Assembly: GCF_001677475.2 (NCBI RefSeq) | Contig: NZ_CP015229.1 | Length of the DNA: 64,000 nucleotides | Reading direction: 5' to 3' (one strand) | Source of the DNA: Escherichia coli | Lineage (GTDB): Bacteria > Pseudomonadota > Gammaproteobacteria > Enterobacterales > Enterobacteriaceae | In this document: one piece after another, positions 1-64,000 of the stretch | How the letters are laid out: each line of letters begins with the position of its first letter | How positions within the stretch are numbered: the first letter of the stretch is position 1 | Translations under genes and position numbers: made by a program | Notes under the pieces: generated by a model | Told to the model about the DNA's origin: nothing | Database searches by the model: none | Seen by the model: only the letters and a program-made list of their open reading frames with translations

Positions 1-233
<233 letters not shown>

Positions 234-234
234 A

Positions 235-1865
<1,631 letters not shown>

Positions 1866-1874
1866 GGATAAGAT

Positions 1875-3047
1875 ATGTTCGATTTTTCAAAGGTCGTGGA
1901 TCGTCATGGCACATGGTGTACGCAGTGGGATTATGTCGCTGACCGTTTCGGCACTGCTGACCTGTTACCGTTCACGATTTCAGACATGGATTTTGCCACT
2001 GCCCCCTGCATTATCGAGGCGCTGAATCAGCGCCTGATACACGGCGTGTTTGGCTACAGCCGCTGGAAAAACGATGAGTTTCTCGCGGCTATTGCCCACT
2101 GGTTTTCCACCCAGCATTACACCGCCATTGATACGCAGTCGGTGGTGTATGGCCCTTCTGTTATCTACATGGTCTCGGAACTGATTCGTCAGTGGTCTGA
2201 AAAAGGTGAAGGCGTGGTGATCCACACACCCGCCTATGACGCATTTTACAAGGCCATTGAAGGTAACCAGCGCACAGTAATGCCCGTCGCTTTAGAGAAG
2301 CGGGCTGACGGCTGGTTTTGCGATATGGGCAAGCTGGAAGCCGTGTTGGCGAAACCAGAATGTAAAATTATGCTCCTGTGTAGCCCACAGAATCCTACCG
2401 GGAAAGTGTGGACGTGCGATGAACTGGAGATCATGGCTGACCTGTGCGAGCGTCATGGTGTGCGGGTTATTTCCGATGAAATCCATATGGATATGGTTTG
2501 GGGCGAGCAGCCGCATATTCCCTGGAGTAATGTGGCGCGCGGAGACTGGGCATTGCTAACGTCGGGATCGAAAAGTTTCAATATTCCCGCCCTGACCGGT
2601 GCTTACGGGATTATAGAAAATAGCAGCAGCCGTGATGCCTATTTATCGGCACTGAAAGGACGTGATGGCCTTTCTTCCCCTTCAGTACTGGCGTTAACTG
2701 CCCATATCGCCGCCTATCAGCAAGGCGCGCCGTGGCTGGATGCCTTACGCGTCTATCTGAAAGATAACCTGACGTATATCGCAGATAAAATGAACGCCGC
2801 GTTCCCTGAACTCAACTGGCAGATCCCGCAATCCACTTATCTAGCCTGGATTGATCTACGTCCGTTGAATATTGACGACAACGCGTTGCAAAATGCGCTT
2901 ATCGAGCAAGAAAAGGTCGCGATCATGCCGGGATATACCTACGGTGAAGAAGGTCGTGGTTTTGTCCGACTCAATGCCGGCTGCCCACGTTCGAAACTGG
3001 AAAAAGGTGTGGCTGGATTAATTAACGCCATCCGCGCTGTTCGTTAA
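1875..3047 (+). CDS. malY: PLP-dependent cystathionine beta-lyase / MalT-antagonist MalY
   Basis: 390-aa ORF immediately downstream of malX; aminotransferase class I/II fold. Confidence 0.9.
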   Translation: MFDFSKVVDRHGTWCTQWDYVADRFGTADLLPFTISDMDFATAPCIIEALNQRLIHGVFGYSRWKNDEFLAAIAHWFSTQHYTAIDTQSVVYGPSVIYMVSELIRQWSEKGEGVVIHTPAYDAFYKAIEGNQRTVMPVALEKRADGWFCDMGKLEAVLAKPECKIMLLCSPQNPTGKVWTCDELEIMADLCERHGVRVISDEIHMDMVWGEQPHIPWSNVARGDWALLTSGSKSFNIPALTGAYGIIENSSSRDAYLSALKGRDGLSSPSVLALTAHIAAYQQGAPWLDALRVYLKDNLTYIADKMNAAFPELNWQIPQSTYLAWIDLRPLNIDDNALQNALIEQEKVAIMPGYTYGEEGRGFVRLNAGCPRSKLEKGVAGLINAIRAVR

Positions 3048-3053
3048 CCCCAA

Positions 3054-3092
3054 TTGCGCAACGTAAAAAATCGTTGCGCAATCGTGGATTTT
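3054..3092 (+). terminator. Hairpin TTGCGCAACG-N8-CGTTGCGCAA followed by T-run; candidate malXY terminator
   Basis: 10-bp perfect inverted repeat seen directly after the malY stop. Confidence 0.4.
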
Positions 3093-3150
3093 TACCCTGC
3101 TTTGTTTTTATAATGGTGCGCACTTTTATATCCAGAAAAAGAGTGCGACC

Positions 3151-4152
3151 ATGATTGATACCACCCTGCCATTAACTGATATCCATCGCCACCTTGATGG
3201 CAACATTCGTCCCCAGACCATTCTTGAACTTGGCCGCCAGTATAATATCTCGCTTCCTGCACAATCCCTGGAAACACTGATTCCCCACGTTCAGGTCATT
3301 GCCAACGAACCCGATCTTGTGAGCTTTCTGACCAAACTTGACTGGGGCGTTAAAGTTCTCGCCTCTCTTGATGCCTGTCGCCGCGTGGCATTTGAAAACA
3401 TTGAAGATGCAGCCCGTCACGGCCTGCACTATGTCGAGCTGCGTTTTTCACCAGGCTACATGGCAATGGCACATCAGCTGCCTGTAGCGGGTGTTGTCGA
3501 AGCGGTGATCGATGGCGTACGTGAGGGTTGCCGCACCTTTGGTGTGCAGGCGAAGCTTATCGGCATTATGAGCCGGACCTTCGGTGAAGCCGCCTGTCAG
3601 CAAGAGCTGGAGGCCTTTTTAGCCCACCGTGACCAGATTACCGCACTTGATTTAGCCGGTGATGAACTTGGTTTCCCGGGAAGTCTGTTCCTTTCTCACT
3701 TCAACCGCGCGCGTGATGCGGGCTGGCATATTACCGTCCATGCAGGCGAAGCTGCCGGGCCGGAAAGCATCTGGCAGGCGATTCGTGAACTGGGGGCGGA
3801 ACGTATTGGACATGGCGTAAAAGCCATTGAAGATCGGGCGCTGATGGATTTTCTCGCCGAGCAGCAAATTGGTATTGAATCCTGTCTGACCTCCAATATT
3901 CAGACCAGCACCGTGGCAGAGCTGGCGGCACATCCGCTGAAAACGTTCCTTGAGCATGGCATTCGTGCCAGCATTAACACTGACGATCCCGGCGTACAGG
4001 GAGTGGATATCATTCACGAATATACCGTTGCCGCGCCGGCTGCTGGGTTATCCCGCGAGCAAATCCGCCAGGCGCAGATTAATGGTCTGGAAATGGCTTT
4101 CCTCAGCGCAGAGGAAAAACGCGCACTGCGAGAAAAAGTCGCTGCGAAGTAA
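3151..4152 (+). CDS. add: Adenosine deaminase
   Basis: 333-aa ORF; N-terminal HRHLDG metal-binding motif typical of adenosine deaminase. Confidence 0.93.
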
Positions 4153-4187
4153 CAAAAATGGATGGTGCTAATTGCACCATCCTCTTT

Positions 4188-5228
4188 TCACGCAAGGCAC
4201 AGCGTCGCGCGATGTTTGGCGGATTCGATGCCCAGCTCAATCAACTCCATTACCTGGATTGCCTGACTTGCCGGAACCGGATTTTCACCATCGCCATTTA
4301 ACGCATCACGAATAGCCGCATAGTAAGCCGGATAATTCCCTGGTACTGTCAACAGCGTTTCTTCGACACGTTCCTCACCTTCCACGCGGGTAAGTACGCC
4401 ATCACGCATATCGTAGCCCCAGTCTTCCTGCGGCAGACGCTCGCCATTTTTCAGACGTTCTTCCTGTGGATCGAGGCCATATTTCACATAACTGCCTCGG
4501 GATCCATGCACGATATACCGTGCTGACTCAGCGGCTGCCAGCATGGTACCGTGTAAAATGACTCGCCGCTGCGGATAGGACAAGATGGCGTGGAAATAAT
4601 CGGTCGACTGCGCTCCGGGCCGTAACTGTGCCAAGTCCACCGTCATGCTGACCGGTAAACCAAATAGCGTAATGACCTGATCAAGAAGATGCGGTGCTAA
4701 ATCGTACCAGATACCGCTGCCTGGGCCGCCCTGTTCACGCCAACGATCGCGCACCTGCGGACGGAAGCGGTCAAAATGAGACTCAAAGTAAGTAACTTCA
4801 CCCAGCACGCCTTCCGCGAGCAAACCTTTTAGCGTCAAGAAATCGCTATCCCAGCGACGGTTATGGAATACAGACAGCACACGCCCCAGGCTTTTTGCCA
4901 GCGCATCCAGCTCTCGCGCTTGTGACAGTGTCACGGTAAAGGGTTTATCAACGACCACATGTTTACCCGCCTCAAGCGCCGCTTTGGCTAACGGGAAATG
5001 GGTATCGTTGGGTGTAGGGATGACAATCAGGTCTATGTTGGGATCGTTAAACAGATGCTTCGGCTCAGAGACAACCGTAACCGTTGGCCAGTCGGCTTTT
5101 ACTTTTGTTTCATCGCTGCTGGAGATTACCGCCAGTTCCAGCCCGGGCGTGCCCGCAATCAGGGGCGCATGGAAGGTTTTGCTCGCATAACCATACCCAA
5201 TCAACCCAACACGGATGTTGTCGCTCAT
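4188..5228 (-). CDS. ydgJ: Gfo/Idh/MocA-family NAD(P)-dependent oxidoreductase
   Basis: ORF 4188-5267; start taken at internal ATG (complement 5226-5228) with GAGG RBS giving 346 aa; N-terminal Rossmann GxGxxA motif (GLIGYGYA). Confidence 0.85.
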   Translation of the reverse strand: MSDNIRVGLIGYGYASKTFHAPLIAGTPGLELAVISSSDETKVKADWPTVTVVSEPKHLFNDPNIDLIVIPTPNDTHFPLAKAALEAGKHVVVDKPFTVTLSQARELDALAKSLGRVLSVFHNRRWDSDFLTLKGLLAEGVLGEVTYFESHFDRFRPQVRDRWREQGGPGSGIWYDLAPHLLDQVITLFGLPVSMTVDLAQLRPGAQSTDYFHAILSYPQRRVILHGTMLAAAESARYIVHGSRGSYVKYGLDPQEERLKNGERLPQEDWGYDMRDGVLTRVEGEERVEETLLTVPGNYPAYYAAIRDALNGDGENPVPASQAIQVMELIELGIESAKHRATLCLA

Positions 5229-5470
5229 GTCATTGCCTCTCATTGAAGTATGATGGCTATTTGACACTATCCTTTACCCTCGCTCAACAGTTTAATAACC
5301 TGCCAGCAATAAGGGATGTTGTTTAACTTAAGTCAAAAAAATAGCGAATTTTCCAACGACAAAAGCTAAATATCGCAAAAACCTCAGTAAAAATCTTGCT
5401 GGAGCTATTATTGCTAAGTAACATTTACCCCCTGAAGTTAATGGATCAATCAACAGAGATGTGGGCTGTA

Positions 5471-5596
5471 ATGAATCGTCTTATTGAATTAACAGGTTGG
5501 ATCGTTCTTGTCGTTTCAGTCATTCTTCTTGGCGTGGCGAGTCACATTGACAACTATCAGCCACCTGAACAGAGTACTTCGATACAACACAAGTAA
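5471..5596 (+). CDS. blr: Small membrane protein Blr (41 aa)
   Basis: Internal ATG of ORF 5396-5596; product MNRLIELTGWIVLVVSVILLGVASH... is a single transmembrane helix. Confidence 0.7.
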   Translation: MNRLIELTGWIVLVVSVILLGVASHIDNYQPPEQSTSIQHK

Positions 5597-5868
5597 GCTC
5601 TGCGCTTGTAGAGCGACATGCTGCCCGTCAGGGTGCATGTTTTCACTTGTCGGATATTAAACCAGGAATTTATTATCTTGTTCGATGTTGTTGGTGATTG
5701 TCAGGGATAGTAAAGCGCGTTACTCTTTTCAGAGCAGTTTTTCATCCCTGAATATTTGCCATCAGCGCATTCTTATTATTGTAATAACGCAAGCGTTCAC
5801 TTTTGGTGAAATTTTATCATCACTAATAATACCTACCCCTTTGGTATTAATTATTTTATGGACCTTTT

Positions 5869-6084
5869 ATGACTGTTCAGGACTACTTATTAAAATTTCG
5901 CAAAATCAGTTCACTCGAAAGTCTGGAAAAACTCTACGACCATCTTAATTACACCCTGACGGACGATCAGGAACTGATCAATATGTACCGTGCTGCCGAT
6001 CACCGTCGCGCAGAGCTGGTTTCTGGCGGGCGTTTGTTTGACCTCGGCCAGGTACCGAAGTCCGTCTGGCACTATGTTCAATAA
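5869..6084 (+). CDS. cnu: Hha/YmoA-family nucleoid-associated protein Cnu (YdgT)
   Basis: 71-aa ORF; sequence recognised as Hha paralogue. Confidence 0.85.
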
Positions 6085-6169
6085 AGAAAGTAGCGATCGG
6101 TTATAAAAGCCTTATAATAACGCCCCTAAAATTAGATTTGCCTGTTTGCGTCGCTATTCTGGAGAACCT

Positions 6170-6610
6170 ATGACCACCACAACGCCACAACGTATTGGAG
6201 GCTGGTTGCTTGGCCCATTGGCCTGGCTTTTAGTCGCTCTGTTAAGTACGACGCTGGCGTTGTTGCTGTATACCGCTGCGTTATCTTCTCCGCAAACATT
6301 TCAAACGCTCGGCGAACAAGCACTGACGACACAAATCTTATGGGGCGTTTCTTTTATTACCGCTATCGCCATGTGGTATTACACACTGTGGTTGACCATC
6401 GCTTTCTTTAAACGTCGGCGTTGTGTTCCTAAACACTATATTATCTGGCTGCTTATTTCCGTATTGCTGGCAGTAAAAGCGTTCGCTTTTTCACCCGTGG
6501 AAGATGGCATAGCCGTTCGCCAGTTGCTGTTTACTTTGTTGGCAACCGCATTGATCGTCCCCTATTTCAAACGCTCGTCGCGGGTGAAAGCGACGTTTGT
6601 GAATCCGTAA
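6170..6610 (+). CDS. ydgK: Inner membrane protein YdgK
   Basis: ORF 6146-6610; ATG at 6170 preceded by GGAG; hydrophobic product with several predicted transmembrane helices. Confidence 0.8.
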   Translation: MTTTTPQRIGGWLLGPLAWLLVALLSTTLALLLYTAALSSPQTFQTLGEQALTTQILWGVSFITAIAMWYYTLWLTIAFFKRRRCVPKHYIIWLLISVLLAVKAFAFSPVEDGIAVRQLLFTLLATALIVPYFKRSSRVKATFVNP

Positions 6611-6686
6611 TAACCTTACAGTTAACCTGTTGTCGCCTGCTCTGGATTAACGGATAATAGGCGGCTTTTTTATTTCAGGCCGAAAA

Positions 6687-7267
6687 ATGACTGACTACCT
6701 GTTACTGTTTGTCGGAACTGTACTGGTCAATAACTTTGTACTGGTCAAGTTTCTCGGTCTCTGTCCGTTTATGGGGGTTTCCAAAAAGCTGGAAACCGCG
6801 ATGGGCATGGGGCTGGCAACAACGTTTGTGATGACGCTGGCGTCTATTTGCGCCTGGCTTATCGATACGTGGATTTTGATCCCACTTAATCTGATTTACC
6901 TGCGTACCCTGGCGTTTATTCTGGTGATTGCTGTGGTTGTGCAGTTCACCGAGATGGTGGTGCGCAAAACCAGCCCGGTGCTTTACCGTCTGCTGGGGAT
7001 TTTTTTGCCGCTTATCACCACCAACTGTGCAGTGCTCGGCGTGGCGTTGCTGAATATCAATCTCGGGCACAATTTCTTGCAGTCGGCGCTGTACGGTTTT
7101 TCCGCCGCTGTCGGTTTCTCGCTGGTGATGGTGCTCTTCGCCGCCATCCGCGAACGCCTTGCTGTGGCTGATGTCCCGGCACCTTTTCGCGGTAATGCCA
7201 TTGCGTTAATTACCGCAGGTCTTATGTCTCTGGCCTTTATGGGCTTTAGTGGTTTGGTGAAGTTGTA

Positions 7268-7268
<1 letters not shown>
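6687..7268 (+). CDS. rsxA: Rnf/Rsx electron transport complex subunit A
   Basis: 193-aa polytopic membrane protein; first gene of rsxABCDGE-nth cluster. Confidence 0.92.
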
Positions 7269-10061
<2,793 letters not shown>

Positions 10062-11120
10062 ATGGTATTCAGAATAGCTAGCTCCCCTTATACCCATAAC
10101 CAGCGCCAGACATCGCGCATTATGCTGTTGGTGTTGCTCGCAGCCGTGCCAGGAATCGCAGCGCAACTGTGGTTTTTTGGTTGGGGTACTCTCGTTCAGA
10201 TCCTGTTGGCGTCGGTCAGTGCTCTGTTAGCCGAAGCTCTCGTACTCAAACTACGCAAGCAGTCGGTAGCCGCAACGTTGAAAGATAACTCAGCATTGCT
10301 GACAGGCTTATTGCTGGCGGTAAGTATTCCCCCCCTCGCGCCATGGTGGATGGTCGTACTGGGTACGGTGTTTGCGGTGATCATCGCTAAACAGTTGTAT
10401 GGCGGTCTGGGGCAAAACCCGTTTAATCCGGCAATGATTGGTTATGTGGTCTTACTGATCTCCTTCCCGGTGCAGATGACCAGCTGGTTACCGCCACATG
10501 AAATTGCGGTCAACATCCCTGGTTTTATCGACGCCATACAGGTTATTTTCAGCGGACATACCACCAGTGGTGGTGATATGAACACGCTACGCTTAGGTAT
10601 TGATGGCATTAGTCAGGCGACACCGCTGGATACATTTAAAACCTCTGTCCGTGCCGGTCATTCGGTTGAACAGATTATGCAATATCCGATCTACAGCGGT
10701 ATGCTGGCGGGCGTTGGTTGGCAATGGGTAAATCTCGCCTGGCTGGCTGGCGGCGTATGGTTGCTGTGGCAGAAAGCGATTCGCTGGCATATTCCCCTCA
10801 GCTTCTTAGTAACGCTGGCGTTATGCGCAACGTTGGGCTGGTTGTTCTCACCAGAAACACTGGCAGCACCGCAAATTCATCTGCTGTCTGGAGCGACCAT
10901 GCTCGGGGCATTCTTTATTTTGACTGACCCGGTTACCGCTTCTACGACCAATCGTGGTCGTCTTATTTTCGGCGCGCTGGCGGGCTTATTAGTCTGGTTG
11001 ATCCGCAGTTTCGGCGGCTATCCTGACGGCGTGGCTTTTGCCGTCCTGCTGGCGAACATCACGGTTCCTCTGATCGATTACTACACGCGTCCGCGCGTCT
11101 ACGGCCATCGCAAAGGGTAA
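10062..11120 (+). CDS. rsxD: Rnf/Rsx complex subunit D
   Basis: 352-aa membrane protein directly following rsxC. Confidence 0.9.
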
Positions 11121-11123
11121 ACC

Positions 11124-11744
11124 ATGCTGAAAACTATCCGAAAACACGGCATTACGTTGGCGCTATTTGCAGCGGGTTCAACAGGGTTAACTGCGGCCAT
11201 CAACCAGATGACCAAAACGACGATTGCTGAACAGGCCAGTCTGCAACAAAAGGCGTTATTTGATCAGGTGCTGCCAGCCGAACGCTATAACAATGCGCTG
11301 GCACAGAGTTGCTATCTGGTCACTGCGCCAGAGTTAGGTAAAGGTGAGCATCGGGTTTACATCGCCAAACAGGATGACAAACCGGTAGCCGCCGTTCTGG
11401 AAACAACCGCGCCAGATGGCTATTCCGGAGCGATTCAGCTGCTGGTGGGAGCCGATTTTAACGGCACGGTACTTGGCACACGCGTGACAGAGCACCACGA
11501 AACGCCAGGGCTTGGCGATAAAATCGAACTGCGCCTTTCTGACTGGATCACCCATTTTGCGGGTAAAAAAATCAGTGGTGCGGATGATGCGCACTGGGCG
11601 GTGAAGAAAGATGGTGGTGATTTCGACCAGTTCACCGGCGCGACGATTACTCCCCGCGCGGTGGTTAATGCGGTAAAACGCGCCGGATTGTACGCTCAGA
11701 CGTTACCGTCACAACTTTCTCAACTTCCTGCCTGTGGAGAATAA
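11124..11744 (+). CDS. rsxG: Rnf/Rsx complex subunit G (FMN-binding)
   Basis: 206 aa with N-terminal membrane anchor. Confidence 0.9.
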
Positions 11745-11747
11745 AGC

Positions 11748-12443
11748 GTGAGCGAAATTAAAGACGTTATTGTTCAGGGGTTGTGGAAAAACAACTCTGC
11801 GCTGGTCCAGCTGCTCGGCCTCTGTCCGCTATTGGCGGTCACGTCCACTGCCACTAACGCTCTGGGTTTAGGACTTGCGACTACGCTGGTACTGACGCTG
11901 ACCAACTTGACCATTTCGACGCTGCGTCACTGGACGCCAGCCGAGATCCGCATTCCCATTTACGTGATGATCATCGCCTCGGTGGTCAGCGCTGTACAGA
12001 TGCTGATCAACGCCTACGCCTTTGGCCTGTATCAATCATTAGGGATTTTTATTCCGCTGATTGTCACTAACTGTATCGTTGTGGGCCGCGCTGAAGCCTT
12101 CGCCGCCAAAAAAGGTCCGGCGCTTTCGGCACTGGACGGCTTTTCAATTGGTATGGGCGCAACCTGCGCCATGTTCGTGCTGGGTTCACTACGCGAAATA
12201 ATCGGCAATGGCACGTTGTTTGACGGTGCAGATGCGCTGTTAGGTAGCTGGGCAAAAGTATTACGCGTGGAGATTTTCCACACCGACTCCCCTTTCCTGC
12301 TGGCGATGCTGCCACCAGGTGCATTTATTGGCCTGGGACTGATGCTGGCAGGGAAATACCTGATTGATGAAAGAATGAAAAAGCGCCGTACTGAAGCAGC
12401 TGCCGAACGTGCATTGCCAAACGGTGAAACAAGGAATGTCTGA
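11748..12443 (+). CDS. rsxE: Rnf/Rsx complex subunit E
   Basis: 231 aa; GTG start at 11748; paralogous to rsxA (shared LLGLCP motif). Confidence 0.9.
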
Positions 12444-13078
12444 TGAACAAAGCAAAACGCCTGGAGATCCTCACTCGCCTGCGTGAGAACAATCCTCATC
12501 CCACCACCGAGCTTAATTTCAGTTCGCCTTTTGAATTGCTGATTGCCGTACTGCTTTCCGCTCAGGCGACCGATGTCAGTGTTAATAAGGCGACGGCGAA
12601 ACTCTACCCGGTGGCTAATACACCTGCAGCGATGCTTGAACTGGGCGTCGAAGGGGTGAAAACCTATATCAAAACCATTGGGCTTTATAACAGCAAAGCA
12701 GAAAATATCATCAAAACCTGCCGTATCTTACTGGAACAGCATAATGGCGAGGTTCCGGAAGATCGTGCTGCGCTTGAAGCCCTGCCTGGTGTAGGTCGTA
12801 AAACAGCCAACGTCGTATTAAACACTGCATTCGGCTGGCCGACTATTGCTGTCGACACGCACATTTTCCGCGTTTGTAATCGTACTCAATTTGCGCCGGG
12901 GAAAAACGTCGAACAGGTAGAGGAAAAGCTACTGAAAGTGGTTCCGGCAGAGTTTAAAGTCGACTGCCACCATTGGTTGATCCTGCACGGGCGTTATACC
13001 TGTATTGCCCGCAAGCCTCGTTGTGGCTCTTGTATTATTGAAGATCTTTGTGAATACAAAGAGAAAGTTGACATCTGA
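12443..13078 (+). CDS. nth: Endonuclease III (DNA glycosylase/AP lyase)
   Basis: 211 aa; HhH-GPD motif and C-terminal 4Cys Fe-S cluster (CIARKPRCGSC); start overlaps rsxE stop. Confidence 0.93.
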   Translation: MNKAKRLEILTRLRENNPHPTTELNFSSPFELLIAVLLSAQATDVSVNKATAKLYPVANTPAAMLELGVEGVKTYIKTIGLYNSKAENIIKTCRILLEQHNGEVPEDRAALEALPGVGRKTANVVLNTAFGWPTIAVDTHIFRVCNRTQFAPGKNVEQVEEKLLKVVPAEFKVDCHHWLILHGRYTCIARKPRCGSCIIEDLCEYKEKVDI

Positions 13079-13688
13079 AGAAAAGGGGTAACACCGATTA
13101 CCCCATTGATAACCTTTCTTTATCCTCTTTTAAAACATCTTTTTAACGTCAATGATGCCATTGCTTAGCGTTATCATCAGGTAATCCGTTTGCGGATAAC
13201 CAAAAATGCAGGTTAATTGTTTTTTTAATAGCGAAATTTTCTATTCATTCGTGATCAAGATCACGATGCTGTGGCAATGTAAAAACATTGCAAGAACTAG
13301 GTTAAAATCATTTAAATTTACACACGCAACAAATATTGACCTACAAAACATTACACTGGCTATTTTTCAGAAACTGGACTATCTCACTAGGAAAAACGCT
13401 AAATAGCAGAATATATCGCCGTTAAGCCATCATCCCCCTCTCAGGGTAGTGAAAAAATCTGCCGTTACGTTTTTTGAAAAATTTAACGCTGGATAACATT
13501 TCCCGGAATGGTTGAATTCCCCGCCTCAGTTATATGTAACAGATTATTACAAAGGACTTGTCTGAAAGTGCAAGATAGTGAACATTACCTGCCGTTTCCC
13601 CTCCCACTATAACAATTGCGCGTATGTTTTTTAGGCATAACGCGAGAAAGCACCCCCGTTAATATGGGATGTAAAAAAAGAGGTAAAA

Positions 13689-15191
13689 GTGTCCACTGCA
13701 AACCAAAAACCAACTGAAAGCGTCAGTTTGAACGCTTTCAAACAACCGAAGGCGTTCTATCTCATCTTCTCGATTGAGTTATGGGAACGTTTTGGTTATT
13801 ACGGCCTACAAGGAATTATGGCTGTTTACCTGGTTAAACAACTGGGTATGTCTGAAGCGGATTCAATCACCCTTTTCTCTTCCTTTAGTGCCCTGGTTTA
13901 TGGTCTGGTCGCTATCGGCGGCTGGTTAGGTGACAAGGTACTGGGTACTAAACGCGTAATTATGCTTGGCGCTATTGTGCTGGCGATTGGTTATGCTCTG
14001 GTTGCCTGGTCTGGTCACGACGCCGGTATCGTTTATATGGGTATGGCGGCTATTGCGGTCGGTAACGGCCTGTTTAAAGCTAACCCGTCTTCTCTGCTTT
14101 CTACATGCTATGAGAAAAACGACCCGCGTCTGGACGGTGCATTCACCATGTACTACATGTCCGTCAACATCGGCTCTTTCTTCTCTATGATCGCCACCCC
14201 GTGGCTGGCCGCGAAATACGGCTGGAGTGTTGCGTTTGCGTTGAGCGTTGTAGGCCTGCTGATCACTATCGTTAACTTCGCCTTCTGCCAACGCTGGGTT
14301 AAACAGTACGGTTCAAAACCAGACTTCGAGCCTATCAACTACCGTAACCTGCTGCTGACCATTATTGGTGTTGTGGCACTGATCGCTATCGCCACCTGGC
14401 TGCTGCACAATCAGGAAGTTGCGCGTATGGCGCTGGGCGTTGTTGCCTTTGGTATCGTGGTTATCTTCGGTAAAGAAGCCTTCGCGATGAAAGGTGCTGC
14501 GCGTCGTAAAATGATCGTTGCCTTCATCCTGATGCTCGAAGCCATTATCTTCTTCGTGCTGTACAGCCAGATGCCAACGTCACTGAACTTCTTTGCGATT
14601 CGTAACGTTGAACACACCATTCTGGGCCTGGCCGTAGAACCTGAGCAGTATCAGGCACTGAATCCGTTCTGGATCATCATTGGTAGCCCGATTCTGGCCG
14701 CTATCTATAACAAGATGGGCGATACCCTGCCGATGCCAACTAAGTTTGCAATCGGTATGGTGATGTGTTCTGGTGCGTTCCTGATTCTGCCGCTGGGTGC
14801 GAAATTCGCGTCTGACGCAGGTATCGTGTCTGTAAGCTGGCTGGTCGCGAGCTATGGCCTGCAGAGTATCGGGGAACTGATGATCTCTGGTCTGGGTCTG
14901 GCAATGGTTGCACAACTCGTTCCGCAGCGTCTGATGGGCTTCATTATGGGTAGCTGGTTCCTGACCACTGCCGGTGCAAACCTGATTGGTGGTTATGTTG
15001 CGGGTATGATGGCTGTGCCGGATAACGTTACCGATCCGCTGATGTCACTGGAAGTCTATGGTCGCGTATTCTTGCAGATTGGTGTCGCTACTGCCGTTAT
15101 TGCAGTACTGATGCTGCTCACCGCGCCGAAACTGCACCGCATGACGCAGGATGACGCTGCAGACAAAGCGGCGAAAGCTGCTGTAGCGTAA
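13689..15191 (+). CDS. dtpA: Proton-dependent di/tripeptide permease (POT family)
   Basis: 500 aa; GTG start; POT/PTR2 signature; preceded by 610-bp AT-rich upstream region. Confidence 0.9.
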
Positions 15192-15213
15192 AATTCAGGG
15201 AAACTCTTTTACA

Positions 15214-15247
15214 AGCCGCTAACTTTTCGTTAGCGGCTTTTTTTTTG
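15214..15247 (+). terminator. Rho-independent terminator of dtpA
   Basis: GCCGCTAAC-TTTTC-GTTAGCGGC hairpin followed by T10. Confidence 0.75.
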
Positions 15248-15296
15248 TTCAGCAACGCACTACCATACTTTAAACCACAGACAAAAGGAGTTACCG

Positions 15297-15902
15297 ATGA
15301 AATTGTTCTACAAACCGGGTGCCTGCTCTCTCGCTTCCCATATCACCCTGCGTGAGAGCGGAAAGGATTTTACGCTCGTCAGTGTGGATTTAATGAAAAA
15401 ACGTCTCGAAAACGGTGACGATTACTTTGCCGTTAACCCTAAGGGACAGGTGCCTGCATTGCTGCTGGACGATGGTACTTTGCTGACGGAAGGCGTAGCA
15501 ATTATGCAGTATCTTGCCGACAGCGTCCCCGACCGCCAGTTGCTGGCACCGGTAAACAGTATTTCCCGCTATAAAACCATCGAATGGCTGAATTACATCG
15601 CCACCGAGCTGCATAAAGGCTTCACACCTCTGTTTCGCCCTGATACACCGGAAGAGTACAAATCAACAGTTCGCGCGCAGCTGGAGAAAAAGCTGCAATA
15701 TGTGAACGATGCTCTGAAGGATGAGCACTGGATCTGCGGGCAACGATTTACAATTGCTGATGCCTATCTGTTTACGGTTCTGCGCTGGGCATACGCGGTG
15801 AAACTGAATCTGGAAGGGTTAGAGCACATTGCGGCATTTATGCAACGTATGGCTGAACGTCCGGAAGTACAAGACGCGCTGTCAGCGGAAGGCTTAAAGT
15901 AA
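15297..15902 (+). CDS. gstA: Glutathione S-transferase
   Basis: 201-aa ORF with GST N- and C-terminal domains. Confidence 0.9.
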
Positions 15903-15910
15903 TAGCCATC

Positions 15911-15932
15911 GGCCCACAGGTCGTTGTGGGCC
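15911..15932. terminator. Hairpin between convergent gstA and pdxY (candidate bidirectional terminator)
   Basis: GGCCCACA-N6-TGTGGGCC inverted repeat; no strong T-run. Confidence 0.35.
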
Positions 15933-15945
15933 GAAATGAGATATT

Positions 15946-16809
15946 TCAGAGCTTTGTTGCGCTGAAGTAATGTTCTGGTTTGGCAATACGATCCTGAGCA
16001 GCCACCACTTGCAGCTCATATTCCTGCATTGCTTTGGTGGTCACCATGATTTCGTAGACTGCAGCGGTCACATGTTCCAGGGCCTCCTGCAGCGTTGCCC
16101 CCTGAAGCAGTTTCACCAGCAGTAAACCGCTCGTCACATCACCAACACCTACCGGCTGGCGCATACCAAAATCCACCAGCGGACGGCTGATATGCCAGGC
16201 TTCATCGGCGGTGACCAGCAACATTTCAAAACGGTCACGGCTGTAGCCAGCTCGCGCCAGGTGTTTAACCAACACAATTTGCGGCCCTTGCGCAATGAGT
16301 TCGCGCGCTGCCAGAACCGCTTCTTCGACATTATTTACCGGATGCTCACAGAGTATTTCCAGCTCAACCAGATTCGGCGCAATGATATCGCTGGCAGGCA
16401 AACCGTGCCGTACATGAAACTCTGCGACGCCCGGTGCCACGATACAGCCTTTTTCCGGATGACCCATTACCGGATCGCAAAAATATTTCGCCTGCGGATT
16501 CGCTGCTTTCACCTGACGGACGATACCGAGGATATGTTCACCCTGCTCCGCCGATCCCAGATAGCCACTTAATACGGCATCACAGGTGTGTAATTTATCA
16601 ATGGCGGCAATGCCTTGCACAATTTCGGTTAAATGGCTGGGCGGCATCACGCAGCCAGTCCATTTGCCGTATTGGGTGTGATTAGAAAATTGAACGGTGT
16701 TCAGCGGCCAGACGTTCGCGCCCAGGCGGCGCATCGGAAACTCTGCCGCACTGTTACCCGCATGACCATAAACAACGTGAGACTGGATAGCGAGAATATT
16801 TTTCATCAT
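15946..16809 (-). CDS. pdxY: Pyridoxal kinase 2
   Basis: 287 aa; PfkB/ribokinase-family fold. Confidence 0.92.
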
Positions 16810-16868
16810 GTTCCCTGTATAAAAACCAGGGGGAGTGATTTCTCACTCCCCCCTTTCCACTTAATGCA

Positions 16869-18143
16869 TTATTTCCAGCAAATCAGACAGTAATTCTTTT
16901 TGCCGCGACGCAGTAAGGTAAAACGACCAAACAGACGATCTTCTTCTTTAAAGAAGTATTCAGGATCGGACTGTTTTTCACCGTTAATGGTGATGGCATT
17001 GGAGGCGATAGTTTTACGCGCCTGACCACGGGAAGGTTGCAGTTCAGAATCGACCAGCGCCTGCATCAGGTCTGCGCCTTTTTCCATCTCAACCATCGGT
17101 ACGCCGTCCTGCGCCAGCTGTTCGAAGTCCGCTTCACTCAGCGCACTCAAGGAACCGCTGAACAGGCATTCGGTAATACGTTTTGCCGCCTGCAAACCTT
17201 CTTCACCATGCACCAGACGTGTCACCTGTTCCGCCAGTACATACTGGGCGCGCGGTGCTTTACCACTGTTTTTATCTTCTTCTTCCAGGGCGTTGATCTC
17301 TTCAATGCTCATGAAGGTGAAGAACTTCAGGAAGCGGTAAACGTCGGCATCCGCAGTGTTAATCCAGAACTGGTAGAATTTGTACGGGCTGGTTTTCTTC
17401 GGATCCAACCAGACTGCGCCGCCTTCAGTTTTACCAAATTTGGTGCCGTCTGCTTTGGTGATCAGCGGAACGGTCAGGCCAAACACCTGATTCTGATGCA
17501 GACGACGGGTCAGGTCGATACCAGAAGTGATGTTACCCCACTGGTCAGAACCACCAATTTGCAGCACCACACCGTACTGTTTGTTCAGACAGGCGAAGTC
17601 ATAACCCTGCAACAGGTTGTAGGAAAACTCAGTGAACGAAATCCCCTGATCTTCACGGTTGAGACGCTGCTTAACCGCTTCTTTGTTGATCATCTGGTTA
17701 ACGGAGAAGTGTTTGCCAATATCGCGCAGGAAGGTCAGCACATTCATATTGCCGAACCAGTCATAGTTGTTCGCCGCGATAGCAGAGTTTTCTCCACAGT
17801 CGAAATCGAGGAACGGGGCAACCTGCTTGCGGATTTTGTCCACCCATTCCTGAACAGTTTCTTCGGTGTTCAGCTTACGCTCAGCAGCTTTGAAGCTCGG
17901 GTCGCCAATCAGACCCGTCGCGCCGCCTACCAGCGCAACCGGCTTGTGGCCCGCCTGCTGGAAGCGTTTCAGGCATAACAATGGAACAAGATGCCCCAAA
18001 TGCAAGCTGTCAGCGGTAGGATCGAAGCCGCAATAGAGCGCGATCGGGCCTTGCGCCAGTCGCTCTGCTAACGCTTCCTCGTCCGTCACCTGGGCTACCA
18101 GCCCCCGCTCTTGCAATTGTTTAATCAAGTTACTGCTTGCCAT
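16869..18143 (-). CDS. tyrS: Tyrosyl-tRNA synthetase
   Basis: ORF 16869-18155; start at second ATG giving 424 aa; HIGH (HLGH) and KMSKS-like (KFGKT) class I motifs. Confidence 0.93.
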
Positions 18144-18271
18144 CAAAATCTCCATGTATATAACGACTGCACCTTTGCCGGTACACGACTTTTCGCCAGA
18201 TGCGAAAGAGACATAGAATAAAGTGCCAGAATCAGGAGTACCAGCGATTAAAGCAAGATTTTTGCATCTTT

Positions 18272-18928
18272 TCAGGGGGCAAGACGATCAATCTTCCACG
18301 CATCATTTTCACGCTGGTACAAAAAGCGGTCATGCAGGCGATGCTCACCGCCCTGCCAGAACTCAATCTGTTCAAGGCTGACGCGAAAACCGCCCCAAAA
18401 ACTCGGCAATGGCACTTCGCCCTGTTGAAACTTCTGCTTCAGCTCCAGGAATTTACTTTCAAGGATACCGCGGGCAGAAATGCGACTGGACTGCTTCGAA
18501 ACCCATGCACCAATCTGGCTATCACGTGGGCGACTATGAAAATATTTCATCACTTCGAGAGTCGAAAGTCGTTCCGCTTTACCGATCACCATCACCTGGC
18601 GCTCAAGGGTATGCCACGGGAACAGCAGGCTAACGCGCGGATTATTTTCGATTTGATGTGCTTTACGGCTGCCGAGGTTGGTGTAAAACACCATGCCTTT
18701 TTCGTCGTAATGTTTGAGTAAAACGATGCGCTGATAAGGCTGACCATGTTCATCCACGGTAGCGACCACCATCGCGGTAGGGTCCGCCAGTTTGGCTTCA
18801 CAAGCCTGAGAGAGCCAGCGTTCAAAAAGGGTTAATGGCTCGGCAGGAAGATCGCGGCGGCGTAACCCGCCTTTGGTGTATTCACGGCGCAGATGCGCGA
18901 TTTGCTGCAATTCGTCGTTATCAGACAT
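18272..18928 (-). CDS. pdxH: Pyridoxine/pyridoxamine 5'-phosphate oxidase
   Basis: 218 aa; upstream member of pdxH-tyrS-pdxY gene string. Confidence 0.93.
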
Positions 18929-18986
18929 GGTTTTCTTTACGGATTGTCAGTGGGTGACGCTATTGTGCGCCGCCCCTGGAAAAATC

Positions 18987-19316
18987 TCAACGCTGTGGAT
19001 TTTGTAACTGACAGTTATTCAAGACGATGCGGTCACGTTTATAGACAGTCGCTTCCTCGCCTTTCGACCAGAAAACATAGATTCCGTCAGTGTAACGCGC
19101 GCCAGAGGCTGAAATGCCCTGTTTGAGATGCAGTAGTTGATTATCGTATACAAAACTGACCTCCTGGCGCGGATTATTCAGTTTGACCGTCAACGGTTTT
19201 TCATCACACTGGTATTCCAGCGTATCGGTTTGCATGCGCTCAACCAGCTGATTGAACGCGCTACAGCCGGTGAGAAGCACCGGCAAACAGATCAGTAACA
19301 GTTTTTTCATAGACAT
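18987..19316 (-). CDS. mliC: Membrane-bound lysozyme inhibitor of C-type lysozyme (lipoprotein)
   Basis: 109 aa; lipoprotein signal peptide with lipobox LLTGC. Confidence 0.85.
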
Positions 19317-19413
19317 ATCCCGAAGACTTTCCTGGTCTGGAGGGCAATACGCCCTCCCTAACGTTCCAAGTGTAACGGCAGACGCGGTAAGAAAAATTCA
19401 GTTAACTCTGATA

Positions 19414-20517
19414 TCACGGGTTAGCGGGGAAAATAGCCCCGAGTACCGTCTCCTGGCTTGCGCCAGTGACGGAAGGCAGATTTCCTGGTAATCCCGCAAG
19501 CGTCCGCCAGGCAAGCCAGGCGAAAGCCAATGCTTCCATGTCATCGCCACTAATGCCAACGGCATCGGTGGTGGTGACTTCTGTGCCTGGCAGTAATGCC
19601 GCCAGACGCGCCATGAGTAGCGGATTACGACTTCCTCCACCACATACCATCAATCGTTCGCAGCCACCGCTCAACAAAACTTGTTCAGAAATGGTCACGG
19701 CGGTGAGTTCTGCCAGTGTCGCCTGTACATCTCGGGGATCAACACCCGGAAAATGGCGCAAATGGCGCTCCAGCCAACCGTAGTTAAAGTATTCGCGTCC
19801 GGTGCTTTTCGGTGCAGGTTGCGAGAAATACGGGTCGCTAAGCATATTTTGCAGCAGTGGGAGAATGACTTTACCCGCCCGTGCCCACTCGGCATCTTTA
19901 TCGTAAGGTTTACCGGCCTGACGCCAGATCCAGGCATCCATCAGCATGTTACCAGGGCCGGTATCGTAGCCCCCTACCGGCTGCCCAGGAATGAGCAGTG
20001 ACAGATTGGCGATGCCGCCAATATTGAGCACCATTCGTCGCTCGGTTGGGTGAGCCAGCAGCGCATGATGGAACGCAGGTACCAGCGGTGCGCCTTGTCC
20101 TCCCAAGGCAATATCGCGACGGCGAAAATCACCGACAACCGTAATTCCGGTGCGTGCCACAATTTGATTGTTATCGCCAATCTGTAAAGTGTGTGGTGCC
20201 ACGCCCGTCGGTTCATGCCAGACGGTTTGACCGTGACAGCCGATCGCAACGATATCTCTCGCCTGCAGGTTTTGTTCCTTAAGCAAGGCATTGACCGCAT
20301 CAGCAAAAAGTCGCCCGAGTTGAGTATCAAGCTGTCCAAACTGCGTAAGCTGCTGGCCCTGGCAAATATCCAGTACAGCCTGTTTCAGAGACACCGGGAT
20401 CGGCCAGCTCAAACTTGCCAGCTGTGCGACCCGGTGTTCATCAATTGTCGCCAACACAACATCAACACCATCAAGGCTGGTGCCTGACATAACGCCAATA
20501 AAGCGGCCCGATTTCAT
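19414..20517 (-). CDS. anmK: Anhydro-N-acetylmuramic acid kinase
   Basis: 367-aa ORF; N-terminal [10 protein letters not shown] sugar-kinase motif. Confidence 0.9.
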
Positions 20518-20650
20518 AGTTCATCCTTTTTCAATCTGACGTTTGCGCACCACTCAAACATAAACTTTTCGTGAATACCATGCGGAATGACCGATTTTTA
20601 CCGTTGGTAGTAAAACATTATCTTCAAATCAATAATCATCATGAATGTTT

Positions 20651-20667
20651 TGTTTATAATTGGTTGA
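20651..20667 (+). promoter_or_regulatory. Putative PhoP box (TGTTTA-N5-GGTTGA direct repeat) upstream of slyB
   Basis: Hexamer direct repeat with 5-bp spacer in AT-rich slyB upstream region; slyB is a known PhoPQ-regulated gene. Confidence 0.4.
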
Positions 20668-20790
20668 TCCTACTTTCATTATGATTTGCTCATATTTGGT
20701 AGAACATGTAACCATGGATTCACATATGCCATATACTTTGACCATGAGGGATGCTTGCGTGGCGTTTCATGGTGAACAGGAGATTTTTCA

Positions 20791-21258
20791 ATGATTAAAC
20801 GCGTATTGGTTGTTTCAATGGTAGGTCTGTCTCTTGTCGGTTGTGTTAATAACGACACCCTGTCAGGGGATGTTTATACCGCTTCTGAAGCGAAACAAGT
20901 ACAGAATGTCAGCTATGGCACCATCGTTAACGTACGTCCGGTACAGATTCAGGGCGGTGATGATTCCAACGTTATCGGCGCAATTGGCGGTGCTGTTCTT
21001 GGTGGTTTCCTGGGGAATACTGTTGGTGGCGGAACCGGGCGTTCTCTGGCTACTGCAGCAGGCGCTGTTGCAGGTGGCGTAGCCGGTCAGGGCGTACAGA
21101 GTGCAATGAACAAAACGCAGGGTGTCGAGCTGGAAATTCGTAAAGACGATGGTAATACCATCATGGTGGTACAGAAACAAGGCAACACTCGTTTCTCTCC
21201 GGGCCAACGTGTCGTACTGGCCAGCAATGGCAGTCAGGTGACCGTTTCTCCGCGCTAA
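20791..21258 (+). CDS. slyB: Outer membrane lipoprotein SlyB (glycine zipper)
   Basis: 155 aa; lipobox LVGC; Gly-rich segment GAIGGAVLGGFLGNTVGGG. Confidence 0.88.
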   Translation: MIKRVLVVSMVGLSLVGCVNNDTLSGDVYTASEAKQVQNVSYGTIVNVRPVQIQGGDDSNVIGAIGGAVLGGFLGNTVGGGTGRSLATAAGAVAGGVAGQGVQSAMNKTQGVELEIRKDDGNTIMVVQKQGNTRFSPGQRVVLASNGSQVTVSPR

Positions 21259-21266
21259 ATAAGTTT

Positions 21267-21294
21267 GCGTGTGGTCAGGTTACTGACCACACGC
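21267..21294. terminator. Hairpin between convergent slyB and slyA
   Basis: GCGTGTGGTCAG-GTTA-CTGACCACACGC 12-bp perfect stem. Confidence 0.45.
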
Positions 21295-21304
21295 CCCCTT
21301 CATT

Positions 21305-21745
21305 TCACCCTTTGGCCTGTAACTCAATGATATTATGCTCAAGTTTTGCGATGAGCGTAATCAGTTGTTCCAGTTCCTCTGCGGAGATGCCATGTAAGAT
21401 TTCCGCGCGGGTTTTGTTAATAACAGCTTCCATTTCGCTGATCAGTGGCTCTGCCTTTTCCGTCAGTTTAATACGTTTAGCCCGACGATCGCTGGCACAA
21501 GTTTGACGCGAAATTAACCCTTTTTCTTCCAGTTGGTCCAGAGTACGGACCAGTGATGGCTGCTCGATGCCAATCGCTTTTGCCAGTTGAATTTGCGACT
21601 GGTCTGGAGGTAACTGATGGATATTGTGTAACGTAACCCAATGGGTTTGTGTTAACTCCAGCGGTTTCAGGCGATGGTCTATCAGAGCACGCCATATGCG
21701 CACCAACCGTGCCAGATCAGAACCTAGTGGCGATTCCAATTTCAT
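21305..21745 (-). CDS. slyA: MarR-family transcriptional regulator SlyA
   Basis: 146-aa ORF (true start may lie 2 codons downstream); winged-helix MarR family. Confidence 0.88.
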
Positions 21746-21755
21746 CTCCTTATAA

Positions 21756-21767
21756 TTAGCTTGCTAA
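21756..21767 (-). promoter_or_regulatory. SlyA-type operator palindrome TTAGCAAGCTAA (read on minus strand)
   Basis: 12-bp sequence seen 11 bp upstream of slyA start codon; matches the published SlyA consensus as I recall it. Confidence 0.55.
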
Positions 21768-21939
21768 GATATTATGCGGCTTTTAGAATAGTGTGCAGCA
21801 ATTGTATTGCTAAAACAAATGTATTGCTGCATTTGGTTACCGTCAGACATATTTTTCAGAAATTGCGCGTAAATTTTTCGCACTTAAAGAATATTTATTA
21901 ATCTAACGCAATATATTCGGTCGTAAAGGAATCTACTTT

Positions 21940-22176
21940 GTGAAGTTTATGCTCAATGCAACAGGATTGCCCTTACAAGATCTGGTGTTCGGTGCGTCCG
22001 TCTATTTTCCTCCGTTTTTCAAAGCCTTCGCGTTTGGATTCGTCATCTGGCTTGTCGTACACCGCCTGCTTCGTGGCTGGATCTACGCCGGTGACATCTG
22101 GCATCCCTTGTTAATGGATTTATCGCTGTTTGCGATTTGCGTTTGCCTTGCTCTGGCAATACTGATTGCGTGGTAA
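21940..22176 (+). CDS. ydhI: Small membrane protein (DUF1656), AaeX-like
   Basis: 78 aa, two predicted transmembrane helices; first gene of ydhIJK. Confidence 0.75.
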
Positions 22177-22178
22177 CT

Positions 22179-23036
22179 ATGTCAATTAAAACAATTAAGT
22201 ATTTCTCAACAATTATTGTAGCGGTAGTTGCGGTTCTTGCCGGATGGTGGCTGTGGAATTATTACATGCAATCTCCGTGGACACGCGACGGGAAAATACG
22301 CGCAGAACAGGTTTCTATCACCCCACAGGTGTCGGGACGTATTGTTGAGCTGAATATAAAAGACAACCAACTGGTTAACGCGGGGGATCTTCTGCTCACG
22401 ATCGATAAAACGCCCTTTCAGATCACCGAGCTGAATGCACAGGCTCAGCTGGCGAAAGCGCAATCTGACCTCGCAAAAGCCAATAACGAAGCGAATCGTC
22501 GTCGTCATCTCTCACAAAATTTTATTTCTGCCGAAGAACTCGATACCGCTAACCTCAATGTTAAAGCGATGCAGGCCAGTGTTGATGCCGCACAGGCGAC
22601 GCTGAAACAGGCACAATGGCAACTGGCGCAAACGGAAATTCGCGCCCCGGTGAGCGGATGGGTGACTAATCTTACTACCCGCATCGGCGATTACGCTGAC
22701 ACCGGGAAACCGCTGTTTGCTCTTGTCGATAGCCACTCGTTTTACGTCATTGGTTATTTTGAAGAAACCAAGTTGCGCCATATCCGCGAAGGTGCACCAG
22801 CACAAATAACCCTCTATAGTGATAACAAAACGTTACAGGGTCACGTTTCCAGTATCGGTCGGGCGATTTATGATCAGAGCGTTGAAAGTGACTCAAGCCT
22901 TATTCCGGATGTGAAACCTAACGTCCCCTGGGTTCGCCTCGCCCAACGCGTTCCGGTCCGCTTTGCGCTGGATAAAGTCCCAGGCGATGTCACGCTGGTG
23001 TCGGGCACCACCTGTAGCATTGCCGTAGGTCAATAA
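22179..23036 (+). CDS. ydhJ: HlyD-family membrane fusion protein (AaeA-like)
   Basis: ORF 22137-23036; ATG at 22179 three nt after ydhI stop; N-terminal TM anchor followed by coiled-coil. Confidence 0.8.
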
Positions 23037-25048
23037 TGAACGCATCGTCATGGTCCTTGCGCAATTTGCCCTGGTTCAGGGCCACGCTGGCGCAATGGCG
23101 TTATGCGTTACGCAATACCATTGCCATGTGTCTGGCGCTGACGGTTGCCTATTATTTGAATCTGGATGAGCCCTATTGGGCGATGACCTCGGCTGCAGTG
23201 GTTAGCTTTCCCACCGTTGGCGGTGTCATCAGCAAAAGCCTCGGACGCATCGCTGGCAGTTTACTGGGAGCCATAGCAGCACTGATTCTTGCCGGGCATA
23301 CGCTCAATGAGCCATGGTTTTTTCTATTGAGCATGTCGGCGTGGCTTGGCTTTTGTACCTGGGCCTGTGCGCACTTCACGAATAACGTCGCGTATGCATT
23401 TCAACTGGCGGGCTACACGGCTGCCATCATCGCCTTTCCGATGGTTAATATTACTGAGGCCAGCCAGCTGTGGGATATCGCTCAGGCGCGCGTTTGCGAG
23501 GTGATAGTCGGTATTTTGTGCGGCGGCATGATGATGATGATCCTGCCGAGCAGTTCCGATGCTACAGCCCTTTTAACCGCATTGAAAAACATGCACGCCC
23601 GATTACTGGAACATGCCAGTTTACTCTGGCAGCCTGAAACAACCGATGCCATTCGTGCAGCACATGAGGGGGTGATTGGGCAGATACTGACCATGAATTT
23701 GCTGCGTATCCAGGCTTTCTGGAGCCACTATCGTTTTCGCCAGCAAAACGCGCGCCTTAATGCGCTACTCCACCAGCAATTACGTATGACCAGTGTCATC
23801 TCCAGCCTGCGACGTATGTTGCTCAACTGGCCCTCACCGCCAGGTGCAACACGAGAAATTCTCGAACAGTTGCTGACGGCGCTCGCCAGTTCGCAAACAG
23901 ATGTTTACACCGTCGCACGTATTATCGCCCCGCTACGCCCGACCAACGTCGCCGACTACCGGCACGTCGCCTTCTGGCAGCGACTACGTTATTTTTGCCG
24001 CCTTTATCTGCAAAGTAGTCAGGAATTACATCGTCTGCAAAGCGGTGTGGATGATCATACCAGACTCCCACGGACATCCGGCCTGGCTCGTCATACCGAT
24101 AACGCCGAAGCTATGTGGAGCGGACTGCGTACATTTTGTACGTTGATGATGATTGGCACATGGAGTATTGCTTCGCAATGGGATGCCGGTGCCAATGCAT
24201 TAACGCTGGCAGCAATTAGCTGCGTACTCTACTCCGCCGTCGCAGCTCCATTTAAGTCGTTGTCACTGCTGATGCGCACGCTGGTGTTACTTTCGCTATT
24301 CAGCTTTGTGGTCAAATTTGGCCTGATGGTCCAGATTACCGATCTGTGGCAATTTTTACTGTTTCTCTTTCCACTGCTTGCGACAATGCAGCTTCTTAAA
24401 TTGCAGATGCCCAAATTTGCCGCATTGTGGGGGCAACTGATTGTTTTTATGGGTTCGTTTATCGCTGTCACTAATCCCCCGATGTATGATTTTGCTGATT
24501 TTCTTAACGATAATCTGGCAAAAATCGTTGGCGTTGCGCTGGCGTGGTTAGCGTTCGCCATTCTGCGTCCAGGATCGGATGCTCGTAAAAGTCGCCGTCA
24601 TATTCGCGCGCTGCGCCGGGATTTTGTCGATCAACTAAGCCGCCATCCATCACTGAGTGAAAGCGAATTTGAATCACTCACTTATCATCACGTCAGTCAG
24701 TTGAGTAACAGCCAGGATGCGCTGGCTCGCCGTTGGTTATTACGCTGGGGTGTAGTGCTGCTGAACTGTTCTCATGTTGTCTGGCAATTGCGCGACTGGG
24801 AATCGCGTTCCGATCCGTTATCGCGAGTACGGGATAACTGTATTTCACTGTTGCGCGGAGTGATGAGTGAGCGTGGCGTTCAGCAAAAATCACTGGCGGC
24901 CACACTTGAAGAATTACAGCGAATTTGCGACAGCCTTGCCCGTCATCATCAACCTGCCGCCCGTGAGCTGGCGGCAATTGTCTGGCGGCTGTACTGCTCG
25001 CTTTCGCAACTTGAGCAAGCACAACCGCAAGGTACGCTGGCCTCTTAA
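23036..25048 (+). CDS. ydhK: FUSC-family (AaeB-like) efflux transporter
   Basis: 670 aa; two hydrophobic domains separated by a cytoplasmic domain; start overlaps ydhJ stop. Confidence 0.8.
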
Positions 25049-25570
25049 TTACTTAATTACACCACAGGCATAGCGTTCACCGCCACCGCCCAGCGGTTTA
25101 GGTTGATCGGACATATTATCGCCGCCAACGTGGACCATCAGCGCTTTGTCTTTGATTTCATCCAGTGATTTCAGACGAGGCGCGATGACGGCATCGGTAG
25201 CTTTGCCGTCATTATTGACGACCAGTGCAGGCAGATCGCCTAAATGCCCGGCACCTTCTGGCCCTTCATGTTTACCGGTATTTTGTGGATCAAGATGCCC
25301 GCCTGCGGATTCCGCGGCGCTGGCTTTGCCATCTTTGGTGGCTGGCTGGCAGCTTCCTTTGGCATGAATATGGAAGCCATGTTCACCGGGGGGTAATGCT
25401 TTCAGATCGGGCGAAAACTCCAGACCTTTATCGGTTTCAGTAATGGTGACGCTACCAATTGACTGCCCAACCCCTTGCGACGTGACGAGGTTCATCTCGA
25501 CTTTTTCACTGGCAGCTTGTGCGCCGGTCGCAACAACCAGCGCCAGAATGGCCAGACTAAAACGTTTCAT
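25049..25570 (-). CDS. sodC: Periplasmic Cu,Zn superoxide dismutase
   Basis: ORF 25049-25621; start at internal ATG 25570 with GGAGG RBS giving 173 aa; signal peptide; His-rich Cu/Zn ligand region. Confidence 0.9.
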   Translation of the reverse strand: MKRFSLAILALVVATGAQAASEKVEMNLVTSQGVGQSIGSVTITETDKGLEFSPDLKALPPGEHGFHIHAKGSCQPATKDGKASAAESAGGHLDPQNTGKHEGPEGAGHLGDLPALVVNNDGKATDAVIAPRLKSLDEIKDKALMVHVGGDNMSDQPKPLGGGGERYACGVIK

Positions 25571-25650
25571 AGGACCTCCGTTCATTGTGCATTCCTGAAT
25601 AAGTGTAAACCAGTGACACATTTTTGAACGGCGGCTATTCCTAAAAGTGC

Positions 25651-26547
25651 TTACGGTACGTCGTAACCCAGTGCCGCTTTACGGATACGGAACCATTGTT
25701 GACGGGTCATTTTCAGTGTTTCAGCTTCGACAGCTGCCCGTACGCGCTCAATTTTACCTGAGCCGATAATTGGCAGCGGCTGCGACGGTAAACGTAATAC
25801 CCAGGCGTAAACCACCTGTTCAATCGAGCCCGCGTTTAACTCCTCCGCCACCACAGCCAGTTCATCACGCAGCGGCTGGAAATAATCATCATTAAACAGA
25901 CGACCACCACCAAGGCAGGACCACGCCATCGGACGAACACGCAGTTGTTGCAGTTGGTCGAGCGTGCCATCCAGCAGTAACGGCTGATGCACCGGGGATA
26001 TTTCCACCTGATTAGTGGCAAGGGTAAACGGCAGGCGTGATTGCAACAGGGCAAATTGCGCGGGCGTGAAGTTGGATACGCCAAAATGGCGCACTTTGCC
26101 GCTCTGATGCAGATGTTTAAACGCGTCCGCCACTTCATCGGCATCCATTAACGGGTCTGGTCGGTGGATTAACAGCAGATCGAGATGATCGGTCGCGAGA
26201 TTAATTAGCGACTGTTCGGCGCTCTTAATGATGTGATCGCGGTCAGTGATGTAATGACCAATGACGTTTTCTTCACGCGCGGTCGTCGCGATACCGCATT
26301 TACTGACGATTTCCATCCGTTCACGCAGGTGAGGAGCCAGTTTCAGCGCCTCGCCAAACGCCGCTTCGCACTGATAGCCACCATAAATATCAGCATGGTC
26401 CACGGTGGTCACGCCGAGATCCAGATGCTCTTCAATAAAACTGACCAGCTGGCGGGCGGACATATTCCAGTCCATCAATCGCCAGTAGCCCATCACAAAA
26501 CGGGAAAACTCCGGGCCTTGCGGCGCAATAGTAATACGCTGAACCAT
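25651..26547 (-). CDS. ydhF: Aldo-keto reductase family oxidoreductase
   Basis: 298-aa ORF. Confidence 0.85.
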   Translation of the reverse strand: MVQRITIAPQGPEFSRFVMGYWRLMDWNMSARQLVSFIEEHLDLGVTTVDHADIYGGYQCEAAFGEALKLAPHLRERMEIVSKCGIATTAREENVIGHYITDRDHIIKSAEQSLINLATDHLDLLLIHRPDPLMDADEVADAFKHLHQSGKVRHFGVSNFTPAQFALLQSRLPFTLATNQVEISPVHQPLLLDGTLDQLQQLRVRPMAWSCLGGGRLFNDDYFQPLRDELAVVAEELNAGSIEQVVYAWVLRLPSQPLPIIGSGKIERVRAAVEAETLKMTRQQWFRIRKAALGYDVP

Positions 26548-26595
26548 AATCGCTTCCTCTTATCAGATATGAGAGGAGTATACGCAAGATTAGGC

Positions 26596-26835
26596 TCAAA
26601 AGAGTGATGGTTGCTCCGGTTCGTCTGATGACGCTGGCTTATTTGCGCGTAATTTGCGCATTAATCGCTGCCGACAAAGGCGCAGCACCTCTTGTTTTTC
26701 GCCATCGCTCATTTTATTCCAGTTAAAACGCTCATCCCGACTACGAAAACAGCCGCGACAAAACCCGCGTTCGTCAGACTGGCAAATTCCCCGGCACGGG
26801 CTCTGGACGGGAAAGAACTCTAATTGCTCCGCCAC
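26596..26835 (-). CDS. ydhL: DUF1289 cysteine-rich small protein
   Basis: 79 aa; CxxxC...CxxC cysteine pattern. Confidence 0.75.
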   Translation of the reverse strand: MAEQLEFFPVQSPCRGICQSDERGFCRGCFRSRDERFNWNKMSDGEKQEVLRLCRQRLMRKLRANKPASSDEPEQPSLF

Positions 26836-27031
26836 TTCGCCCTCCTCAGATAAGTTTTACTCTAAATAATTCGAGTTGCAGGAAGGCGACGAGTGAATGA
26901 ATCCCCTGGAGCTTACTAAAGTAAGTGACTGGGGTGAGTGAACGTGGTCGCAGCACATGCAACTTGAAGTATGACGAGTGTATTACCACTATTGAAGCTC
27001 TTAATACCCAAAGTAGCAACTTTGCTTGCAC

Positions 27032-27047
27032 TAGACCGACTGGTCTA
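27032..27047. promoter_or_regulatory. Putative NemR operator TAGACC-N4-GGTCTA
   Basis: 6-bp perfect inverted arms seen 15 bp upstream of nemR start; TetR-type operator architecture. Confidence 0.5.
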
Positions 27048-27061
27048 CTACACTCCAACGC

Positions 27062-27661
27062 ATGAACAAACACACCGAACATGATACTCGCGAACATCTC
27101 CTGGCGACGGGCGAGCAACTTTGCCTGCAACGTGGATTCACCGGGATGGGGCTAAGCGAATTACTAAAAACCGCTGAAGTGCCGAAAGGTTCCTTCTATC
27201 ACTACTTTCGCTCTAAAGAAGCGTTTGGCGTTGCTATGCTTGAGCGCCATTACGCCGCATATCACCAGCGACTGACTGAGTTGCTGCAATCCGGTGAAGG
27301 TAACTACCGCGACCGCATACTGGCTTATTACCAGCAAACACTGAACCAGTTTTGCCAACATGGAACCATCAGTGGTTGCCTGACAGTAAAACTCTCTGCC
27401 GAAGTGTGCGATCTGTCAGAAGATATGCGTAGCGCGATGGATAAAGGCGCTCGCGGCGTGATCGCCCTGCTCTCGCAGGCGCTGGAAAATGGCCGTGATA
27501 GCCATTGTTTAACCTTTTGTGGCGAACCGCTGCAACAGGCACAAGTGCTTTACGCACTATGGCTGGGTGCGAATCTGCAGGCCAAAATTTCGCGCAATTC
27601 CGAGCCACTGGAAAACGCGCTGGCACATGTAAAAACCATTATTGCGACGCCTGCCGTTTAG
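27062..27661 (+). CDS. nemR: TetR-family repressor NemR (electrophile-sensing)
   Basis: 199 aa; N-terminal TetR HTH. Confidence 0.88.
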   Translation: MNKHTEHDTREHLLATGEQLCLQRGFTGMGLSELLKTAEVPKGSFYHYFRSKEAFGVAMLERHYAAYHQRLTELLQSGEGNYRDRILAYYQQTLNQFCQHGTISGCLTVKLSAEVCDLSEDMRSAMDKGARGVIALLSQALENGRDSHCLTFCGEPLQQAQVLYALWLGANLQAKISRNSEPLENALAHVKTIIATPAV

Positions 27662-27697
27662 CAGGCATTTTTTATCACCAGACGACCGGGAGCCTTT

Positions 27698-28795
27698 ATG
27701 TCATCTGAAAAACTGTATTCCCCACTGAAAGTGGGCGCAATAACTGCGGCAAACCGTATTTTTATGGCACCGCTGACGCGTCTGCGCAGTATTGAACCGG
27801 GTGACATCCCTACCCCGTTGATGGCGGAATACTATCGCCAACGTGCCAGTGCCGGTTTGATTATTAGCGAAGCCACGCAAATTTCTGCCCAGGCAAAAGG
27901 GTATGCTGGTGCACCTGGCATCCATAGTCCGGAACAAATTGCCGCATGGAAAAAAATTACCGCTGGCGTTCATGCTGAAAATGGTCATATGGCCGTACAG
28001 CTGTGGCACACTGGACGAATTTCTCACGCCAGCCTGCAACCTGGCGGTCAGGCACCGGTAGCGCCTTCAGCACTTAGCGCGGGAACTCGTACTTCTCTGC
28101 GCGATGAAAATGGTCAGGCGATCCGTGTTGAAACATCCATGCCGCGTGCGCTTGAACTGGAAGAGATTCCGGGTATCGTCAATGATTTCCGTCAGGCCAT
28201 TGCTAACGCGCGTGAAGCCGGTTTTGATCTGGTAGAGCTCCACTCTGCTCATGGTTATTTGCTGCATCAGTTCCTTTCTCCTTCTTCAAACCATCGTACC
28301 GATCAGTACGGCGGCAGCGTGGAAAATCGCGCACGTCTGGTGCTGGAAGTGGTCGATGCAGGGATTGAAGAATGGGGTGCCGATCGCATTGGCATTCGCG
28401 TTTCGCCAATCGGTACTTTCCAGAACACAGATAACGGCCCGAATGAAGAAGCCGATGCACTGTATCTGATTGAACAACTGGGTAAACGCGGCATTGCTTA
28501 TCTGCATATGTCAGAACCAGATTGGGCGGGGGGTGAACCGTATACTGATGCGTTCCGCGAAAAAGTACGCGCCCGTTTCCACGGTCCGATTATCGGCGCA
28601 GGTGCATACACGGTAGAAAAAGCCGAAACGCTGATCGGCAAAGGGTTAATTGATGCGGTGGCATTTGGTCGTGACTGGATTGCGAACCCGGATCTGGTCG
28701 CCCGCTTGCAACGCAAAGCTGAGCTTAACCCACAGCGTGCCGAAAGTTTTTACGGTGGCGGCGCGGAAGGCTACACTGATTACCCGACGCTGTAA
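27698..28795 (+). CDS. nemA: N-ethylmaleimide reductase (Old Yellow Enzyme family, FMN)
   Basis: 365 aa; OYE TIM-barrel family. Confidence 0.92.
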
Positions 28796-28875
28796 TCCAA
28801 CATTGCGAGCGGCGCAAAGCCGCCGCTATACTAAAACAACATTTTGAATCTGTTAGCCATTTTGAGGATATAAAG

Positions 28876-29283
28876 ATGCGTCTTCTTCATACCATGCTGC
28901 GCGTTGGCGATCTGCAACGCTCCATCGATTTTTATACCAAAGTACTGGGCATGAAACTGCTGCGTACCAGCGAAAACCCGGAATACAAATACTCACTGGC
29001 GTTTGTTGGCTACGGCCCGGAAACCGAAGAAGCGGTGATTGAACTGACCTACAACTGGGGCGTGGATAAATACGAACTCGGCACTGCTTATGGTCACATC
29101 GCGCTTAGCGTTGATAACGCCGCTGAAGCGTGCGAAAAAATCCGTCAAAACGGGGGTAACGTGACCCGTGAAGCGGGTCCGGTAAAAGGCGGTACTACGA
29201 TTATCGCGTTTGTGGAAGATCCGGACGGTTACAAAATTGAGTTAATCGAAGAGAAAGACGCCGGTCGCGGTCTGGGCAACTAA
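28876..29283 (+). CDS. gloA: Glyoxalase I (lactoylglutathione lyase)
   Basis: 135 aa; VOC fold ([14 protein letters not shown]-terminus). Confidence 0.93.
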
Positions 29284-29385
29284 TCTCCTGCCGGGCGTGA
29301 ACTCCTCGCGCCCGCATCTTTACTGCATCGACAAGTAATATTTGTCATAATGCGCGCTGCAATTTATCCGTATTAAGAGAATCAG

Positions 29386-30033
29386 ATGTCCGATAACGCT
29401 CAACTTACCGGTCTGTGCGACCGTTTTCGTGGTTTTTATCCTGTTGTGATCGATGTTGAAACAGCCGGATTTAACGCCAAAACCGATGCGCTGCTTGAGA
29501 TTGCCACCATCACCCTGAAAATGGATGAACAAGGCTGGCTGATGCCGGACACCACATTACATTTCCACGTCGAACCATTTGTCGACGCAAATTTGCAGCC
29601 AGAGGCCCTCGCCTTCAACGGCATTGACCCGAACGATCCCGATCGCGGCGCGGTCAGCGAATACGAGGCGCTACACGAAATTTTTAAAGTTGTGCGTAAA
29701 GGTATTAAAGCGAGCGGTTGTAACCGCGCCATTATGGTGGCGCACAACGCCAATTTCGATCACAGCTTTATGATGGCCGCCGCAGAACGCGCCTCACTGA
29801 AACGTAACCCGTTCCACCCTTTCGCCACTTTTGACACTGCTGCACTGGCCGGGCTGGCACTCGGACAAACCGTATTGTCAAAGGCTTGCCAGACCGCTGG
29901 CATGGACTTCGACAGCACCCAGGCGCACTCCGCGCTGTACGACACCGAACGCACTGCTGTGCTGTTTTGTGAAATCGTCAACCGCTGGAAACGTCTGGGA
30001 GGCTGGCCGCTACCTGCCGCCGAAGAGGTGTAA
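29386..30033 (+). CDS. rnt: Ribonuclease T (DEDDh exonuclease)
   Basis: 215 aa; DVETAG exonuclease motif. Confidence 0.93.
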
Positions 30034-30125
30034 TCGAGTCGATGCCTGATGACATGCAATGATTCAGGCATCTATAGTGAGGCTATTCCACGCATCATGC
30101 ATGATATTCACGGGGAATAGCGTTA

Positions 30126-33100
30126 ATGGCAGATAATCCAAACCTTTCATCGCCCCTGCCGGACGTGTTTTCACCGGCAACCCGCGACTGGTTTCTTCGC
30201 GCCTTTAAACAGCCGACCGCTGTCCAGTCGCAAACCTGGCATGTGGCGGCGCGAGGCGAACATGCGCTGGTGATTGCACCGACTGGCTCCGGGAAAACGC
30301 TGGCAGCATTTCTCTACGCCCTCGATCAGCTCTTCCGCGAAGGCGGCGAAGATACCCGCGAGGCGCATAAACGTAAAACCTCACGCATCCTCTATATTTC
30401 ACCGATAAAAGCCCTTGGCACCGACGTTCAGCGCAACTTGCAGATCCCGTTACAGGGGATTGCCGATGAACGGCGGCGGCGCGGCGAAACGGAAGTCAAT
30501 CTTCGCGTGGGGATCCGTACTGGCGATACGCCTGCACAGGAACGCAGCAAACTCACCCGTAATCCGCCGGATATTCTGATCACCACACCCGAATCACTCT
30601 ATCTGATGCTGACCTCCCGCGCGCGCGAAACGCTACGCGGCGTCGAAACGGTAATTATTGATGAAGTCCACGCGGTAGCAGGCAGTAAACGTGGTGCGCA
30701 TCTGGCGTTAAGTCTGGAGCGGCTCGATGCGCTGCTCCACACCTCAGCACAGCGAATTGGCCTTTCTGCCACTGTGCGTTCAGCCAGCGATGTGGCAGCA
30801 TTTCTTGGTGGCGATCGCCCGGTTACGGTAGTCAACCCGCCCGCAATGCGCCATCCGCAGATACGGATTGTCGTACCGGTCGCCAATATGGATGATGTCT
30901 CATCGGTCGCCAGCGGCACCGGCGAAGACAGCCATGCCGGCCGAGAAGGCTCCATCTGGCCATATATTGAAACGGGTATCCTTGATGAAGTGTTGCGCCA
31001 TCGCTCGACCATTGTCTTTACTAATTCGCGGGGGCTGGCGGAAAAACTGACGGCACGATTAAATGAGCTTTACGCCGCACGCTTACAGCGTTCCCCGTCT
31101 ATCGCCGTTGATGCGGCCCATTTCGAGTCGACCTCTGGCGCAACCTCTAACCGTGTACAAAGTAGCGACGTTTTTATTGCCCGCTCACACCACGGCTCCG
31201 TCTCTAAAGAACAACGAGCAATCACCGAACAGGCGCTGAAATCGGGTGAATTACGCTGCGTGGTCGCAACCTCCAGTCTCGAACTGGGGATTGATATGGG
31301 CGCAGTGGATCTGGTGATTCAGGTGGCAACGCCGCTTTCTGTTGCCAGTGGGTTACAACGCATTGGACGTGCCGGACACCAGGTAGGTGGTATCTCCAAA
31401 GGGCTTTTTTTTCCCCGAACCCGGCGTGACTTAGTCGATTCCGCAGTCATTGTAGAGTGTATGTTTGCAGGCAGGCTGGAAAACCTGACACCGCCGCATA
31501 ATCCACTCGACGTCCTTGCGCAGCAAACCGTTGCCGCCGCGGCCATGGATGCATTACAGGTAGACGAATGGTACTCCCGCGTACGCCGTGCCGCACCGTG
31601 GAAAGATCTGCCAAGACGTGTTTTTGACGCCACGCTGGATATGCTTTCCGGGCGCTATCCCTCTGGCGATTTTTCTGCTTTTCGCCCCAAACTGGTCTGG
31701 AACAGGGAGACCGGGATATTGACCGCCCGACCCGGCGCTCAGCTGTTGGCGGTTACCAGCGGTGGCACCATTCCGGATCGTGGCATGTATAGCGTGTTAT
31801 TACCCGAAGGTGAAGAACAGGCCGGTTCGCGGCGGGTGGGTGAACTGGATGAGGAGATGGTATATGAGTCGCGGGTGAACGACATTATCACTCTCGGCGC
31901 TACCTCATGGCGGATCCAGCAAATCACCCGCGATCAGGTGATTGTGACTCCTGCTCCGGGTCGTTCTGCCCGGCTCCCCTTCTGGCGTGGTGAAGGTAAC
32001 GGACGTCCGGCTGAATTAGGCGAGATGATCGGCGATTTTCTTCATTTGCTGGCGGATGGCGCGTTCTTTTCCGGGACTATTCCCCCGTGGCTGGCAGAAG
32101 AAAATACGATCGCCAATATTCAGGGATTGATTGAGGAGCAGCGCAACGCGACGGGCATCGTGCCGGGGAGTCGCCATCTGGTCCTCGAGCGGTGCCGTGA
32201 TGAAATTGGCGACTGGCGTATTATTTTGCACTCTCCCTATGGAAGACGGGTGCATGAACCCTGGGCGCTGGCGATTGCCGGGCGAATACATGCCCTATGG
32301 GGCGCTGACGCGTCTGTGGTCGCCAGTGATGACGGCATTGTTGCGCGCATTCCTGACACTGATGGTAAATTGCCCGACGCCGCGATTTTTTTGTTTGAAC
32401 CAGAAAAGTTGCTGCAAATTGTCCGCGAGGCGGTAGGCAGTTCGGCACTTTTCGCCGCCCGTTTTCGCGAATGCGCCGCGCGGGCATTATTAATGCCGGG
32501 GCGCACGCCGGGCCATCGCACCCCGCTTTGGCAACAACGGCTGCGCGCCAGTCAGTTGCTGGAAATCGCTCAGGGATATCCGGATTTTCCGGTCATTCTC
32601 GAAACCCTACGCGAATGTCTGCAAGATGTTTATGATCTTCCCGCACTGGAACGTTTGATGCGTCGCCTGAACGGTGGCGAAATTCAAATATCCGATGTAA
32701 CGACTACTACGCCCTCGCCTTTCGCCACAAGTTTATTGTTCGGCTATGTCGCGGAATTTATGTACCAGAGCGACGCCCCGCTGGCAGAGCGCCGGGCATC
32801 CGTACTGTCGCTGGACAGCGAGTTACTGCGCAATCTACTCGGACAGGTCGATCCGGGGGAATTACTCGACCCGCAGGTCATTCGCCAGGTGGAAGAAGAG
32901 TTGCAACGACTGGCTCCTGGCAGAAGAGCGAAAGGTGAAGAAGGATTGTTCGACCTGCTGCGCGAACTGGGGCCAATGACCGTTGAAGACCTGGCGCAAC
33001 GGCATACAGGCAGCAGTGAAGAGATTACGTCGTATCTGGAAAATCTTCTTGCAGTAAAACGAATCTTCCCGACGATGATTAGCGGGCAGGAGCGTCTTGC

Positions 33101-33257
33101 CTGTATGGATGATGCCGCCAGGCTGCGCGATGCCCTCGGCGTACGACTACCAGAGTCACTGCCAGAGATTTATTTGCACCGAGTCAGTTACCCGCTTCGC
33201 GACCTCTTTCTGCGCTATCTCCGGGCTCATGCTCTGGTCACGTCTGAACAACTGGCT
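30126..33257 (+). pseudogene. lhr: lhr 5' fragment (codons 1-1044 of ATP-dependent helicase Lhr), truncated by IS insertion
   Basis: Helicase Walker A APTGSGKT and DEVH box present; the reading frame continues 58 codons into the IS before a stop at 33431. Confidence 0.85.
33250..33257. repeat. Target-site duplication AACTGGCT (left copy)
   Basis: Identical 8-mer at 35667-35674; removing the IS plus one copy restores an uninterrupted lhr frame. Confidence 0.8.
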
Positions 33258-33321
33258 ATTAGACGTCAACTAGTTTTGCCGACTCGCGCCAACTATACTG
33301 GCCGCACCCTTCAGGGCGACA

Positions 33322-34077
33322 TCAAGTCGCGCTTGTTACTGCCTTCGCTGTCTTTTTCCTGTAGCTTTCCCCTTTCAGTTCGAACATATATCCGTGATGG
33401 ATCAGCCTGTCTGCCGCAGCCACCGCCATAGTCTCATCCACGAAGATGCTGCCCCACATGCTGAACGGATGGTTACTGGTTATCACCAGGCTCCCACGTT
33501 CATAGCGATGCGCTATTAACTCGAACAGCACACCCGTTTCGGCACTATCGCGTTTGACATAGCCAAGATCATCCACCACTATCACCCGGTAGCGATCCAG
33601 TTTCAGTAGCAGCTCATTCAGTTTCAACTGAGCTCTGGCTTTACGTAGTTCCTGCAACAGCTCTCCTGCGCTGTAGAACCGGGCCCGGTAGCCCTGACCT
33701 ACTACGCCATCCACGATCGCTGCCGCCAGATGGCTTTTCCCCAACCCGCTGGCTCCGAACAGCAGAACGTTTTCTCCTGCATCAACCCAGTCTGTCGTTT
33801 CACAGAGTTGCCGGAACTGAGCTCCATTCAGTTCCGGCACCTGACTGAAGTCGTATTCGCTCAGCGTTTTGGCAACTGGCAACCGGGCCTCCTTTTTATA
33901 ACGACGCAGTTTTTCACTCTCGCGCCACAGGAGTTCTTCATTGCATAGCGTCAGAAGATAGCGCGATGGTGTCCAGCCTTCTGCCAGCGCTCGTTTTTCC
34001 AGAGCGTGCCATTCAGCTCCAACTCGTGTCAGGCGTAGTTTACGCAGGCTATGTTCAAGGTGATGGATATTGCTCAC
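33322..34077 (-). CDS. istB: IS21-family helper ATPase IstB
   Basis: 251 aa; Walker A GASGLGKSHLA and Walker B VIVVDDLGY; overlaps istA by 4 nt. Confidence 0.88.
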   Translation of the reverse strand: MSNIHHLEHSLRKLRLTRVGAEWHALEKRALAEGWTPSRYLLTLCNEELLWRESEKLRRYKKEARLPVAKTLSEYDFSQVPELNGAQFRQLCETTDWVDAGENVLLFGASGLGKSHLAAAIVDGVVGQGYRARFYSAGELLQELRKARAQLKLNELLLKLDRYRVIVVDDLGYVKRDSAETGVLFELIAHRYERGSLVITSNHPFSMWGSIFVDETMAVAAADRLIHHGYMFELKGESYRKKTAKAVTSAT

Positions 34078-35573
34078 TGCGAACCTCCCTTGCCACGCAG
34101 TAGTTGCTCATAACTGCTCAGGTTATGCTGTATCACATTGACTACCGGCAACGCCTTTTCTTTTATACCCAGGAAGCGCATCAGCCGGTGCAGATCCACG
34201 TTTCCCGGGGTATTCAGCATCTGCTCCATACCTTTTGCCACGACTGAGATATCGTCGTATCCTGCAGCCAGTTTCAGGGCATGTACCATCAGCCTTCCTG
34301 CCATATCGGGCTCCAGATGATTACATAAGCGACGCCACAGCCTCCGCCATTCATCGTCCGGCAGGATGTCATTTCTCAGCGTTGCATGGCAGAACGCACC
34401 GGGCTTTTTTGCCAGACTGTCGATCACATGTCGGAAGTCGATACGACGGGCCCGCGTCTTCCCTTTTTCTGGTCTGACGCGAGGGCAGCTCATGACCTCG
34501 CTGCTGCCAACGTAACAGCTCAGACGATCGTCCCATAACCTGACCCGTAACAGTTGACCTACAAGCCGGGAAGGTACGCTGTAGACGACGTGCTTCACAT
34601 TGATGGTACTGCTGCGACTAACCCTCACAGTCAGCTCATCATAGTCAGCACTGCGACGAAGCGGCAGCGGTTTCAGATGAAGACGTTCTTCCTTGACCAG
34701 ATCCTGATTGTTACGGTTGTGCCGCATAACCTGCTGAGTGATGAAGGCCTGATATTCTTCTATGGTGCTGAAGTCGTTACTGCCCCGCAGTATCAGCGCC
34801 TGACAGATACGCCTTTTCAGATGTCCGTGGGCACTTTCAACCGAGCCATTTTCGTGGCCCCGACCGGCATTATTGTGTACGCCCTGCATTCCGTAGTGCT
34901 GACAGAGAGTAGCATAACGCTCAGTCAGCTCGCGGCGTCCATCTTCGCCCTGTTGTTTCCATGCTGCCCTCAGGCTGTCCGTTTTATGTTCTACCGGCAC
35001 TCCGCCCAGTTGTCCGAGGGCTTCCTGCAGGCCTTCAGCCAGAGCAGAGAAGCTCTCACCACCCAGAACAACCCGCATCCAGCTCCAGTGGCTCCATTCC
35101 AGACGGAAGTGATACAACTTATGCGCCAACAACTTACCGGCGATGGTGACAACTACACCTTTCAGTTCAGTAAAGTCCGACAGGCCTCGCAGGCCGGGCT
35201 GATGTTGCTGGCGGAACATGACCTCCTGCTCTGTACCATACTGTAGTTTCCATTCGCGAACCCGCCGTTGCATTGTTCTTCGAAGGCTGTTGGGGTACTG
35301 GCCGGGATATTTATCCTGTAGCATCTCCAGTAGAGTTGTTGGTGTCAGAGCCGGCCTCTCTTTCAACAGAGGAACAAGCATGCTGTCCCACACAGCTTCC
35401 AGAGGATCTTTGCGTGTGCGCCAGTGCCGAACACTGTTTTTTGCCCACTCTCCTTTTTCGATCCGACGACCAGAACGGACTGAGATACCAGCCTTCATGG
35501 CCGAGATATGCTGAGTTATACCTTTCTTACGCTGAGTCATATAGTAACTGACCTGAGAAGTATTGAGCGTCAC
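34074..35573 (-). CDS. istA: IS21-family transposase IstA
   Basis: 499 aa; N-terminal HTH region and central DDE integrase-like domain; gene order istA then istB typical of IS21 family. Confidence 0.85.
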   Translation of the reverse strand: MTLNTSQVSYYMTQRKKGITQHISAMKAGISVRSGRRIEKGEWAKNSVRHWRTRKDPLEAVWDSMLVPLLKERPALTPTTLLEMLQDKYPGQYPNSLRRTMQRRVREWKLQYGTEQEVMFRQQHQPGLRGLSDFTELKGVVVTIAGKLLAHKLYHFRLEWSHWSWMRVVLGGESFSALAEGLQEALGQLGGVPVEHKTDSLRAAWKQQGEDGRRELTERYATLCQHYGMQGVHNNAGRGHENGSVESAHGHLKRRICQALILRGSNDFSTIEEYQAFITQQVMRHNRNNQDLVKEERLHLKPLPLRRSADYDELTVRVSRSSTINVKHVVYSVPSRLVGQLLRVRLWDDRLSCYVGSSEVMSCPRVRPEKGKTRARRIDFRHVIDSLAKKPGAFCHATLRNDILPDDEWRRLWRRLCNHLEPDMAGRLMVHALKLAAGYDDISVVAKGMEQMLNTPGNVDLHRLMRFLGIKEKALPVVNVIQHNLSSYEQLLRGKGGSQ

Positions 35574-35666
35574 GCCATTTCCTGTTGGATCATGTAAATG
35601 ACACTCAGGTTACAAAACCGGCCAGAATAATCGGCGCCAGGCGGACTGAGTTATTGTCGTCTCATA

Positions 35667-35674
35667 AACTGGCT
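35667..35674. repeat. Target-site duplication AACTGGCT (right copy)
   Basis: Identical to 33250-33257. Confidence 0.8.
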
Positions 35675-37159
35675 CATGAGTTTAGTCTCGGTATTGCCAT
35701 TGTCGAAGAGCAACTTCAGCAACTGCGCGAACAAGGGCTGGTGATGAATCTGCAACAAGACATCTGGGTGAGCGATGAAGTATTTCGTCGTCTGCGTTTG
35801 CGCTCGCTGCATGCCGCCAGAGAAGCGACGCGTCCCGTTGCGGCCACGACCTATGCGCGATTGCTGCTGGAACGTCAGGGCGTATTACCCGCCACCGATG
35901 GTAGCCCGGCACTCTTTGCCTCAACATCGCCAGGCGTTTATGAGGGCGTGGATGGCGTGATGCGGGTGATCGAACAGCTTGCTGGCGTTGGTTTACCCGC
36001 CTCACTCTGGGAAAGCCAGATCCTGCCTGCCCGCGTACGCGACTATTCGCCAGAAATGCTCGATGAATTACTGGCAACCGGTGCGGTTATCTGGTCGGGG
36101 CAAAAAAAGCTGGGTGAAGATGACGGTCTGGTGGCACTGCATCTACAGGAATATGCCGCAGAATCGTTCACTCCCGCCGAAGCAGATCAGGCGAATCGTT
36201 CGGCGCTGCAGCAAGCGATAATCGCTGTTCTGGCTGACGGAGGAGCCTGGTTTGCACAACAAATCAGCCAACGGATACGCGATAAAATCGGCGAATCGGT
36301 TGATCCCTCGGCTCTGCAAGAGGCGTTATGGGCGCTGGTCTGGCAAGGCGTCATTACCAGCGACATTTGGGCACCGTTACGCGCCCTCACCCGTAGCAGT
36401 TTCAACGCACGCACCTCAACTCGCCGCAGTCACCGGACTCGTCGTGGGCGTCCTGTCTATGCACAACCCGTCTCGCCGCGGGTATTTTACAACACACCAA
36501 ATCTGGCTGGACGCTGGTCGTTATTGCAGGTGGAGCCACTAAACGATACCGAAAGGATGCTGGCGCTGGCGGAAAATATGCTCGACCGCTACGGCATCAT
36601 CAGTCGTCAGGCGGTGATAGCCGAAAATATCCCTGGTGGGTTTCCATCGATGCAAACGCTTTGTCGAAGTATGGAAGACTCCGGGCGAATTATGCGAGGT
36701 CGTTTTGTAGAAGGTCTGGGTGGCGCGCAATTCGCTGAACGTCTGACTATTGACCGATTGCGCGATCTGGCGACACAAGCCACGCAAACGCGCCACTATA
36801 CACCAGTGGCGCTCTCTGCCAACGATCCGGCTAATGCATGGGGAAATCTTCTGCCCTGGCCTGCACATCCGGCAACGCTGATACCAACGCGTCGGGCGGG
36901 TGCGCTGGTGGTCGTTTCTGGCGGCAAATTGTTACTCTATCTGGCGCAAGGTGGCAAAAAAATGCTGGTCTGGCAGGAAAAAGAGGAATTACTCGCTCCA
37001 GAGATTTTCCACGCGCTGACTACCGCACTGCGTCGCGAACCACGGCTGCGCTTTACGCTAACAGAAGTGAATGACCTACCGGTCCGGCAAACGCCGATGT
37101 TTACGCTGCTGCGTGAGGCGGGATTTTCAAGTTCGCCACAAGGGCTGGATTGGGGATAG
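35675..37159 (+). pseudogene. lhr: lhr 3' fragment (codons 1045-1538)
   Basis: Frame resumes with HEFSLGIAIVEE; the two fragments sum to 1538 codons, the length I recall for intact Lhr. Confidence 0.85.
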
Positions 37160-37209
37160 AGAAAGGACTGACGGATGCCCGTTCGCATCCGTCAGTATTG
37201 CAGGACGGA

Positions 37210-37557
37210 TTATTCAGCGTCCGGCTCTTCAGACTTGTATTTAGCGGCAGTTTCTTTGATCAGCTGCTGCAGTTCGCCACGCTGATACATTTCGATCACG
37301 ATATCACAACCGCCGACCAGCTCGCCGTCAACCCACAGTTGCGGGAAGGTCGGCCAGTTAGCATATTTCGGCAGTTCCGCACGAATGTCCGGATTCTGCA
37401 GGATATCAACATAGGCAAAACGTTCGCCACATGCGGCAAGCGCCTGGACTGCCTGGGCAGAGAAACCGCAGCTCGGCAGTTTCGGTGAACCTTTCATGTA
37501 CAGCAGGATCGGGTTTTCAGCAATCTGGCGTTGGATTTTTTCGATAGTGGTGCTCAT
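37210..37557 (-). CDS. grxD: Monothiol glutaredoxin Grx4
   Basis: 115 aa; CGFS active site. Confidence 0.92.
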   Translation of the reverse strand: MSTTIEKIQRQIAENPILLYMKGSPKLPSCGFSAQAVQALAACGERFAYVDILQNPDIRAELPKYANWPTFPQLWVDGELVGGCDIVIEMYQRGELQQLIKETAAKYKSEEPDAE

Positions 37558-37891
37558 TGTCTTGCTTCCTCAAACTTCTTTACGGCAGTAATCTGACATT
37601 GTAGCGGGTCAGTGCGGCATCGGGAAATAACATTTTCATCACGCTTTTGCTATTTTATCCCTTTGCTCTAATTGTTGCATTTCAAATATTCGTTTCTTCC
37701 CTGACGCAAGGCAAACTGGCGTATTTATGACCATTTTTAGCTTTCACTGCTGCATTTTTTTGCGCTCGCCGACGAAACGTATTTTTTAACAATAAAAGCT
37801 ATTAACTTTCTCTTCTTCTATGCATTAGAATTATCAAGTTTTGTAAATCAGACGCAGGCATGATAGACCTGCCTTAACAGAGGGACGCTCA

Positions 37892-38719
37892 GTGGCGCGG
37901 ATAAACCGTATTTCGATCACGCTCTGTGCTTTACTTTTTACCACCCTGCCTTTAACGCCTATGGCCCATGCTTCAAAGCAAGCCAGGGAGAGTTCTGCTA
38001 CTACTCATATCACCAAAAAAGCAGATAAAAAGAAAAGCACGGCAACCACCAAAAAGACCCAGAAAGCCAGCCAGAAAACAGCGAAAAAAGCCGCCAGTAA
38101 AAGTACGATCAAAAGCAAAACCGCTTCTTCCGTTAAAAAATCTTCCATTACCGCTTCTAAAAACGCCAAAACTCGCAGCAAACACGCCGTCAATAAAACG
38201 GCCTCAGCCAACTTTACCGAAAAGTGTACCAAACGTAAGGGCTATAAATCGCATTGTGTGAAAGTCAAAAATGCCGCGTCAGGAACCCTTGCCGACGCGC
38301 ACAAAGCGAAGGTGCAAAAAGCCACGAAAGTGGCAATGAATAAACTGATGCAGCAAATTGGTAAGCCATATCGTTGGGGCGGCAGCTCACCGCGTACCGG
38401 TTTTGATTGCAGCGGCCTGGTTTATTACGCTTATAAAGATTTGGTGAAAATTCGTATTCCGCGTACGGCGAATGAAATGTATCACCTGCGAGATGCAGCG
38501 CCAATCGAACGTAGTGAACTGAAAAACGGCGACCTGGTCTTTTTCCGTACTCAGGGACGCGGTACAGCCGATCATGTCGGCGTATATGTCGGCAACGGCA
38601 AATTTATTCAGTCACCGCGTACGGGTCAGGAAATTCAAATCACTTCTCTCAGTGAAGACTACTGGCAGCGCCACTATGTTGGCGCTCGCCGGGTAATGAC
38701 CCCAAAAACACTTCGCTAA
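37892..38719 (+). CDS. mepH: NlpC/P60-family peptidoglycan endopeptidase
   Basis: 275-aa ORF from GTG; signal peptide, Lys/Ser/Thr/Ala-rich low-complexity linker, C-terminal NlpC/P60 Cys-His domain (DCSGLV). Confidence 0.85.
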   Translation: MARINRISITLCALLFTTLPLTPMAHASKQARESSATTHITKKADKKKSTATTKKTQKASQKTAKKAASKSTIKSKTASSVKKSSITASKNAKTRSKHAVNKTASANFTEKCTKRKGYKSHCVKVKNAASGTLADAHKAKVQKATKVAMNKLMQQIGKPYRWGGSSPRTGFDCSGLVYYAYKDLVKIRIPRTANEMYHLRDAAPIERSELKNGDLVFFRTQGRGTADHVGVYVGNGKFIQSPRTGQEIQITSLSEDYWQRHYVGARRVMTPKTLR

Positions 38720-38846
38720 AACTTTACCCTGTTGTTACGGCAACAGGGTAAGTTCATCTTTTGTCTCACCTTTTAATTTGCTACCCTATCCATACGCACA
38801 ATAAGGCTATTGTACGTATGCAAATTAATAATAAAGGAGAGTAGCA

Positions 38847-39428
38847 ATGTCATTCGAATTACCTGCACTACCATATGCTAAAGATGCTCTGGCACCGCAC
38901 ATTTCTGCAGAAACCATCGAGTATCACTACGGCAAGCATCATCAGACTTATGTCACTAACCTGAACAACCTGATCAAAGGTACCGCGTTTGAAGGTAAAT
39001 CACTGGAAGAGATTATTCGCAGCTCTGAAGGTGGCGTATTCAACAACGCAGCTCAGGTCTGGAACCATACTTTCTACTGGAACTGCCTGGCACCGAACGC
39101 CGGTGGCGAACCGACTGGAAAAGTCGCTGAAGCTATCGCCGCATCTTTTGGCAGCTTTGCCGATTTCAAAGCTCAGTTTACTGATGCAGCGATCAAAAAC
39201 TTTGGTTCTGGCTGGACCTGGCTGGTGAAAAACAGCGATGGCAAACTGGCTATCGTTTCAACCTCTAACGCGGGTACTCCACTGACCACCGATGCGACTC
39301 CGCTGCTGACCGTTGATGTCTGGGAACACGCTTATTACATCGACTATCGCAATGCACGTCCTGGCTATCTGGAGCACTTCTGGGCTCTGGTGAACTGGGA
39401 GTTCGTAGCGAAAAATCTCGCTGCATAA
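38847..39428 (+). CDS. sodB: Iron superoxide dismutase
   Basis: 193 aa; Fe/Mn SOD signature. Confidence 0.95.
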
Positions 39429-39537
39429 TAACTGATGGCAAATGCAACATTGCCTGATGCGCTTTGCTCCATGCCAACACGGATGAGTCGTTAACACCGC
39501 ATCCGGCAAGATAAATCGCACGTTGTCAGCAACTGTA

Positions 39538-39566
39538 ACGCAGAAGGTTATCCTTCTGCGTTTTTG
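39538..39566 (+). terminator. Rho-independent terminator of sodB
   Basis: ACGCAGAAGG-TTAT-CCTTCTGCGT hairpin followed by T5. Confidence 0.7.
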
Positions 39567-39571
39567 TTTAA

Positions 39572-40741
39572 TTAGCTGTTGGCAACGCAAACTGTTTCAG
39601 GTTGTTTTCTGGCTGACATAAACACCAGCAATAATGCCAGTCCCGCGACAATCGCCCCCATCACCGGCACAAAGCTGTATCCCAGCCCAGCGGAAATTAC
39701 CGCACCACCAGCAGCTGCTCCCAGCGCATTTCCAAGATTAAAGGCACCAATATTGACTGATGAAGACAGACCTGGCGCTTCACTGGCGACACGCATCACG
39801 CGCATCTGTAACGGCGGTACGACCGCAAAGGTTGCAGCGCCCCACACCACCATGCTAATAGCTGCGCCGAACTCATTGCGGGCCAGGAACGGGATTGCCA
39901 GCATAATCACCATCAGCAGCAACAAAAAGCCTTTCAACGTGCCGTTAACTGAACGATCTGCCAGTTTGCCGCCGAGATAGTTACCGATAGAGAATCCGAC
40001 ACCAATCAGCACCAGCATTGCCGTGACGAACACCGGCGTTGCGTGGGTAATGCTTTGCAGTACCGGAGAGATATAGGTGTAGAGGGTAAACATTGCACCA
40101 GCTCCCAGTACCGTCGTCAGCAATGCAGACAGCACCTGCGGACGCATTAATACCGCCAGCTCTTTTTTCACTTCAGGTCGCGCCCCTGCTCCACCTTTAG
40201 GTAATGAGAAGAACAGACTTACCATTGAAATCACGCCCAGCCCCGCCGTTGCCAGAAATGACATCCGCCAGCCGATGGTTTCGCCCAACCAGGTCGCTGC
40301 CGGAACGCCACCGATATTTGCCAGGGTTAACCCCATAAACATAGTGGCAACTGCGCTGGCCTGTTTATGTTTTGGCACCACGCTTGCGGCCACAACTGAA
40401 CCCAAACCAAAAAATGCTCCGTGATTCAGGCTGGTCAAAATGCGTGAAAGCATGAGAGTCATATAATCCGGCGCGATGGCGGAAAGTACGTTGCCGAGCG
40501 TGAAAATCGCCATCAGGAAAATCAACGCACTGCGGCGAGCACGATGAGAAAGTAGAAGCGTCATCAGCGGCGCGCCAACCATTACGCCAACTGCATAGGC
40601 ACTGATTAACATTCCGGCAGCGGGAATCGAGACATCCACACCGCGCGCAATGACGGGCAATAAGCCCATTGGCGAGAACTCCGTTGTCCCGATACCAAAC
40701 GCGCCAATCGCCAGCGCCAGCAACGGATAGTTAATTTTCAT
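39572..40741 (-). CDS. ydhP: MFS transporter
   Basis: 389 aa; 12 predicted transmembrane helices. Confidence 0.85.
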   Translation of the reverse strand: MKINYPLLALAIGAFGIGTTEFSPMGLLPVIARGVDVSIPAAGMLISAYAVGVMVGAPLMTLLLSHRARRSALIFLMAIFTLGNVLSAIAPDYMTLMLSRILTSLNHGAFFGLGSVVAASVVPKHKQASAVATMFMGLTLANIGGVPAATWLGETIGWRMSFLATAGLGVISMVSLFFSLPKGGAGARPEVKKELAVLMRPQVLSALLTTVLGAGAMFTLYTYISPVLQSITHATPVFVTAMLVLIGVGFSIGNYLGGKLADRSVNGTLKGFLLLLMVIMLAIPFLARNEFGAAISMVVWGAATFAVVPPLQMRVMRVASEAPGLSSSVNIGAFNLGNALGAAAGGAVISAGLGYSFVPVMGAIVAGLALLLVFMSARKQPETVCVANS

Positions 40742-40906
40742 GCCTTATCTCCACCTCTTCGCGTCATTACGCGATATTCATTAAAGTGGCGAAAGCATGA
40801 CAGCAATCACAAAAAAATGAAAATAACAAAAAGAGAAAACACTTTTGCCATTTTGCTAACAAACAGGAAAGAGAGGCGAGGGAGAACGCGCTCCCTCGAG
40901 AGGAAA

Positions 40907-40996
40907 TCAGTGCAGCGCGGCAGTCAAACCCACGGCCACGATCAAACCGAGGACGATAATCGTTGTTACCAGTGAAAATTTAAGGTCGGTGCTCAT
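40907..40996 (-). CDS. ynhF: Small hydrophobic protein (29 aa)
   Basis: Reverse complement encodes MSTDLKFSLVTTIIVLGLIVAVGLTAALH; followed on minus strand by hairpin CGAGGGAG-N6-CTCCCTCG (40877-40898). Confidence 0.6.
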   Translation of the reverse strand: MSTDLKFSLVTTIIVLGLIVAVGLTAALH

Positions 40997-41234
40997 CAAG
41001 TTTTCTCCTTTTTTATTACCACACAAAAAGTGATATTACGCATTTTTACACACTGTGATGAAAAAATCTCCCGTCATTTATAATGATAAGTGTTTTTACC
41101 ACTTCCCCTTTTCGTCAAGATCGGCCAAAATTCCACGCTTACACTATTTGCGTACTGGCCATTGACCCCTTCCTGACGCTCCGTGTCGTTTTTCCGGCGT
41201 ACCGCAACACTTTTGTTGTGCGTAAGGTGTGTAA

Positions 41235-41250
41235 AGGCAAACGTTTACCT
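41235..41250. promoter_or_regulatory. Putative PurR box (AGGCAAACGTTTACCT) in purR leader
   Basis: Core GCAAACGTTTAC resembles the PurR operator consensus ACGCAAACGTTTGCGT. Confidence 0.45.
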
Positions 41251-41294
41251 TGCGATTTTGCAGGAGCTGAAGTTAGGGTCTGGAGTGAAATGGA

Positions 41295-42320
41295 ATGGCA
41301 ACAATAAAAGATGTAGCGAAACGAGCAAACGTTTCCACTACAACTGTGTCACACGTGATCAACAAAACACGTTTCGTCGCTGAAGAAACGCGCAACGCCG
41401 TGTGGGCAGCGATTAAAGAATTACACTACTCCCCTAGCGCGGTGGCGCGTAGCCTGAAGGTTAACCACACTAAGTCTATCGGTTTGCTGGCGACCAGCAG
41501 CGAAGCGGCCTATTTTGCCGAGATCATTGAAGCGGTTGAAAAAAATTGCTTCCAGAAAGGTTACACCCTGATTCTGGGCAATGCGTGGAACAATCTTGAG
41601 AAACAGCGGGCTTATCTCTCGATGATGGCGCAAAAACGCGTCGATGGTCTGCTGGTGATGTGTTCTGAGTACCCAGAGCCGTTGCTGGCGATGCTGGAAG
41701 AGTATCGCCATATCCCAATGGTGGTGATGGACTGGGGTGAAGCAAAAGCTGACTTCACCGATGCGGTCATTGATAACGCGTTCGAAGGCGGCTACATGGC
41801 CGGGCGTTATCTGATTGAACGCGGTCACCGCGAAATCGGCGTTATCCCTGGCCCGCTGGAACGTAACACCGGCGCAGGCCGCCTTGCCGGTTTTATGAAG
41901 GCGATGGAAGAAGCGATGATCAAGGTGCCGGAAAGCTGGATTGTACAGGGTGATTTTGAACCTGAATCCGGTTATCGCGCCATGCAGCAAATACTGTCGC
42001 AGCCGCATCGCCCTACTGCCGTCTTCTGTGGTGGCGATATCATGGCAATGGGCGCACTTTGTGCTGCTGATGAAATGGGTCTGCGCGTGCCGCAGGATGT
42101 TTCGCTGATCGGTTATGATAACGTGCGCAACGCCCGCTATTTTACGCCGGCGCTGACCACGATCCATCAGCCAAAAGATTCGCTGGGTGAAACAGCGTTC
42201 AACATGCTGTTGGATCGTATCGTCAACAAACGTGAAGAACCGCAATCCATTGAAGTGCATCCGCGGTTGATTGAACGCCGCTCCGTGGCTGACGGCCCGT
42301 TCCGCGACTATCGCCGTTAA
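41295..42320 (+). CDS. purR: Purine repressor (LacI family)
   Basis: 341 aa; N-terminal [24 protein letters not shown]. Confidence 0.95.
41323..41338. promoter_or_regulatory. Putative second PurR box within purR coding sequence (GAGCAAACGTTTCCAC)
   Basis: Core GCAAACGTTTCC inside codons 10-15 of purR; consistent with purR autoregulation. Confidence 0.4.
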
Positions 42321-43249
42321 TCACCTGTTGCGGGAGTCTCTTCCGGCTCCCGCAGCCACTCCTTATTCAGCGTCTCACTATCGCCGAGATACTCAAGCAA
42401 CCAGGTTAACGCAGGCGACATATCATTTTGCTGCCATGTCAGACAACATGCCGAATCCGGGAAGGGGTTTTCCAGTTCTAGTGCTACCCACTTACCCTCA
42501 TTAAGCCACGGTTTGGCGAAATGTGTTGGCACCATCCCTATGCATAATCCTGCCGAGATACAGGTTGCCGATGATTCCCAGTCAGGCACGACAAGTCTTT
42601 TTTGGTTATCCAGCAACCAGGTAATACGTTTAGGTAGCGTTCGCGAGGTGTCTTCGCGCACCAACGACGGCCAGTTGCGCAACGTATCATCGCTGAACGG
42701 GCCATCCATCAACGCCAGCGGGTGGTGACTGGCAACAACGCAACTCCAGCTTAGCATCCCCATATCCCGGAAGGCATAACGACCGCCTACCGGAATCGCG
42801 CGTGTTGCGCCAATCGCCAGTTCCACGCGCCCGTCGGAAAGCGCATCCCAGACACCGTTGAACACTTCCTGAAAGACAAGAAGTTCGACATCATCAAAAT
42901 GGCGATAAAAATCAACGATCATCTGCCGTGTACGTTCTGGCCTGACAATATTATCCACTGCGATAGCTAACTGACCGCGCCAGCCGTTCGCTATCTGCTG
43001 ACATTGCTGGCGGGTGATCTGCATTTTTTTGACAACAGAGCGCCCTTCTTTGAGAAACCACGCCCCGGCAGCGGTCAGTTCCACATCACGGTGACGTCGT
43101 TCAAACAGCGGCACCGCCAGCCACTCTTCCAGCTGACGCACGGTATAGCTGACCGCAGAAGGAACGCGATGCAACTCCTGTGCCGCAGCGCTAAAACTAC
43201 CATTACGCGCTACCGCATCAACAACTTCGAGTGAATATTCTGACCACAT
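42317..43249 (-). CDS. punR: LysR-family transcriptional regulator (YdhB/PunR)
   Basis: 310 aa; N-terminal LysR HTH; 3' end overlaps purR 3' end by 4 bp; divergent from punC. Confidence 0.85.
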
Positions 43250-43361
43250 AGTCTGCCTGCAAAATTTTTGAAACCAGTCATCAAATATTACCGTTTCACA
43301 ACACTAATTTCACTCCCTACACTTTGCGGCGGTGTTTAATTGAGAGATTTAGAGAATATAC

Positions 43362-44573
43362 ATGCAACCTGGGAAAAGATTTTTAGTCTGGCTGGCGGGT
43401 TTGAGCGTACTCGGTTTTCTGGCAACCGATATGTATCTGCCTGCTTTCGCCGCCATACAGGCCGACCTGCAAACGCCTGCGTCTGCTGTCAGTGCCAGCC
43501 TTAGTCTGTTCCTTGCCGGTTTTGCCGCAGCCCAGCTTCTGTGGGGGCCGCTCTCCGACCGTTATGGTCGTAAACCGGTATTATTAATCGGCCTGACAAT
43601 TTTTGCGTTAGGTAGTCTGGGGATGCTGTGGGTAGAAAACGCCGCCACGCTGCTGGTATTGCGTTTTGTACAGGCTGTGGGTGTCTGCGCCGCGGCGGTT
43701 ATCTGGCAAGCGTTAGTGACGGATTATTATCCTTCACAGAAAGTTAACCGTATTTTTGCGACCATCATGCCGCTGGTGGGTCTATCTCCGGCACTGGCTC
43801 CTCTGTTAGGAAGCTGGCTGCTGGTCCATTTTTCCTGGCAGGCGATTTTCGCCACCCTGTTTGCCATTACCGTGGTGCTGATTCTGCCTATTTTCTGGCT
43901 CAAACCCACGACGAAGGCCCGTAACAATAGTCAGGATGGTCTGACCTTTACCGACCTGCTACGTTCTAAAACCTATCGCGGCAACGTGCTGATATACGCA
44001 GCCTGTTCAGCCAGTTTTTTTGCATGGTTGACCGGTTCACCGTTCATCCTTAGTGAAATGGGCTACAGCCCGGCAGTTATTGGTTTAAGTTATGTCCCGC
44101 AAACTATCGCGTTTCTGATTGGTGGTTATGGCTGTCGCGCCGCACTGCAGAAATGGCAAGGCAAGCAGTTATTACCGTGGTTGCTGGTGCTGTTTGCTGT
44201 CAGCGTCATTGCGACCTGGGCTGCGGGCTTCATTAGCCATGTGTCGCTAGTCGAAATCCTGATCCCATTCTGTGTGATGGCGATTGCCAATGGCGCGATC
44301 TACCCGATTGTTGTCGCCCAGGCGCTGCGTCCCTTCCCACATGCAACTGGTCGCGCCGCAGCGTTGCAGAACACTCTACAACTGGGTCTGTGCTTCCTCG
44401 CAAGTCTGGTAGTTTCCTGGCTTATCAGTATCAGCACGCCATTGCTCACCACCACCAGCGTGATGTTATCAACAGTAGTGCTGGTTGCTCTGGGTTACAT
44501 GATGCAACGTTGTGAAGAAGTTGACTGCCAGAATCATGGCAATGCCGAAGTCGCTCATAGCGAATCACACTGA
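43362..44573 (+). CDS. punC: MFS efflux transporter (YdhC/PunC)
   Basis: 403 aa; Bcr/CflA-type MFS. Confidence 0.85.
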
Positions 44574-44863
44574 TCTATATCGATATACTTATACTTAGGC
44601 TGCTAACAAAATTTTGTTGTATGATTGAAATTAGCGGCCTATACTAATTTCGAGTTGTTAAAGCTACGATAAATATTATGTTTTTACGGGGACAGGATCG
44701 TTCCCGACTCACTATGGATGGTCATTTCGGCAAGGGTTCCTCCTTTCCCTCTGTTCTACGTCGGATTATAGACTCGCGGTTTTTTCTGCGAGATTTCTCA
44801 CAAAGCCCAAAAAGCGTCTACGCTGTTTTAAGGTTCTGATCACCGACCAGTGATGGAGAAACT

Positions 44864-46012
44864 ATGAGTTCATCGTGTATAGAAGAAGTCAGTGTACCGG
44901 ATGACAACTGGTACCGTATCGCCAACGAATTACTTAGCCGTGCCGGTATAGCCATTAACGGTTCTGCCCCGGCGGATATTCGTGTGAAAAACCCCGATTT
45001 TTTTAAACGCGTTCTGCAAGAAGGATCGTTGGGGTTAGGCGAAAGTTATATGGATGGCTGGTGGGAATGTGACCGACTGGATATGTTTTTTAGCAAAGTC
45101 TTACGCGCAGGTCTCGAGAACCAACTCCCCCATCATTTCAAAGACACGCTGCGTATTGCCGGCGCTCGTCTCTTCAATCTGCAGAGTAAAAAACGTGCCT
45201 GGATAGTCGGCAAAGAGCATTACGATTTGGGTAATGACTTGTTCAGCCGCATGCTTGATCCCTTCATGCAATATTCCTGCGCTTACTGGAAAGATGCCGA
45301 TAATCTGGAATCTGCCCAGCAGGCGAAGCTCAAAATGATTTGTGAAAAATTGCAGTTAAAACCAGGGATGCGCGTACTGGATATTGGCTGCGGCTGGGGC
45401 GGACTGGCGCACTACATGGCATCTAATTATGACGTAAGCGTGGTTGGCGTCACCATTTCTGCCGAACAGCAAAAAATGGCTCAGGAACGCTGTGAAGGCC
45501 TGGATGTCACCATTTTGCTGCAAGATTATCGTGACCTGAACGACCAGTTTGATCGTATTGTTTCTGTGGGGATGTTCGAGCACGTCGGACCGAAAAATTA
45601 CGATACCTATTTTGCGGTGGTGGATCGTAATTTGAAACCGGAAGGCATATTCCTGCTCCATACTATCGGTTCGAAAAAAACCGATCTGAATGTTGATCCC
45701 TGGATTAATAAATATATTTTTCCGAACGGTTGCCTGCCCTCTGTACGCCAGATTGCTCAGTCCAGCGAACCCCACTTTGTGATGGAAGACTGGCATAACT
45801 TCGGTGCTGATTACGATACTACGTTGATGGCGTGGTATGAACGATTCCTCGCCGCATGGCCAGAAATTGCGGATAACTACAGTGAACGCTTTAAACGGAT
45901 GTTTACCTATTATCTGAATGCCTGTGCAGGTGCTTTCCGCGCCCGTGATATTCAGCTCTGGCAGGTCGTGTTCTCACGCGGTGTTGAAAACGGCCTTCGA
46001 GTGGCTCGCTAA
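44864..46012 (+). CDS. cfa: Cyclopropane-fatty-acyl-phospholipid synthase
   Basis: 382 aa; SAM-binding motif VLDIGCGWGG. Confidence 0.93.
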   Translation: MSSSCIEEVSVPDDNWYRIANELLSRAGIAINGSAPADIRVKNPDFFKRVLQEGSLGLGESYMDGWWECDRLDMFFSKVLRAGLENQLPHHFKDTLRIAGARLFNLQSKKRAWIVGKEHYDLGNDLFSRMLDPFMQYSCAYWKDADNLESAQQAKLKMICEKLQLKPGMRVLDIGCGWGGLAHYMASNYDVSVVGVTISAEQQKMAQERCEGLDVTILLQDYRDLNDQFDRIVSVGMFEHVGPKNYDTYFAVVDRNLKPEGIFLLHTIGSKKTDLNVDPWINKYIFPNGCLPSVRQIAQSSEPHFVMEDWHNFGADYDTTLMAWYERFLAAWPEIADNYSERFKRMFTYYLNACAGAFRARDIQLWQVVFSRGVENGLRVAR

Positions 46013-46023
46013 AGGCTATTCTA

Positions 46024-46046
46024 TCGCCCCCTCTCCGGGGGCGATT
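46024..46046. terminator. Hairpin between convergent cfa and ribC
   Basis: ATCGCCCCC-TCTCC-GGGGGCGAT 9-bp GC-rich stem. Confidence 0.4.
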
Positions 46047-46051
46047 TCAGA

Positions 46052-46693
46052 TCAGGCTTCTGTACCTGGTTGATTCATGGCATTTTCTCGTGCCGCCAGC
46101 ACTCGTTCTACCGTATCTACCACTGCCTGAGTTTGTGGATCGATTTCAATGTTGACGCGTGCGCCAAGTTTTTTCTTCCCAAGAGTCGTGCGTTCCAGTG
46201 TTTCCGGAATTAAATGGACGCAAAAACGCGTTGGCGTGACTTCGCCGACGGTCAGGCTAATACCGTCGATGCCAATAAATCCTTTGTACAGAATATATTT
46301 CATCAACTGACTATCCTGGACTTTAAACCAGATCTGGCGATTATTTTCCGAGGTTAATATTTTCGCGACTTCAGCGGTGGTCATAATATGACCTGACATT
46401 AAGTGTCCGCCAATTTCATCGCTGAATTTCGCCGCACGCTCAACGTTTACCCAATCCCCCACTTTTAAATCGCCAAGATTGGTAATGCGTAACGTTTCTT
46501 TCATGAGGTCAAAACTGACATGGTTGCCGTTAATTTCCGTTACGGTCAGGCAGCAACCGTTATGCGCCACGGACGCACCGGTTTCCAGGCCGTCCAGCAT
46601 GTGGTCGGGTAACTCCACCACATGCGTGCGAAAATTTGGTTTCTCGTCAATCGACACCAGTTTTGCGGTGCCCTGTACAATCCCCGTAAACAT
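46052..46693 (-). CDS. ribC: Riboflavin synthase (alpha subunit)
   Basis: 213 aa; MFTGIV N-terminus and internal duplication typical of riboflavin synthase. Confidence 0.92.
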
Positions 46694-46886
46694 ACTTACA
46701 ACTCCTGAAATCAGTTAAGACATTCTGTTCAGCACAATAGCAGGTGGAAAACGCCCTTACCAGTGAAGGGGTAAGAATGGCTATTTTTTCACTGGAGAAT
46801 TAATAAATCCTCGCTACAATAGACTGAATTTCCCCTGCTTCTTCTTTTTGCTGCCCATTCAGGCGGCTTTTTAGTCTCTCATATAA

Positions 46887-48281
<1,395 letters not shown>

Positions 48282-48289
48282 TAAAGACA

Positions 48290-48324
48290 AGGCGCAACCT
48301 TCACGGGTTGCGCCTGTATTTTTA
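48290..48324. terminator. Terminator hairpin between convergent mdtK and ydhQ
   Basis: AGGCGCAACC-TTCACG-GGTTGCGCCT followed by T-run. Confidence 0.6.
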
Positions 48325-49578
48325 CGCAGGCTGGAGCGTTGCGCCAATCCCGTCTTCGTCTGGCTGTAGTTTCAGTGCGTTACACAGAGTTTGCCGACTG
48401 GCATCTGTTATCTCAACGTGTATATCACCGGTAACTTCCCCTTTCACATTGATGAAGTCAGGTGAGATTTCTTTCGCACTGGTTTGCAGGCAAATCGCTC
48501 CCTCTCCGCGCAGGCGTTTCACTTTCAGTTGCACATGCGTTGCCGCACCAGTGATCAGCCACAGTTTTCCGCCATTCAGATTGATGTTACCAACAATGAA
48601 AGTGACGCTGTCACCTTTTACCGTACTGCCGTCGAGAATCAACACACCGCCCTGCTGTACAGTAATCGTTGATTGTTGCAGCTCTGCGCCATAACCAATA
48701 ATCATTGAAGCGCCGTCCAGTAATGCAACACTCCCGGTCAGTTCAACCGGTGCGCGATCTTCCTCTACGACAAAATTTTCGTCCGCGCTGGTGGGTGACA
48801 ACAGGAGCACTGTTCCACCTTGTATTACCGCATTTTCCAGCGTACCGGCATGCACTTCAGCCCGACCACCCACATTCACGGACAGGTTTTGCGTCTTACC
48901 GGAACTGTAGAGCTGAAGGCCATCCGTCCCCAGACGATAAATGGATCCATTCTCAACAATAGTGTCAGAGTCTTCACCACCGAGATTATTCATGGTGCCA
49001 CCAGCAAGCAACGTATCACTGGCTTTCCCGGCCAGCATAAAAACGCCGCCCTGATTAATCTCACAATTGCTGGCTTCCCCACCTGGATACACCAACAATT
49101 CACCTCCTTCATCTACCACGACCGCTGAGGTTGTCCCATTGACCAACAGGCCGCCCTCTTGATCGAGAATAATTTTTTCCGCGCGATGGCCTTCCAGTAC
49201 ACGCAGGTTACCGCCATTTTCCAGTAACAAACCGCAGGCATAACCTTTATCAACGCTGAATTCACCTTCGGGATGGCGGCCATTAACCGTAGCGAGCGTA
49301 GAGAGACTAATTGCGCCTCCCTCAGACTGAACAATATCTGTGGCAATGGCACCGTCACTGACCGATAGCGTGCCATTGTTGCCGTACTGTGTGCATTTGG
49401 CGATCCCACCGGTTGCAACTTTCAACCAACCGGCCCCCGTGACCACGGTATTTTCGGCTCTTGCGCCAGCTTCAACAATTAACTCACCTTCAGTAAGTTG
49501 CGTCGCGCCAATGACCTCGCCGGTCTTAACAATTTGCACATTCCCGTCGCTCATCAAGTTTTTCGCATCAGATCCCAT
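48322..49578 (-). CDS. ydhQ: Autotransporter-adhesin-related beta-helix protein
   Basis: 418 aa; Gly/Thr/Val-rich repetitive beta-helix-like sequence; no obvious C-terminal beta-barrel translocator. Confidence 0.8.
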   Translation of the reverse strand: MGSDAKNLMSDGNVQIVKTGEVIGATQLTEGELIVEAGARAENTVVTGAGWLKVATGGIAKCTQYGNNGTLSVSDGAIATDIVQSEGGAISLSTLATVNGRHPEGEFSVDKGYACGLLLENGGNLRVLEGHRAEKIILDQEGGLLVNGTTSAVVVDEGGELLVYPGGEASNCEINQGGVFMLAGKASDTLLAGGTMNNLGGEDSDTIVENGSIYRLGTDGLQLYSSGKTQNLSVNVGGRAEVHAGTLENAVIQGGTVLLLSPTSADENFVVEEDRAPVELTGSVALLDGASMIIGYGAELQQSTITVQQGGVLILDGSTVKGDSVTFIVGNINLNGGKLWLITGAATHVQLKVKRLRGEGAICLQTSAKEISPDFINVKGEVTGDIHVEITDASRQTLCNALKLQPDEDGIGATLQPA

Positions 49579-49886
49579 GATTTATTCCTTTGCTGCATCT
49601 GTGTGCCTTTATTGCTACCTAAGTGTAAAGGCTACGGAGGATTTATCCACGACAGATTTTGAGATGGTGGCAAACAACTCTGTTTAAACTCTGATACACA
49701 GATTATTGGGTTGTGTCAGATGTAAATGCGATCCTGAATAAAAATCGCCCTTGCAAATCAACAAAATATAGCCAATTTGCTTAAAAGCTCTGCAAACGGT
49801 CGAAATACCGCAGAAAAATACGTTTTGCCTCTTGCCACCTTCCCACTCTGCCGCTAATATTCGTCCCCGTTGTCACCTACAACGTT

Positions 49887-49963
49887 GCGTTCATAGCTCA
49901 GTTGGTTAGAGCACCACCTTGACATGGTGGGGGTCGTTGGTTCGAGTCCAATTGAACGCACCA
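49887..49963 (+). tRNA. valV: tRNA-Val (anticodon GAC)
   Basis: 77-nt cloverleaf with anticodon loop CTTGACATG, T-loop GGTTCGAGTCC, encoded CCA end. Confidence 0.9.
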
Positions 49964-49967
49964 TCCT

Positions 49968-50044
49968 GCGTCCGTAGCTCAGTTGGTTAGAGCACCACCT
50001 TGACATGGTGGGGGTCGGTGGTTCGAGTCCACTCGGACGCACCA
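49968..50044 (+). tRNA. valW: tRNA-Val (anticodon GAC), tandem second copy
   Basis: 77 nt, 4-nt spacer after valV; differs from valV at a few acceptor and T-stem positions; CCA encoded. Confidence 0.9.
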
Positions 50045-50151
50045 GATTTTCTTAATCTGGTCTTCTCCTTTTTCCCTCTGTTTCTTCTCTGTATCCAATA
50101 CGTTAAAAGATTTACACTGTCTTCGTATGCGTTATCAGAAGGAGAATCGCT

Positions 50152-50457
50152 ATGGCAACTTTGTTACAACTTCATTTTGCTTTTAATGGCCCATTTGGCG
50201 ACGCAATGGCTGAGCAGCTTAAACCACTTGCTGAGTCGATTAATCAGGAACCTGGTTTTCTGTGGAAGGTATGGACAGAAAGTGAAAAGAACCACGAAGC
50301 CGGTGGGATCTACCTTTTTACTGATGAAAAAAGCGCCCTTGCCTATCTGGAAAAACATACTGCCCGACTGAAAAATCTCGGCGTTGAGGAAGTTGTCGCC
50401 AAAGTTTTCGATGTCAATGAGCCACTTAGTCAAATCAATCAGGCAAAACTCGCCTGA
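50152..50457 (+). CDS. ydhR: Small dimeric alpha/beta-barrel (monooxygenase-like) protein
   Basis: 101-aa ORF. Confidence 0.8.
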
Positions 50458-50582
50458 CAGAATTTAATCAAGGGCGGTTAGCGCCCTTTTTATCCCTGTC
50501 TGAAATTTCTCAAATTCTAAAAATCTCAACCAAACTTATCTGATAACACTAAATTCGAAAGAATGCGTACAGGTAAGTAACA

Positions 50583-52193
50583 ATGAAAAAAATTGCTATT
50601 GTGGGTGCCGGGCCTACGGGGATCTACACCTTATTCTCGCTTCTAGAGCAACAAACTCCACTTTCTATTTCTATCTTCGAGCAGGCTGACGAGGCCGGTG
50701 TCGGGATGCCATACAGTGATGAGGAAAACTCAAAAATGATGCTGGCAAATATTGCCAGTATTGAAATACCGCCGATTTATTGTTCGTATCTCGAATGGCT
50801 ACAAAAGCAAGAAGCCAGCCATCTCCAGCGTTATGGCGTTAAAAAAGAAACCTTGCACGATCGTCAGTTTTTACCGCGAATTCTGCTGGGCGAATATTTC
50901 CGCGATCAATTTTTACGATTAGTAGACCAGGCACGACAGCAAAAATTTGCAGTGGCTGTTTATGAATCATGTCAGGTTACCGATCTGCAAATTACAAATG
51001 CTGGCGTCATGCTCGCTACAAATCAGGATTTACCCAGCGAGACGTTTGATTTAGCGGTGATTGCCACGGGTCACGTCTGGCCTGATGAAGAAGAAGCAAC
51101 CAGAACGTATTTTCCCAGCCCGTGGTCAGGCCTGATGGAAGCAAAGGTCGATGCGTGTAACGTGGGTATTATGGGAACATCCTTGAGCGGACTGGATGCG
51201 GCAATGGCAGTGGCTATTCAGCATGGTTCGTTCATTGAAGATGATAAACAACACGTCGTTTTTCACCGCGATAACGCAAGTGAAAAGCTAAATATTACGT
51301 TAATGTCGCGCACGGGTATTTTACCCGAAGCCGATTTCTATTGCCCTATTCCCTACGAGCCCTTACACATCGTCACTGATCAGGCATTAAATGCTGAGAT
51401 TCAAAAAGGCGAATATGGCCTTTTGGATCGGGTATTTAGATTGATAGTAGAGGAAATCAAATTTGCTGATCCAGACTGGAGCCAACGCATAGCCTTAGAA
51501 AGCCTGAATGTCGATTCCTTTGCTCAAGCCTGGTTTGCCGAGCGCAAACAACGCGACCCATTCGACTGGGCAGAAAAAAATCTCCAGGAAGTCGAACGCA
51601 ATAAACGAGAAAAACATACTGTTCCCTGGCGTTATGTCATTCTGCGCCTGCATGAAGCCGTACAGGAAATTGTTCCTCATCTGAATGAACACGACCATAA
51701 ACGGTTCAGTAAAGGCCTTGCCCGGGTTTTCATCGATAATTATGCGGCAATCCCTTCAGAGTCTATTCGTCGACTACTGGCCTTACGTGAAGCGGGAATC
51801 ATTCATATTCTCGCCCTCGGTGAAGACTACGAAATGGAAATTAATGAGTCGCGCACCGTCCTGAAAACGGAAGACAATAGCTACTCGTTTGACGTTTTTA
51901 TTGATGCCCGCGGGCAGCGTCCGCTTAAAGTGAAAGATATTCCTTTCCCTGGACTACGCGAACAATTACAGAAAACAGGGGATGAAATCCCTGATGTTGG
52001 CGAAGATTATACGTTACAGCAACCCGAAGAAATTCGTGGGCGCGTAGCGTTCGGCGCGTTGCCCTGGTTGATGCACGACCAGCCATTTGTACAGGGACTT
52101 ACGGCATGTGCAGAAATTGGTGAGGCGATGGCTCAGGCGGTCGTAAAGCCTGCATCCCGTGCTCGTCGGCGTCTTTCGTTTAATCAAATGTAA
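50583..52193 (+). CDS. ydhS: FAD/NAD(P)-binding protein of unknown function
   Basis: 536-aa ORF; N-terminal dinucleotide-binding motif IAIVGAGPTG. Confidence 0.8.
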   Translation: MKKIAIVGAGPTGIYTLFSLLEQQTPLSISIFEQADEAGVGMPYSDEENSKMMLANIASIEIPPIYCSYLEWLQKQEASHLQRYGVKKETLHDRQFLPRILLGEYFRDQFLRLVDQARQQKFAVAVYESCQVTDLQITNAGVMLATNQDLPSETFDLAVIATGHVWPDEEEATRTYFPSPWSGLMEAKVDACNVGIMGTSLSGLDAAMAVAIQHGSFIEDDKQHVVFHRDNASEKLNITLMSRTGILPEADFYCPIPYEPLHIVTDQALNAEIQKGEYGLLDRVFRLIVEEIKFADPDWSQRIALESLNVDSFAQAWFAERKQRDPFDWAEKNLQEVERNKREKHTVPWRYVILRLHEAVQEIVPHLNEHDHKRFSKGLARVFIDNYAAIPSESIRRLLALREAGIIHILALGEDYEMEINESRTVLKTEDNSYSFDVFIDARGQRPLKVKDIPFPGLREQLQKTGDEIPDVGEDYTLQQPEEIRGRVAFGALPWLMHDQPFVQGLTACAEIGEAMAQAVVKPASRARRRLSFNQM

Positions 52194-52198
52194 AGCTA

Positions 52199-53011
52199 TC
52201 AGCACTCAACAAACTGATGCTGTTCATTAAGGCGATAGCGGACTCCGGCTCGAATATTGTTTTCACCTTCAATGGCGACGGCGAAGCGAACTCTTTCGCC
52301 GTCATGATATGCCAGTGCGGCGCTTCCCCCTGGCCCGAGAATAATTGAGTCGACCACGCCCGTGCTCACTATTGTTGAATCTTCACCGCTGGCAATGATG
52401 TGTACATTGTCGCCGCTGTTGGCAATTCTGGCGTTTGCGCCAAAGCTGGCGATTTGCACCAGGTCACCATTACTGGCGACATGACACCGTTCACCCAATG
52501 TACAAACGCGTACTCGCATTCCGGTATTCGCAATCCGACTACTATCTCCAGCGCTGCTTATCCGCGAAGAATTACCGGTTACAGCAACCCGTGCGCGTTC
52601 ACCGGAGCTGCCAATGTGACTGTTAAAGCCGACACTTCCAATCCGCACGCTATAACCCATACTGGCAATTTGCGCGGCATACCCAGCGGTTGCGATTCTG
52701 GCATTATCCTCACAACAGCCGATGCGAGCATGATCGTCGCTGCGGGCAAACTGACTGCAAAATGGTCTCTCTCCGGGATCTGTGGCCAGTTTTTGCATAG
52801 AAGAAACTTCCTGATGCGCGAAGTTTTCATCCGCCAGCCATTTTTTCCACGCATACTCAACCAGACTCTCCGCCCAGTCCGTATATCCTTCCTCAATCAG
52901 TGCATGATGAATATCGGCATAACTACCGCCGCGTGGGAAATGGCGCAGGAACCAGCGATACATCACCGCTCCGATACGCCATTCTCGCAGGTCTGCTCGT
53001 GTAATGATCAT
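52199..53011 (-). CDS. ydhT: Last gene of ydhYVWXUT operon, unknown function
   Basis: 270 aa; Gly/Ser/Ala-rich repetitive central region. Confidence 0.8.
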   Translation of the reverse strand: MIITRADLREWRIGAVMYRWFLRHFPRGGSYADIHHALIEEGYTDWAESLVEYAWKKWLADENFAHQEVSSMQKLATDPGERPFCSQFARSDDHARIGCCEDNARIATAGYAAQIASMGYSVRIGSVGFNSHIGSSGERARVAVTGNSSRISSAGDSSRIANTGMRVRVCTLGERCHVASNGDLVQIASFGANARIANSGDNVHIIASGEDSTIVSTGVVDSIILGPGGSAALAYHDGERVRFAVAIEGENNIRAGVRYRLNEQHQFVEC

Positions 53012-53014
53012 TCG

Positions 53015-53800
53015 TTAGTGCCGGTGATAGCCATCGACCATGCTTTTAAAGGTTTCGTGTGGCGTACGCCCCGTGGTGCAAAGATAAAGATGACCGAAGA
53101 TAAAAAAGAGGCTTATAAATGCCAGAGCAAAATGCGCCTGCAATAACCAGTATCTTACGCCAGGAAACACATCTCCCACGGCTTGCGGATAGAGACACAG
53201 CAGCCCCGTCAATAGTAACAACGGCAGCAATCCATACATGACACCAACATAGGCGACCTGCTGTAAGGGATTAAATTTAGACTGTGTTGTTGCCGGGAAA
53301 GGATGTTCTTCCCCCTGCATAATACCAAACAAATAAAATCGCGTTTGTTTTGCCGCTCGCTCCAGCCAACCCTGACGACGAATGCGATAGTGGTGACCAT
53401 TACCCCCAACGGCATTGATCAGAACAAAGCCGAGCCAGCATGCGAGTAACAAAAATCCGCAAACTTCATGCACCGCAACCAGACTTTTAACCGCAGTTGC
53501 GCCCACCAGCGCAAAGTGATTTATCAGCCCACTTGCCAGCAACAATACAAAGAGTAACGCATTCGACCAGTGCCATAATCTGACCGCTTTGCTGTAAAGA
53601 TAAATCTTCTCACCATAATCGGTGACTGATTTCTTCACGCCACGAGCACGAAGCAAGGCATGCAGCCCCAGCACCAACCACATCCCAACCAGCAATACTC
53701 CGGCAATGATCAACCACACCGACCAAAATTCCGGAGTGAACTGTGGCACATAGTTCGTCAACTGGCTCTGAAACTGTTCAGCATGTTGCGACGGGTTCAT
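53015..53800 (-). CDS. ydhU: PhsC/NrfD-like membrane subunit
   Basis: 261 aa; polytopic membrane protein; overlaps ydhX stop by 4 nt. Confidence 0.8.
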   Translation of the reverse strand: MNPSQHAEQFQSQLTNYVPQFTPEFWSVWLIIAGVLLVGMWLVLGLHALLRARGVKKSVTDYGEKIYLYSKAVRLWHWSNALLFVLLLASGLINHFALVGATAVKSLVAVHEVCGFLLLACWLGFVLINAVGGNGHHYRIRRQGWLERAAKQTRFYLFGIMQGEEHPFPATTQSKFNPLQQVAYVGVMYGLLPLLLLTGLLCLYPQAVGDVFPGVRYWLLQAHFALAFISLFFIFGHLYLCTTGRTPHETFKSMVDGYHRH

Positions 53801-54465
53801 ACATTTTCCTTTTTAATCAAATGTTGACCGAACCGGCGATACAGATGCGGTTTCCCGGCACCTGGTAGCTGATATTGATAGTATTTATTTTCCTGCAACC
53901 ACGCCTGAATTTCTGGACTATCTTCGCGACCAAAGATCAATGCGTGCTCCGGGCAGGCGCTGACGCAAATGGGCGGAAAGCCTTTTGCCAGTCGGGACTC
54001 AGCGCATAAATCACATTTATCTGCCACTTTAGTGACAGGGTTAAGGTAGCGAACCTGGTACGGACAAGCGCCAATGCAATAACTGCAGCCAATGCACTGC
54101 GATTTTTCTACCCGCACGATCCCCTGCTCATCACGCCACGATGCCCCCGTCGGGCAAACGTCGATGCACGGAGCATCTTCGCAGTGCTGACATGACTGGC
54201 GAAAAAAGTGATACTGCGTTTCGTTGTCGTTATCGGTGACTGGAATATGTGCTATCGATAAACGGCTTCCCTGAGCGGGGACGTGGTTAGTTTTACGGCA
54301 TGCGCGGGCGCAAATATTACAGCCATTGCACCGTGACTCGTCATGAATCATGGCATACCGAACTTCCTTTTCTTGCCTCGTGTTCGCTAACAGAGAAGAC
54401 GCAGAACCAGTAAAAAAGATTACTGTTCCCATCCCCAGAACAAATTTGCGTCGAGTAAAGGACAT
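53797..54465 (-). CDS. ydhX: Tat-exported 4Fe-4S ferredoxin-like subunit
   Basis: ORF 53797-54516; start at internal ATG 54465 giving twin-arginine signal MSFTRRKFVLGMG; four Cys clusters. Confidence 0.8.
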   Translation of the reverse strand: MSFTRRKFVLGMGTVIFFTGSASSLLANTRQEKEVRYAMIHDESRCNGCNICARACRKTNHVPAQGSRLSIAHIPVTDNDNETQYHFFRQSCQHCEDAPCIDVCPTGASWRDEQGIVRVEKSQCIGCSYCIGACPYQVRYLNPVTKVADKCDLCAESRLAKGFPPICVSACPEHALIFGREDSPEIQAWLQENKYYQYQLPGAGKPHLYRRFGQHLIKKENV

Positions 54466-54528
54466 CTGATTATCCCCTAATGCAGTGGCTGCAACTGTCC
54501 ACCCTATCCATGACATCTCCCTGAAATT

Positions 54529-55179
54529 TCAGGGGTTCTGAAACTGCTCTACCTCGAACCATTCGCATAAGCCATACGCCTTGCCATAGGTCATAAATCG
54601 CTCGCTAAACAAGTACAACACCGCCGTCGATGACTCCACCTGCCGTATATCAGCATATTCAGGTGCAATATCCATCGCGGCGATCGCGGCTTCGATCTGC
54701 GCTTCCTGGAAGTAATATGGCGCTTGCAACAGCATGGCGACTTTGTAAGGACGAGGATACGTCTGGCACTCAAAACGAACGGCGTGTGCAATGGCGCGAC
54801 AAATGTCCTGCTCCACAACTTGCAAAGACATCGCCGCGTAGTTTTCACTCATGGCCTGCGTTGAGTAATAGTAATCATCCTGGCTTCCCGTCATACACGC
54901 GATATCCGCGTAGTCTCCGTTCTGCTTAATGTTTTCCAGCAAAACTGACAGTTCCTCTTCTGCAACCGAATAGGGCGGCGAGAGAAACACGGCGCGCGCC
55001 ACCAGCTGCCCAGCCGCAGAATGCTGGCGAATGAACTCTGCTAGGATTTCAGCAGGTTCTTGTTCTGTGATGTCTTCACTTACCGTATCAACGGGGTGAC
55101 GCATCCCCTGCAACCATTGCCGCTTCGCCTCGTCAATTTCGCTGACTTCCGCTAACGGCAAGACATCCTGATGGTTCAT
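54529..55179 (-). CDS. ydhW: Protein of unknown function in ydhYVWXUT operon
   Basis: ORF 54529-55188; ATG at 55179; acidic soluble protein. Confidence 0.75.
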   Translation of the reverse strand: MNHQDVLPLAEVSEIDEAKRQWLQGMRHPVDTVSEDITEQEPAEILAEFIRQHSAAGQLVARAVFLSPPYSVAEEELSVLLENIKQNGDYADIACMTGSQDDYYYSTQAMSENYAAMSLQVVEQDICRAIAHAVRFECQTYPRPYKVAMLLQAPYYFQEAQIEAAIAAMDIAPEYADIRQVESSTAVLYLFSERFMTYGKAYGLCEWFEVEQFQNP

Positions 55180-55191
55180 CTCACCCATTCC

Positions 55192-57941
<2,750 letters not shown>

Positions 57942-58142
57942 TTATTTCGCATCCTCTTCGCAAACACAGTGCTGACAATTCAGCAGCCTGATATTAAGCA
58001 TTCAACTAATACGCTGCTGACTCTGTCCCCAACACCAGATATTTTCCCTAACCCGATAGTGTATGAGAAAAGATTTAACGCTGATAAACTAATCCTTTAT
58101 GGTTAGGAGAAAAAATAATGTGATTATTCTGAGCTCTTAACA

Positions 58143-58156
58143 TTGATCGTTATCAA
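58143..58156. promoter_or_regulatory. FNR-type box TTGAT-N4-ATCAA upstream of ydhY
   Basis: Perfect match to the FNR/CRP-family half-site spacing in AT-rich region about 200 bp upstream of ydhY start. Confidence 0.5.
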
Positions 58157-58396
58157 TTAAAATCACAAAGCAAGAAATTATAAGTGAACTGATATTTATT
58201 ATCATTTGAAATAAATTTAACTTAAGCAACAATTATTTGTGACGTTCATTGCAGAAAATAAAAATAACATTATCGCTATAAATTAAAATACATACCGAAA
58301 TTCGTATAATTTCAGCAGTTGTTATTTAGAATGATTAACTGGACTGCAACTGAACTAAGAATATCAGGATGAAGCTTACCGCCTCATCCTGAATGG

Positions 58397-58606
58397 TCAT
58401 TTTACCAGTGCGTTAATGACGGTTTCCATCGCCTGCTTTTCCAGCTCACTGCGCTGAATGCGTTTATTGGCTAATGCTGTACGTAACACGCCTGCGATAA
58501 CAATATGCTTTGGTTCCTGCCCCAGATCGCGCATTTCCAGCACAACTTTACCGACAACTCTGCACATTTCTCGGTACAGTTCATCCTCTTTTGTCCGGTT
58601 TCCCAT
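58397..58606 (-). CDS. fumD: Small protein YdhZ (fumarase D)
   Basis: 69-aa ORF. Confidence 0.75.
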   Translation of the reverse strand: MGNRTKEDELYREMCRVVGKVVLEMRDLGQEPKHIVIAGVLRTALANKRIQRSELEKQAMETVINALVK

Positions 58607-58942
58607 TCTTTATACCTATTTATCATGCCAACTATCAGCATATATCAATCTAACCAATTAAACAAAAACCAAACAAAATCAGACAAATAACGCGATAAAT
58701 TATTTTCACTGTAGCAATTGAGCGATGATGTATTTTATACGCCGGATGAACTCTCACTTATCCTCACACTGACAACCCCGGCACCAGACGTTGCGCAAAC
58801 AACGAAGTTTTTGCGTAACCTTTTCCCTGTAACGTTAAATCTTTGATAACAATTTATTGTCTTACAAGTTGTATATTTTTTGAAACGCTGTTTTTGTTTT
58901 CCTTTTAGATTAATTTCAGCGTATAATGCGCGCCAATTGACT

Positions 58943-58958
58943 CTTGAATGGTTTCAGC
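58943..58958. promoter_or_regulatory. Putative Cra (FruR) site TGAATGGTTTCA near a TATAAT element upstream of pykF
   Basis: TGAA-N4-TTCA palindromic arms seen; TATAAT at 58922-58927; pykF is a classical Cra-repressed gene. Confidence 0.4.
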
Positions 58959-59163
58959 ACTTTGGACTGTAGAACTCAACGACTCAAAAACAGGCACTCA
59001 CGTTGGGCTGAGACACAAGCACACATTCCTCTGCACGCTTTTTCGATGTCACCTATCCTTAGAGCGAGGCACCACCACTTTCGTAATACCGGATTCGCTT
59101 TCCGGCAGTGCGCCCAGAAAGCAAGTTTCTCCCATCCTTCTCAACTTAAAGACTAAGACTGTC

Positions 59164-60576
59164 ATGAAAAAGACCAAAATTGTTTGCACCATCGGACCGA
59201 AAACCGAATCTGAAGAGATGTTAGCTAAAATGCTGGACGCTGGCATGAACGTTATGCGTCTGAACTTCTCTCATGGTGACTATGCAGAACACGGTCAGCG
59301 CATTCAGAATCTGCGCAACGTGATGAGCAAAACTGGTAAAACCGCCGCGATCCTGCTTGATACCAAAGGTCCGGAAATCCGCACCATGAAACTGGAAGGC
59401 GGTAACGACGTTTCTCTGAAAGCGGGTCAGACCTTTACTTTCACCACTGATAAATCTGTTATCGGCAACAGCGAAATGGTTGCGGTAACGTATGAAGGTT
59501 TCACTGCTGACCTGTCTGTTGGCAACACCGTACTGGTTGACGATGGTCTGATCGGTATGGAAGTTACCGCCATTGAAGGTAACAAAGTTATCTGTAAAGT
59601 GCTGAACAACGGCGACCTGGGCGAAAACAAAGGTGTGAACCTGCCTGGCGTTTCCATTGCCCTGCCAGCACTGGCTGAAAAAGACAAACAGGACCTGATC
59701 TTTGGTTGCGAACAAGGCGTAGACTTTGTTGCTGCTTCCTTTATTCGTAAGCGTTCTGACGTTATCGAAATCCGTGAGCACCTGAAAGCGCACGGCGGCG
59801 AAAATATCCACATCATCTCCAAAATCGAAAACCAGGAAGGCCTCAACAACTTCGACGAAATCCTCGAAGCCTCTGACGGCATCATGGTTGCGCGTGGCGA
59901 CCTGGGTGTAGAAATCCCGGTAGAAGAAGTTATCTTCGCCCAGAAGATGATGATCGAAAAATGTATCCGTGCACGTAAAGTCGTTATCACTGCGACCCAG
60001 ATGCTGGATTCCATGATCAAAAACCCACGCCCGACTCGCGCAGAAGCCGGTGACGTTGCAAACGCCATCCTCGACGGTACTGACGCAGTGATGCTGTCTG
60101 GTGAGTCCGCAAAAGGTAAATACCCGCTGGAAGCGGTTTCTATCATGGCGACCATCTGCGAACGTACCGACCGCGTGATGAACAGCCGCCTCGAGTTCAA
60201 CAATGACAACCGTAAACTGCGCATTACCGAAGCGGTATGCCGTGGTGCCGTTGAAACTGCTGAAAAACTGGATGCTCCGCTGATCGTGGTTGCTACCCAG
60301 GGCGGTAAATCTGCTCGCGCAGTACGTAAATACTTCCCGGATGCCACCATCCTGGCACTGACCACCAACGAAAAAACGGCTCATCAGTTGGTACTGAGCA
60401 AAGGCGTTGTGCCGCAGCTGGTTAAAGAGATCACTTCTACTGATGATTTCTACCGTCTGGGTAAAGAACTGGCTCTGCAGAGCGGTCTGGCACACAAAGG
60501 TGACGTTGTAGTTATGGTTTCTGGTGCACTGGTACCGAGCGGCACTACTAACACCGCATCTGTTCACGTCCTGTAA
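59164..60576 (+). CDS. pykF: Pyruvate kinase I (FBP-activated)
   Basis: ORF 58948-60576; start at ATG 59164 ([14 protein letters not shown]) giving 470 aa. Confidence 0.95.
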
Positions 60577-60605
60577 TATTGCTTTTGTGAATTAATTTGT
60601 ATATC

Positions 60606-60632
60606 GAAGCGCCCTGATGGGCGCTTTTTTTA
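60606..60632 (+). terminator. Rho-independent terminator of pykF
   Basis: AAGCGCCC-TGAT-GGGCGCTT hairpin followed by T7. Confidence 0.75.
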
Positions 60633-60874
60633 TTTAATCGATAACCAGAAGCAATAAAAAATCAAATCGGATTTCACTATATAATCTCACTTTATCTAAG
60701 ATGAATCCGATGGAAGCATCCTGTTTTCTCTCAATTTTTTTATCTAAAACCCAGCGTTCGATGCTTCTTTGAGCGAACGATCAAAAATAAGTGCCTTCCC
60801 ATCAAAAAAATATTCTCAACATAAAAAACTTTGTGTAATACTTGTAACGCTACATGGAGATTAACTCAATCTAG

Positions 60875-61123
<249 letters not shown>

Positions 61124-61140
61124 TAGTACCTGTGAAGTGA

Positions 61141-61172
61141 AAAATGGCGCACATTGTGCGCCATTTTTTTTG
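61141..61172 (+). terminator. Rho-independent terminator of lpp
   Basis: AAAATGGCGCACA-TTG-TGCGCCATTTT hairpin followed by T-run. Confidence 0.8.
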
Positions 61173-61186
61173 CCTGCTATTTACCG

Positions 61187-62191
61187 CTACTGCGTCGCGC
61201 GTAACATATTCCCTTGCTCTGTTTCCCCATTCTGCGCTGACTCTACTGAAGGCGCATTGCTGGCTGCGGGAGTTGCTCCACTGCTCACCGCAACCGGATA
61301 CCCTGCCCGACGATACAACGCTTTATCGACTAATTTCTGATCTACACCCTTATTGTCTTTAAATTGCGTAAAGCCTGCTGGCAGTGTGTATGGCATTGTC
61401 TGAACGTTCTGCTGTTCTTCTGCCGATAGTGGTCGATGTACTTCAACATAACGCATCCCGTTAGGCTCCACGGAATATTTCACCGGTTCGTTGATCACTT
61501 TCACCGGCGTTCCCGTCCGCACGCTGGAGAATAAGGCTTTAATATCCGGTGCATTCATGCGAATACACCCTGAACTGACGCGCAAACCGACGCTGTCCGG
61601 CGCACTGGTGCCGTGAATGAGGTATTCGCCATTACCATGCGCGAGGCGCAGTGCGTAACGTCCTAGTGGGTTATTTGGCCCGGCAGGAACGACTGGCGGT
61701 AATTTAATGCCACGCTCAAGCGAACGCTGACGAATGCCTGCCGTAGGCGTCCAGGTTGGGTTAGGGATTTTCTGCCCCACACGCGTTTCCATCACTGGCG
61801 TTTCCAGCCCCTGCAAACCAATACCTATCGGATAGACCTGCACGATATTTTCTCCCGGCGGATAATAATAAAGGCGCAGCTCTGCCAGGTTAACGATAAT
61901 CCCCTGACGCGGCGCATCAGGTAATAACAGTTGCGAAGGAATAGTTATCGTCGTACCAGGTTTTGGCACCGGGGCGATAGTGTTATTGGCTTCAAGGATC
62001 AACATTGCCGCAGTATCAAAACGTCGGGCGATGGCCTGAAGGTTTTTATCCCCTTCCTGCACCATATACGTTTGATTTTGCCCAACCAGTCGGCTTCCGG
62101 TTGGTGGTAGCGGATAATCAACCGCCCAGGCAGCCTGGATGGCGCTAAAAGCGCCGATAAGCGTGAGTGTAAGCAAAGACGCGCGTTTCAT
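61187..62191 (-). CDS. ldtE: L,D-transpeptidase (YkuD domain) with LysM
   Basis: 334 aa; signal peptide; catalytic motif SSGCIRM. Confidence 0.88.
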
Positions 62192-62339
62192 TGTAAACCT
62201 CCTGTATTTGCCGGAGACTCACGCTGAAACGTCGGATGGCGCTTATGTTCACCTGAAACCGAAACACTCCTGTGCAGGTCAGTGTAAACATTGACCATCC
62301 GGCAATGTGAGCCAACCGGATGAAAGCTGTCCCTTTAGT

Positions 62340-62756
62340 TTAGCTAAGTGCAGCGGCTTTGGCGCGAATTGCGCGAATCATCGCTTCCAGACCTTGTGAA
62401 CGAGATGGGGTGAGATGTTGGGTGAGCGCCATTTTTTCAAACCACGGACGCACATCGAAATTGACAATATCCTGCGGCGTCATCTGATCGTAGAGAATAA
62501 AGACGACCGCAATAAGCCCTTTCACAATCGCCGCATCGCTGTCGCCCTGCAATTCAATAATTCCCTGCGCATTCTGGCGCATGACAATCCACACCTGACT
62601 CTGGCAGCCCTGAATGCTATTTTGTGGGCTTCGGTCTTCGTCGCGTAATTCTGGCAGACGCTGGCCCAGCTCAATAATGTAGAGATATTTCTCTTCCCAG
62701 TTGGCACAGCGTAAAAAATTACGCAGCAATTTTTCTTTATCCGGCAATAAAGCCAT
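62340..62756 (-). CDS. sufE: Cysteine desulfuration protein SufE
   Basis: 138-aa ORF directly downstream of sufS. Confidence 0.92.
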
Positions 62757-62768
62757 AGTGCCTCCCTG

Positions 62769-63989
62769 TTATCCCAGCAGACGGTGAATACGTTGCAATC
62801 CGGTCACCAGACGATCCACTTCTTCATGGGTGTTATACATGGCCAGCGACGCCCGACACATCGCAGGGACGTTGTAATAGGCCATTAATGGCATAGCGCA
62901 GTGATGTCCGGTACGCACAGCAATGCCGTAATTATCGAGAAAACTGCCAACATCATAGGCGTGGTGTTTACCGAGATTAAAAGCAATAACGCCAAGCCTG
63001 TTTTGTGGGCCATAGAGAGTGAGATCCGGTACAGATTCCAGCTGTGATAGCGCGTAGTGCATCAGATTCTGTTCATACTCGGATATGTTATTAAGCCCCA
63101 GCGCCGAAACATACTCCAGCGCCGCGCCAAGACCAATGATGCCCCCGGTATTGGGTGTACCGGCTTCAAACCGCCATGGTGCTTTGGTCCAGGTAGTGCC
63201 TTCACTCAGGCTGACGGTGGCGATCATAGAACCGCCCCCTTCCCACGGCGGCATCTCCTGCAACAAGGCTTCTTTCACATAAAGAATGCCAATTCCGGTG
63301 GGGCCATACAGTTTATGCCCGGAAAACACGTAAAAATCGCAATCCAGCGCCTGAACATCCACCGGATGATGCATCACCGCCTGAGCGCCATCCACCATCA
63401 CTTTTGCGCCATGCTGGTGCGCAAGCGTGATCATTTCCGCCAGCGGATTTTCTGTTCCCAGCACGTTGGAGACATGAGTAATTGCCAGCAGGCGAGTTTT
63501 CTCATCAAACAGCGTAGGCAGCGTCTCCAGTTGCAGCGTACCGTCGGGGTTGAGAGGGATCACACGCAGCTCTGCGCCAACGCGTGCGCAAAGCATCTGC
63601 CAGGGAACAATGTTAGCGTGGTGCTCCATCTGACTTATGATGATGTTATCGCCCGCCCGCACGTTGCTGTTGCCCCAGCTATTGGCGACCAGATTGATCC
63701 CTTCCGTCGTGCCGCGGACGAACACCAGCTCTTCCGCCGAACGGGCATTAATAAACAGCGATGCCCGCTTGCGCACGTTCTCCATTTTCTCGGTCGCCTG
63801 GGCGCTTAAGGTATGAATACCGCGATGCACCGCCGCGTAGCCATGACGATAAAACTCGGCCTCGGCGTCAATCACCTGGCTCGGTTTCTGCGCACTGGCG
63901 GCGCTATCGAGATAAGCCAGCGGCAAACCGTTTACCTCACGCGAAAGCACCGGAAAGTCGGCCCGCACTTTGTCGACGGAAAAAGTCAT
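62769..63989 (-). CDS. sufS: Cysteine desulfurase SufS (PLP-dependent, class V aminotransferase)
   Basis: 406 aa; GGAGGTG RBS (rc of 63991-64000) just before the window end. Confidence 0.93.
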
Positions 63990-64000
63990 CTTGCACCTCC

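Follow-up and report, generated by a model that had tools for sequence, protein, structure and literature searches.

Fixed spacing of conserved islands and a distal CRP-type site in the dtpA upstream region of Escherichia coli

We analyzed the longest gene-free stretch in a 64,000-nucleotide window (the whole stretch of DNA under analysis; all positions are given in its coordinates unless stated otherwise) of an Escherichia coli genome (NCBI RefSeq assembly GCF_001677475.2, contig NZ_CP015229.1). This stretch, 13079-13688, is the 610-bp nth-dtpA intergenic region. It very probably consists of the nth terminator hairpin, a spacer of ~100 bp under no constraint, and ~480 bp that make up the control region and leader of dtpA, with no independent genetic element in between. 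Neither the locus nor its kind is new: it is the ordinary promoter region of a gene in the core OmpR regulon and has been characterised before. What the present analysis adds is modest: the control region has a rigid architecture, and it contains a CRP-type site that is missing from the table of dtpA regulators.

Composition and conservation of the nth-dtpA interval

The nth gene, the last of rsxABCDGE-nth, ends at 13078, and dtpA (also named tppB and ydgR), whose product is a proton-coupled di-/tripeptide permease, starts with a GTG codon at 13689. Over the window, the identity of the source strain was 99.7% with strain 2016C-3878 and 98.5% with K-12. The MG1655 counterpart of the interval (1712159-1712768) is also 610 bp long and differs from it by 10 substitutions and no indels. 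Published coordinates therefore convert exactly to the window, by subtracting 1697104 from the U00096.2 coordinate, and we checked this conversion with the end of nth at 1710182. A sequence-only reading of the window had given the limits of this gene-free stretch exactly and had rightly called it the longest, the runner-up among the annotated gaps being the 455-bp fumD-ydhY gap. That it is AT-rich with homopolymer runs was also borne out. The G+C content was 0.37 as compared to 0.508 for the whole window, which places the interval in the lowest 0.8% of 610-bp windows, and 13 runs of 5-7 nt were counted; the lowest G+C (0.346) was found in the lpp-pykF region near 58081. The gap is free of annotated features both in MG1655 and in the 60 RefSeq E. 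coli genomes that we sampled.

To define the conservation of the interval we collected 80 dtpA loci from one-genome-per-species collections covering ~20 enterobacterial genera. The upstream neighbour of dtpA was nth in all 80 loci, and the gap between the two genes was 570-620 bp in almost all of them. Intestinirhabdus had a gap of 735 bp, and in Kosakonia and Phytobacter the gap was 1,060-1,185 bp owing to a gene for a UPF0093 membrane protein located after nth. The conservation profile was computed from an alignment of 71 sequences of the interval. The first 130 bp had an average identity of 0.36, with 10% gaps and a length range of ~50 bp, while the remaining 480 bp had a mean identity of 0.65 and 38% of its columns were at least 90% identical. 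By comparison, the identity at third-codon positions of nth was 0.52. Uniformly poor conservation, which would have spoken against a regulatory role, was thus not what we observed. The gap fraction of the 480-bp region was 0.5%, with no insertion column at all between 13162 and 13597. All the large insertions in the alignment fell within the spacer at 13105-13208, and the distance from the nth stop codon to the first conserved island ranged from ~93 to 141 bp across species. The possibility that the first 130 bp descends from a gene that E. coli has lost was rejected, as it had no similarity to the UPF0093 gene of Kosakonia and Phytobacter.

Conservation of the 480-bp region was concentrated in ~11 islands with identities of 0.7-0.9, separated by spacers with identities of 0.2-0.4, and the array of islands extended to about -385 relative to the dtpA start site. 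We then measured the distances between islands in unaligned sequences and found them fixed to within 1-2 bp in ~60 species. From the first island to the -10 region (anchors A1 to A11) the distance was 366-368 bp in these species, while the dtpA-gstA gap, which served as the control in the same loci, ranged from 98 to 166 bp. Despite their extra gene, both Kosakonia and Phytobacter have the complete 480-bp array beside dtpA, so we attribute the array to dtpA rather than to nth. The spacers of Enterobacter were G+C-rich, indicating that AT-richness itself is not what is conserved. We also examined the conservation profile for periodicity; in this weak analysis there were broad peaks at ~33.5 and 42 bp, of which only the 42-bp peak was nominally significant (p ~0.02, uncorrected). 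An Lrp complex with several sites would have them phased at ~30-33 bp.

The features of the interval are as follows; positions upstream of the start site are negative, and a strand is given where one applies.

13085-13104, plus strand: hairpin GGGGTAACACCGATTACCCC just 3' of the nth stop codon, likely the rsxABCDGE-nth terminator
13105-13208: poorly conserved spacer of variable length, mean identity 0.36, 2% of columns at least 90% identical
13209-13226: island 1, CAGGTTAAT and a T7 run, left edge of the conserved array, near-invariant in the 71 sequences
13229-13243: island 2, Lrp-consensus-like TAGCGAAATTTTCTA, matching YAGHAWATTWTDCTR at 13 of 15 positions by our own count
13251-13264: CRP-type palindrome GTGATCAAGATCAC, within the 22-mer 13247-13268, centre at 13257.5 (-335.5)
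13267-13292: island 3b, GATAAC-N5-TGTTAAATTTTTGTT in most genera, degenerate in E. coli (ATGCTGTGGCAATGTAAAAACATTGC)
13344-13390: islands 4 and 5, ...ACCAG-N2-ATTTTTCAGA-N2-ATGG-N-CTATATCACTG, mean identity 0.72-0.74
13401-13421: island 6, Lrp-consensus-like AAATAGCAGAA(C/T)ATATCGCC, at least 11 of 15 positions matched in 94% of species
13430-13450: GadX ChIP-exo footprint, repressor, -151 (1710534-1710554 in U00096.2; PMC4918353)
13447-13461: island 7, Lrp-consensus-like CAGTGAAAAAATCTG, at least 11 of 15 positions matched in 94% of species
13478-13501, plus strand: island 8, AAATTTAACGCTGGATAACATTT, near-invariant, with two TxxAAC half-sites 10 bp apart, TTTAAC (13482) and AATAAC (13492)
13529-13555, plus strand: island 9, putative promoter-proximal OmpR site GTTATATGTAACAGATTATTACAAAGG, with near-invariant half-sites TGTAAC (13535) and TATTAC (13545) 10 bp apart
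13558-13586, plus strand: dtpA core promoter, -35 TTGTCT (13558-13563), 17-bp spacer, -10 AACATT (13581-13586)
13593-13688, plus strand: dtpA 5' UTR of ~96 nt, with two hairpins, an A-run, the Shine-Dalgarno sequence GAGG (13681-13684) and the GTG codon at 13689

Promoter, leader and candidate regulator sites

The core promoter was the only promoter-like signal conserved across species in a weight-matrix scan of all the species (93%). It agrees with the consensus at only 7 of 12 positions, as expected for an activator-dependent promoter, and a strict scan misses it for this reason. The offsets in the ChIP-exo tables for OmpR and GadX imply a start site at ~13591-13593. An A-to-T change at intergenic position +503/-108 has been found to sweep repeatedly in long-term stationary phase and to raise dtpA mRNA ~23-fold. 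This position is 13581 in the window, where the change turns the -10 element from AACATT into TACATT; the recurrent mutation is explained as an improvement of the -10 element. Downstream of the start site, the 5' end of the leader (13595-13618) is C-rich and CA-rich. In leader hairpin 1 (13620-13643), 5 of the 7 pairs were changed on both sides, and hairpin 2 (13655-13668) was invariant. The covariation score of the two-hairpin structure was 0.247 as compared to a mean of 0.145 for 500 shuffles, none of which reached the observed score. The gene (tppB/dtpA) is a verified target of the R1 region of GcvB in Salmonella, and RIL-seq chimeras have been reported in E. coli. When we predicted duplexes between GcvB and the leader, the energy was no better than with shuffled leaders and the pairing site was not located.

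OmpR control of this promoter is documented in the literature. The OmpR ChIP-exo peak at 1710621-1710680 (U00096.2), scored as activating and centred at -46.5, converts to 13517-13576 in the window. A dtpA fusion carrying -201 to +15 had strongly reduced activity without OmpR and was repressed by excess OmpR, and dtpA/tppB belongs to the small set of OmpR targets that E. coli and Salmonella share across studies. Binding of YdcI upstream of dtpA has also been published. A database-derived table lists P-OmpR as an activator of dtpA, and Leu-Lrp and GadX as repressors. The suggestion that the interval might serve as a platform for response regulators or nucleoid proteins therefore held up well, with binding by OmpR (a response regulator), GadX and YdcI, a listing for Leu-Lrp and the extent of near-identity described above.

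The OmpR consensus consists of tandem TxxAC-type half-sites spaced 10 bp apart, on one face of the DNA. Judged by its half-sites and by its location inside the OmpR-dependent -201 to +15 fusion, island 8 is probably an upstream OmpR dimer site, centred at ~-103. The pattern of islands 8 and 9 presumably corresponds to that of the OmpR sites of ompF (F1) and ompC (C1). For Lrp we used the SELEX consensus YAGHAWATTWTDCTR, which is degenerate, with a match threshold of 11 out of 15. The position of island 2 had a match of at least 11 of 15 in 97% of species, while the background was 1.6% per position. The median match across species was 13 of 15 at ~13229, 11 at ~13404 and 12 at ~13447. Over the whole E. 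coli interval there were 14 matches of at least 11 of 15 as compared to 9.8 expected, a count that is not significant on its own. We infer that island 2 may be an Lrp site, in keeping with the tabled role of Leu-Lrp as a repressor of dtpA. Jamieson and Higgins reportedly found in 1984 that tppB expression in Salmonella was leucine-dependent. The Lrp and OmpR sites named here are candidates drawn from matches to degenerate consensus sequences.

The distal part of the array (13209-13390) contains the CRP-type palindrome, and GTGATCAAGATCAC had no other match in the window. Both half-sites were intact in 50 of the 71 sequences, and the two central bases varied freely. Fixed halves with a free centre are the conservation signature of a genuine CRP-type site, and the bases by which CRP sites are told apart from FNR sites are G/C here, which is the CRP type. 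A CRP site is a 22-bp element with TGTGA-N6-TCACA cores. The palindrome shares the GTGA-N6-TCAC core and the flanking TC/GA with the class I, II and III CRP promoters and differs from them in its position. In those promoters the site is centred near -41.5, -61.5, -72.5, -82.5 or -92.5, whereas here it lies at -335.5, too far away for contact with RNA polymerase at the known promoter in any of the class I, II or III geometries. CRP was absent from the dtpA regulators in the database-derived table, the part of a CRP ChIP-exo supplement that we searched contained no entry for dtpA or ydgR, and a full-text search of the literature yielded no report of CRP acting at dtpA. CRP would be the candidate protein for this palindrome. 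We also considered matS, SlmA, FNR and sigma-54 sites for the palindrome and island 4, and rejected them by eye on the basis of spacing or discriminating bases.

The other distal islands were held in register with the palindrome. Island 1 lay at a fixed 41 bp from the CRP-type site, and islands 4 and 5 were 16 bp apart and 111-112 bp from the CRP-type site, again with fixed spacing; these islands read CAGGTTAAT plus T7 and ATTTTTCAGA...CTATATCACT. Island 3b is an inverted copy of the island 8 element AAATTTAAC, with 13278-13287 being the reverse complement of 13479-13488 at 9 of 10 positions, and it may resemble the direct repeats of OmpR or ArcA sites. Islands 4 and 5 lie outside the -201 to +15 fusion that kept OmpR control. 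Since that fusion reproduced both activation and repression by OmpR, this control can do without the distal module. Our literature search found no binding data for the distal 180 bp, and the dtpA literature searched, the 2004 promoter paper excepted, mentions neither the conserved islands between -201 and -385 nor the CRP-type site nor the invariance of the spacing.

Taken together, the weak sigma-70 promoter of dtpA depends on OmpR-P, bound at tandem half-sites near -46 and probably also near -103. GadX (near -151), Leu-Lrp and YdcI modulate it, with Leu-Lrp presumably acting through the three conserved consensus-like sites at ~-182, -139 and -357, and the 96-nt leader with its two hairpins is targeted by the small RNA GcvB. 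Fixed spacing combined with near-random spacers is best explained by helical-phase dependence between neighbouring sites, and such dependence would mean that the distal and proximal modules function jointly. The islands may thus act in a complex sensitive to helical phase, in which small indels would rotate sites out of register and be selected against. A bolder version is that the entire 480 bp functions as a single phase-locked "enhanceosome" of OmpR, Lrp, GadX, YdcI, a distal CRP and at least two further factors at islands 1 and 4/5, or else that the distal part holds a CRP-controlled promoter or transcript; we consider this bolder version possible but rather doubtful.

Alternative readings of the interval

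We considered whether the distal module at 13209-13390 could be a separate transcription unit, either a CRP-dependent promoter with its transcript or a divergent RNA on the minus strand. In the CRP version, a second promoter with the -10 TAAAAT at 13303-13308 would start transcription near 13315-13319, placing CRP at about -58 to -61, and would produce either an extended leader for dtpA or a short RNA. The high-quality CRP-type site has no known target promoter, which speaks for such a unit, as do the sequences TAAAAT, TAAATT, TAAAGT and TACATT found at the corresponding position of Escherichia, Citrobacter and Salmonella, several promoter-like hexamer pairs in the E. coli interval, and a narrow sigma-70 ChIP-exo peak listed under the nth end coordinate with no distance given. 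However, no -10 element or full promoter within ~100 bp of the CRP-type site was conserved across species on either strand, the conservation ending with those three genera. No consensus RNA structure was found for the distal module (consensus energy -0.45 kcal/mol), and no RNA gene is annotated here in MG1655 or in the 60 other sampled genomes. An Rfam scan of 12500-14300 with E-values up to 10 returned only noise, namely models of snoRNAs and of Bacteroides sRNAs that fell far short of their thresholds. In the minus-strand version, the RNA would end at the hairpin 13104-13085, followed on that strand by TTTTCTTC. A terminator scan did score the hairpin after nth as terminator-like on the minus strand only, the T-run (TTTTCTTCAG) being on that side. 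The plus-strand tail of the hairpin in this strain is ATTGATAACC, without a U-run, and a U-rich stretch on the plus strand comes only after a second weak hairpin at 13108-13124. On the other hand, nearly all of ~80 species had a G+C-rich hairpin of unrelated sequence no more than ~60 nt past the nth stop codon, and in many other species it carried a plus-strand T-run. The hairpin is kept as a structure and not as a sequence, and because it follows nth across species, often with a plus-strand T-run, we regard 13085-13104 as the likely nth terminator. Moreover, a minus-strand RNA would run through the spacer at 13105-13208, where conservation is lowest in the whole interval. A minus-strand small RNA from a class II CRP promoter starting near 13218 was rejected on the same grounds, with no conserved -10, the least conserved body and a hairpin that probably belongs to nth. 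The terminator scan found no intrinsic terminator in the interval besides the post-nth hairpin; the other terminator-like sites, 13009-13026 in nth and 13741-13714 in dtpA, lie outside it. Small RNA hallmarks (an own promoter, a terminator and a conserved structure) were therefore lacking, with no second promoter conserved, and the earlier suggestion of a hidden small RNA found no support. We regard a separate transcription unit as unlikely.

That the interval hides a small protein gene is hardly credible. A 66-aa ORF with an ATG start does exist at 13206-13406 and both its ends fall within conserved islands, but its start codon was present in only 6 of the 71 sequences and the ORF was intact in only 1; in other Escherichia species the frame runs into a stop at codon 15 or 38. 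The sequence-only reading was right that it lacks a ribosome-binding site, as the upstream sequence GGATAACCAAAAATG has no Shine-Dalgarno, and its description as the only ORF in six frames holds at a cut-off of at least 60 aa and fails at one of at least 30 aa, where two more lie wholly inside the interval (13241-13351 on the minus strand and 13508-13612 on the plus strand). The 66-aa ORF had no Pfam match. Conservation of the interval showed no 3-nt periodicity (0.56/0.54/0.60) as compared to nth (0.94/0.97/0.53), and no long open stretch was conserved in any frame across species. The only small ORF kept in more than 80% of species has 12 codons on the minus strand at 13547-13585; it overlaps the -35 and -10 elements and its conservation is a by-product of that of the promoter. 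The proposed small ORF thus found no support. It is also very improbable that the interval is H-NS-silenced or unconstrained AT-rich "safe harbour" DNA with no function beyond the proximal promoter. Such a reading would fit the 37% G+C, the use of the nth-ydgR locus as a landing pad for reporter libraries, where insertions are tolerated in the laboratory, and one natural isolate with an IS66-family element at ~13291. Against it, the interval belongs to the core genome, being present at 95% identity or more in 5,422 of 5,426 complete E. coli genomes, and that isolate was the single interruption among the 5,426. The near-identity of over a third of the 480-bp columns across genera, the invariant spacing and the G+C-rich spacers of Enterobacter likewise argue against it. 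Neutral DNA is thus refuted as a description of 13209-13688, though it remains the best description of 13105-13208.

Comparison with known systems and significance

Reading most of the interval as the dtpA control region agrees with the literature on the dtpA promoter, which concerns this same locus. There, a weak promoter is switched on by OmpR-P from a site adjoining the -35 element, and our assignments are consistent with the start site, with the GadX site and with the up-mutation. Goh, Siino and Igo are said to have described the E. coli dtpA (tppB/ydgR) promoter in 2004. That paper excepted, the literature covers at most -201 to +15, whereas the array described here reaches -385. Activation of dtpA at low OmpR and its repression at high OmpR have been called "reminiscent of ompF". 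The ompF gene has the OmpR sites F1-F3 by its promoter and a distal site F4 near -360 to -380 that is thought to repress by looping. Both genes belong to the core OmpR regulon. Like ompF, dtpA has proximal tandem half-sites and, in most genera, a distal element resembling an OmpR site at about -305 to -315. Unlike in ompF, the distal element of dtpA is inverted and is degenerate in E. coli, repression by excess OmpR was already seen with the -201 to +15 fusion, the OmpR ChIP-exo peak is single and proximal, and the response to osmolarity differs. Large multi-factor "integration" promoters of enterobacteria, such as those of csgD, gadE and flhDC, extend over several hundred bp of AT-rich DNA upstream of the gene, with sites for response regulators, global regulators and nucleoid-associated proteins, and have a long structured leader targeted by small RNAs. 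They share this layout with dtpA, for which we measured spacing fixed to the base pair (over ~370 bp in ~20 genera).

The distal CRP-type site is testable, and it is missing from the database-derived table of dtpA regulators. Since four-fifths of the nth-ydgR landing pad is conserved regulatory DNA, the point of insertion matters for dtpA and conceivably for the reporters placed there. In long-term stationary phase, dtpA promoter mutations belong to the earliest ones that sweep. The invariant spacing over ~370 bp with near-random spacers provides a natural example of selection acting on the geometry of a promoter and not on its sequence. If the whole region did work as one enhanceosome, even 1-bp indels would have been rejected throughout the history of the sampled Enterobacteriaceae.

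Base composition and annotation of the nth-dtpA gap

The sequence-only reading described the 610-bp interval between nth and dtpA (13079-13688) as markedly AT-rich. The 610-bp stretch with the lowest G+C in the window is not this gap; it is the lpp-pykF region (about 58081-58690, 0.346). We noted that in strain 2016C-3878 the locus tag RS10170 is missing between nth (BEN53_RS10175) and dtpA (BEN53_RS10165), which suggests that the annotation pipeline once called a gene in the gap and subsequently withdrew the call. Downstream of the likely nth terminator, a second small hairpin, (C)ATAAC-N5-7-GTTAT(C/G), was identified in Escherichia and Citrobacter, with a variable loop and a conserved stem sequence. 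This hairpin may belong to the terminator or serve as a binding site. At the other end of the gap, the dtpA leader contains a minimal start-stop pair that precedes the GTG start by 15 nt, and a further ATG at 13664 would open a putative 17-codon ORF that is out of frame and overlaps the dtpA start.

Small features at the two ends of the gap
13106-13125 (Citrobacter, about 45-62 nt past the nth stop): second hairpin
13669-13674: ATG-TAA pair, in the invariant leader stretch ATATGGGATGTAAAAAAAGAGG

The sigma-70 peak filed under nth

A table of sigma-70 ChIP-exo promoters is available (PMC5957442, supplement S1). What it lists as the "transcription start site" of a plus-strand unit is the unit's right-hand end, which is why one sigma-70 peak appears under the end coordinate of nth. 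The value 1710182 need not reflect where this peak lies relative to the nth-dtpA gap.

Examples of right-hand unit ends listed as start sites in PMC5957442 S1
1736893: purR
4610024: osmY
1710182: rsxABCDGE-nth

Extra DNA in the gap and its laboratory use

In Kosakonia and Phytobacter, nth is separated from the dtpA control array by an additional membrane-protein gene (141-143 aa, Pfam UPF0093/DUF2269), oriented convergently to nth. A search for a remnant of this gene in E. coli found none. Between the gene and the array lies a strong CRP-like palindrome (TGTGATATTACTCACA in locus L057). Among 5,426 complete E. coli genomes, one (strain GZ2408C) has an IS66-family element, ISCro1, inside the gap, at a position that separates the CRP-type site from the remainder of the dtpA array.

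Extra genes and elements, by nth-dtpA locus (L numbers, own coordinates)
L047 1335-1760 (-): UPF0093/DUF2269 membrane-protein gene
L083 1436-1867 (-): UPF0093/DUF2269 membrane-protein gene
L086 855-3470 (window about 13291): ISCro1 of GZ2408C, with tnpA, tnpB and a transposase gene

Massively parallel promoter-reporter libraries are integrated into the chromosome at the same intergenic locus of MG1655 (nth-ydgR, window 13079-13688), which serves them as a landing pad, and conserved dtpA regulatory DNA makes up most of this locus.

Follow-up and report, generated by a model that had tools for sequence, protein, structure and literature searches.

The slyA-ydhIJK Locus

The window is a 64-kb stretch of Escherichia coli DNA; among 5,426 complete E. 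coli genomes, the best match to the window as a whole is ~98.7-98.9% identical. It carries slyA and, divergently transcribed from it, the ydhIJK operon. The genes at the locus and the signals belonging to slyA translation and termination are:

21267..21294, minus strand: terminator-like hairpin directly downstream of slyA, between the convergent genes slyB and slyA (12-pair stem with 8 G-C pairs, then a T-rich tail)
21305..21739, minus strand: slyA, MarR-family regulator of 144 aa with a TTG start at 21739..21737 (open reading frame and RefSeq annotation)
21746..21751, minus strand: Shine-Dalgarno sequence AAGGAG of slyA, abutting an ATG at 21745 and 6 nt upstream of the TTG
21940..22176, plus strand: ydhI, small DUF1656 membrane protein, AaeX-like, GTG start (Pfam DUF1656)
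22179..23036, plus strand: ydhJ, HlyD-type periplasmic adaptor, AaeA-like (Pfam HlyD_3 and HlyD_D23)
23036..25048, plus strand: ydhK, FUSC-family inner-membrane transporter, AaeB-like (Pfam FUSC, 464.5 bits)

SlyA is identical to its K-12 counterpart at 144/144 residues. It scores 278.7 bits against the NCBIfam SlyA equivalog NF002926 (cut-off 120, residues 1-143 covered) and 60.1 bits against Pfam MarR. The first ATG of the reading frame (21745) was rejected as the start codon based on the RefSeq start (TTG at 21739), a comparison with Cedecea, and the experimental demonstration of a UUG start for slyA (PMC3173223). In Cedecea, a 1-bp deletion places this ATG out of frame and a new ATG occurs exactly at the position of the TTG. 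The original prediction measured from the ATG, placing a SlyA-type 12-mer 11 bp upstream of slyA in a region of 194 bp shared with ydhIJK. Counted from TTG 21739, the distance from the 12-mer to the start codon is 16 bp, and the slyA-ydhI spacer measures 200 bp.

The Pfam matches of YdhI, YdhJ, and YdhK are all above the gathering scores, and the DUF1656, HlyD-type, and FUSC assignments made previously are upheld. The pump had also been called AaeXAB-like, and direct comparison bears this out. YdhI is 33% identical to AaeX over 51 aa, YdhJ is 40% identical to AaeA (E = 2e-67), and YdhK is 24% identical to AaeB (E = 1e-27). The equivalog scores are all under the cut-offs (YdhI/AaeX 21.4 vs. 82 bits, YdhJ/AaeA 241.3 vs. 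400, YdhK/AaeB 121.4 vs. 870), which rules out true AaeXAB orthology; the three proteins are thus paralogues, AaeXAB-like rather than AaeXAB. As in the E. coli aaeXAB cluster, the DUF1656, HlyD adaptor, and FUSC genes occur in that order and diverge from a regulator gene, but AaeR is a LysR-type activator whereas the neighbor of ydhIJK, SlyA, is of the MarR type. In Salmonella, loss of ydhIJK slows growth in fusaric acid, and resistance to fusaric acid is ydhIJK-dependent (Will 2019, PMC6401476). The physiological substrate of YdhIJK is stated to be unknown (PMC12506092).

The SlyA Operator

21756..21767, minus strand: high-affinity SlyA consensus site TTAGCAAGCTAA, a 5+2+5 inverted repeat (exact unique match; the PslyA site in PMC5797941 Table 3)

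On the plus strand this site reads TTAGCTTGCTAA. It is a 12/12 match to the SlyA consensus TTAGCAAGCTAA (Stapleton) and also fits the pattern TTAN6TAA (Haider). It is the sole exact copy in the window, and its predicted location on the minus strand between slyA and ydhIJK is confirmed. It had been described as a palindrome; the 5-bp inverted repeat is present, while the AA center is non-symmetric, so the symmetry is not perfect. Dinucleotide shuffles of the window held a mean of 0.02 exact copies, with any copy at all in 2/100 shuffles. Allowing up to two mismatches, the window has four sites against 5.12 expected from shuffles, i.e., no enrichment. SlyA-like sites matching at least 9/12 positions number three in the 200-bp spacer vs. 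0.09 expected from the window's own density. There are 20 TTAN6TAA sites in the window, two of them in the spacer.

Curran 2017 lists TTAGCAAGCTAA as the PslyA site, centered 22 bp upstream of slyA (PMC5797941 Table 3). By gel shift, SlyA bound the whole 200-bp K-12 slyA-ydhI fragment, and the Kd(app) was ~50-100 nM for these promoters (PMC5797941). That fragment is identical to positions 21740-21939 of the window, where the spacer matches E. coli K-12 base for base. The slyA promoter region has also been used as a positive control for SlyA binding (PMC3173223).

The spacer is at least 99% identical in 5405 of the 5423 E. coli genomes having a match. Across Enterobacteriaceae, the exact 12-mer is found at the same position in 78/80 species, 77 of which also keep the 16-bp distance to the start codon. 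Counts for the other promoter elements were taken over 75 distinct intergenic sequences, in which no column between 21728 and 21768 falls below 95% conservation. Positions 21830-21925 of the spacer have diverged while the 12-mer is fixed in place, a positional conservation beyond the neutral expectation. Two species that have lost ydhIJK (L038 and L064) keep the exact 12-mer together with a surrounding block of roughly 100 bp. Conservation of the site is thus driven by slyA and not by the pump.

A chance match with no regulatory role is hardly conceivable. At two mismatches, the window has no excess of the motif over shuffles, as would be expected of such a match, but the exact sequence is expected only 0.02 times per window, it recurs at one position in nearly all species despite the diverged distal spacer, and SlyA binding to slyA-ydhI DNA is published (PMC5797941). 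The conservation and the published binding together rule out a chance occurrence.

Promoters in the Spacer

21761..21766, plus strand: -35 hexamer TTGCTA of the ydhI promoter, inside the 12-mer site (promoter scan, TTGCTA-17-TAGAAT)
21784..21789, plus strand: -10 hexamer TAGAAT of the ydhI promoter (promoter scan and position-weight scan)
21797, plus strand: ydhI transcription start with a 143-nt leader (Kim 2012 table, PMC3415461 supplement)
21771..21776, minus strand: candidate proximal slyA -10, CATAAT (position-weight scan and conservation)
21785..21813, minus strand: candidate slyA promoter, with -35 TTAGCA at 21813..21808, a 17-bp spacer, and -10 TATTCT at 21790..21785

The ydhI start mapped in K-12 lies 143 nt upstream of ydhI, preceded by the sequence ...TTAGCTTGCTAAGATATTATGCGGCTTTTAGAATAGTGTGCA, and is backed by 12 reads in a single dataset (PMC3415461 supplement). 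The sequence around it is identical in the window. The start coincides with the best predicted plus-strand promoter, TTGCTA-17-TAGAAT, which has the top score on that strand in the position-weight scan. With the start at 21797, the ydhI -35 falls inside the operator, and the center of the SlyA site is at about -35.5. The operator thus overlaps a core promoter element of its target operon. The -35 TTGCTA and the 17-bp spacer are each invariant (75/75 sequences). The -10 is TAGAAT in 67/75, and the remaining eight retain TA...T. In Salmonella, Klebsiella, and Enterobacter, the analysis predicts a second plus-strand promoter at ~95-100 bp from slyA.

On the slyA strand, candidate start positions are suggested by position-weight scores and conservation. 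The candidate promoter at 21785..21813 scores at least 8 bits in 72/75 sequences, and its block is kept in L038, which has no ydhIJK. Its -35 varies (TTGGCA, TTGAGA, TTGGGA, TTGGTA, and others), with a TTG..A shape in most of the common variants. The candidate proximal -10 is a perfect TATAAT in 55/75 sequences and the matching -35 is poor. Transcription of slyA from this -10 would begin within the inverted repeat. A fragment beginning at 21846 is sufficient for slyA expression (PMC5797941). The Kim 2012 start-site tables (PMC3415461 supplement) hold no mapped slyA start, including by sequence search, and the Cappable-seq supplement has no coordinates in the slyA-ydhI range.

RNA elements in the spacer or leader were considered and ruled out. 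Searches of the spacer and leader against Rfam gave only sub-threshold chance matches to eukaryotic and plastid families, and the predicted fold of the 164 nt that begin at the ydhI transcription start is no more stable than that of shuffled sequences (z = 0.42).

Secondary SlyA-Like Sites

21802..21813, minus strand: secondary SlyA-like site, 9/12, plus-strand reading TTGTATTGCTAA (repeat D2), at +6 to +17 of the ydhI transcript
21895..21906, plus strand: secondary SlyA-like site TTATTAATCTAA, 9/12 (motif scan; PMC5797941 Table 3)

Both of these extra sites are within the 143-nt ydhI leader. TTATTAATCTAA is the second site of Curran, TTAGATTAATAA, centered 161 bp upstream of slyA (PMC5797941 Table 3). 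It is poorly conserved between genera, and the left part of the site at 21802..21813 is variable outside Escherichia. In Salmonella subspecies, the sole 9/12 site is ~99 bp from slyA and lies on the second, weaker predicted promoter. The E. coli counterpart of this site (near 21832-21843) matches at only 6/12 positions. The spacer has a G+C content of 28-34% vs. roughly 48-52% in the flanking genes. A 9-bp inverted repeat, TGCAGCAAT/ATTGCTGCA, is found at 21794-21831 and is Escherichia-specific in the alignment.

Regulation by SlyA in E. coli and Relatives

In enteric bacteria, SlyA and its relatives RovA and KvrA act as master regulators of virulence and of genes gained by horizontal transfer, and slyA-ydhIJK is regarded as the ancestral MarR-type circuit of this group. 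Classical members of the family such as MarR-marO, EmrR/MprA-emrAB, and PecS-PecM are dimeric winged-helix repressors that act on short inverted repeats overlapping promoter elements. They regulate themselves and are released by small aromatic acids. SlyA differs from these pairs in that it is also a genome-wide H-NS counter-silencer.

In E. coli K-12, overproduction of SlyA from multicopy slyA raised ydhIJK expression 2.2-fold, and deletion of slyA altered nothing to a significant degree (PMC5797941). The ydhIJK genes are flagged there as an H-NS-bound region. Compared with the K-12 locus of these studies (Curran 2017, PMC5797941; Corbett 2007), the spacer, SlyA, and YdhI of the window are identical, whereas YdhJ and YdhK differ by 1 and 6 amino-acid substitutions. 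In Salmonella in vitro, SlyA represses slyA 5.3-fold and ydhI ~19-fold, and salicylate relieves the repression (Will 2019, PMC6401476). The salicylate-sensitive ydhI footprint was assigned to a site of 75% identity near the ydhI -35 and not to a 12/12 site (Will 2019). Salmonella RNA-seq agrees with repression of ydhIJK (PMC12506092), opposite in direction to the E. coli overexpression result. Salmonella Typhimurium shares the gene order, and Salmonella subspecies (L027 and L033) carry the exact 12-mer at the 16-bp distance from slyA. The spacer differs from that of E. coli in its diverged distal half and in its secondary SlyA-like sites. In Klebsiella, YdhJ is up 45- to over 100-fold in kvrA mutants according to a proteomics preprint, which also refers to direct repression of the E. 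coli operon by SlyA. The orthologous regulator gene of Klebsiella pneumoniae likewise adjoins ydhIJK. Klebsiella species (L044, L049, L052, and L055) retain the 12-mer exactly and in place, with a spacer that is shorter and distally diverged. The linkage of SlyA and the pump has been lost repeatedly (Will 2019, PMC6401476).

The proposed control of both slyA and the divergent pump by SlyA is thus supported by the literature (PMC5797941, PMC6401476), and the spacer of the window is the K-12 sequence used there. The site, SlyA binding, and the slyA-ydhIJK regulatory link are already published and offer no new biology in themselves. The additions here are modest. The -35 of the mapped E. coli ydhI promoter falls on the perfect site, the site is nearly invariant over 80 Enterobacteriaceae species whether or not the pump is kept, and the reported direction of ydhIJK regulation in E. 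coli (up) is opposite to the repression in Salmonella and Klebsiella.

A Probable Shared Operator and Its Alternatives

The region is very probably the E. coli/Shigella slyA-ydhIJK control region, in which a MarR-type local regulator and a divergent pump are served by a single compact operator-promoter block. A SlyA dimer would bind the consensus TTAGCAAGCTAA at 21756-21767. Since the site contains the ydhI -35, bound SlyA should keep RNA polymerase off PydhI. All plausible slyA starts fall on this site or a short distance upstream of it, and the site precedes the TTG by 16 bp, so that SlyA bound there should throttle slyA too. Aromatic carboxylates such as salicylate and benzoate would release SlyA and so derepress both slyA and ydhIJK. 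We infer that control of E. coli ydhI is exerted through the 12-mer and not through the neighboring 9/12 sites; the mechanism would be occlusion of the -35. The K-12 data count against this scheme, as simple repression predicts the opposite of a 2.2-fold rise on overproduction and a neutral deletion.

The 12-mer might instead serve slyA autoregulation only, with ydhIJK controlled at a second, ydhI-proximal promoter by the weaker sites (21802-21813, 21895-21906, or the Salmonella-type site near 21832-21843). Survival of the 12-mer and its ~100-bp block after loss of ydhIJK (L038, L064) favors this division of labor, as do the tie between the salicylate-sensitive ydhI footprint and a site of 75% identity at the ydhI -35 (Will 2019) and the second plus-strand promoter predicted ~95-100 bp from slyA in Salmonella, Klebsiella, and Enterobacter. 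We consider it unlikely, however. In E. coli, the sole mapped start of ydhI belongs to the promoter with its -35 in the 12-mer, this promoter is the best scoring and most conserved in all 75 sequences, and the secondary sites are not conserved between genera, the E. coli equivalent of the Salmonella site being 6/12 only. The direction of the K-12 response raises a different alternative, i.e., that the net effect of SlyA on E. coli ydhIJK is activation by displacement of H-NS from the AT-rich leader, as at hlyE and fimB. Along with the 2.2-fold increase and the H-NS-bound status of the region (PMC5797941), the low G+C content of the spacer relative to its flanking genes and the two extra SlyA-like sites in the leader would fit such counter-silencing. 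The effect is small, though, and was seen with multicopy slyA only, whereas occlusion is what the operator geometry predicts, strong repression is reported for Salmonella (~19-fold in vitro) and Klebsiella (45- to over 100-fold), and the Klebsiella preprint has the E. coli operon directly repressed. Net activation is therefore improbable as well.

A more tentative possibility, which we hold to be doubtful, is that slyA and ydhI are driven by one symmetric bidirectional core promoter and that SlyA occupancy sets the direction of RNA polymerase rather than turning both genes off. Symmetric bidirectional promoters are defined by overlapping -10 hexamers on opposite strands and divergent starts ~18 bp apart. 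Here TAGAAT (plus strand, 21784-21789) and TATTCT (minus strand, 21790..21785) overlap with a 1-bp offset, and a conserved TTG..A -35 lies on the slyA strand 17 bp upstream of TATTCT. The slyA and ydhI starts would be ~19 bp apart, that of ydhI alone being mapped. A 2026 paper on bidirectional promoters mentions neither slyA nor ydhI. The single invariant SlyA site would act as the ydhI -35 and as an early-leader block for slyA. The comparative data are consistent with such an arrangement, as the block outlives the loss of ydhIJK and the slyA-strand -35 varies while mostly keeping TTG..A. If true, a bidirectional core could account both for the repression seen in Salmonella and Klebsiella and for mild activation or positive autoregulation in E. 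coli.

The SlyA site and the slyA start codon

The palindromic 12-mer proposed as a SlyA operator is present at 21756-21767 (plus strand TTAGCTTGCTAA; minus strand TTAGCAAGCTAA). The site and its link to slyA and ydhIJK are already known from published work; the present analysis adds the near-invariance of the site across Enterobacteriaceae and the geometry of the ydhI promoter relative to it. The two 5 bp arms of the 12-mer, TTAGC/GCTAA, form an inverted repeat and are separated by AA, which breaks the symmetry. It occurs once in the 64 kb window, compared to a mean of 0.02 copies in dinucleotide-preserving shuffles (at least one copy in 2/100). Motifs with up to two mismatches are not enriched window-wide (4 observed, 5.12 expected). 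There is local enrichment, however: the 200 bp slyA-ydhI spacer contains three sites matching at least 9/12, where the window-wide density (31 such sites) predicts 0.09, and of the 20 TTAN6TAA sites in the window it holds two.

The original prediction placed the site 11 bp upstream of slyA in a 194 bp shared region. Both distances count from ATG 21745, the first in the ORF, whereas the start is TTG 21739; 16 bp therefore separate the site from the start codon. RefSeq annotates slyA as 144 aa from this TTG. The Shine-Dalgarno sequence AAGGAG (21746-21751) adjoins the ATG and is 6 nt from the TTG. In Cedecea sulfonylureivorans (locus L043, 4490-4515) a 1 bp deletion creates an ATG precisely where the TTG lies, and the ATG upstream of it loses the frame and runs into a stop. 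The UUG codon is in use and limits SlyA levels (McVicker et al., 2011, PMC3173223). On these four grounds, we rejected ATG 21745 as the start. SlyA translation should be higher with the Cedecea ATG, a naturally occurring variant comparable to the AUG replacement experiment in PMC3173223. With the TTG start, the spacer is 200 bp and the site is centered ~22 bp upstream, in agreement with Table 3 of Curran et al. (2017, PMC5797941), where TTAGCAAGCTAA is listed with its centre 22 bp upstream of slyA. Their second site, TTAGATTAATAA, is 161 bp upstream (21895-21906).

Gene content and pump family

The locus is the slyB-slyA/ydhIJK-sodC region of E. coli or Shigella, and RefSeq gene annotation agrees both here and in K-12. 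It is matched by 5,425/5,426 complete E. coli genomes, the best at 98.7% identity. Domain assignments are as follows:

slyA: Pfam MarR; NCBIfam SlyA equivalog (278.7 bits, cut-off 120)
ydhI: Pfam DUF1656
ydhJ: Pfam HlyD_3 and HlyD_D23
ydhK: Pfam FUSC (464.5 bits)

The best matches of YdhI, YdhJ, and YdhK are AaeX, AaeA, and AaeB, all under the equivalog cut-offs, with identities of 33, 40, and 24% by direct comparison. Thus, "AaeXAB-like" is an apt label for ydhIJK if taken to mean paralogues. Compared with K-12, the spacer, SlyA, and YdhI show no differences; YdhJ has one substituted residue and YdhK six. Of the 5,423 E. coli genomes having a match, 5,405 carry the spacer at 99% identity or higher.

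Conservation across Enterobacteriaceae

Among 80 Enterobacteriaceae loci (one genome per species), 78 carry the exact 12-mer and two have one mismatch. It lies 16 bp from the start codon in 77 species and 15 bp in Cedecea. When 75 distinct spacers are aligned, conservation is 95% or higher throughout 21728-21768, the slyA-proximal block is largely conserved up to ~21830, and 21830-21925 has diverged, the same pattern described by Will et al. (2019, PMC6401476). Secondary 9/12 SlyA-like sites are lineage-specific. The 12-mer is retained in Intestinirhabdus alba, which has no ydhIJK in the 4.5 kb upstream of slyA, and in Kosakonia oryziphila, where ydhIJK is degraded to remnants; in I. alba, the one of the two whose sequence was read, the ~100 bp proximal block is retained as well. 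Because the site persists without intact ydhIJK, selection on it is tied mainly to slyA.

Promoter architecture

The promoters considered are as follows:

21761-21789, plus strand: ydhI promoter, TTGCTA-17-TAGAAT
21776..21771, minus strand: candidate proximal slyA -10, CATAAT here, perfect TATAAT in 55/75 sequences
21813..21785, minus strand: candidate slyA promoter, TTAGCA-17-TATTCT

The ydhI promoter was the sole promoter from a consensus scan, ranked first on the plus strand in a position-weight scan, and coincides with the ydhI start mapped in K-12, 143 nt upstream of ydhI (12 reads; upstream sequence ending ...TTAGCTTGCTAAGATATTATGCGGCTTTTAGAATAGTGTGCA; Kim et al., 2012, PMC3415461 supplement), which is 21797 here. 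Its -35 and 17 bp spacer are invariant (75/75), and TAGAAT is found in 67/75. Since the -35 hexamer is inside the SlyA site, which is centered at about -35.5, bound SlyA should occlude the ydhI promoter.

A second weak start (21963, 9 reads), 23 nt inside ydhI, is given to ydhJ in the same table. A perfect 9 bp inverted repeat (TGCAGCAAT/ATTGCTGCA, 20 nt gap, 21794-21831), Escherichia-specific within the alignment, and a 13 nt direct repeat (CAAWTGTATTGCT, spaced 17 bp) are located directly at the start of ydhI transcription and overlap the candidate slyA -35. Rfam gave only chance matches in the region, and the fold of the ydhI leader is no more stable than that of its shuffled versions.

We found no mapped slyA start in published start-site data. 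A fragment starting at 21846 suffices for slyA expression in Curran's plasmid (PMC5797941), and both candidate slyA promoters, which are conserved, are within it. Judged from sequence, the proximal -10 would put the slyA start inside the palindrome, and TTAGCA-17-TATTCT, whose -10 overlaps the ydhI -10 on the opposite strand, would have the palindrome span roughly +11 to +22. With either candidate, slyA transcription would begin within or upstream of the site, consistent with autoregulation. The two genes may share a symmetric bidirectional core promoter gated by one SlyA site, although we consider this less likely than not.

Sign of regulation

Control by SlyA of itself and of ydhIJK, as predicted, is supported by earlier work. 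SlyA shifts the 200 bp slyA-ydhI fragment, and SlyA overproduction in E. coli raises ydhIJK 2.2-fold; the authors call slyA and ydhIJK SlyA-activated divergent operons (PMC5797941). In Salmonella, SlyA represses slyA 5.3-fold and ydhI ~19-fold in vitro, salicylate lifts both repressions, and in fusaric acid ydhIJK mutants grow more slowly and slyA mutants better (PMC6401476). RNA-seq in a 2025 mBio paper, which remarks on the AaeAB homology, agrees on repression (PMC12506092), and in a Klebsiella preprint disruption of kvrA, the slyA orthologue, raised YdhJ 45- to over 100-fold. The repression seen in Salmonella and Klebsiella is at odds with the E. coli overexpression data. The spacer has a G+C content of 28-34% and is marked as H-NS-bound by Curran (PMC5797941); counter-silencing could therefore plausibly overlie ydhIJK control when SlyA is abundant.

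As to the site that acts on ydhI, the salicylate-sensitive footprint in Salmonella was assigned to a sequence of 75% identity close to the -35 of ydhI (PMC6401476). The Salmonella subspecies have a single 9/12 site, located ~99 bp from slyA at a second promoter that is predicted to be weaker; its E. coli equivalent matches at only 6/12. Thus, ydhI may have two promoters whose usage differs between genera.

Other features of the window

Relative to E. coli AF39, a 2.4 kb insertion (33258-35657) divides lhr into ORFs of 1101 and 524 aa. Its minus-strand ORFs match a Mu-transposase C-terminal domain (499 aa) and IstB_IS21 (251 aa, 209 bits), and it looks like an IS21-family element; ~17 bp of the AF39 reference aligns on both sides and may be a target duplication. 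A 120 bp insertion relative to AF39 between ydhL and nemR (26861-26980) is an imperfect palindrome, presumably resembling an ERIC/IRU intergenic repeat. Rfam matches at gathering level (40904-41294, minus strand; 49887-50168) are the sRNA STnc550 (396 bits), two adjacent tRNA genes, and the antisense family HPnc0260, which overlaps the second tRNA gene.

Follow-up and report, generated by a model that had tools for sequence, protein, structure and literature searches.

The question raised by this locus is whether the perfect inverted repeat lying just ahead of nemR is a working operator and, if so, which protein uses it. In the preliminary description of this DNA, TAGACC-N4-GGTCTA had been read as a palindrome through which NemR would repress its own gene. 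In the window, by which is meant the whole stretch of 64,000 nucleotides (64 kb) that was analysed, the repeat upstream of nemR is indeed exact: TAGACCGACTGGTCTA occupies positions 27032-27047, with perfect 6-bp arms TAGACC and GGTCTA around the 4-nt centre GACT. It ends 14 nt before the ATG of nemR (27062) and its centre lies at -22.5. The interval originally assigned to it, 26836-27061, does hold the palindrome but equals the entire 226-bp ydhL-nemR intergenic region, the palindrome itself being confined to 27032-27047. The genes on either side are the following.

26596-26835, minus strand: ydhL (DUF1289), the divergent neighbour.
27062-27661, plus strand: nemR, TetR-family repressor of 199 aa (PDB 4yze, E = 1e-123; Pfam TetR_N and TetR_C_13).
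27698-28795, plus strand: nemA, N-ethylmaleimide reductase (NF007899, 765 bits), preceded by a Shine-Dalgarno sequence of its own, GGGAG (27688-27692).
28876-29283, plus strand: gloA, glyoxalase I (NF007629, 305 bits).

These matches bear out the gene names nemR, nemA and gloA that had been given from the sequence alone. The scores of nemA and gloA are above the NCBIfam cut-offs, and RefSeq uses the names ydhL, nemR and nemA for the homologous E. coli genes. In NCBIfam no NemR model was found above cut-off, the best match being CurR with 199 bits against a cut-off of 300. The NemR protein of the window is the common (commonest) E. coli allele and keeps Cys21, Cys98, Cys106, Cys116, Cys149, Cys153 and Lys175, which are all the published sensor residues. 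A promoter-like site (28803-28832) is found ahead of gloA and a terminator-like hairpin (29292-29314) after it. This agrees with the published account, in which nemA transcription reads through into gloA, a gene without a marked upstream terminator and with a predicted promoter of its own (PMC3739934).

TAGACC-N4-GGTCTA has one exact match in the 64-kb window, where the next-best sites carry three mismatches, and none was obtained in 100 shuffles. The symmetry of the motif by itself has no significance, and the case for function is made by conservation and position. Perfect 6+4+6 inverted repeats are common, 25 being observed in the window against about 15.6 expected, and two of them are found in the ydhL-nemR intergenic region, so that the palindrome might be thought a chance inverted repeat in promoter DNA without any protein partner. 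The second of these repeats, CAAAGT-AGCA-ACTTTG (27009-27024), lies 7 bp upstream of the NemR box, overlapping the putative -35 hexamer of ydhL and just upstream of that of nemR. It is conserved in Escherichia only and, being unconserved outside this genus, is an example of how an unselected repeat looks. The arms of the NemR box, in contrast, hardly vary, or do not vary at all, across 38 distinct promoters of many genera, amid flanks that are randomised. Moreover, genetic and biochemical data on the site have been published (PMC5297802, PMC2475637, PMC13178969). A chance origin is hardly credible in view of these observations. An Rfam search gave no match on 27032-27047, and a role of the palindrome at the RNA level was ruled out, since it lies upstream of both mapped transcription starts (27062 on the plus strand and 26984 on the minus strand) and is not transcribed.

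The position of the box is best appreciated from the elements of the nemR core promoter.

27026-27031, plus strand: nemR -35 hexamer TTGCAC, abutting the box; TTG in 38/38 promoters; its position fits the published start site.
27032-27047, no strand: NemR box (operator) TAGACC-GACT-GGTCTA; unique exact match, arms invariant or nearly so in 38 promoters; also a published RutR site.
27049-27054, plus strand: nemR -10 hexamer TACACT, 17 bp after the -35 hexamer and ending 7 nt before the mapped start; TA...T in 38/38 promoters.
27062, plus strand: nemR transcription start, the A of the ATG; published K-12 mapping, transferred by identity from -50 to +1.

The 17-bp spacer of this promoter consists of the 16-bp box and 1 nt, and the box spans -30 to -15. 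The promoter was defined from the conservation among orthologues and from published 5' ends, not from a consensus scan. No promoter came out of a consensus sigma-70 scan over 26500-27300, as the hexamers of nemR match the consensus at only 7 of 12 positions.

The stretch between the -10 hexamer and the ATG is short (6-8 nt in the orthologues, 10 in Serratia), unconserved and devoid of a Shine-Dalgarno sequence, from which a leaderless mRNA is predicted, and the published 5' mapping agrees. In K-12, 15 reads place the nemR start at position 1724047, which is where the start codon begins, and the 5'UTR is given as 0 (Kim et al. 2012, PMC3415461, Table S1). Table S4 of the same work, "Leaderless mRNAs", includes E. 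coli nemR together with K. pneumoniae ydhM (20 reads) (Kim et al. 2012, PMC3415461). The 51 nt of the window from -50 to +1 (27012-27062) are identical to the E. coli K-12 string given in Table S1 of Kim et al. 2012, and to the E. coli loci compared. The nemR mRNA is leaderless in E. coli and Klebsiella and, judging from the identity to K-12, it would be so in the strain of the window too. An operator placed in the spacer of the promoter of a leaderless mRNA is implicit in these published data, and no explicit statement of this anatomy was found in the literature. [quoted passage not shown]

For the conservation analysis, 80 loci of NemR relatives were taken from a species-representative genome collection and their upstream regions were anchored on the best match to the box. 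The 38 distinct promoters come from Escherichia, Citrobacter, Enterobacter, Kluyvera, Pluralibacter, Cedecea, Providencia, Budvicia, Erwinia, Yersinia, Serratia and Hafnia, and from a few metagenome bins. Presence of the motif in orthologous promoters, by which the operator reading could be checked, was found throughout: the box occurs at the same position in 38/38 promoters with 0-2 mismatches, down to about 46% identity of the NemR protein. The layout is fixed, with a -35 hexamer, TTGCAy or TTGACC, that adjoins the box directly on its 5' side, the 16-bp box itself, 1 nt, a -10 hexamer TAnnnT and the ATG. Information reaches 2 bits at the TTG of the -35 hexamer, at G3-A4-C5 and G11-G12-T13-C14 of the box and at TA...T of the -10 hexamer, and is about 0 bits from -40 to the -35 hexamer and from the -10 hexamer to the ATG. 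The spacer DNA of sigma-70 promoters is not normally conserved or under selection, and its conservation here therefore indicates that a protein is bound there. The centre of the box varies among the orthologues (GACT, GAAC, GATC, AATC, GATT and others) and is asymmetric, position 8 being A in 37 of the 38 promoters and its symmetry mate variable. A symmetric dimer site alone leaves this asymmetry unexplained.

With respect to the protein concerned, NemR is reported, by secondary citation of Umezawa 2008, Gray 2013 and Lee 2013, to contact exactly these 16 bp. At its own promoter NemR acts as a repressor by way of an inverted-repeat operator (PMC13178969), and the operon escapes repression when the NemR-binding site carries point mutations (PMC5297802). 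In addition, the suppressors of a rutE deletion include nemR promoter mutations "predicted to eliminate repression" (PMC3045373). We are therefore confident that the palindrome is the NemR operator and that it fills the sigma-70 promoter spacer of a leaderless nemR-nemA(-gloA) transcript. The sequence of the box, its identity with K-12, its place in the promoter and its conservation are contributed by the present analysis, while the literature supplies the start site, the binding of NemR and of RutR, and derepression. The suggested autorepression thus finds support in the core-promoter position of the box, in its conservation among orthologues and in the published repression by NemR of its own promoter. 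The operator is not novel: it has the same sequence as the K-12 NemR operator and is also a known RutR site. Its re-identification serves mainly as a positive control, indicating that a true operator can be found by reading raw sequence. Moreover, that operator and promoter spacer of a leaderless transcript are one and the same explains why so short an upstream region is enough. As an anchor for defining a regulon, the other use proposed for it, the motif turned out to be weak, since genomic SELEX in E. coli gave nemR as the single NemR target, with nemRA-gloA as the regulon (PMC5934670), and the 64-kb window holds no second copy.

The mechanism that can be proposed is simple. A NemR dimer would sit at -30 to -15, between TTGCAC and TACACT, with one helix-turn-helix on each TAGAC(C) arm. 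Steric occlusion of RNA polymerase is standard for TetR-family repressors, and the geometry suggests that bound NemR would likewise keep the polymerase off this promoter. NemR would in this way restrain its own synthesis, that of NemA and, by readthrough, that of GloA. NemR is inactivated through its cysteines by electrophiles and HOCl. According to the literature, modification of these cysteines by N-ethylmaleimide, methylglyoxal, quinones and reactive chlorine species would take NemR off the DNA and derepress the operon. Since nemR is the first gene and leaderless, without a Shine-Dalgarno sequence, while nemA has a good one (GGGAG), one transcript may yield little repressor and much enzyme.

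Conservation alone does not identify the responsible protein, as RutR, the regulator of pyrimidine utilisation, binds this 16-mer in vivo and in vitro (PMC2475637). The box could then be primarily a RutR site (consensus TTGACCAnnTGGTCAA) which ties nemRA to pyrimidine catabolism, NemR binding being secondary. The same 16-mer is a RutR ChIP-chip target, placed at -22.5 of ydhM and matching TTGACCAnnTGGTCAA at 11 of 14 positions, and it is not among the four targets with low affinity in the RutR EMSA (PMC2475637). It also has A4 and T13 of the RutR consensus, described as the most important positions (PMC2475637) and invariant in all orthologues. A physiological link exists as well, since mutations in nemR or its operator suppress the loss of rutE (PMC3045373). 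Nevertheless, a review states that RutR binding has no part in how nemRA-gloA is regulated (PMC5297802), and at most RutR targets little or no effect on transcript levels was seen (PMC2475637). The box goes with nemR and not with the rut genes, and in nearly all orthologues its positions 2, 7 and 15 do not agree with the RutR consensus. A box belonging primarily to RutR is thus very improbable. As the 16-mer is a documented RutR site (PMC2475637), the box is nevertheless not exclusive to NemR.

The DNA on the ydhL side of the NemR operator contains two further features.

26857-26980, no strand: ERIC/IRU-type repeat of 124 bp between ydhL and the promoters, with terminal inverted repeats at 26859-26880 and 26958-26979.
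26984-27019, minus strand: putative divergent ydhL promoter, with hexamers read from the sequence (-35 TTGCTA at 27014-27019, -10 TTCAAT at 26991-26996) and start at 26984.

The core promoters of ydhL and nemR stand back to back with their -35 hexamers 6 bp apart. The ydhL -35 hexamer lies 12 bp upstream of the box, which would come at about -48 to -63 of ydhL, and the box could in principle be a shared operator that also controls ydhL and adds it to the regulon. For the K-12 start of ydhL (1723969), on the other hand, there are no more than 2 reads (Kim et al. 2012, PMC3415461, Table S1). Moreover, ydhL adjoins nemR in only part of the orthologues whereas the box is kept in all of them, and the DNA between box and ydhL is unconserved. 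In the window 124 bp of ERIC sequence have been added to the ydhL leader and the box is untouched. Joint control of ydhL is for these reasons unlikely. A box primarily for RutR, a chance repeat and an operator shared with ydhL all fit the observations worse than a NemR operator does.

The stretch 26857-26980 is an ERIC/IRU repeat. Compared with the empty E. coli site it represents 124 extra bases, has 22-nt terminal arms that are 77% complementary and central arms of 15 nt, and matches the primers ERIC2 and ERIC1R (strings verified in the literature) at 21/22 and 18/22 positions, respectively. In Rfam it gave only a sub-threshold hit to V_AS5 (31 bits, gathering score 96). E. coli genomes have copies of the element at 6 places (median), and the 64-kb window has one. 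None of 5,426 complete E. coli genomes carries ERIC at the ydhL-nemR locus, and in six other contigs with an identical NemR protein the ydhL-nemR gap is 102 bp, too short for it. At the same site Escherichia albertii NBRC 107761 carries a copy with 89% identity (L003 1300-1418), which means that the element is either ancestral and was lost from mainstream E. coli, or the site is a recurrent target. The repeat stops 82 bp short of the nemR start site, leaving the operator untouched. It is probably located inside the 5' leader of ydhL, at +5, and would lengthen this leader from 25 to 149 nt if the K-12 start holds; the folding of the resulting leader is modest (z-score -1.9). The insertion is a minor observation that may be new.

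Other repeated and mobile sequences were seen elsewhere in the window. The lhr gene (from 30126) is interrupted after 1,101 codons by ISEc10, of the IS21 family, at about 33256-35580, with istB (33322-34077) and istA (34074-35573) on the minus strand. The 16-mer CAGAACAACAGGTCGA occurs four times with an exact period of 96 bp, starting at 9577, 9673, 9769 and 9865 (window 9577-9880), a spacing that points to tandem repetition of a 96-bp unit, probably within a gene. With regard to the origin of the DNA, the best nucleotide identity to the 5,426 complete E. coli genomes was 98.9% for ydhL-nemR and 99.4% for nemA-gloA-rnt (window 26596-30033), and the source lineage is therefore unrepresented among the complete RefSeq E. 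coli genomes.

If the NemR operator stands before nemR, it may also be asked what separates nemR from nemA. Two features were found at this junction.

27649-27673, plus strand: terminator-like hairpin GCCTGC-cgttta-GCAGGC over the nemR stop codon (27659-27661), followed by T6 at 27668-27673.
27678-27689, plus strand: remnant of a second box, CCAGACGACCGG, before nemA, its GGTCTA half deleted in Escherichia.

The stem of the E. coli hairpin is only 6 bp. A hairpin and a T-run at the end of nemR are present in most of the 28 other loci that were folded, with differing stem sequences, and a few of these loci (L027, L029, L034, L035 and L037) have no clear hairpin. The genes nemR and nemA are reported as a single operon (PMC5297802), and the hairpin at 27649-27673 falls within it. 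The Term-seq supplement of Adams 2021 has no entry for nemR or nemA.

A second box, aCTAG(A/T)CGAC(C/T)GGTCTA, lies between nemR and nemA in 35/35 other loci examined (L004-L035, L037, L038 and L081; mostly Enterobacterales, plus Leeia and a Moraxellaceae MAG), with 10 of its 16 positions invariant. Its distance from the ATG of nemA is 10-18 nt in Enterobacterales, 21 in the Moraxellaceae MAG and 51 in Leeia, and its half-sites are 1 bp closer than those of the nemR box (TAGAC-N5-GTCTA). The window and E. coli L002 have four mismatches to this box, and their nemR-nemA intergenic region measures 35-36 nt as against 44-90 nt (mostly 51-58) in the others. In Escherichia, a deletion of about 9 bp has taken the invariant GGTCTA half of the second box. 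Of 46 distant NemR-like regulator genes (L036-L081), 37 are likewise preceded by a CTAGAC-N5-GTCTAG box, about 20-55 bp from the start, in Burkholderia, Paraburkholderia, Vibrio, Photobacterium, Pseudomonas, Leeia and others (beta-, gamma- and alpha-proteobacteria). The 16-bp nemR box looks like a derived variant of this N5 form. When a sigma-70 promoter was sought beside the second box, no conserved TAnnnT was present in the Citrobacter/Enterobacter group, and TAATAT follows the box only in Yersinia and Serratia. A minor K-12 5' end (3 reads) has been mapped to a point 19 nt ahead of the nemA ATG (Kim et al. 2012, PMC3415461). It corresponds to window position 27679, where the T-run has just ended and the second-box remnant begins, and may reflect RNA processing or a vestigial promoter.

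It can be tentatively proposed, as a possibility somewhat short of even chances, that the nemRA control region of E. coli is a reduced form of an ancestral two-operator design, in which Escherichia lost the second box and kept a weaker hairpin. No mention of a second box before nemA was found in the searchable literature, and its loss is a minor observation that may be new. If NemR does act at the second box, whether the box serves as a roadblock or controls a nemA promoter as its operator, expression of nemA in most Enterobacterales would no longer be tied to the basal transcription by which NemR is maintained, NemR would recognise two half-site spacings, and the single-target description would be valid only for Escherichia. 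Should this be true, the conclusions drawn in E. coli (a single target and a simple nemRA operon) would not be directly transferable to Klebsiella, Enterobacter, Citrobacter, Yersinia and Serratia, in which the electrophile and bleach defence controlled by NemR matters for host colonisation.

Among known systems the closest is the K-12 nemRA-gloA operator, with which the window shares the 16-mer, both hexamers and the complete 51-nt stretch between -50 and +1, together with the gene order ydhL / nemR-nemA-gloA-rnt and the common E. coli NemR allele. There is no difference in the operator, and upstream of it the strain of the window adds the 124-bp ERIC element. The RutR box TTGACCAnnTGGTCAA is likewise a 16-bp even palindrome with GACC/GGTC cores, from which the nemR box differs in having TA instead of TT, G7 instead of A7 and TA instead of AA.

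The distant NemR-like CTAGAC-N5-GTCTAG boxes have the TAGAC/GTCTA half-sites in common with the nemR box, often have the centre GACY and lie about 30 bp before the start codon, but their half-sites are 1 bp closer and form an odd palindrome of 15/17 bp. Among the loci of NemR relatives examined, the 16-bp even form is confined to the nemR promoters of Enterobacterales and to Vogesella. A homologue match of NemR, PDB 4l62, is a structure which we take to be P. aeruginosa PA2196 bound to its operator.

The TetR/tetO systems of Tn10 and Tn1721 resemble the NemR system in three respects, namely a palindromic operator over the promoter of the repressor gene, release by inducer and a leaderless repressor mRNA; the tetR mRNA of Tn1721 has been counted among the two leaderless mRNAs best studied in E. 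coli. They differ in that NemR is freed by covalent modification of cysteines whereas TetR is freed by reversible ligand binding, and in having two operators between divergent genes where NemR has a single operator and a co-directional operon. Finally, AltR of Pantoea ananatis is a NemR-related TetR repressor with a perfect inverted repeat, CAATCTAC-N6-GTAGATTG, over its own -10 hexamer and with cysteine-based derepression (PMC13178969). Its half-site sequence is different from that of NemR, and its inducers are thiosulfinates rather than N-ethylmaleimide or diamide (PMC13178969).

Follow-up and report, generated by a model that had tools for sequence, protein, structure and literature searches.

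Full-length bacterial Lhr, known from E. coli (1538 aa) and M. smegmatis (5V9X, 7LHL), joins in one polypeptide of ~1500 aa an N-terminal Lhr-Core, with SF2 helicase motifs and a ratchet Trp, and a C-terminal domain (CTD) of five WH modules and a β-barrel that carries Asp1536; in its conserved context the gene adjoins rnt (PMC7437997). The laboratory construct EcoLhr-Core (aa 1–877) is a soluble, monomeric, ssDNA-dependent ATPase and 3'–5' translocase that unwinds RNA:DNA hybrids, less well than the full-length enzyme, with no detectable DNA:DNA unwinding (PMC8053096). Natural Lhr-Core proteins of 800–900 aa are widespread (PMC8053096, PMC7437997), and their genes adjoin MPE nuclease genes (PMC7437997). 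E. coli Lhr requires D1536 for its uracil-DNA glycosylase (UDG) activity; EcoLhr-CTD (aa 876–1538) alone binds DNA poorly and has weak UDG activity, and the QxQ motif of AlkZ is absent from the Lhr CTD (PMC10953399).

In M. smegmatis, Lhr-Core is stably expressed, reaching the wild-type level in cells, and fails to complement an lhr deletion; a full-length Lhr mutant unable to tetramerise fails likewise (PMC9841417). The CTD is needed in vivo for crosslink repair in M. smegmatis, whereas E. coli lhr deletion mutants have no crosslink phenotype. Their phenotype is mild, with moderate sensitivity to AZT and H2O2.

The locus described here lies in a window of 64,000 nucleotides from an E. coli chromosome (NZ_CP015229.1). 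As in other E. coli, lhr follows an intact rnt (RNase T, 215 aa; 29386–30033, plus strand), which differs from rnt of strain 118UI at two residues, and all domains of full-length Lhr are present in the DNA. In contrast to the known proteins, however, a 2.4 kb insertion sequence (IS) follows codon 1044, and no polypeptide joins the motor with the tetramerisation and glycosylase modules.

Insertion of ISEc10 into lhr

The element is a complete ISEc10 of the IS21 family, 2409 bp in length, on the minus strand at 33258–35666, with its IRR end towards the 5' part of lhr and its IRL end towards the 3' part. It encodes an istA transposase of 499 aa with a GTG start (34074–35573, minus strand; NF033546 transpos_IS21, E 5e-67) and an istB helper ATPase of 251 aa (33322–34077, minus strand; PF01695 IstB_IS21, E 9e-62; NF038214, E 2e-79), both NCBIfam matches being above cut-off. 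The two genes, read from 35573 to 34074 and from 34077 to 33322, overlap by 4 nt. This overlapping pair of DDE transposase and AAA+ helper, the imperfect terminal inverted repeats at 33257–33304 and 35619–35666, the duplicated target AACTGGC(T) and near-identity to annotated ISEc10 copies in RefSeq (100% coverage, 99.8–99.9% identity, 2404–2406 of 2409 nt) together identify the element. The target-site duplication AACTGGCT flanks it at 33250–33257 and 35667–35674. Judged against two further ISEc10 copies, T33257 may be the first base of the IS, which would then measure 2410 bp, with a start at 33257 and a 7 bp duplication (AACTGGC); assigning this base to the IS leaves both reading frames unchanged.

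Elsewhere in E. coli the identical element, with identical ends, has likewise split genes, for instance those for a TonB-dependent receptor and a transglycosylase. The exact IstA protein is found in 145 collection blocks, and its surroundings there are prophages, plasmids or chromosomal islands. The copy in lhr looks intact and mobile, and is probably still active. What sets it apart is its target, since lhr is hit in none of the 5426 complete genomes and in none of the nine listed contexts of the exact IstA.

The insertion divides the plus-strand lhr gene into a 5' fragment of codons 1–1044 (30126–33257; delimited by Pfam, PRK09751 and 5V9X/7LHL alignments) and a 3' fragment of codons 1045–1538 with the stop (35675–37159). 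The codons alone span 35675–37156, and number 494 as the first-pass annotation had counted. Removal in silico of the IS and one copy of the repeat restores an lhr gene of 4617 nt and 1538 codons with no internal stop, whose product differs from Lhr of strain 118UI at 14 residues. Neither half contains a stop or frameshift. The insertion is the gene's sole lesion and, given the absence of such damage, a recent one. We envisage that an E. coli chromosome ordinary in other respects received one complete ISEc10 in its lhr gene by transposition, with 7–8 bp of target duplicated and codon 1044 separated from codon 1045.

Misplacement of a repeated IS within lhr by the assembler might be suspected, as ISEc10 is present in up to 14 places per genome and the junction is absent from all other public sequence searched. 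The perfect 8-bp direct repeat of the lhr target and the exact restoration of the frame are, however, the signature of real transposition, and both junctions fall at true IS tips common to other copies; such an artefact is scarcely credible.

The lesion is strain-specific. The lhr-IS junction is found in 0 of 5426 complete RefSeq E. coli genomes, nor does it occur among GTDB species representatives or JGI metagenome contigs, and no chimeric protein of 1101 aa is on record. Identity of the window to each complete E. coli genome is only 98.6–99.0%. A nonsense codon at position 564 inactivates lhr in a further E. coli lineage, which fits dispensability of the gene. In the 5' part of lhr 9 private substitutions are synonymous and 1 is non-synonymous; the 3' part has 9 and 5, respectively. 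With a background non-synonymous:synonymous ratio of 0.31–0.41, these counts are too small to infer relaxed selection.

The 5' fragment and the helicase core

From its ATG the 5' fragment reads on into the IS to give a chimeric ORF of 1101 aa (30126–33431, plus strand) that consists of Lhr 1–1044 and an IS-derived tail of 57 aa, IRRQLV...CLPQPPP, before a TAG stop; the peptide at the junction would be AHALVTSEQLAIR. The first-pass annotation placed both this ORF and the 524-aa ORF beyond the IS correctly in every coordinate, and its count of 58 codons into the IS agrees with 57 IS-encoded residues plus the stop.

The fragment comprises Lhr-Core (RecA1, RecA2, WH1 and the DEAD_assoc domain), followed by WH2 and by 1.5 helices at the start of WH3; Pfam identifies DEAD, Helicase_C, WH_Lhr, DEAD_assoc and WH2_Lhr. 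Of the helicase motifs, APTGSGKT and DEVH, already noted as kept, lie at residues 51 and 179 (motifs I and II), and motifs III (SAT, 214) and VI (QRIGRAGH, 411) are also retained, as is W620. The N-terminal Lhr-Core, with its SF2 motifs and ratchet Trp, is present in full. The ORF matches NCBIfam PRK09751 (NF007284) with 2351 bits over model positions 1–1047 and aligns over residues 10–876 with 5V9X, the crystallised Lhr-Core construct from M. smegmatis, which bears out the earlier claim of a complete helicase core.

The native lhr start, its Shine-Dalgarno sequence (duplex ΔG −5.7 kcal/mol) and the upstream rnt context are unchanged. In the rnt-lhr spacer a consensus scan finds a promoter-like site, ATGACA-18-TATAGT (30049–30078, plus strand; 10 of 12 matches), which we regard as a candidate only, since such sites in the region are not above shuffled-sequence counts. 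Unchanged signals of this kind would be expected to drive transcription and translation of the chimera, and a truncated enzyme may therefore be made. Such a protein would be built of Lhr-Core, WH2 and a broken WH3, followed by 57 unrelated residues that end in Pro-Pro-Pro before the stop; it would be monomeric, with neither tetramer interface nor glycosylase module, and would at best resemble EcoLhr-Core, with ATPase, 3'–5' translocase and weakened RNA:DNA unwinding activities.

The chimera does not belong to the natural Lhr-Core subfamily. Although it includes the whole Core, it has 167 additional CTD residues (WH2 and the broken WH3) and the 57 foreign ones, and its gene neighbours rnt, not an MPE nuclease gene. 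It may nevertheless work like a Core protein.

Could the insertion then have separated the functions of Lhr, leaving a stable 1101-aa protein that, as a monomer, serves in vivo as an RNA:DNA helicase or translocase resembling Lhr-Core, with only the glycosylase and tetramer functions lost? The complete Core with all its motifs, the intact native expression signals, the solubility and in vitro activity of EcoLhr-Core (PMC8053096), the wide occurrence of natural Lhr-Core proteins (PMC8053096, PMC7437997) and the wild-type level of MsmLhr-Core (PMC9841417) speak for it. However, neither MsmLhr-Core nor tetramer-defective full-length Lhr complements (PMC9841417), EcoLhr-Core loses DNA:DNA unwinding (PMC8053096), and the broken WH3 and foreign tail ending PPP-stop may promote misfolding, proteolysis or ssrA tagging. 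According to PMC7246954, which cites Hayes 2002, termination can stall at a proline in the C-terminal position and ssrA tagging can follow; in a reporter library the effect of Pro-Pro on expression was small, 0.81-fold. We consider this outcome unlikely. The narrower proposal of a stable monomeric Lhr(1–1044) chimera with motor activity in vivo, optionally accompanied by a separate AlkZ-like fragment begun at Met1068 or Met1140, is more doubtful still. If true, such a separation-of-function allele would allow each activity of E. coli Lhr to be dissected in a wild strain.

The 3' fragment and its expression signals

The 3' ORF (35585–37159, plus strand) encodes 524 aa from a TTG, of which 30 codons derive from the IS end and the duplicated target and the remainder are Lhr 1045–1538. 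It matches PRK09751 over positions 1032–1538 with 1034 bits, below the 1496-bit cut-off. Domain annotation, suggested earlier as a check on the two fragments, places Core and WH2 in the 5' ORF and the Pfam domains WH3_Lhr and WH4_Lhr in this one, which holds the rest of WH3, WH4–WH6, the β-barrel with the glycosylase residue D1536, and the tetramer interface. With the IS removed, the DNA encodes the entire CTD, with five WH modules, β-barrel and Asp1536; as it stands, Core and CTD are split after codon 1044.

The site of the break was located on an AF2 model (mean pLDDT 90.4) of the CTD as reconstructed, and Foldseek matches to 7LHL (E 1e-38), AlkX/YcaQ and AlkZ validate this model. The break falls at model residue 167, inside helix 163–170, which is helix 2 of WH3, in a block with pLDDT 97; neither half therefore has a whole WH3. 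In an alignment that equates E. coli 1044 approximately with M. smegmatis 1022, the tetramer-interface residues H1199, R1206 and R1286 of the M. smegmatis protein, and indeed all the main interface residues, are C-terminal to the break. Compared with EcoLhr-CTD, AlkZ and YcaQ (AlkX), the 3' fragment keeps WH4–WH6, the β-barrel and D1536, and its fold matches 7LHL, 9ZD6 and 5UUJ; unlike EcoLhr-CTD, it is missing WH2 and half of WH3, and signals for its expression are not evident.

The TTG at 35585, 82 nt in from the end of the IS, shows no Shine-Dalgarno pairing (duplex ΔG −2.5 kcal/mol, compared with −5.7 at the native lhr start), in line with the earlier remark that it lacks an obvious RBS. 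There are two candidate internal starts on the plus strand: an ATG at 35744–35746 (Met1068), which falls on the first wing strand of WH3 and has a weak SD-like AAGGG (ΔG −4.2), and a GTG-ATG at 35957–35962 (Val1139/Met1140), inside the first WH4 helix, preceded by GAGGG (ΔG −6.1). The consensus scan finds no promoter-like site from which the 3' part would be transcribed, in a region where the counts of such sites do not exceed those of shuffles. No outward IS promoter for the fragment was found; an outward −35-like TTGACG does exist, located at the opposite end of the IS and pointing away from the fragment, with no −10 in the adjoining flank.

The 3' part also lies ~2.2 kb downstream of the premature stop, and the intervening RNA is antisense to istAB and contains no long ORF. 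Across the IS the plus strand has 29.8% C and 23.5% G, and 10 of 217 windows there are rut-like, compared with 9 of 306 in lhr itself; the bias of C over G is real but modest, so that Rho loading is a supporting argument only. Such modestly C-rich RNA would be expected to undergo Rho-dependent polarity. An Rfam scan of 26000–38500 gave no match. With no promoter-like site, a first start devoid of Shine-Dalgarno pairing and a position behind ~2.2 kb of RNA that has no long ORF, useful expression of the 3' part is improbable.

These features bear directly on whether both halves are expressed, the 3' fragment (from TTG 35585, Met1068 or Met1140) serving as a stand-alone AlkZ/YcaQ-like glycosylase or re-associating with the 5' product. 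Its reading frame is open, shows no damage and still encodes D1536, both Met1068 and Met1140 have an SD-like sequence before them, WH4–WH6 and the β-barrel form an AlkZ-like module (Foldseek; PMC8053096), and the purified CTD has weak UDG activity alone (PMC10953399). Against this stand the missing promoter-like site and the distance from the premature stop, the break inside a helix that denies a whole WH3 to either half, and the poor DNA binding of the isolated CTD (PMC10953399). Nor do databases offer a precedent in their apparent stand-alone CTD proteins: among the 'CTD-only' representatives of ~600–700 aa that might pass for naturally split Lhr genes, most have no start Met or set in partway through a domain, and the two that were checked are full-length lhr genes fragmented by gene-calling, frameshifts or what looks like an in-frame interruption. 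The fold of a stand-alone glycosylase is thus present, but neither a promoter nor a convincing start for independent expression was found; joint expression of the two halves is highly improbable, and the separate C-terminal fragment proposed in the first-pass annotation finds no support in the sequence, which offers no promoter-like site, no Shine-Dalgarno at the TTG and half of WH3.

Probable consequences of the lhr::ISEc10 allele

We conclude that the allele is an ordinary, strain-specific IS pseudogene, lhr::ISEc10, and most likely null or severely hypomorphic for the repair function of Lhr. The insertion as a whole is probably best explained as loss of the tetrameric helicase-glycosylase function, leaving a null or strongly hypomorphic allele. 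Evidence for an essential role of the CTD in Lhr activity, named at the outset as what would count against a functional truncated product, is to a large extent already in the literature, in the M. smegmatis complementation results and the requirement for D1536. A partly functional helicase is biochemically possible, as EcoLhr-Core is active in vitro, but biologically unlikely, because the M. smegmatis Core and tetramer mutants fail and D1536 resides on the 3' fragment; the M. smegmatis requirement for the CTD is carried over to E. coli by analogy. Some residual function may persist, given that EcoLhr-Core keeps real enzymatic activity in vitro. The expected phenotype would be mild and like that of an lhr deletion, with moderate AZT and H2O2 sensitivity.

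The choice between a null and a partly functional allele has thus largely been answered by published truncation and complementation work in E. coli and M. smegmatis. In this genome lhr should be annotated as the pseudogene lhr::ISEc10, and its two ORFs should not be taken for separate helicase genes. The finding matters little beyond the annotation of the strain, which could serve as a convenient natural lhr mutant.

Anatomy of the interrupted gene

Two plus-strand lhr reading frames, one of 1101 aa (30126-33431) and a TTG-initiated one of 524 aa (35585-37159), enclose two ORFs, 499 and 251 aa long, on the minus strand in the ORF table. Deletion of the IS together with one copy of the repeat leaves an ORF of 4617 nt, equal in length to lhr of the reference strain E. 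coli 118UI, with no internal stop and with 78 nucleotide and 14 amino-acid differences from it. Since removal of the IS restores an uninterrupted ORF of lhr length, the coordinates in the first-pass annotation are correct, as are its counts of 1044 lhr codons, 57 IS codons plus a stop, and a 3' part of 494 codons. This anatomy is certain, and it is very improbable that misassembly placed the IS in lhr. The tryptic peptide across the junction of the chimera, the 1101-aa product, is predicted from sequence to be AHALVTSEQLAIR, its wild-type Lhr counterpart being AHALVTSEQLAHEFSLGIAIVEEQLQQLR.

The 499-aa ORF is the IS21-family transposase IstA and the 251-aa ORF the helper ATPase IstB (Pfam, NCBIfam). 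Over its full length, the 2409-bp stretch 33258-35666 shares 99.8-99.9% identity with elements annotated ISEc10 in RefSeq. Imperfect terminal inverted repeats occupy 33257-33304 and 35619-35666, and the direct repeat AACTGGCT flanks the element at 33250-33257 and 35667-35674. Judged against two other ISEc10 copies, T33257 is perhaps the first IS base, in which case the duplication would be 7 bp, a reading immaterial to the lhr frames. The exact IstA of this copy also turns up in numerous other settings, prophages and plasmids among them, and ISEc10 is therefore mobile.

At the IS end distal to istB, an outward -35-like TTGACG (33264-33269, minus strand) lies 6 nt from the tip and recalls the junction promoter of tandem IS21 copies. 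The lhr flank has no -10 at 16-18 nt from this motif, so a hybrid promoter antisense to lhr is not predicted. Another promoter-like site, TCGACA-16-TAAACT (35679-35706, minus strand; 9/12 matches, a consensus match only), lies wholly within lhr and the duplicated target. It is directed into the IS, toward istA, and could fortuitously drive transposase expression.

Domain content and structural position of the break

The 5' ORF covers positions 1-1047 of the Lhr equivalog model (NCBIfam) and carries the Pfam domains DEAD, Helicase_C, WH_Lhr, DEAD_assoc and WH2_Lhr. Its alignment with 5V9X, the crystallised Lhr-Core of M. smegmatis, extends over residues 10-876, and that with 7LHL reaches Msm residue 1022. 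Intact motifs I, II, III and VI, together with Trp620, bear out the earlier statement that this fragment keeps the helicase motifs. The 3' part matches Lhr model positions 1032-1538, Pfam WH3_Lhr and WH4_Lhr, and 7LHL residues 1025-1442, and includes Asp1536.

The structure of the reconstructed C-terminal domain (CTD, residues 878-1538) was predicted from a 59-sequence alignment obtained by representative search (mean pLDDT 90.4, pTM 0.84). Foldseek matched this model to 7LHL (E 1e-38) and then to the AlkX/YcaQ and AlkZ glycosylases, in agreement with the literature. In Lhr numbering, the predicted WH2 comprises helices 937-948, 953-958 and 964-976 and hairpin 980-993, and WH3 comprises helices 1023-1033, 1040-1047 and 1051-1063 and hairpin 1067-1077. 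Because the second WH3 helix spans 1040-1047, the break after residue 1044 is predicted to fall inside it, in a block of pLDDT 97. By the same model, an intact WH3 is absent from both products.

Apparent stand-alone CTD proteins in databases were rejected as a precedent for a split Lhr, the two checked being fragmented full-length genes. These metagenomic "CTD-only" proteins, P0009 and P0050, are pieces of full-length lhr (loci L025, 865-5121, and L026, 2509-6971); in L025 a short gap separates core and CTD matches that share one frame, and in L026 several frameshifts interrupt lhr. Such database fragments can look like genes split between domains.

Genomic context and rarity of the allele

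At 98.6-98.8% identity, the window aligns colinearly to the 118UI stretch running from malI to sufS; the IS and an intergenic insertion of 120 bp (26861-26980) are the only large differences, and the order gloA-rnt-lhr-grxD is canonical. End-to-end gapless alignment with no premature stop is seen for 55 of the 60 other reference genes; the remaining five are anmK and ydhW, with in-frame indels (6 and 12 nt, respectively), mdtK and ydhS, whose alignments fall 6-10 nt short at the 3' side, and malI, which the window edge truncates. As premature stops and frameshifts are absent from the others, lhr is the sole gene seen disrupted among the reference genes tested in the window.

The ~120-bp insertion, missing from 118UI, lies between ydhL and nemR; its core, AATCCCCTGGAGCTTACTAAAGTAAGTGACTGGGGTGAGTGAACG, resembles an ERIC/IRU repeat, and it has no Rfam match. 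When rsxC, which is intact with 12 aa differences, is compared with the reference, an internal 96-bp tandem repeat array (9495-10012) shows up as multiple offset self-matches.

Not one of 5426 complete E. coli genomes carries the lhr::ISEc10 junction, which was likewise not found in GTDB representative genomes or metagenome contigs; the insertion is therefore a private, recent event. Database searches returned no record of the chimeric Lhr-IS protein, and the lhr halves show no detectable sign of post-insertion decay. Across 1-64000, identity to the best of the 5426 complete RefSeq genomes is 98.6-99.0%, with the same gene order, and the source lineage seems to lack close representation among complete E. 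coli genomes.

Expression and functional reading

The 5' ORF still begins at the original lhr start (SD duplex -5.7 kcal/mol), preceded by the rnt-lhr spacer with a promoter-like site at 30049-30078. The new C-terminus of the chimera is IRRQLVLPTRANYTGRTLQGDIKSRLLLPSLSFSCSFPLSVRTYIRDGSACLPQPPP-stop. A C-terminal proline is reported to cause stalled termination and ssrA tagging, the Pro-Pro effect being only modest in reporter data (PMC7246954).

No SD precedes the TTG at 35585 (-2.5 kcal/mol), in keeping with the first-pass remark that no ribosome-binding site was obvious there. In-frame ATGs with SD-like sequences occur at Met1068 (-4.2) and Met1140 (-6.1), both within predicted secondary-structure elements. 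A consensus scan found no promoter-like site reading into the 3' part, and counts of promoter-like and terminator-like sites are not above those of shuffles. A 3' transcript would require ~2.2 kb of read-through, antisense to istAB and without a long ORF; Rho-dependent polarity across such RNA is expected on general principles, and the composition of the stretch (29.8% C, 23.5% G) lends this modest support. The 3' fragment is probably silent, and we think it unlikely that it is independently expressed or re-associates with the 5' product.

EcoLhr-Core (1-877), soluble and monomeric, is an active ATPase and translocase, weaker than full-length Lhr in RNA:DNA unwinding and seemingly devoid of DNA:DNA unwinding; full-length Lhr is oligomeric via the CTD (PMC8053096). 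M. smegmatis Lhr-Core accumulates normally but brings back resistance to neither mitomycin C nor cisplatin; the full-length H1199A-R1206A-R1286A protein, which forms no tetramer, likewise fails (PMC9841417). The interface positions mutated there all fall on the C-terminal side of the break. [quoted passage not shown]

Whether the split gene is null or partly functional, left open in the first-pass annotation, is largely settled by such published truncation and complementation work. The 5' part may give rise to a chimeric, monomeric protein that contains the Core and would lack tetramerisation and glycosylase activity; residual Core-like activity of the chimera in vivo remains as an unlikely alternative reading. 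Most likely, lhr::ISEc10 is a recent loss-of-function allele.

The dispensability of lhr is underlined by another E. coli lineage whose lhr carries a nonsense codon at position 564 (locus L005, 12429-17045 of DABAWA010000001.1, GCA_012531655.1; one listed match, with 47 similar places besides). There lhr has no gene call, and it represents an independent pseudogene lineage. An IS-interrupted non-essential gene is ordinary and well understood, and what is new here is the particular allele only.

Follow-up and report, generated by a model that had tools for sequence, protein, structure and literature searches.

A copy of the IS21-family element ISEc10 interrupts lhr in an Escherichia coli chromosome

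We analyzed a 64,000-nucleotide stretch of an Escherichia coli chromosome (contig NZ_CP015229.1; hereafter, the window), in which one copy of the insertion sequence ISEc10 has almost certainly transposed into codon 1044 of the chromosomal gene lhr, in the orientation opposite to that of lhr. The 8-mer AACTGGCT was found at both 33250-33257 and 35667-35674, flanking the insert, as the original prediction had reported. When positions 30126-33257 were joined to positions 35675-37159, the resulting 4617 nt formed one open reading frame of 1538 codons plus a stop, confirming that the element precisely interrupts lhr and that its excision together with one repeat copy restores a continuous frame. 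The restored product was 99.1% identical to annotated E. coli Lhr and differed at 14 residues from the Lhr of E. coli SCU-105 (WP_001310034.1). Once restored, lhr is a full-length orthologue that lies between rnt and grxD, its conserved position, and the gene order is that of SCU-105. The probability that a 7- or 8-mer repeat abuts both ends by chance was at most 6e-5 (6e-5 for a 7-mer). The restored lhr frame and the abutting repeat therefore settle the call of an insertion, far beyond chance.

Between the two copies of the 8-mer there were only two long open reading frames, both on the minus strand, at 34074-35573 (499 aa) and 33322-34077 (251 aa). The features of the locus, numbered by position in the window, are as follows.

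30126..33256, plus strand: 5' part of lhr, codons 1-1043 and the first 2 nt of codon 1044
30126..33431, plus strand: predicted truncated frame of 1101 aa, made up of Lhr 1-1044 and 57 IS-derived residues
33250..33256, no strand: left copy of the target-site duplication, AACTGGC
33257..35666, minus strand: ISEc10 (IS21 family), 2410 bp, genes opposite to lhr
33257..33304, no strand: terminal inverted repeat of the istB-distal (right) IS end, beginning TATTAGACG
33264..33269, minus strand: outward-facing -35-like hexamer TTGACG, 7 nt from the right tip of the IS
33322..34077, minus strand: istB, 251 aa, AAA+ helper ATPase
34074..35573, minus strand: istA, 499 aa, IS21-family transposase
35619..35666, no strand: terminal inverted repeat of the istA-proximal (left) IS end, ending CGTCTCATA
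35667..35673, no strand: right copy of the target-site duplication, AACTGGC
35674..37159, plus strand: 3' part of lhr, last nt of codon 1044 to codon 1538 and the stop

Element ends and length of the target duplication

The original prediction described an element of 2409 bp (33258-35666), flanked by an 8-bp target duplication, AACTGGCT. The 8-mer is indeed identical on both sides, and this locus alone cannot separate a duplication of 7 bp from one of 8 bp. The boundaries were therefore set by reading the ends of 24 other copies of the element. In the orientation of the window, all 24 copies began TATTAGACG and ended CGTCTCATA. The tips were 5'-TA...TA-3' in every copy, with 3' ends of ...CGTCTCATA and ...CGTCTAATA; in the copy in lhr, the two terminal dinucleotides lie at 33257-33258 and 35665-35666. 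Target duplications at 19 independent other sites measured 5 bp (n = 4), 6 bp (n = 13) or 7 bp (n = 2), and a duplication of 8 bp was found at none of them. A clear 7-bp duplication was present at locus L018, where GTCACGC was followed by A. Further, 13 of these 19 sites had a base other than T after the right-hand duplication.

Because the same starting T was present in 24 of 24 copies, and because the base following the duplication was mostly a different one, the T at 33257 is the terminal base of the element and travels with it. Judged from these sequence comparisons, the element occupies 33257-35666 and is 2410 bp long, the target duplication is the 7-bp sequence AACTGGC, and the match extends to an eighth base only because the target happens to carry a T there. 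Both the length of 2409 bp and the 8-bp duplication are thus corrected, and we consider it very unlikely that the earlier boundaries are the true ones. Excision yields the same lhr under the 7-bp and the 8-bp reading.

Target-site duplications in the IS21 family range from 4 to 8 bp, and the 7-bp duplication of ISEc10 in lhr falls within this range. The TA tips and the variable stagger of 5-7 bp might reflect variation in the recognition of the ends by IstA.

A sequence like the IS tip CGTCTCATA occupies the 9 nt that precede the duplication (CGTCTGAAC). When CGTCTGAAC was included, positions 33241-33257 and 35658-35674 formed an apparent repeat of 17 nt with 82% identity. This resemblance is probably due to chance. 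The selection of the target by its likeness to the IS end was rejected, as the other insertion sites had no such similarity.

Identity, structure and transposition of the element

A megablast search of 5,426 complete E. coli genomes, a collection that does not include Shigella, detected the element in 898 genomes, in 525 of which it was full-length or nearly so. Close copies in complete E. coli genomes were 98.5-99.9% identical to the element, and in every case NCBI labelled them "IS21-like element ISEc10 family", in none as IS100. Strain CFT073 holds the element at seven places, with full-length copies of 98.5% nucleotide identity; relative to the CFT073 proteins, IstB had 1 and IstA 4 amino acid differences. 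Further, six public copies from prophage, plasmid and chromosomal contexts were 100% identical over all 2410 nt, and 145 blocks of a large public collection contained the exact IstA protein. ISEc10 is an IS21-family element (PMC8764528), and its de novo insertion next to lpp was observed in CFT073 under drug selection (PMC7482066). The original prediction had left the element nameless, noting that its IstB did not match that of IS100. The distinction from IS100 stands, and a name can now be supplied: on the basis of the NCBI labels and the published description (PMC8764528), we identify the insert as ISEc10.

The copies of ISEc10 in CFT073, in other strains and on plasmids have the same length, ends and gene layout as the copy in lhr, with duplications of 5-7 bp. 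Compared with these, the copy in lhr differs only in its insertion site (lhr codon 1044) and in a few substitutions. Three E. coli strains (WP2-S18-ESBL-08, GF153 and PCP07014; loci L005, L016 and L017) share a site at which a copy of ISEc10 adjoins another IS21-like istB; the istB of this copy is frameshifted, and the copy lacks a target duplication. This arrangement may be a nested or rearranged cluster of insertion sequences. Outside E. coli, at loci L009 and L011, the end pattern of ISEc10 was found on a 669-bp contig of an assembly labelled Haemophilus sputorum, and a scaffold labelled as the alphaproteobacterium Martelella alba carried a full copy that was 89.5% identical and had a 6-bp duplication. 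These matches could reflect either a wide host range or contamination.

The element carries only istA and istB, and its assignment to the IS21 family in the original prediction was upheld by profile scores above the curated NCBIfam cut-offs. IstA scored 226.4 bits against NF033546 (IS21-family transposase; cut-off, 160 bits), covering profile positions 2-293 of 294, and IstB scored 266.7 bits against NF038214 (IS21-like helper ATPase; cut-off, 200 bits). IstB also matched Pfam PF01695 (IstB_IS21) at 1e-61. The Walker motifs that had been ascribed to IstB were located at residues 108-115 (Walker A, GASGLGKS) and 167-170 (Walker B, VVDD). In IstA, a candidate DDE triad was assigned by motif only to D133, D199 and E241 (spacing, 66 and 42). 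The sole Pfam detection in IstA was a Mu-type beta-barrel at residues 311-366, with no match to an rve or HTH domain; a precomputed domain match to PF27155 (Y4rL_C) was present in the longer C-terminal extension. A phmmer search of IstA against solved structures returned no matching chain. The TGA stop of istA and the GTG start of istB overlap by 4 nt (GTGA), with GGGAGG located 6 nt upstream. The terminal inverted repeats are imperfect, with 48-nt arms that are 71% complementary and lie at the exact ends of the element.

Like ISEc10, IS5376 from Geobacillus stearothermophilus possesses an istA-istB pair; IS5376 serves as the structural model for transposition in the IS21 family. Residues 11-243 of IstB aligned to the solved structures of IS5376 IstB (8Q3W, 8Q4D and 5BQ5) at approximately 4e-45, and the Walker motifs were conserved. 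In the IstA of both elements, a DDE region, putative in ISEc10, is followed by a Mu-type beta-barrel at the corresponding place, and the triad of IS5376 IstA consists of D124, D187 and E233 (PMC10122671). However, IstA is 499 aa long in ISEc10 and about 400 aa long in IS5376, and the C-terminal extension is longer in ISEc10. The tips differ as well: a 3'-CA terminal dinucleotide is described as the signature for IS5376 (PMC10122671), whereas the tips of ISEc10 are TA. CA is typical of the family but not strictly defining.

The founding member of the family, IS21 of plasmid R68.45, resembles ISEc10 in its two overlapping genes and in inverted repeats with repeated sites; it is about 2.1 kb long, with an IstA of 390 aa and a duplication of 4-5 bp. 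IS100 of Yersinia and E. coli shares the istA-istB layout and the family with ISEc10, and is about 1.95 kb long with an IstA of 340 aa.

The anatomy of the element is what was observed here, and the following steps of transposition are drawn from work on IS21 and IS5376 (PMC10122671, PMC11208146). By analogy with these elements, a tetramer of the DDE transposase IstA would bind the repeated sites in both ends and pair them. Decamers of the AAA+ ATPase IstB would assemble on the target DNA with ATP and bend it; IstB would then recruit IstA and activate strand transfer. Two strand transfers staggered by 7 bp, followed by gap repair, would generate the duplication. A pair of abutted ends may serve as the donor form. 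When the ends of ISEc10 were abutted in silico with a spacer of 1-3 bp, the -35 hexamer near the right tip could pair with a -10 hexamer in the left end, giving a modelled promoter, TTGACG-N16-18-GACAAT, in front of istA. A promoter formed in this way at the junction is known for IS21, and the modelled junction of ISEc10 resembles it. A scan of viral contigs detected no tandem or circular junction of abutted ends.

According to this model, TTGACG near the right tip could make a promoter only with abutted ends or with a suitable flank. A hybrid promoter directed outward into lhr was rejected by inspection of the sequence, as no hexamer resembling a -10 box lies at a suitable distance in the flank. 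A promoter scan of the region gave 2 sites, which is at the level of chance (1.8 expected).

Occurrence and age of the insertion

Queries spanning the junctions of lhr and the element returned no record with at least 80% cover among the 5,426 complete E. coli genomes, and none that covered both sides. Further, a 29-nt junction pattern had no match in metagenome contigs, and the 1101-aa fusion frame had no identical counterpart among recorded proteins. The IS-end pattern matched 7 loci in GTDB species representatives, one of which was a full-length copy and none of which was in lhr. The rebuilt empty site was intact in 4,380 of the 5,426 complete genomes. In the comparison of lhr across E. coli genomes that the original prediction had proposed, no complete genome with the site had the element in lhr.

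The window was colinear with the genome of SCU-105 from malI to sufD, save for the insert, a segment of about 120 bp and noise in the length of a repeat in rsxC. Copies of insertion sequences are a classic cause of misassembly, and the junction was present in no other public sequence searched, as would be the case if an IS copy had been misplaced inside lhr during repeat resolution. However, a misjoin would not give a perfect 7-bp duplication with both junctions at the conserved tips of the element, and the remainder of the window follows the reference genome. An assembly artefact is therefore extremely improbable, and we regard the insertion in lhr as real.

The segment of about 120 bp (26861-26980), which is ERIC-like and absent from SCU-105, was the only other indel of more than 100 bp in the window. 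The claim that the insertion sequence is the only accessory DNA in the window therefore nearly holds, this repeat being the exception relative to SCU-105. An ERIC/IRU-like core, AATCCCCTGGAGCTTACTAAAGTAAGTGACTGGGGTGAGTGA, lies within the segment, which folds as a long hairpin (-49.6 kcal/mol). The tandem repeats in rsxC, at 9495-10012, have a period of 96 bp and appeared as staggered self-matches against the reference.

Compared with SCU-105, there were 38 synonymous and 5 nonsynonymous differences in lhr upstream of the insertion, and 22 synonymous and 9 nonsynonymous differences downstream. Neither half of lhr contained a stop or a frameshift, and both istA and istB were intact. There was no clear sign of decay in the pattern of substitutions in the halves of lhr. 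The insertion thus looks recent, given the perfect duplication, the intact IS genes, the undamaged halves of lhr and the public copies that are 100% identical, and in this respect the original prediction was supported.

Over stretches of 7-28 kb, the identity of the chromosomal backbone to the 5,426 complete genomes did not exceed 98.6-98.8%. Based on this sequence divergence, we consider the host to be a member of a lineage poorly sampled among complete E. coli genomes, or a Shigella. Unsampled relatives of a host at this distance (at most 98.8% identity) could share the insertion, which would then be an old one, fixed in the lineage. The identity of the IS copy to copies in unrelated contexts, at 100%, stands against such an age, as do the intact IS genes and the freedom of both halves of lhr from stops and frameshifts. 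An old insertion is accordingly unlikely, and a recent one is preferred. The unique junction of lhr and ISEc10 could serve as a marker of the lineage.

Consequences for Lhr and the host

E. coli Lhr consists of Lhr-Core (aa 1-897) and Lhr-CTD (aa 898-1538), and Asp-1536 is required for the uracil-DNA glycosylase activity of the latter (PMC10953399). Lhr-CTD is described in another report as nucleating oligomerisation (PMC8053096). The 5' part of lhr in the window spans the entire Lhr-Core helicase and runs on into the C-terminal domain. The 3' part, with most of Lhr-CTD including the catalytic Asp-1536, is separated from the promoter and the start codon. The sole product of lhr that is now possible is predicted to be Lhr 1-1044 with an IS-derived tail of 57 aa. 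This product would keep the helicase core and would lack most of the glycosylase and oligomerisation domain, including Asp-1536, so that the function of the C-terminal domain is predicted to be gone. Polar effects are unlikely, since the next gene, grxD, is convergent.

Approximately 1,044 of the 5,426 complete genomes (about 19%) were without nearly all of lhr. In these genomes, all that was left of lhr between rnt and grxD was about 100 bp at its 5' end and 126 bp at its 3' end, as exemplified by strain Ec55 (locus L024, 3900-4128). This deletion is a large, lineage-level loss of a DNA-repair gene. Because lhr is lost in about 19% of genomes, its loss is common and tolerated, and a strong phenotype of a knockout is unlikely. 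Further, lhr encodes a non-essential DNA-repair helicase and is dispensable, and the insertion is therefore probably neutral or nearly so. It is unlikely that the interrupted gene is a natural separation-of-function allele maintained by selection in this poorly sampled lineage, whereby a stable Lhr of 1101 aa would retain the helicase/translocase core but neither glycosylase activity nor oligomerisation.

The expected lhr phenotype is at most a mild sensitivity to oxidative stress (PMC10953399). The finding is of little importance beyond the annotation of the strain, for which the element is now named and its boundaries and the length of the duplication are fixed. We conclude that the presence of ISEc10 in lhr is a real, recent and ordinary event, involving a known, active element and novel only in its insertion site, and that the host strain is an lhr mutant, predicted to lack the C-terminal glycosylase domain of Lhr.

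Follow-up and report, generated by a model that had tools for sequence, protein, structure and literature searches.

A lysine-rich, low-complexity and predicted disordered linker in the Escherichia coli peptidoglycan endopeptidase MepH

The mepH locus

In the 64-kb stretch of Escherichia coli DNA that we analysed (hereafter the window), the open reading frame at 37892-38719 (+), which begins with a GTG codon and encodes 275 residues, is the long allele of mepH (ydhO), and its product is the NlpC/P60 (MEROPS C40) DD-endopeptidase MepH. A reading of the sequence alone had already named the gene as an NlpC/P60 endopeptidase MepH, and database evidence bore the name out. The same boundaries are annotated by PGAP as 'peptidoglycan DD-endopeptidase MepH' in RefSeq NZ_CP026755.1, the DNA of which is 99.8% identical to that of the window. 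The flanking genes are grxD (37210-37557, -) and sodB (from 38847, +), and the order grxD-mepH-sodB is that of the E. coli chromosome; this synteny, together with near-identity to annotated E. coli MepH, places the protein in the MepH orthologue group. The Pfam profile NLPC_P60 (PF00877) scored 125.9 bits (cut-off 23) on residues 157-267, the alignment covering profile positions 1-105 of 105. Among NCBIfam models, no MepH-specific model matched, and the matches to other NlpC/P60 families all scored far below their curated cut-offs. A genome search found the mepH locus in 5424 of 5426 genomes. An intrinsic-terminator-like hairpin of 13 pairs with a T-rich tail lies just past the mepH stop codon (38723-38762, +). 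Some annotations also show a 'hypothetical protein' upstream of mepH; it sits in the spacer between grxD and mepH, outside the region treated below.

Published work describes MepH as a DD-endopeptidase of the periplasm, essential in a redundant manner together with MepS and MepM, and as a target of degradation by Prc, whether or not NlpI takes part (PMC8996183, PMC11789061). It is one of three cross-link cutters that between them let the E. coli wall grow.

Domain layout of MepH

The protein opens with a signal peptide (residues 1-27, MARINRISITLCALLFTTLPLTPMAHA; 37892-37972, +) that ends in an A-H-A signal peptidase I site. The signal peptide is 27 residues long in all 103 homologues and is followed by an invariant S28, and others have purified mature MepH as residues 28-271 (bioRxiv 10.1101/2021.02.12.430937). 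Direct reading of the signal peptide sequence found no canonical lipobox. At the mature N-terminus, conservation among orthologues picks out a short semi-conserved motif, S-x-Q-A-R ... H (residues 28-39; 37973-38008, +), with identities among cross-genus orthologues of 1.00 for S28, 0.95 for Q30, 0.90 for A31, 0.79 for R32 and 0.89 for H39.

The feature that concerns us here comes next, a cationic low-complexity linker rich in Lys, Ser, Thr and Ala (residues 40-105; 38009-38206, +), which we delimited by composition, AlphaFold2 modelling and alignment. Codon 40 starts at position 38009 and codon 105 ends at 38206, so that the interval 38009-38207 originally marked comprises residues 40-105 and one further base. 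The linker lies between the signal peptide and the catalytic domain, as had been proposed, and it is separated from the latter by two further elements. One is a two-cysteine beta-hairpin with the pattern TEKCTxRKGxKxxCVK (residues 108-126; 38213-38269, +), recognized from its conservation and from strands at 108-113 and 121-126 in both of our AlphaFold2 models; C112 and C122 are invariant in orthologues and presumably form a disulfide. The other is a helix (residues 133-153) that precedes the catalytic core.

The catalytic domain itself (residues 157-267; 38360-38692, +) was assigned from the Pfam match, from high model confidence (pLDDT 88-98) and from the residues expected of an NlpC/P60 Cys/His active site, D172-C173-S174-G175 and H228, which are invariant in an alignment of 91 sequences reaching down to ~31% identity. 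Q240 is invariant among Enterobacteriaceae MepH orthologues and occupies the place where the third residue of the triad would be expected. Solved homologues match MepH only from about residue 106-158 onward, and none covers linker residues 40-105.

Composition and predicted disorder of the linker

The peptide quoted in the sequence-only reading corresponds letter for letter to MepH residues 41-97 (57 residues), and its description as Lys/Ser/Thr/Ala-rich, of low complexity and highly basic proved accurate. The segment holds 19 Lys, 1 Arg, 11 Ser, 10 Thr and 9 Ala with a single acidic residue, which gives a net charge of +19; K, S, T and A together make up 49 of the 57 residues (86%; binomial tail 7e-22 against an expected ~25%), and the Shannon entropy is 2.60 bits compared with 4.15 bits for residues 132-275. 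When we slid a 57-residue window along each of the 58 ORFs with 150 or more residues in the 64 kb (16,480 windows), only windows of the mepH ORF came within 0.2 bit of the linker's entropy or had a net charge of at least +12, making the MepH linker the most basic segment of the 64 kb as well as the one of lowest complexity.

Several lines of evidence predict that residues 40-105 form an intrinsically disordered region. Hydrophobic residues account for 8% of the linker in the window, and in a charge-hydropathy analysis of residues 40-105 the mean hydropathy of 0.367 fell far on the disordered side of the boundary at 0.522. A first AlphaFold2 model, built on 67 close orthologues, returned residues 32-107 as coil with pLDDT 26-30, but because this model was poor overall (mean pLDDT 48.9) and hence not decisive by itself, a second prediction drew on 91 sequences of wider diversity (to ~31% identity). 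In the second model residues 30-105 again lacked secondary structure and scored pLDDT 45-55, whereas the catalytic domain reached 88-98 and the hairpin 59-79; the disorder suggested earlier is therefore upheld by prediction, and a predicted fold is absent. Profile searches agree with this picture. Pfam recognized no domain in residues 28-131, where the sole overlapping hit was a sub-threshold Presenilin match that we regard as a low-complexity artefact, and no LysM, SPOR, SH3b, PG_binding or OmpA-like profile matched the pre-catalytic region at E <= 0.1.

The linker DNA and its spurious reading frames

The coding strand of the linker is 45% A and 12% T. Its 199 bp contain six A-runs of 5-6 nt, the longest being A6, and AAA serves for 18 of its 20 lysine codons; the sole KKK of the linker is encoded AAA-AAG-AAA, which interrupts what could have been an A9 run. 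Spurious ORFs had been reported on both strands here, and the ORF list does contain three. One is a +1-frame ORF of 97 residues, rich in K, R and P, over the A-rich linker DNA (37968-38261, +). The other two are antisense, namely a 70-residue ORF opposite the A-rich, T-poor strand (37973-38185, -) and a Phe/Leu-rich ORF of 75 residues that reads the complement of the AAA-rich codons (38005-38232, -). These alternative frames stay open because stop codons require T on the plus strand, or A on the minus strand, and the plus strand is poor in T.

The linker had also been called repetitive, and this holds for its composition but not for its arrangement: Tandem Repeats Finder, run with a minimum score of 30, found no array in the linker, and a search for direct repeats found just two short families of two copies each. 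Two 7-nt copies of CCAGAAA (38059-38065 and 38071-38077, +) lie at the site of a 12-bp indel, which encodes KASQ and which the allele alignments can place in eight equivalent ways. The direct-repeat search also picked up the 9-nt sequence ACCGCTTCT, present at 38120-38128 and again at 38150-38158 (+); a rare in-frame deletion of 30 bp has its limits at these two copies.

Length variation and frameshift alleles within E. coli

The 12-bp KASQ indel (38059-38070) separates a 275-residue allele with a 66-residue linker from a 271-residue allele with a linker of 62 residues. The long allele is found in the window, in AR_0077 and in ST131 and O26 examples, and the short allele in K-12, BL21 and O157. 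Among 5424 complete genomes about 1878 carry the long and 3546 the short form (~35:65); these counts were called by identity band, the ranked matches showing a clean break between 98.5% (199 bases) and 93.5% (187 bases). Since KASQ is also present in E. albertii (P0004), the long form is probably ancestral, and the 7-nt repeat that flanks the indel is of the kind that slippage would typically use.

Larger changes are rare. P0010, P0011, P0014-P0016, P0019, P0020 and P0037 have lost 10-61 codons in frame, always within the linker or adjoining it, each of these alleles being a singleton or near-singleton. At the DNA level, the six deletion alleles examined each carry one deletion, with 9, 5, 5, 3, 2 and 1 nt of microhomology at the junctions; the 30-bp deletion of P0010 (DNA allele L005) maps exactly between the two ACCGCTTCT copies. 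At the extremes, natural alleles have linkers as short as 30 residues or have lost 61 residues including the hairpin, so that a translatable protein does not strictly depend on the full segment. On the other hand, at least 80% of the linker is covered in 5423 of the 5424 complete genomes, the lone exception being a mepH pseudogene. With two dominant lengths (62 and 66 residues) and large deletions nearly absent from so many genomes, linker length appears to be constrained, and larger changes in length seem to be selected against in E. coli.

A further rare change affects the A6 run at 38135-38140 (+), where alignment of alleles L011 and L012 to the window located an A6-to-A7 frameshift. In a public collection the A7 insertion is present in at least 39 blocks; among complete genomes it was seen in 0 of 5348. 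In the A7 allele gene callers fuse the +1-frame ORF to the catalytic domain, yielding the 246-residue 'putative exported hydrolase' P0036, and indeed the spurious +1 ORF appears in the databases solely in such frameshifted fusions to MepH (P0013, P0025, P0036 and P0069). In P0007, P0013, P0025 and P0069 part of the linker is read in the +1 frame before the reading returns to the mepH frame; the resulting linkers are still basic and of low complexity, as suits a region defined by its composition, although these out-of-frame stretches may be sequencing errors.

Divergence of the linker between species

A protein search returned 120 clusters, 84 of them from other genera (Citrobacter, Salmonella, Kosakonia, Enterobacter, Leclercia, Yokenella and others). 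Across these 84 the linker has 20 distinct lengths, from 30 to 84 residues, and its alignment is gapped in 105 of 114 columns. Identity to the window is 0.40 in the linker, while residues 132-275 reach 0.87 and the signal peptide 0.78. The mepH orthologue alignment thus gives no sign of positional conservation in the linker, and the length variation foreseen from the sequence is real both within E. coli, as the 12-bp indel, and between genera, although it is modest and is not driven by repeats. No position in residues 40-105 is conserved as hydrophobic among the cross-genus orthologues.

Bulk properties behave differently. In the same 84 clusters K+R make up 0.31±0.02 of the linker, D+E 0.02±0.01, S+T+A 0.51±0.06 and hydrophobic residues 0.06, with a net charge of +18.3±2.4 and a length of 63±7. 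To look further afield we searched 1.84 billion cluster representatives exhaustively. The distant full-length relatives (44-68% identity), which include proteins of Affinibrenneria salicis, a Rouxiella sp., a Neisseriaceae MAG and Basilea psittacipulmonis, have pre-catalytic regions that cannot be aligned with that of MepH and are rich in R, P, H, N and Q, with net charges of +15 to +33. As these distant linkers are built of other residues and are cationic all the same, what is kept is charge and not A-rich DNA. Judged from these comparisons, the exact linker sequence appears to be free of selection, while positive charge, polarity and approximate length are retained. Relatives with a lipobox tended to have short, near-neutral pre-catalytic regions and non-lipoprotein relatives long, cationic ones, with Mann-Whitney p = 0.07 for net charge and 0.15 for charge per residue, values that are to be read with the crude regular-expression classes and the non-independence of the sequences in mind; we lay no weight on this trend in what follows.

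Possible roles of the linker

We consider it on balance probable that the linker acts as a flexible, non-specific electrostatic tether and spacer for non-lipidated MepH at the anionic sacculus or envelope, a role compatible with the envelope or peptidoglycan interaction first suggested from the sequence. The cationic segment, predicted to be disordered, joins the secreted N-terminus to the two-cysteine hairpin and the NlpC/P60 domain; its positive charge would hold a soluble endopeptidase on or near anionic peptidoglycan and envelope, and its flexibility would lend reach to the catalytic domain. Other cell-wall enzymes have wall-binding modules or disordered regions in a comparable place, and the linker would be their analogue. 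Selection would then act on bulk features, that is, some 60-70 residues with ~31% K+R, hardly any acidic or hydrophobic residues and a net charge of about +18, and the AAA-rich, T-poor DNA would evolve through small in-frame indels between short direct repeats, the stop-free alternative frames arising as a by-product. We were led to this reading because relatives whose linkers are built of other residues keep the charge, because MepH has no folded wall-binding domain, unlike MepS, which is a lipoprotein, and MepM, which carries a LysM domain (bioRxiv 10.1101/2021.02.12.430937), and because the disordered regions of Bacillus subtilis PBP1 and RsgI set a precedent for extracytoplasmic segments that act through composition. 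Against this, the MepH catalytic domain is itself basic (24 K+R and 12 D+E), and the linker may therefore be dispensable for electrostatic attraction. A bolder form of the tether reading, which we think rather doubtful, is that the linker is a composition-encoded targeting module that takes the place of a lipid anchor or folded wall-binding domain and steers MepH to the sacculus or to pores in its meshwork. Such a module would be the counterpart, in a Gram-negative hydrolase, of the gap-probing regions of PBP1 and RsgI, and would recur, perhaps convergently, among those NlpC/P60 enzymes of Enterobacterales through to Betaproteobacteria that are not lipoproteins.

The same observations could be read as neutrality, the linker being a passive spacer that grew as a low-complexity expansion of slippage-prone A-rich DNA and is held to nothing beyond an open frame. 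The unconserved, indel-rich sequence with its indels at short direct repeats is what such a spacer would be expected to show, the natural deletion alleles fit it too, and even the doubly frameshifted P0013 and P0069 encode a basic low-complexity peptide. Net charge, the scarcity of acidic residues and length are nevertheless held tightly across genera, charge persists in distant relatives with different residues and hence different codons, and the deletion alleles are singletons or nearly so beside the 5423 of 5424 complete genomes in which the linker is at least 80% covered. This pattern of charge and length, together with the rarity of deletions, speaks for purifying selection on bulk properties, and we regard a merely passive spacer as unlikely. 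Equally unlikely in our estimate is that the linker serves as a docking or degron region for NlpI-Prc, recruiting the adaptor or giving the protease an unstructured point of entry and so setting MepH turnover, on the model of MepS, whose disordered N-terminus folds onto NlpI. Prc acts on C-termini (as a tail-specific protease), whereas the linker belongs to the N-terminal part of MepH. The idea draws on the fact that MepH is a substrate of the system both in vivo and in vitro (PMC8996183; PMC11789061), on the finding that MepS binds NlpI through its disordered N-terminus and no longer does so once this is deleted (PMC11211486), and on the semi-conserved motif of residues 28-39, which adjoins the linker. 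MepS, however, uses the conserved hydrophobic residues L24 and F31 (PMC11211486), whereas the MepH linker is 6-8% hydrophobic with no such position conserved, so that residues 40-105 as read from their sequence lack the conserved hydrophobic residues, forming a helix on NlpI, by which MepS-type docking would be recognized. A large share of MepH proteolysis is moreover independent of NlpI (PMC11789061), and conservation of composition only suits non-specific contacts better than templated folding.

The nature of the DNA raises one more explanation, that mepH is a phase-variable or contingency locus in which A-runs and short repeats would toggle the gene, or alter an exposed stretch of the protein, at high frequency. 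Six A-runs of 5-6 nt within 199 bp, the recurrence of the A7 allele (P0036) in public assemblies and the polymorphic 12-bp indel are the kind of features that invite it. Yet there is no tandem array, the longest run is A6 and AAA-AAG-AAA breaks the one place where an A9 might have stood; A7 is missing from all 5348 complete genomes, the indel has just two states, and MepH is periplasmic and not exposed at the surface. The Tandem Repeats Finder result, the A7 count and the two length alleles largely refute phase variation, and we hold it to be highly improbable.

Significance and comparison with known systems

If the linker is a targeting or regulatory element, it bears on how soluble MepH finds its substrate and is restrained, which is only partly understood. 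The linker also accounts for artefacts of annotation, namely the spurious ORFs and the frameshift-fused 'exported hydrolase' entries, and it explains a common four-residue length polymorphism that should not be taken for sequencing error. Every reference annotation already contains the gene together with its low-complexity region, and the linker is of a familiar, ordinary kind; our search of the literature on MepH/YdhO, NlpI and Prc found no discussion of a lysine-rich or disordered linker or of the N-terminal region.

The gene in the window is that of E. coli K-12 MepH: its product is 99% identical to RefSeq MepH entries, the neighbours agree, and signal peptide, linker, hairpin and catalytic domain are shared. 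The K-12 protein differs in being the 271-residue allele, the linker of the 275-residue window allele being longer by the four residues KASQ. MepS (Spr) is a paralogous NlpC/P60 DD-endopeptidase that is likewise a substrate of NlpI-Prc and likewise has a disordered segment N-terminal to its catalytic domain. MepS is, however, a lipoprotein (title of PDB 2k1g), and its disordered segment of ~36 residues has conserved hydrophobic positions and folds on binding, whereas the MepH linker has roughly double that length, is polycationic with almost no hydrophobic residues, and is unconserved in position.

Among Gram-positive hydrolases, LytE and LytF with their LysM repeats, Listeria p60 and Bacillus cereus CwpFM/EntFM share with MepH the arrangement of a signal peptide, a non-catalytic N-terminal region and a C-terminal NlpC/P60 domain, and the NCBIfam p60, RipC and EntFM models align weakly over the low-complexity part of MepH with scores far below their cut-offs. 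A published account ascribes disordered extensions to CwpFM (PMC7551459). These Gram-positive enzymes differ from MepH in having folded binding domains (LysM, SH3b), where residues 28-131 of MepH hold no Pfam domain.

The likeness to B. subtilis PBP1 and RsgI is of another sort. Their extracytoplasmic disordered regions act through composition and not through sequence, and non-specific, multivalent contact with peptidoglycan has been proposed for them (PMC9732909). The MepH linker resembles these regions in being disordered, as predicted, extracytoplasmic and cell-wall-related, and in keeping a biased composition without keeping its sequence, a likeness that for MepH is read at the level of sequence. 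PBP1 and RsgI, for their part, are a synthase and an anti-sigma factor of B. subtilis in which the disordered regions are C-terminal, and the function of those regions was demonstrated by scrambling and swap experiments (Brunet et al. 2022, PMC9732909).

Frameshift variation in the MepH linker

Within the low-complexity linker of the peptidoglycan endopeptidase MepH we located an A6 run (38135-38140) that is the site of an A6-to-A7 frameshift in two retrieved loci, L011 and L012. This allele was recurrent among public draft and read-derived assemblies; among the complete RefSeq genomes with a match, it was found in 0 of 5348. With the additional A, gene callers join the catalytic domain to a spurious +1-frame ORF that starts at the ATG at 37968, yielding protein cluster P0036, a 246-residue product named "putative exported hydrolase" that has 101 member sequences.

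Four other database MepH variants (P0007, P0013, P0025, and P0069) have part of the linker, corresponding to 38015-38170, in the +1 frame and later come back in frame; each would need a pair of A-run frameshifts that compensate one another. Their +1-frame stretch is K/R/P-rich and remains both basic and low in complexity. These variants may be either real alleles or homopolymer sequencing errors.

A conserved two-cysteine motif and its predicted hairpin

MepH residues 108-126 (38213-38269), located after the linker and before the catalytic domain, carry a conserved TEKCTxRKGxKxxCVK motif that is predicted to form a beta-hairpin. C112 and C122 are invariant within the motif, and the hairpin likely contains a periplasmic disulfide. 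Natural alleles exist in which C112 (P0020) or the entire hairpin (P0037) is deleted.

Flanking DNA and loss of mepH

The sequence at 37802-37831 resembles a promoter for mepH. Directly 3' of the stop codon, upstream of sodB, there is a strong terminator-like hairpin on the plus strand (38723-38762; 13 pairs, TTTACCCTGTTG...CAACAGGGTAAG) with a T-rich tail behind it. In some RefSeq genomes, the minus strand of the grxD-mepH intergenic spacer carries an annotated 50-residue "hypothetical protein" (WP_001299740.1), whose counterpart here we placed at about 37630-37782 by homology to retrieved locus L014 (31-183).

Intact mepH was lost in two complete E. coli genomes. The match in the 4.09-Mb genome of TUM2805 (NZ_CP128950.1, hit H30) was confined to the final 25% of a 1.2-kb query. 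In ST2747 (NZ_CP007394.1, hit H70, locus L013) the annotation marks mepH as a pseudogene that lacks the N-terminus.

Similarity to betaproteobacterial proteins

Through either shared ancestry or convergence, the pre-catalytic regions of two betaproteobacterial NlpC/P60 proteins, from a Neisseriaceae MAG (P0219) and Basilea psittacipulmonis (P0243), are K/T/S/A-rich (e.g., KKTQKTATVKKNTTKKTAKKSTT) and in composition are strikingly close to the E. coli linker.

Follow-up and report, generated by a model that had tools for sequence, protein, structure and literature searches.

Gene content of the ydhP-purR intergenic region

The window, that is, the whole 64-kb stretch of Escherichia coli DNA that was analysed, includes ydhP (39572-40741, minus strand) and purR (41295-42320, plus strand), and between these a 29-codon open reading frame (ORF) is found on the minus strand at 40907-40996, with a TGA stop codon at 40907-40909. 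Read from 40996 to 40907 the sequence runs ATG AGC ACC ... CAC TGA, and its direct translation is MSTDLKFSLVTTIIVLGLIVAVGLTAALH; the peptide sequence and all coordinates given for this ORF in the initial annotation were reproduced on retranslation. The ORF is divergent from purR and is followed, 165 nt downstream, by ydhP. In the mechanical list of ORFs it is represented by a 39 amino acid (aa) product that runs from an upstream TTG codon. A short polar stretch (MSTDLK) at the N-terminus of the peptide gives way to one hydrophobic helix, which ends in LH. With a GRAVY value of 1.63 and a top 19-residue Kyte-Doolittle window of 2.53, starting at residue 9 (residues 9-27), the hydropathy profile fits one transmembrane helix, as had been predicted for this peptide.

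The ORF is the known E. coli gene cydH, with the synonyms ynhF and cydY (b4602 in strain K-12), the renaming of ynhF as cydH/cydY and the recognition of its function both dating from 2019. It had previously been described as a hidden, ynhF-like gene. It is ynhF itself, and it is not hidden, being annotated as cydH, "cytochrome bd-I accessory subunit CydH", in all RefSeq E. coli records examined, including that of K-12 MG1655. The encoded peptide is identical over 29/29 residues (100 %) to chain H of PDB entry 6RKO, which carries the name 'Cytochrome bd-I ubiquinol oxidase CydH (YnhF)', and the identical sequence occurs in seven further PDB entries, including 9RZV and 9SE4 (eight entries in total). 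The resolved protein chain comprises 29 residues. The peptide also passes the NCBIfam equivalog NF033411 (50.2 bits, cutoff 30), with alignment across positions 1-29 of 29. A search of a local copy of Pfam with the CydH peptide returned no match, although database entries carry PF28012. K-12 CydH/YnhF shares its 29-aa sequence, its location (between ydhP and purR) and its annotation with the gene in the window; there is no difference at the protein level, and the coding sequence (CDS) differs by one synonymous change (position 40937). The 631-bp region around cydH is present at a coverage of at least 80 % in 5,421/5,426 complete E. coli genomes. The identity, annotation and family membership of this gene are thus established.

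Conservation and selection on the CydH peptide

Homologues were sought in one genome per species with a seed alignment of ten distinct 29-aa homologues. The seed sequences were obtained with a tandem-duplicated peptide query; the database returns were mostly over-extended or frameshifted gene calls, as gene callers drop ORFs of 29 aa, and they served solely as seed. The scan yielded 105 confirmed relatives, the best 80 of which were analysed. These 80 loci all belong to different species of the Enterobacteriaceae, in genera including Escherichia, Citrobacter, Salmonella, Klebsiella, Raoultella, Enterobacter, Leclercia, Lelliottia, Kosakonia, Phytobacter, Pluralibacter, Atlantibacter, Franconibacter, Cedecea, Buttiauxella and Kluyvera.

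In 80/80 of these best-matching loci, cydH consists of exactly 29 codons, with an ATG start and a stop codon in register. Among the 77 distinct nucleotide versions of the gene, the column entropy at codon positions one, two and three is 0.39, 0.24 and 1.23, respectively, and 28 of the 29 third codon positions are variable. Compared against the E. coli sequence, the proportion of synonymous differences (pS) is 0.71 and that of non-synonymous differences (pN) 0.08, a ratio of 0.12 (0.17 over all pairs), with the synonymous sites near saturation. The other five frames at the same position give pN/pS ratios of 0.30-2.45 and are interrupted by stop codons in many sequences. Nine residues (M1, L5, S8, T11, T12, L16, I19, V20 and A26) are invariant in the 44 distinct CydH peptides. 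The persistence of the ORF in 80/80 orthologous loci, with variation mostly at third codon positions, is far beyond chance. The CydH peptide is under purifying selection, and conservation at the amino acid level is restricted to the cydH frame; the initial annotation had named conservation at the nucleotide level only as the result that would speak against a gene, and this was not what the alignment revealed.

The same intergenic region contains a second ORF, of 31 aa (40767-40862, minus strand), which was considered and rejected. It is intact in only 2/81 sequences and exhibits no codon periodicity among these 81 sequences, identity by codon position being 0.62, 0.65 and 0.64. The conservation test thus cleanly distinguished the real 29-codon gene from an adjacent spurious ORF of 31 codons.

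Genomic context and the downstream hairpin

The divergent neighbour of cydH is purR in 80/80 loci, with the purR start codon located approximately 290-310 nt from the cydH ATG. By comparison, ydhP is found downstream in only 71/80. The remaining nine loci, among them those of Salmonella arizonae, Cedecea and Buttiauxella, have no ydhP and retain an intact cydH, with sodB being the next gene in most of them.

A GC-rich stem-loop, CGAGGGAG-CGCGTT-CTCCCTCG (40877-40898, minus strand), begins 9 nt after the cydH stop codon. It had been noted in the initial annotation and was recovered independently by a terminator scan, as a hairpin of eight pairs (six of them G-C) with a 6-nt loop, the tail CCTCTCTTTC and a minimum free energy (MFE) of -13.6 kcal/mol. 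Stems of 7 bp or more, beginning 5-11 nt after the cydH stop, occur in 73/81 loci (mean z of -3.66 against shuffled sequences), and in some clades a wholly different stem, GGGCCGC/GCGGCCC, takes the place of GAGGGAG/CTCCCTC. The hairpin is thus a real, selected feature. It probably serves to form or to protect the 3' end of the transcript, as a terminator or as a stabiliser. The 10 nt that follow it usually contain only two to five T residues (81 loci), so that the tail is C/U-rich rather than U-rich, and because of this poor U-tract the hairpin does not represent a textbook intrinsic terminator. In the initial annotation the hairpin had been taken to suggest an independent transcription unit. 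Given the poor U-tract it is suggestive of independence and does not prove it; transcription of cydH independently of ydhP is likely.

These data also bear on the suggestion that the ORF encodes a leader peptide, or opens an operon with ydhP as its first cistron, and thereby regulates this MFS transporter gene without having a function of its own. Such an arrangement would be in keeping with the location of ydhP on the same strand, 165 nt downstream, and the weak U-tail of the hairpin makes some read-through into ydhP conceivable. However, the nine of 80 loci without ydhP retain an intact cydH beside purR, and cydH is therefore not a leader or first cistron that exists for the sake of ydhP. 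Furthermore, a stable hairpin follows the cydH stop in 73/81 loci, the conservation of the peptide sequence is untypical of leader peptides, and the protein is present in the oxidase complex. The leader explanation is regarded as having next to no likelihood.

Two substitutions immediately 3' of the hairpin, at 40870 and 40875, set the window apart from both K-12 and O157:H7, and render its hairpin tail slightly more T-rich (GCCTCTCTTTCC versus GCATCTCCTTCC). These changes appear to explain why, in a set of 5,425 complete E. coli genomes, the best matches reach no more than 99.7 % identity. Further downstream, the spacer between cydH and ydhP contains the conserved blocks TTTGTTAGCAAAATGGCAAAAGTG and GTTATTTTCATTTTTTTGTGATTGCTGTCATGC (40788-40864, minus strand), and the motif ATTGTTA[T/C]C of this spacer recurs in other genera. 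The conserved blocks presumably hold the promoter and operator of ydhP.

Sequence elements upstream of cydH

A Shine-Dalgarno sequence, AGGAG (41005-41009, minus strand), can be read 8 nt before the cydH ATG, within an AAGGAG-AAAAnTTGATG block that is conserved at approximately 80-100 % across 79-81 sequences. Alignment of 79-81 orthologous spacers further revealed an almost invariant block, TGTG[T/C]AAAAATG (41053-41041). Its conservation points to a putative extended -10 element, TGTAAAAAT (TG-n-AAAAAT; 41042-41050, minus strand), and the sole common variable base of the block, 41048, corresponds to the free 'n' of this element. From the predicted element, transcription of cydH may be placed to start near 41035, which would give a 5' untranslated region of approximately 38 nt. 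A generic promoter scan yielded no minus-strand match upstream of cydH, the predicted extended -10 element having been missed by the scan because there is no match to a -35 hexamer. The lack of a -35 match is common for extended -10 promoters. The promoter of purR could not be placed with confidence from the sequence.

A distal promoter candidate was also considered, comprising TTGCTC (41328-41323) and TATTGT (41306-41301) separated by 16 nt and located in purR codons 1-11, with a start at approximately 41294. Its hexamers match the consensus at only 7/12 positions. The start coincides with the 5' end of the match to the Rfam family RF02081, which is discussed below, and the candidate overlaps both the PurR/GalR site GTGGAAACGTTTGCT (41338-41324) and the counterpart of a Salmonella marbox (41326-41312). 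It was set aside, since the coordinates of this family in Rfam and in Sittka et al. are those of the intergenic boundaries, 41294 being the base before the purR ATG.

An IS1 element (768 bp, with a 9-bp target duplication) is inserted at 41017-41025 in two E. coli isolates from chicken (NZ_CP123240.1 and NZ_CP190018.1), 21-29 nt before the cydH start codon. As the insertion falls downstream of the predicted promoter but upstream of the Shine-Dalgarno sequence, cydH would be cut off from its native promoter in these isolates.

The spacer between purR and cydH measures approximately 298 nt in 80/80 loci (the best 80 of 105 relatives). This spacer is unusually well conserved: identity to the window base averages 0.75, as against 0.47 at the third (synonymous) positions of cydH, and this conservation is one of primary sequence. 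The most conserved block of the spacer is the PurR/GalR-bound operator AGGCAAACGTTTACC (41235-41249, plus strand), with an identity of 0.91. AGGCAAACGTTTACC and GTGGAAACGTTTGCT are the autoregulatory operators O1 and O2 of purR, O1 being the most conserved block. Both AGGCAAACGTTTACC (41235-41249) and GTGGAAACGTTTGCT (41324-41338, minus reading) are reported to be bound by GalR in ChIP-chip, where they are listed under ynhF/purR (PMC5110547). The sequence at 41312-41326, within the first purR codons (minus reading GCTCGTTTCGCTACA), is the E. coli counterpart of a Salmonella MarA/RamA ChIP marbox listed as purR<>ynhF (PMC10268841). At the transcript level, a transcriptome study lists ynhF as one of five mRNAs for which the primary 5' end accumulates on inactivation of RNase G (PMC4191395), implying that RNase G trims the cydH leader.

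No credible site matching the FNR or ArcA consensus was found in 41000-41294, and the reported induction of cydH at low oxygen is therefore not explained by the sequence. The only FNR-like match, at 40986-40999 (two mismatches), was rejected; it overlaps the cydH start codon, and the number of such matches across the window is at chance level.

The Rfam family STnc550 at the cydH locus

The cydH CDS and the whole of the intergenic DNA between purR and cydH (40904-41294, minus strand) match the Rfam family RF02081, STnc550, which is typed as 'Enterobacterial sRNA'. The match extends from end to end of the model and scores 396.1 bits (gathering score 48), so that STnc550 and the cydH locus are the same DNA. 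The STnc550 candidate stems from cDNA sequencing of RNA co-immunoprecipitated with Hfq in Salmonella (Sittka 2008, PMC2515195). On the basis of the full-length match and this recovery, the locus could be read as a non-coding enterobacterial sRNA in which the ORF is incidental.

The structure of the family itself argues against such a reading. Model positions 296-385 of RF02081 correspond to the cydH CDS, and the weakly conserved (lower-case) consensus sites in this part fall at codon position three in 24/30 cases, compared to 5/30 each for positions one and two. The upstream 300 nt lack a conserved RNA fold in an alignment of 79 sequences: the RNAalifold energy is -2.1 kcal/mol, to which covariation contributes a term of -0.09, and only two of the 11 pairs in the consensus fold incorporate any double change. 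The purifying selection on the CydH peptide, and its physical presence in solved structures, likewise speak against an incidental ORF.

The source data point in the same direction. In the supplement to PMC2515195, STnc550 is a class IV candidate with coordinates spanning the entire purR/sodB intergenic region; six cDNAs were obtained from the control and ten from the Hfq co-immunoprecipitate, an enrichment of only 1.7-fold, and the Northern result is given as 'nd'. The oligonucleotide used as probe for the Northern, JVO-3266 (GCGACAATCACGCCCAG), is complementary to codons 16-21 (nt 46-62) in the CDS of Salmonella cydH, and has one mismatch to the S. arizonae locus. Considering the codon periodicity, the absence of a fold, the source data and the location of the probe within the CDS, STnc550 corresponds to the mRNA of cydH plus conserved promoter and operator DNA. 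The interpretation of the locus as a non-coding sRNA is held to be very improbable, and as the sole reading it is refuted by the protein evidence; RF02081 almost certainly combines the mRNA of a protein-coding gene with promoter DNA, its typing as sRNA being an error. This mis-typing is worth flagging, as annotators would otherwise label the cydH locus as non-coding RNA.

Other features of the window

Several further observations were made elsewhere in the window. A perfect FNR consensus, TTGATCGTTATCAA (58143-58156), is located approximately 200 nt upstream of the start of ydhY (57941, minus strand) and is the sole FNR box with zero mismatches in the window. Its position fits the FNR-activated ydhY-T operon. 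The recently annotated small-protein gene ynhH (b4817; 64 aa, with a non-ATG start) is found at 58962-59156 on the plus strand, just upstream of pykF, and the window copy is identical to that of K-12. The Rfam family HPnc0260 ('bacterial antisense RNA') matches 50006-50168 on the minus strand with 112 bits, opposite a tRNA gene at 49968-50041 on the plus strand, which comes second after an adjoining tRNA gene (49887-49960). The match probably reflects a family built on tRNA-antisense sequence and not an independent gene.

CydH as a subunit of cytochrome bd-I

Membership of CydH in the oxidase complex, its position there and its induction at low oxygen are taken from the literature. An unexpected fourth subunit of approximately 3 kDa was reported in purified E. 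coli bd oxidase by Theßeling et al. and was determined to be YnhF by mass spectrometry (PMC6853902). According to the same source, YnhF is made at low oxygen, retains its N-terminal formyl-methionine and is encoded between ydhP and purR, outside cydABX. The orphan arrangement of cydH next to purR is also described in PMC13189123. Evidence at the protein level has been published in the form of both mass spectrometry and cryo-EM (PMC6853902; PMC9264385), and the association of CydH with CydABX is established by these two methods for the identical E. coli sequence. The cydABX operon itself is located outside the 64-kb window.

According to reviews and later structures (PMC8951039, PMC8585947, PMC12648545 and PMC13189123), the CydH helix occupies a cleft between transmembrane helices (TM) 1 and 9 of CydA, where it is stabilised by lipid and shields heme b595, at a site that corresponds to the menaquinone-binding site in mycobacterial bd; the E. 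coli bd-II enzyme is described as lacking CydH. On structural grounds, CydH has been proposed to block the wide dioxygen channel of the Geobacillus enzyme type, with O2 then taking a narrower channel, which begins in CydB, to reach heme d (PMC6853902). No phenotype of a cydH mutant is reported in those parts of the cited bd-I structure papers and reviews that were drawn upon here.

CydH resembles CydX, AppX and CydS, which are likewise small single-helix proteins of bd-type oxidases and attach to CydA (or AppC). The gene for CydX is part of the cydABX operon, whereas cydH is an orphan gene. The two proteins also differ in their place in the complex, with CydX binding the opposite face of CydA (TM1, 5 and 6) and CydH lying between TM1 and TM9, and in their apparent role: CydX is needed for assembly and for the stability of the heme centre, while CydH seems to function by closing off access to heme b595. 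CydH is furthermore absent from bd-II, and the two are set apart by distinct annotated names.

There is very little doubt that the locus as a whole is best explained as a stand-alone cydH gene, transcribed divergently from purR and encoding the fourth subunit of cytochrome bd-I as one helix; none of the results speaks against this identification. The 29-residue product would be inserted in the inner membrane as a single transmembrane helix and would assemble with CydA, CydB and CydX into the cytochrome bd-I ubiquinol oxidase, despite the distance of its gene from the cydABX operon. Placed between TM1 and TM9 of CydA, the helix would shield heme b595 from the membrane, and by blocking the wide oxygen entry site known from the Geobacillus enzyme it may direct O2 to heme d via the narrower channel in CydB.

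Significance of the cydH locus

The gene, its protein, the structure and the partner complex are all published and annotated, and as a discovery the locus carries little weight. A reader with access to the sequence only was nevertheless able to pick out a genuine gene of 29 codons. A further interpretation concerns the conserved spacer, which may represent a shared control region that couples cydH to the regulators acting there, or may be associated with post-transcriptional control of the cydH mRNA. This is considered unlikely. Candidate regulators of the shared spacer are provided by the PurR/GalR operators and the Salmonella MarA/RamA ChIP site, while weak Hfq association and the trimming of the 5' end by RNase G are candidate post-transcriptional inputs on the mRNA. 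If true, such a control region could account for the induction of this bd-I subunit at low oxygen without an FNR or ArcA consensus.
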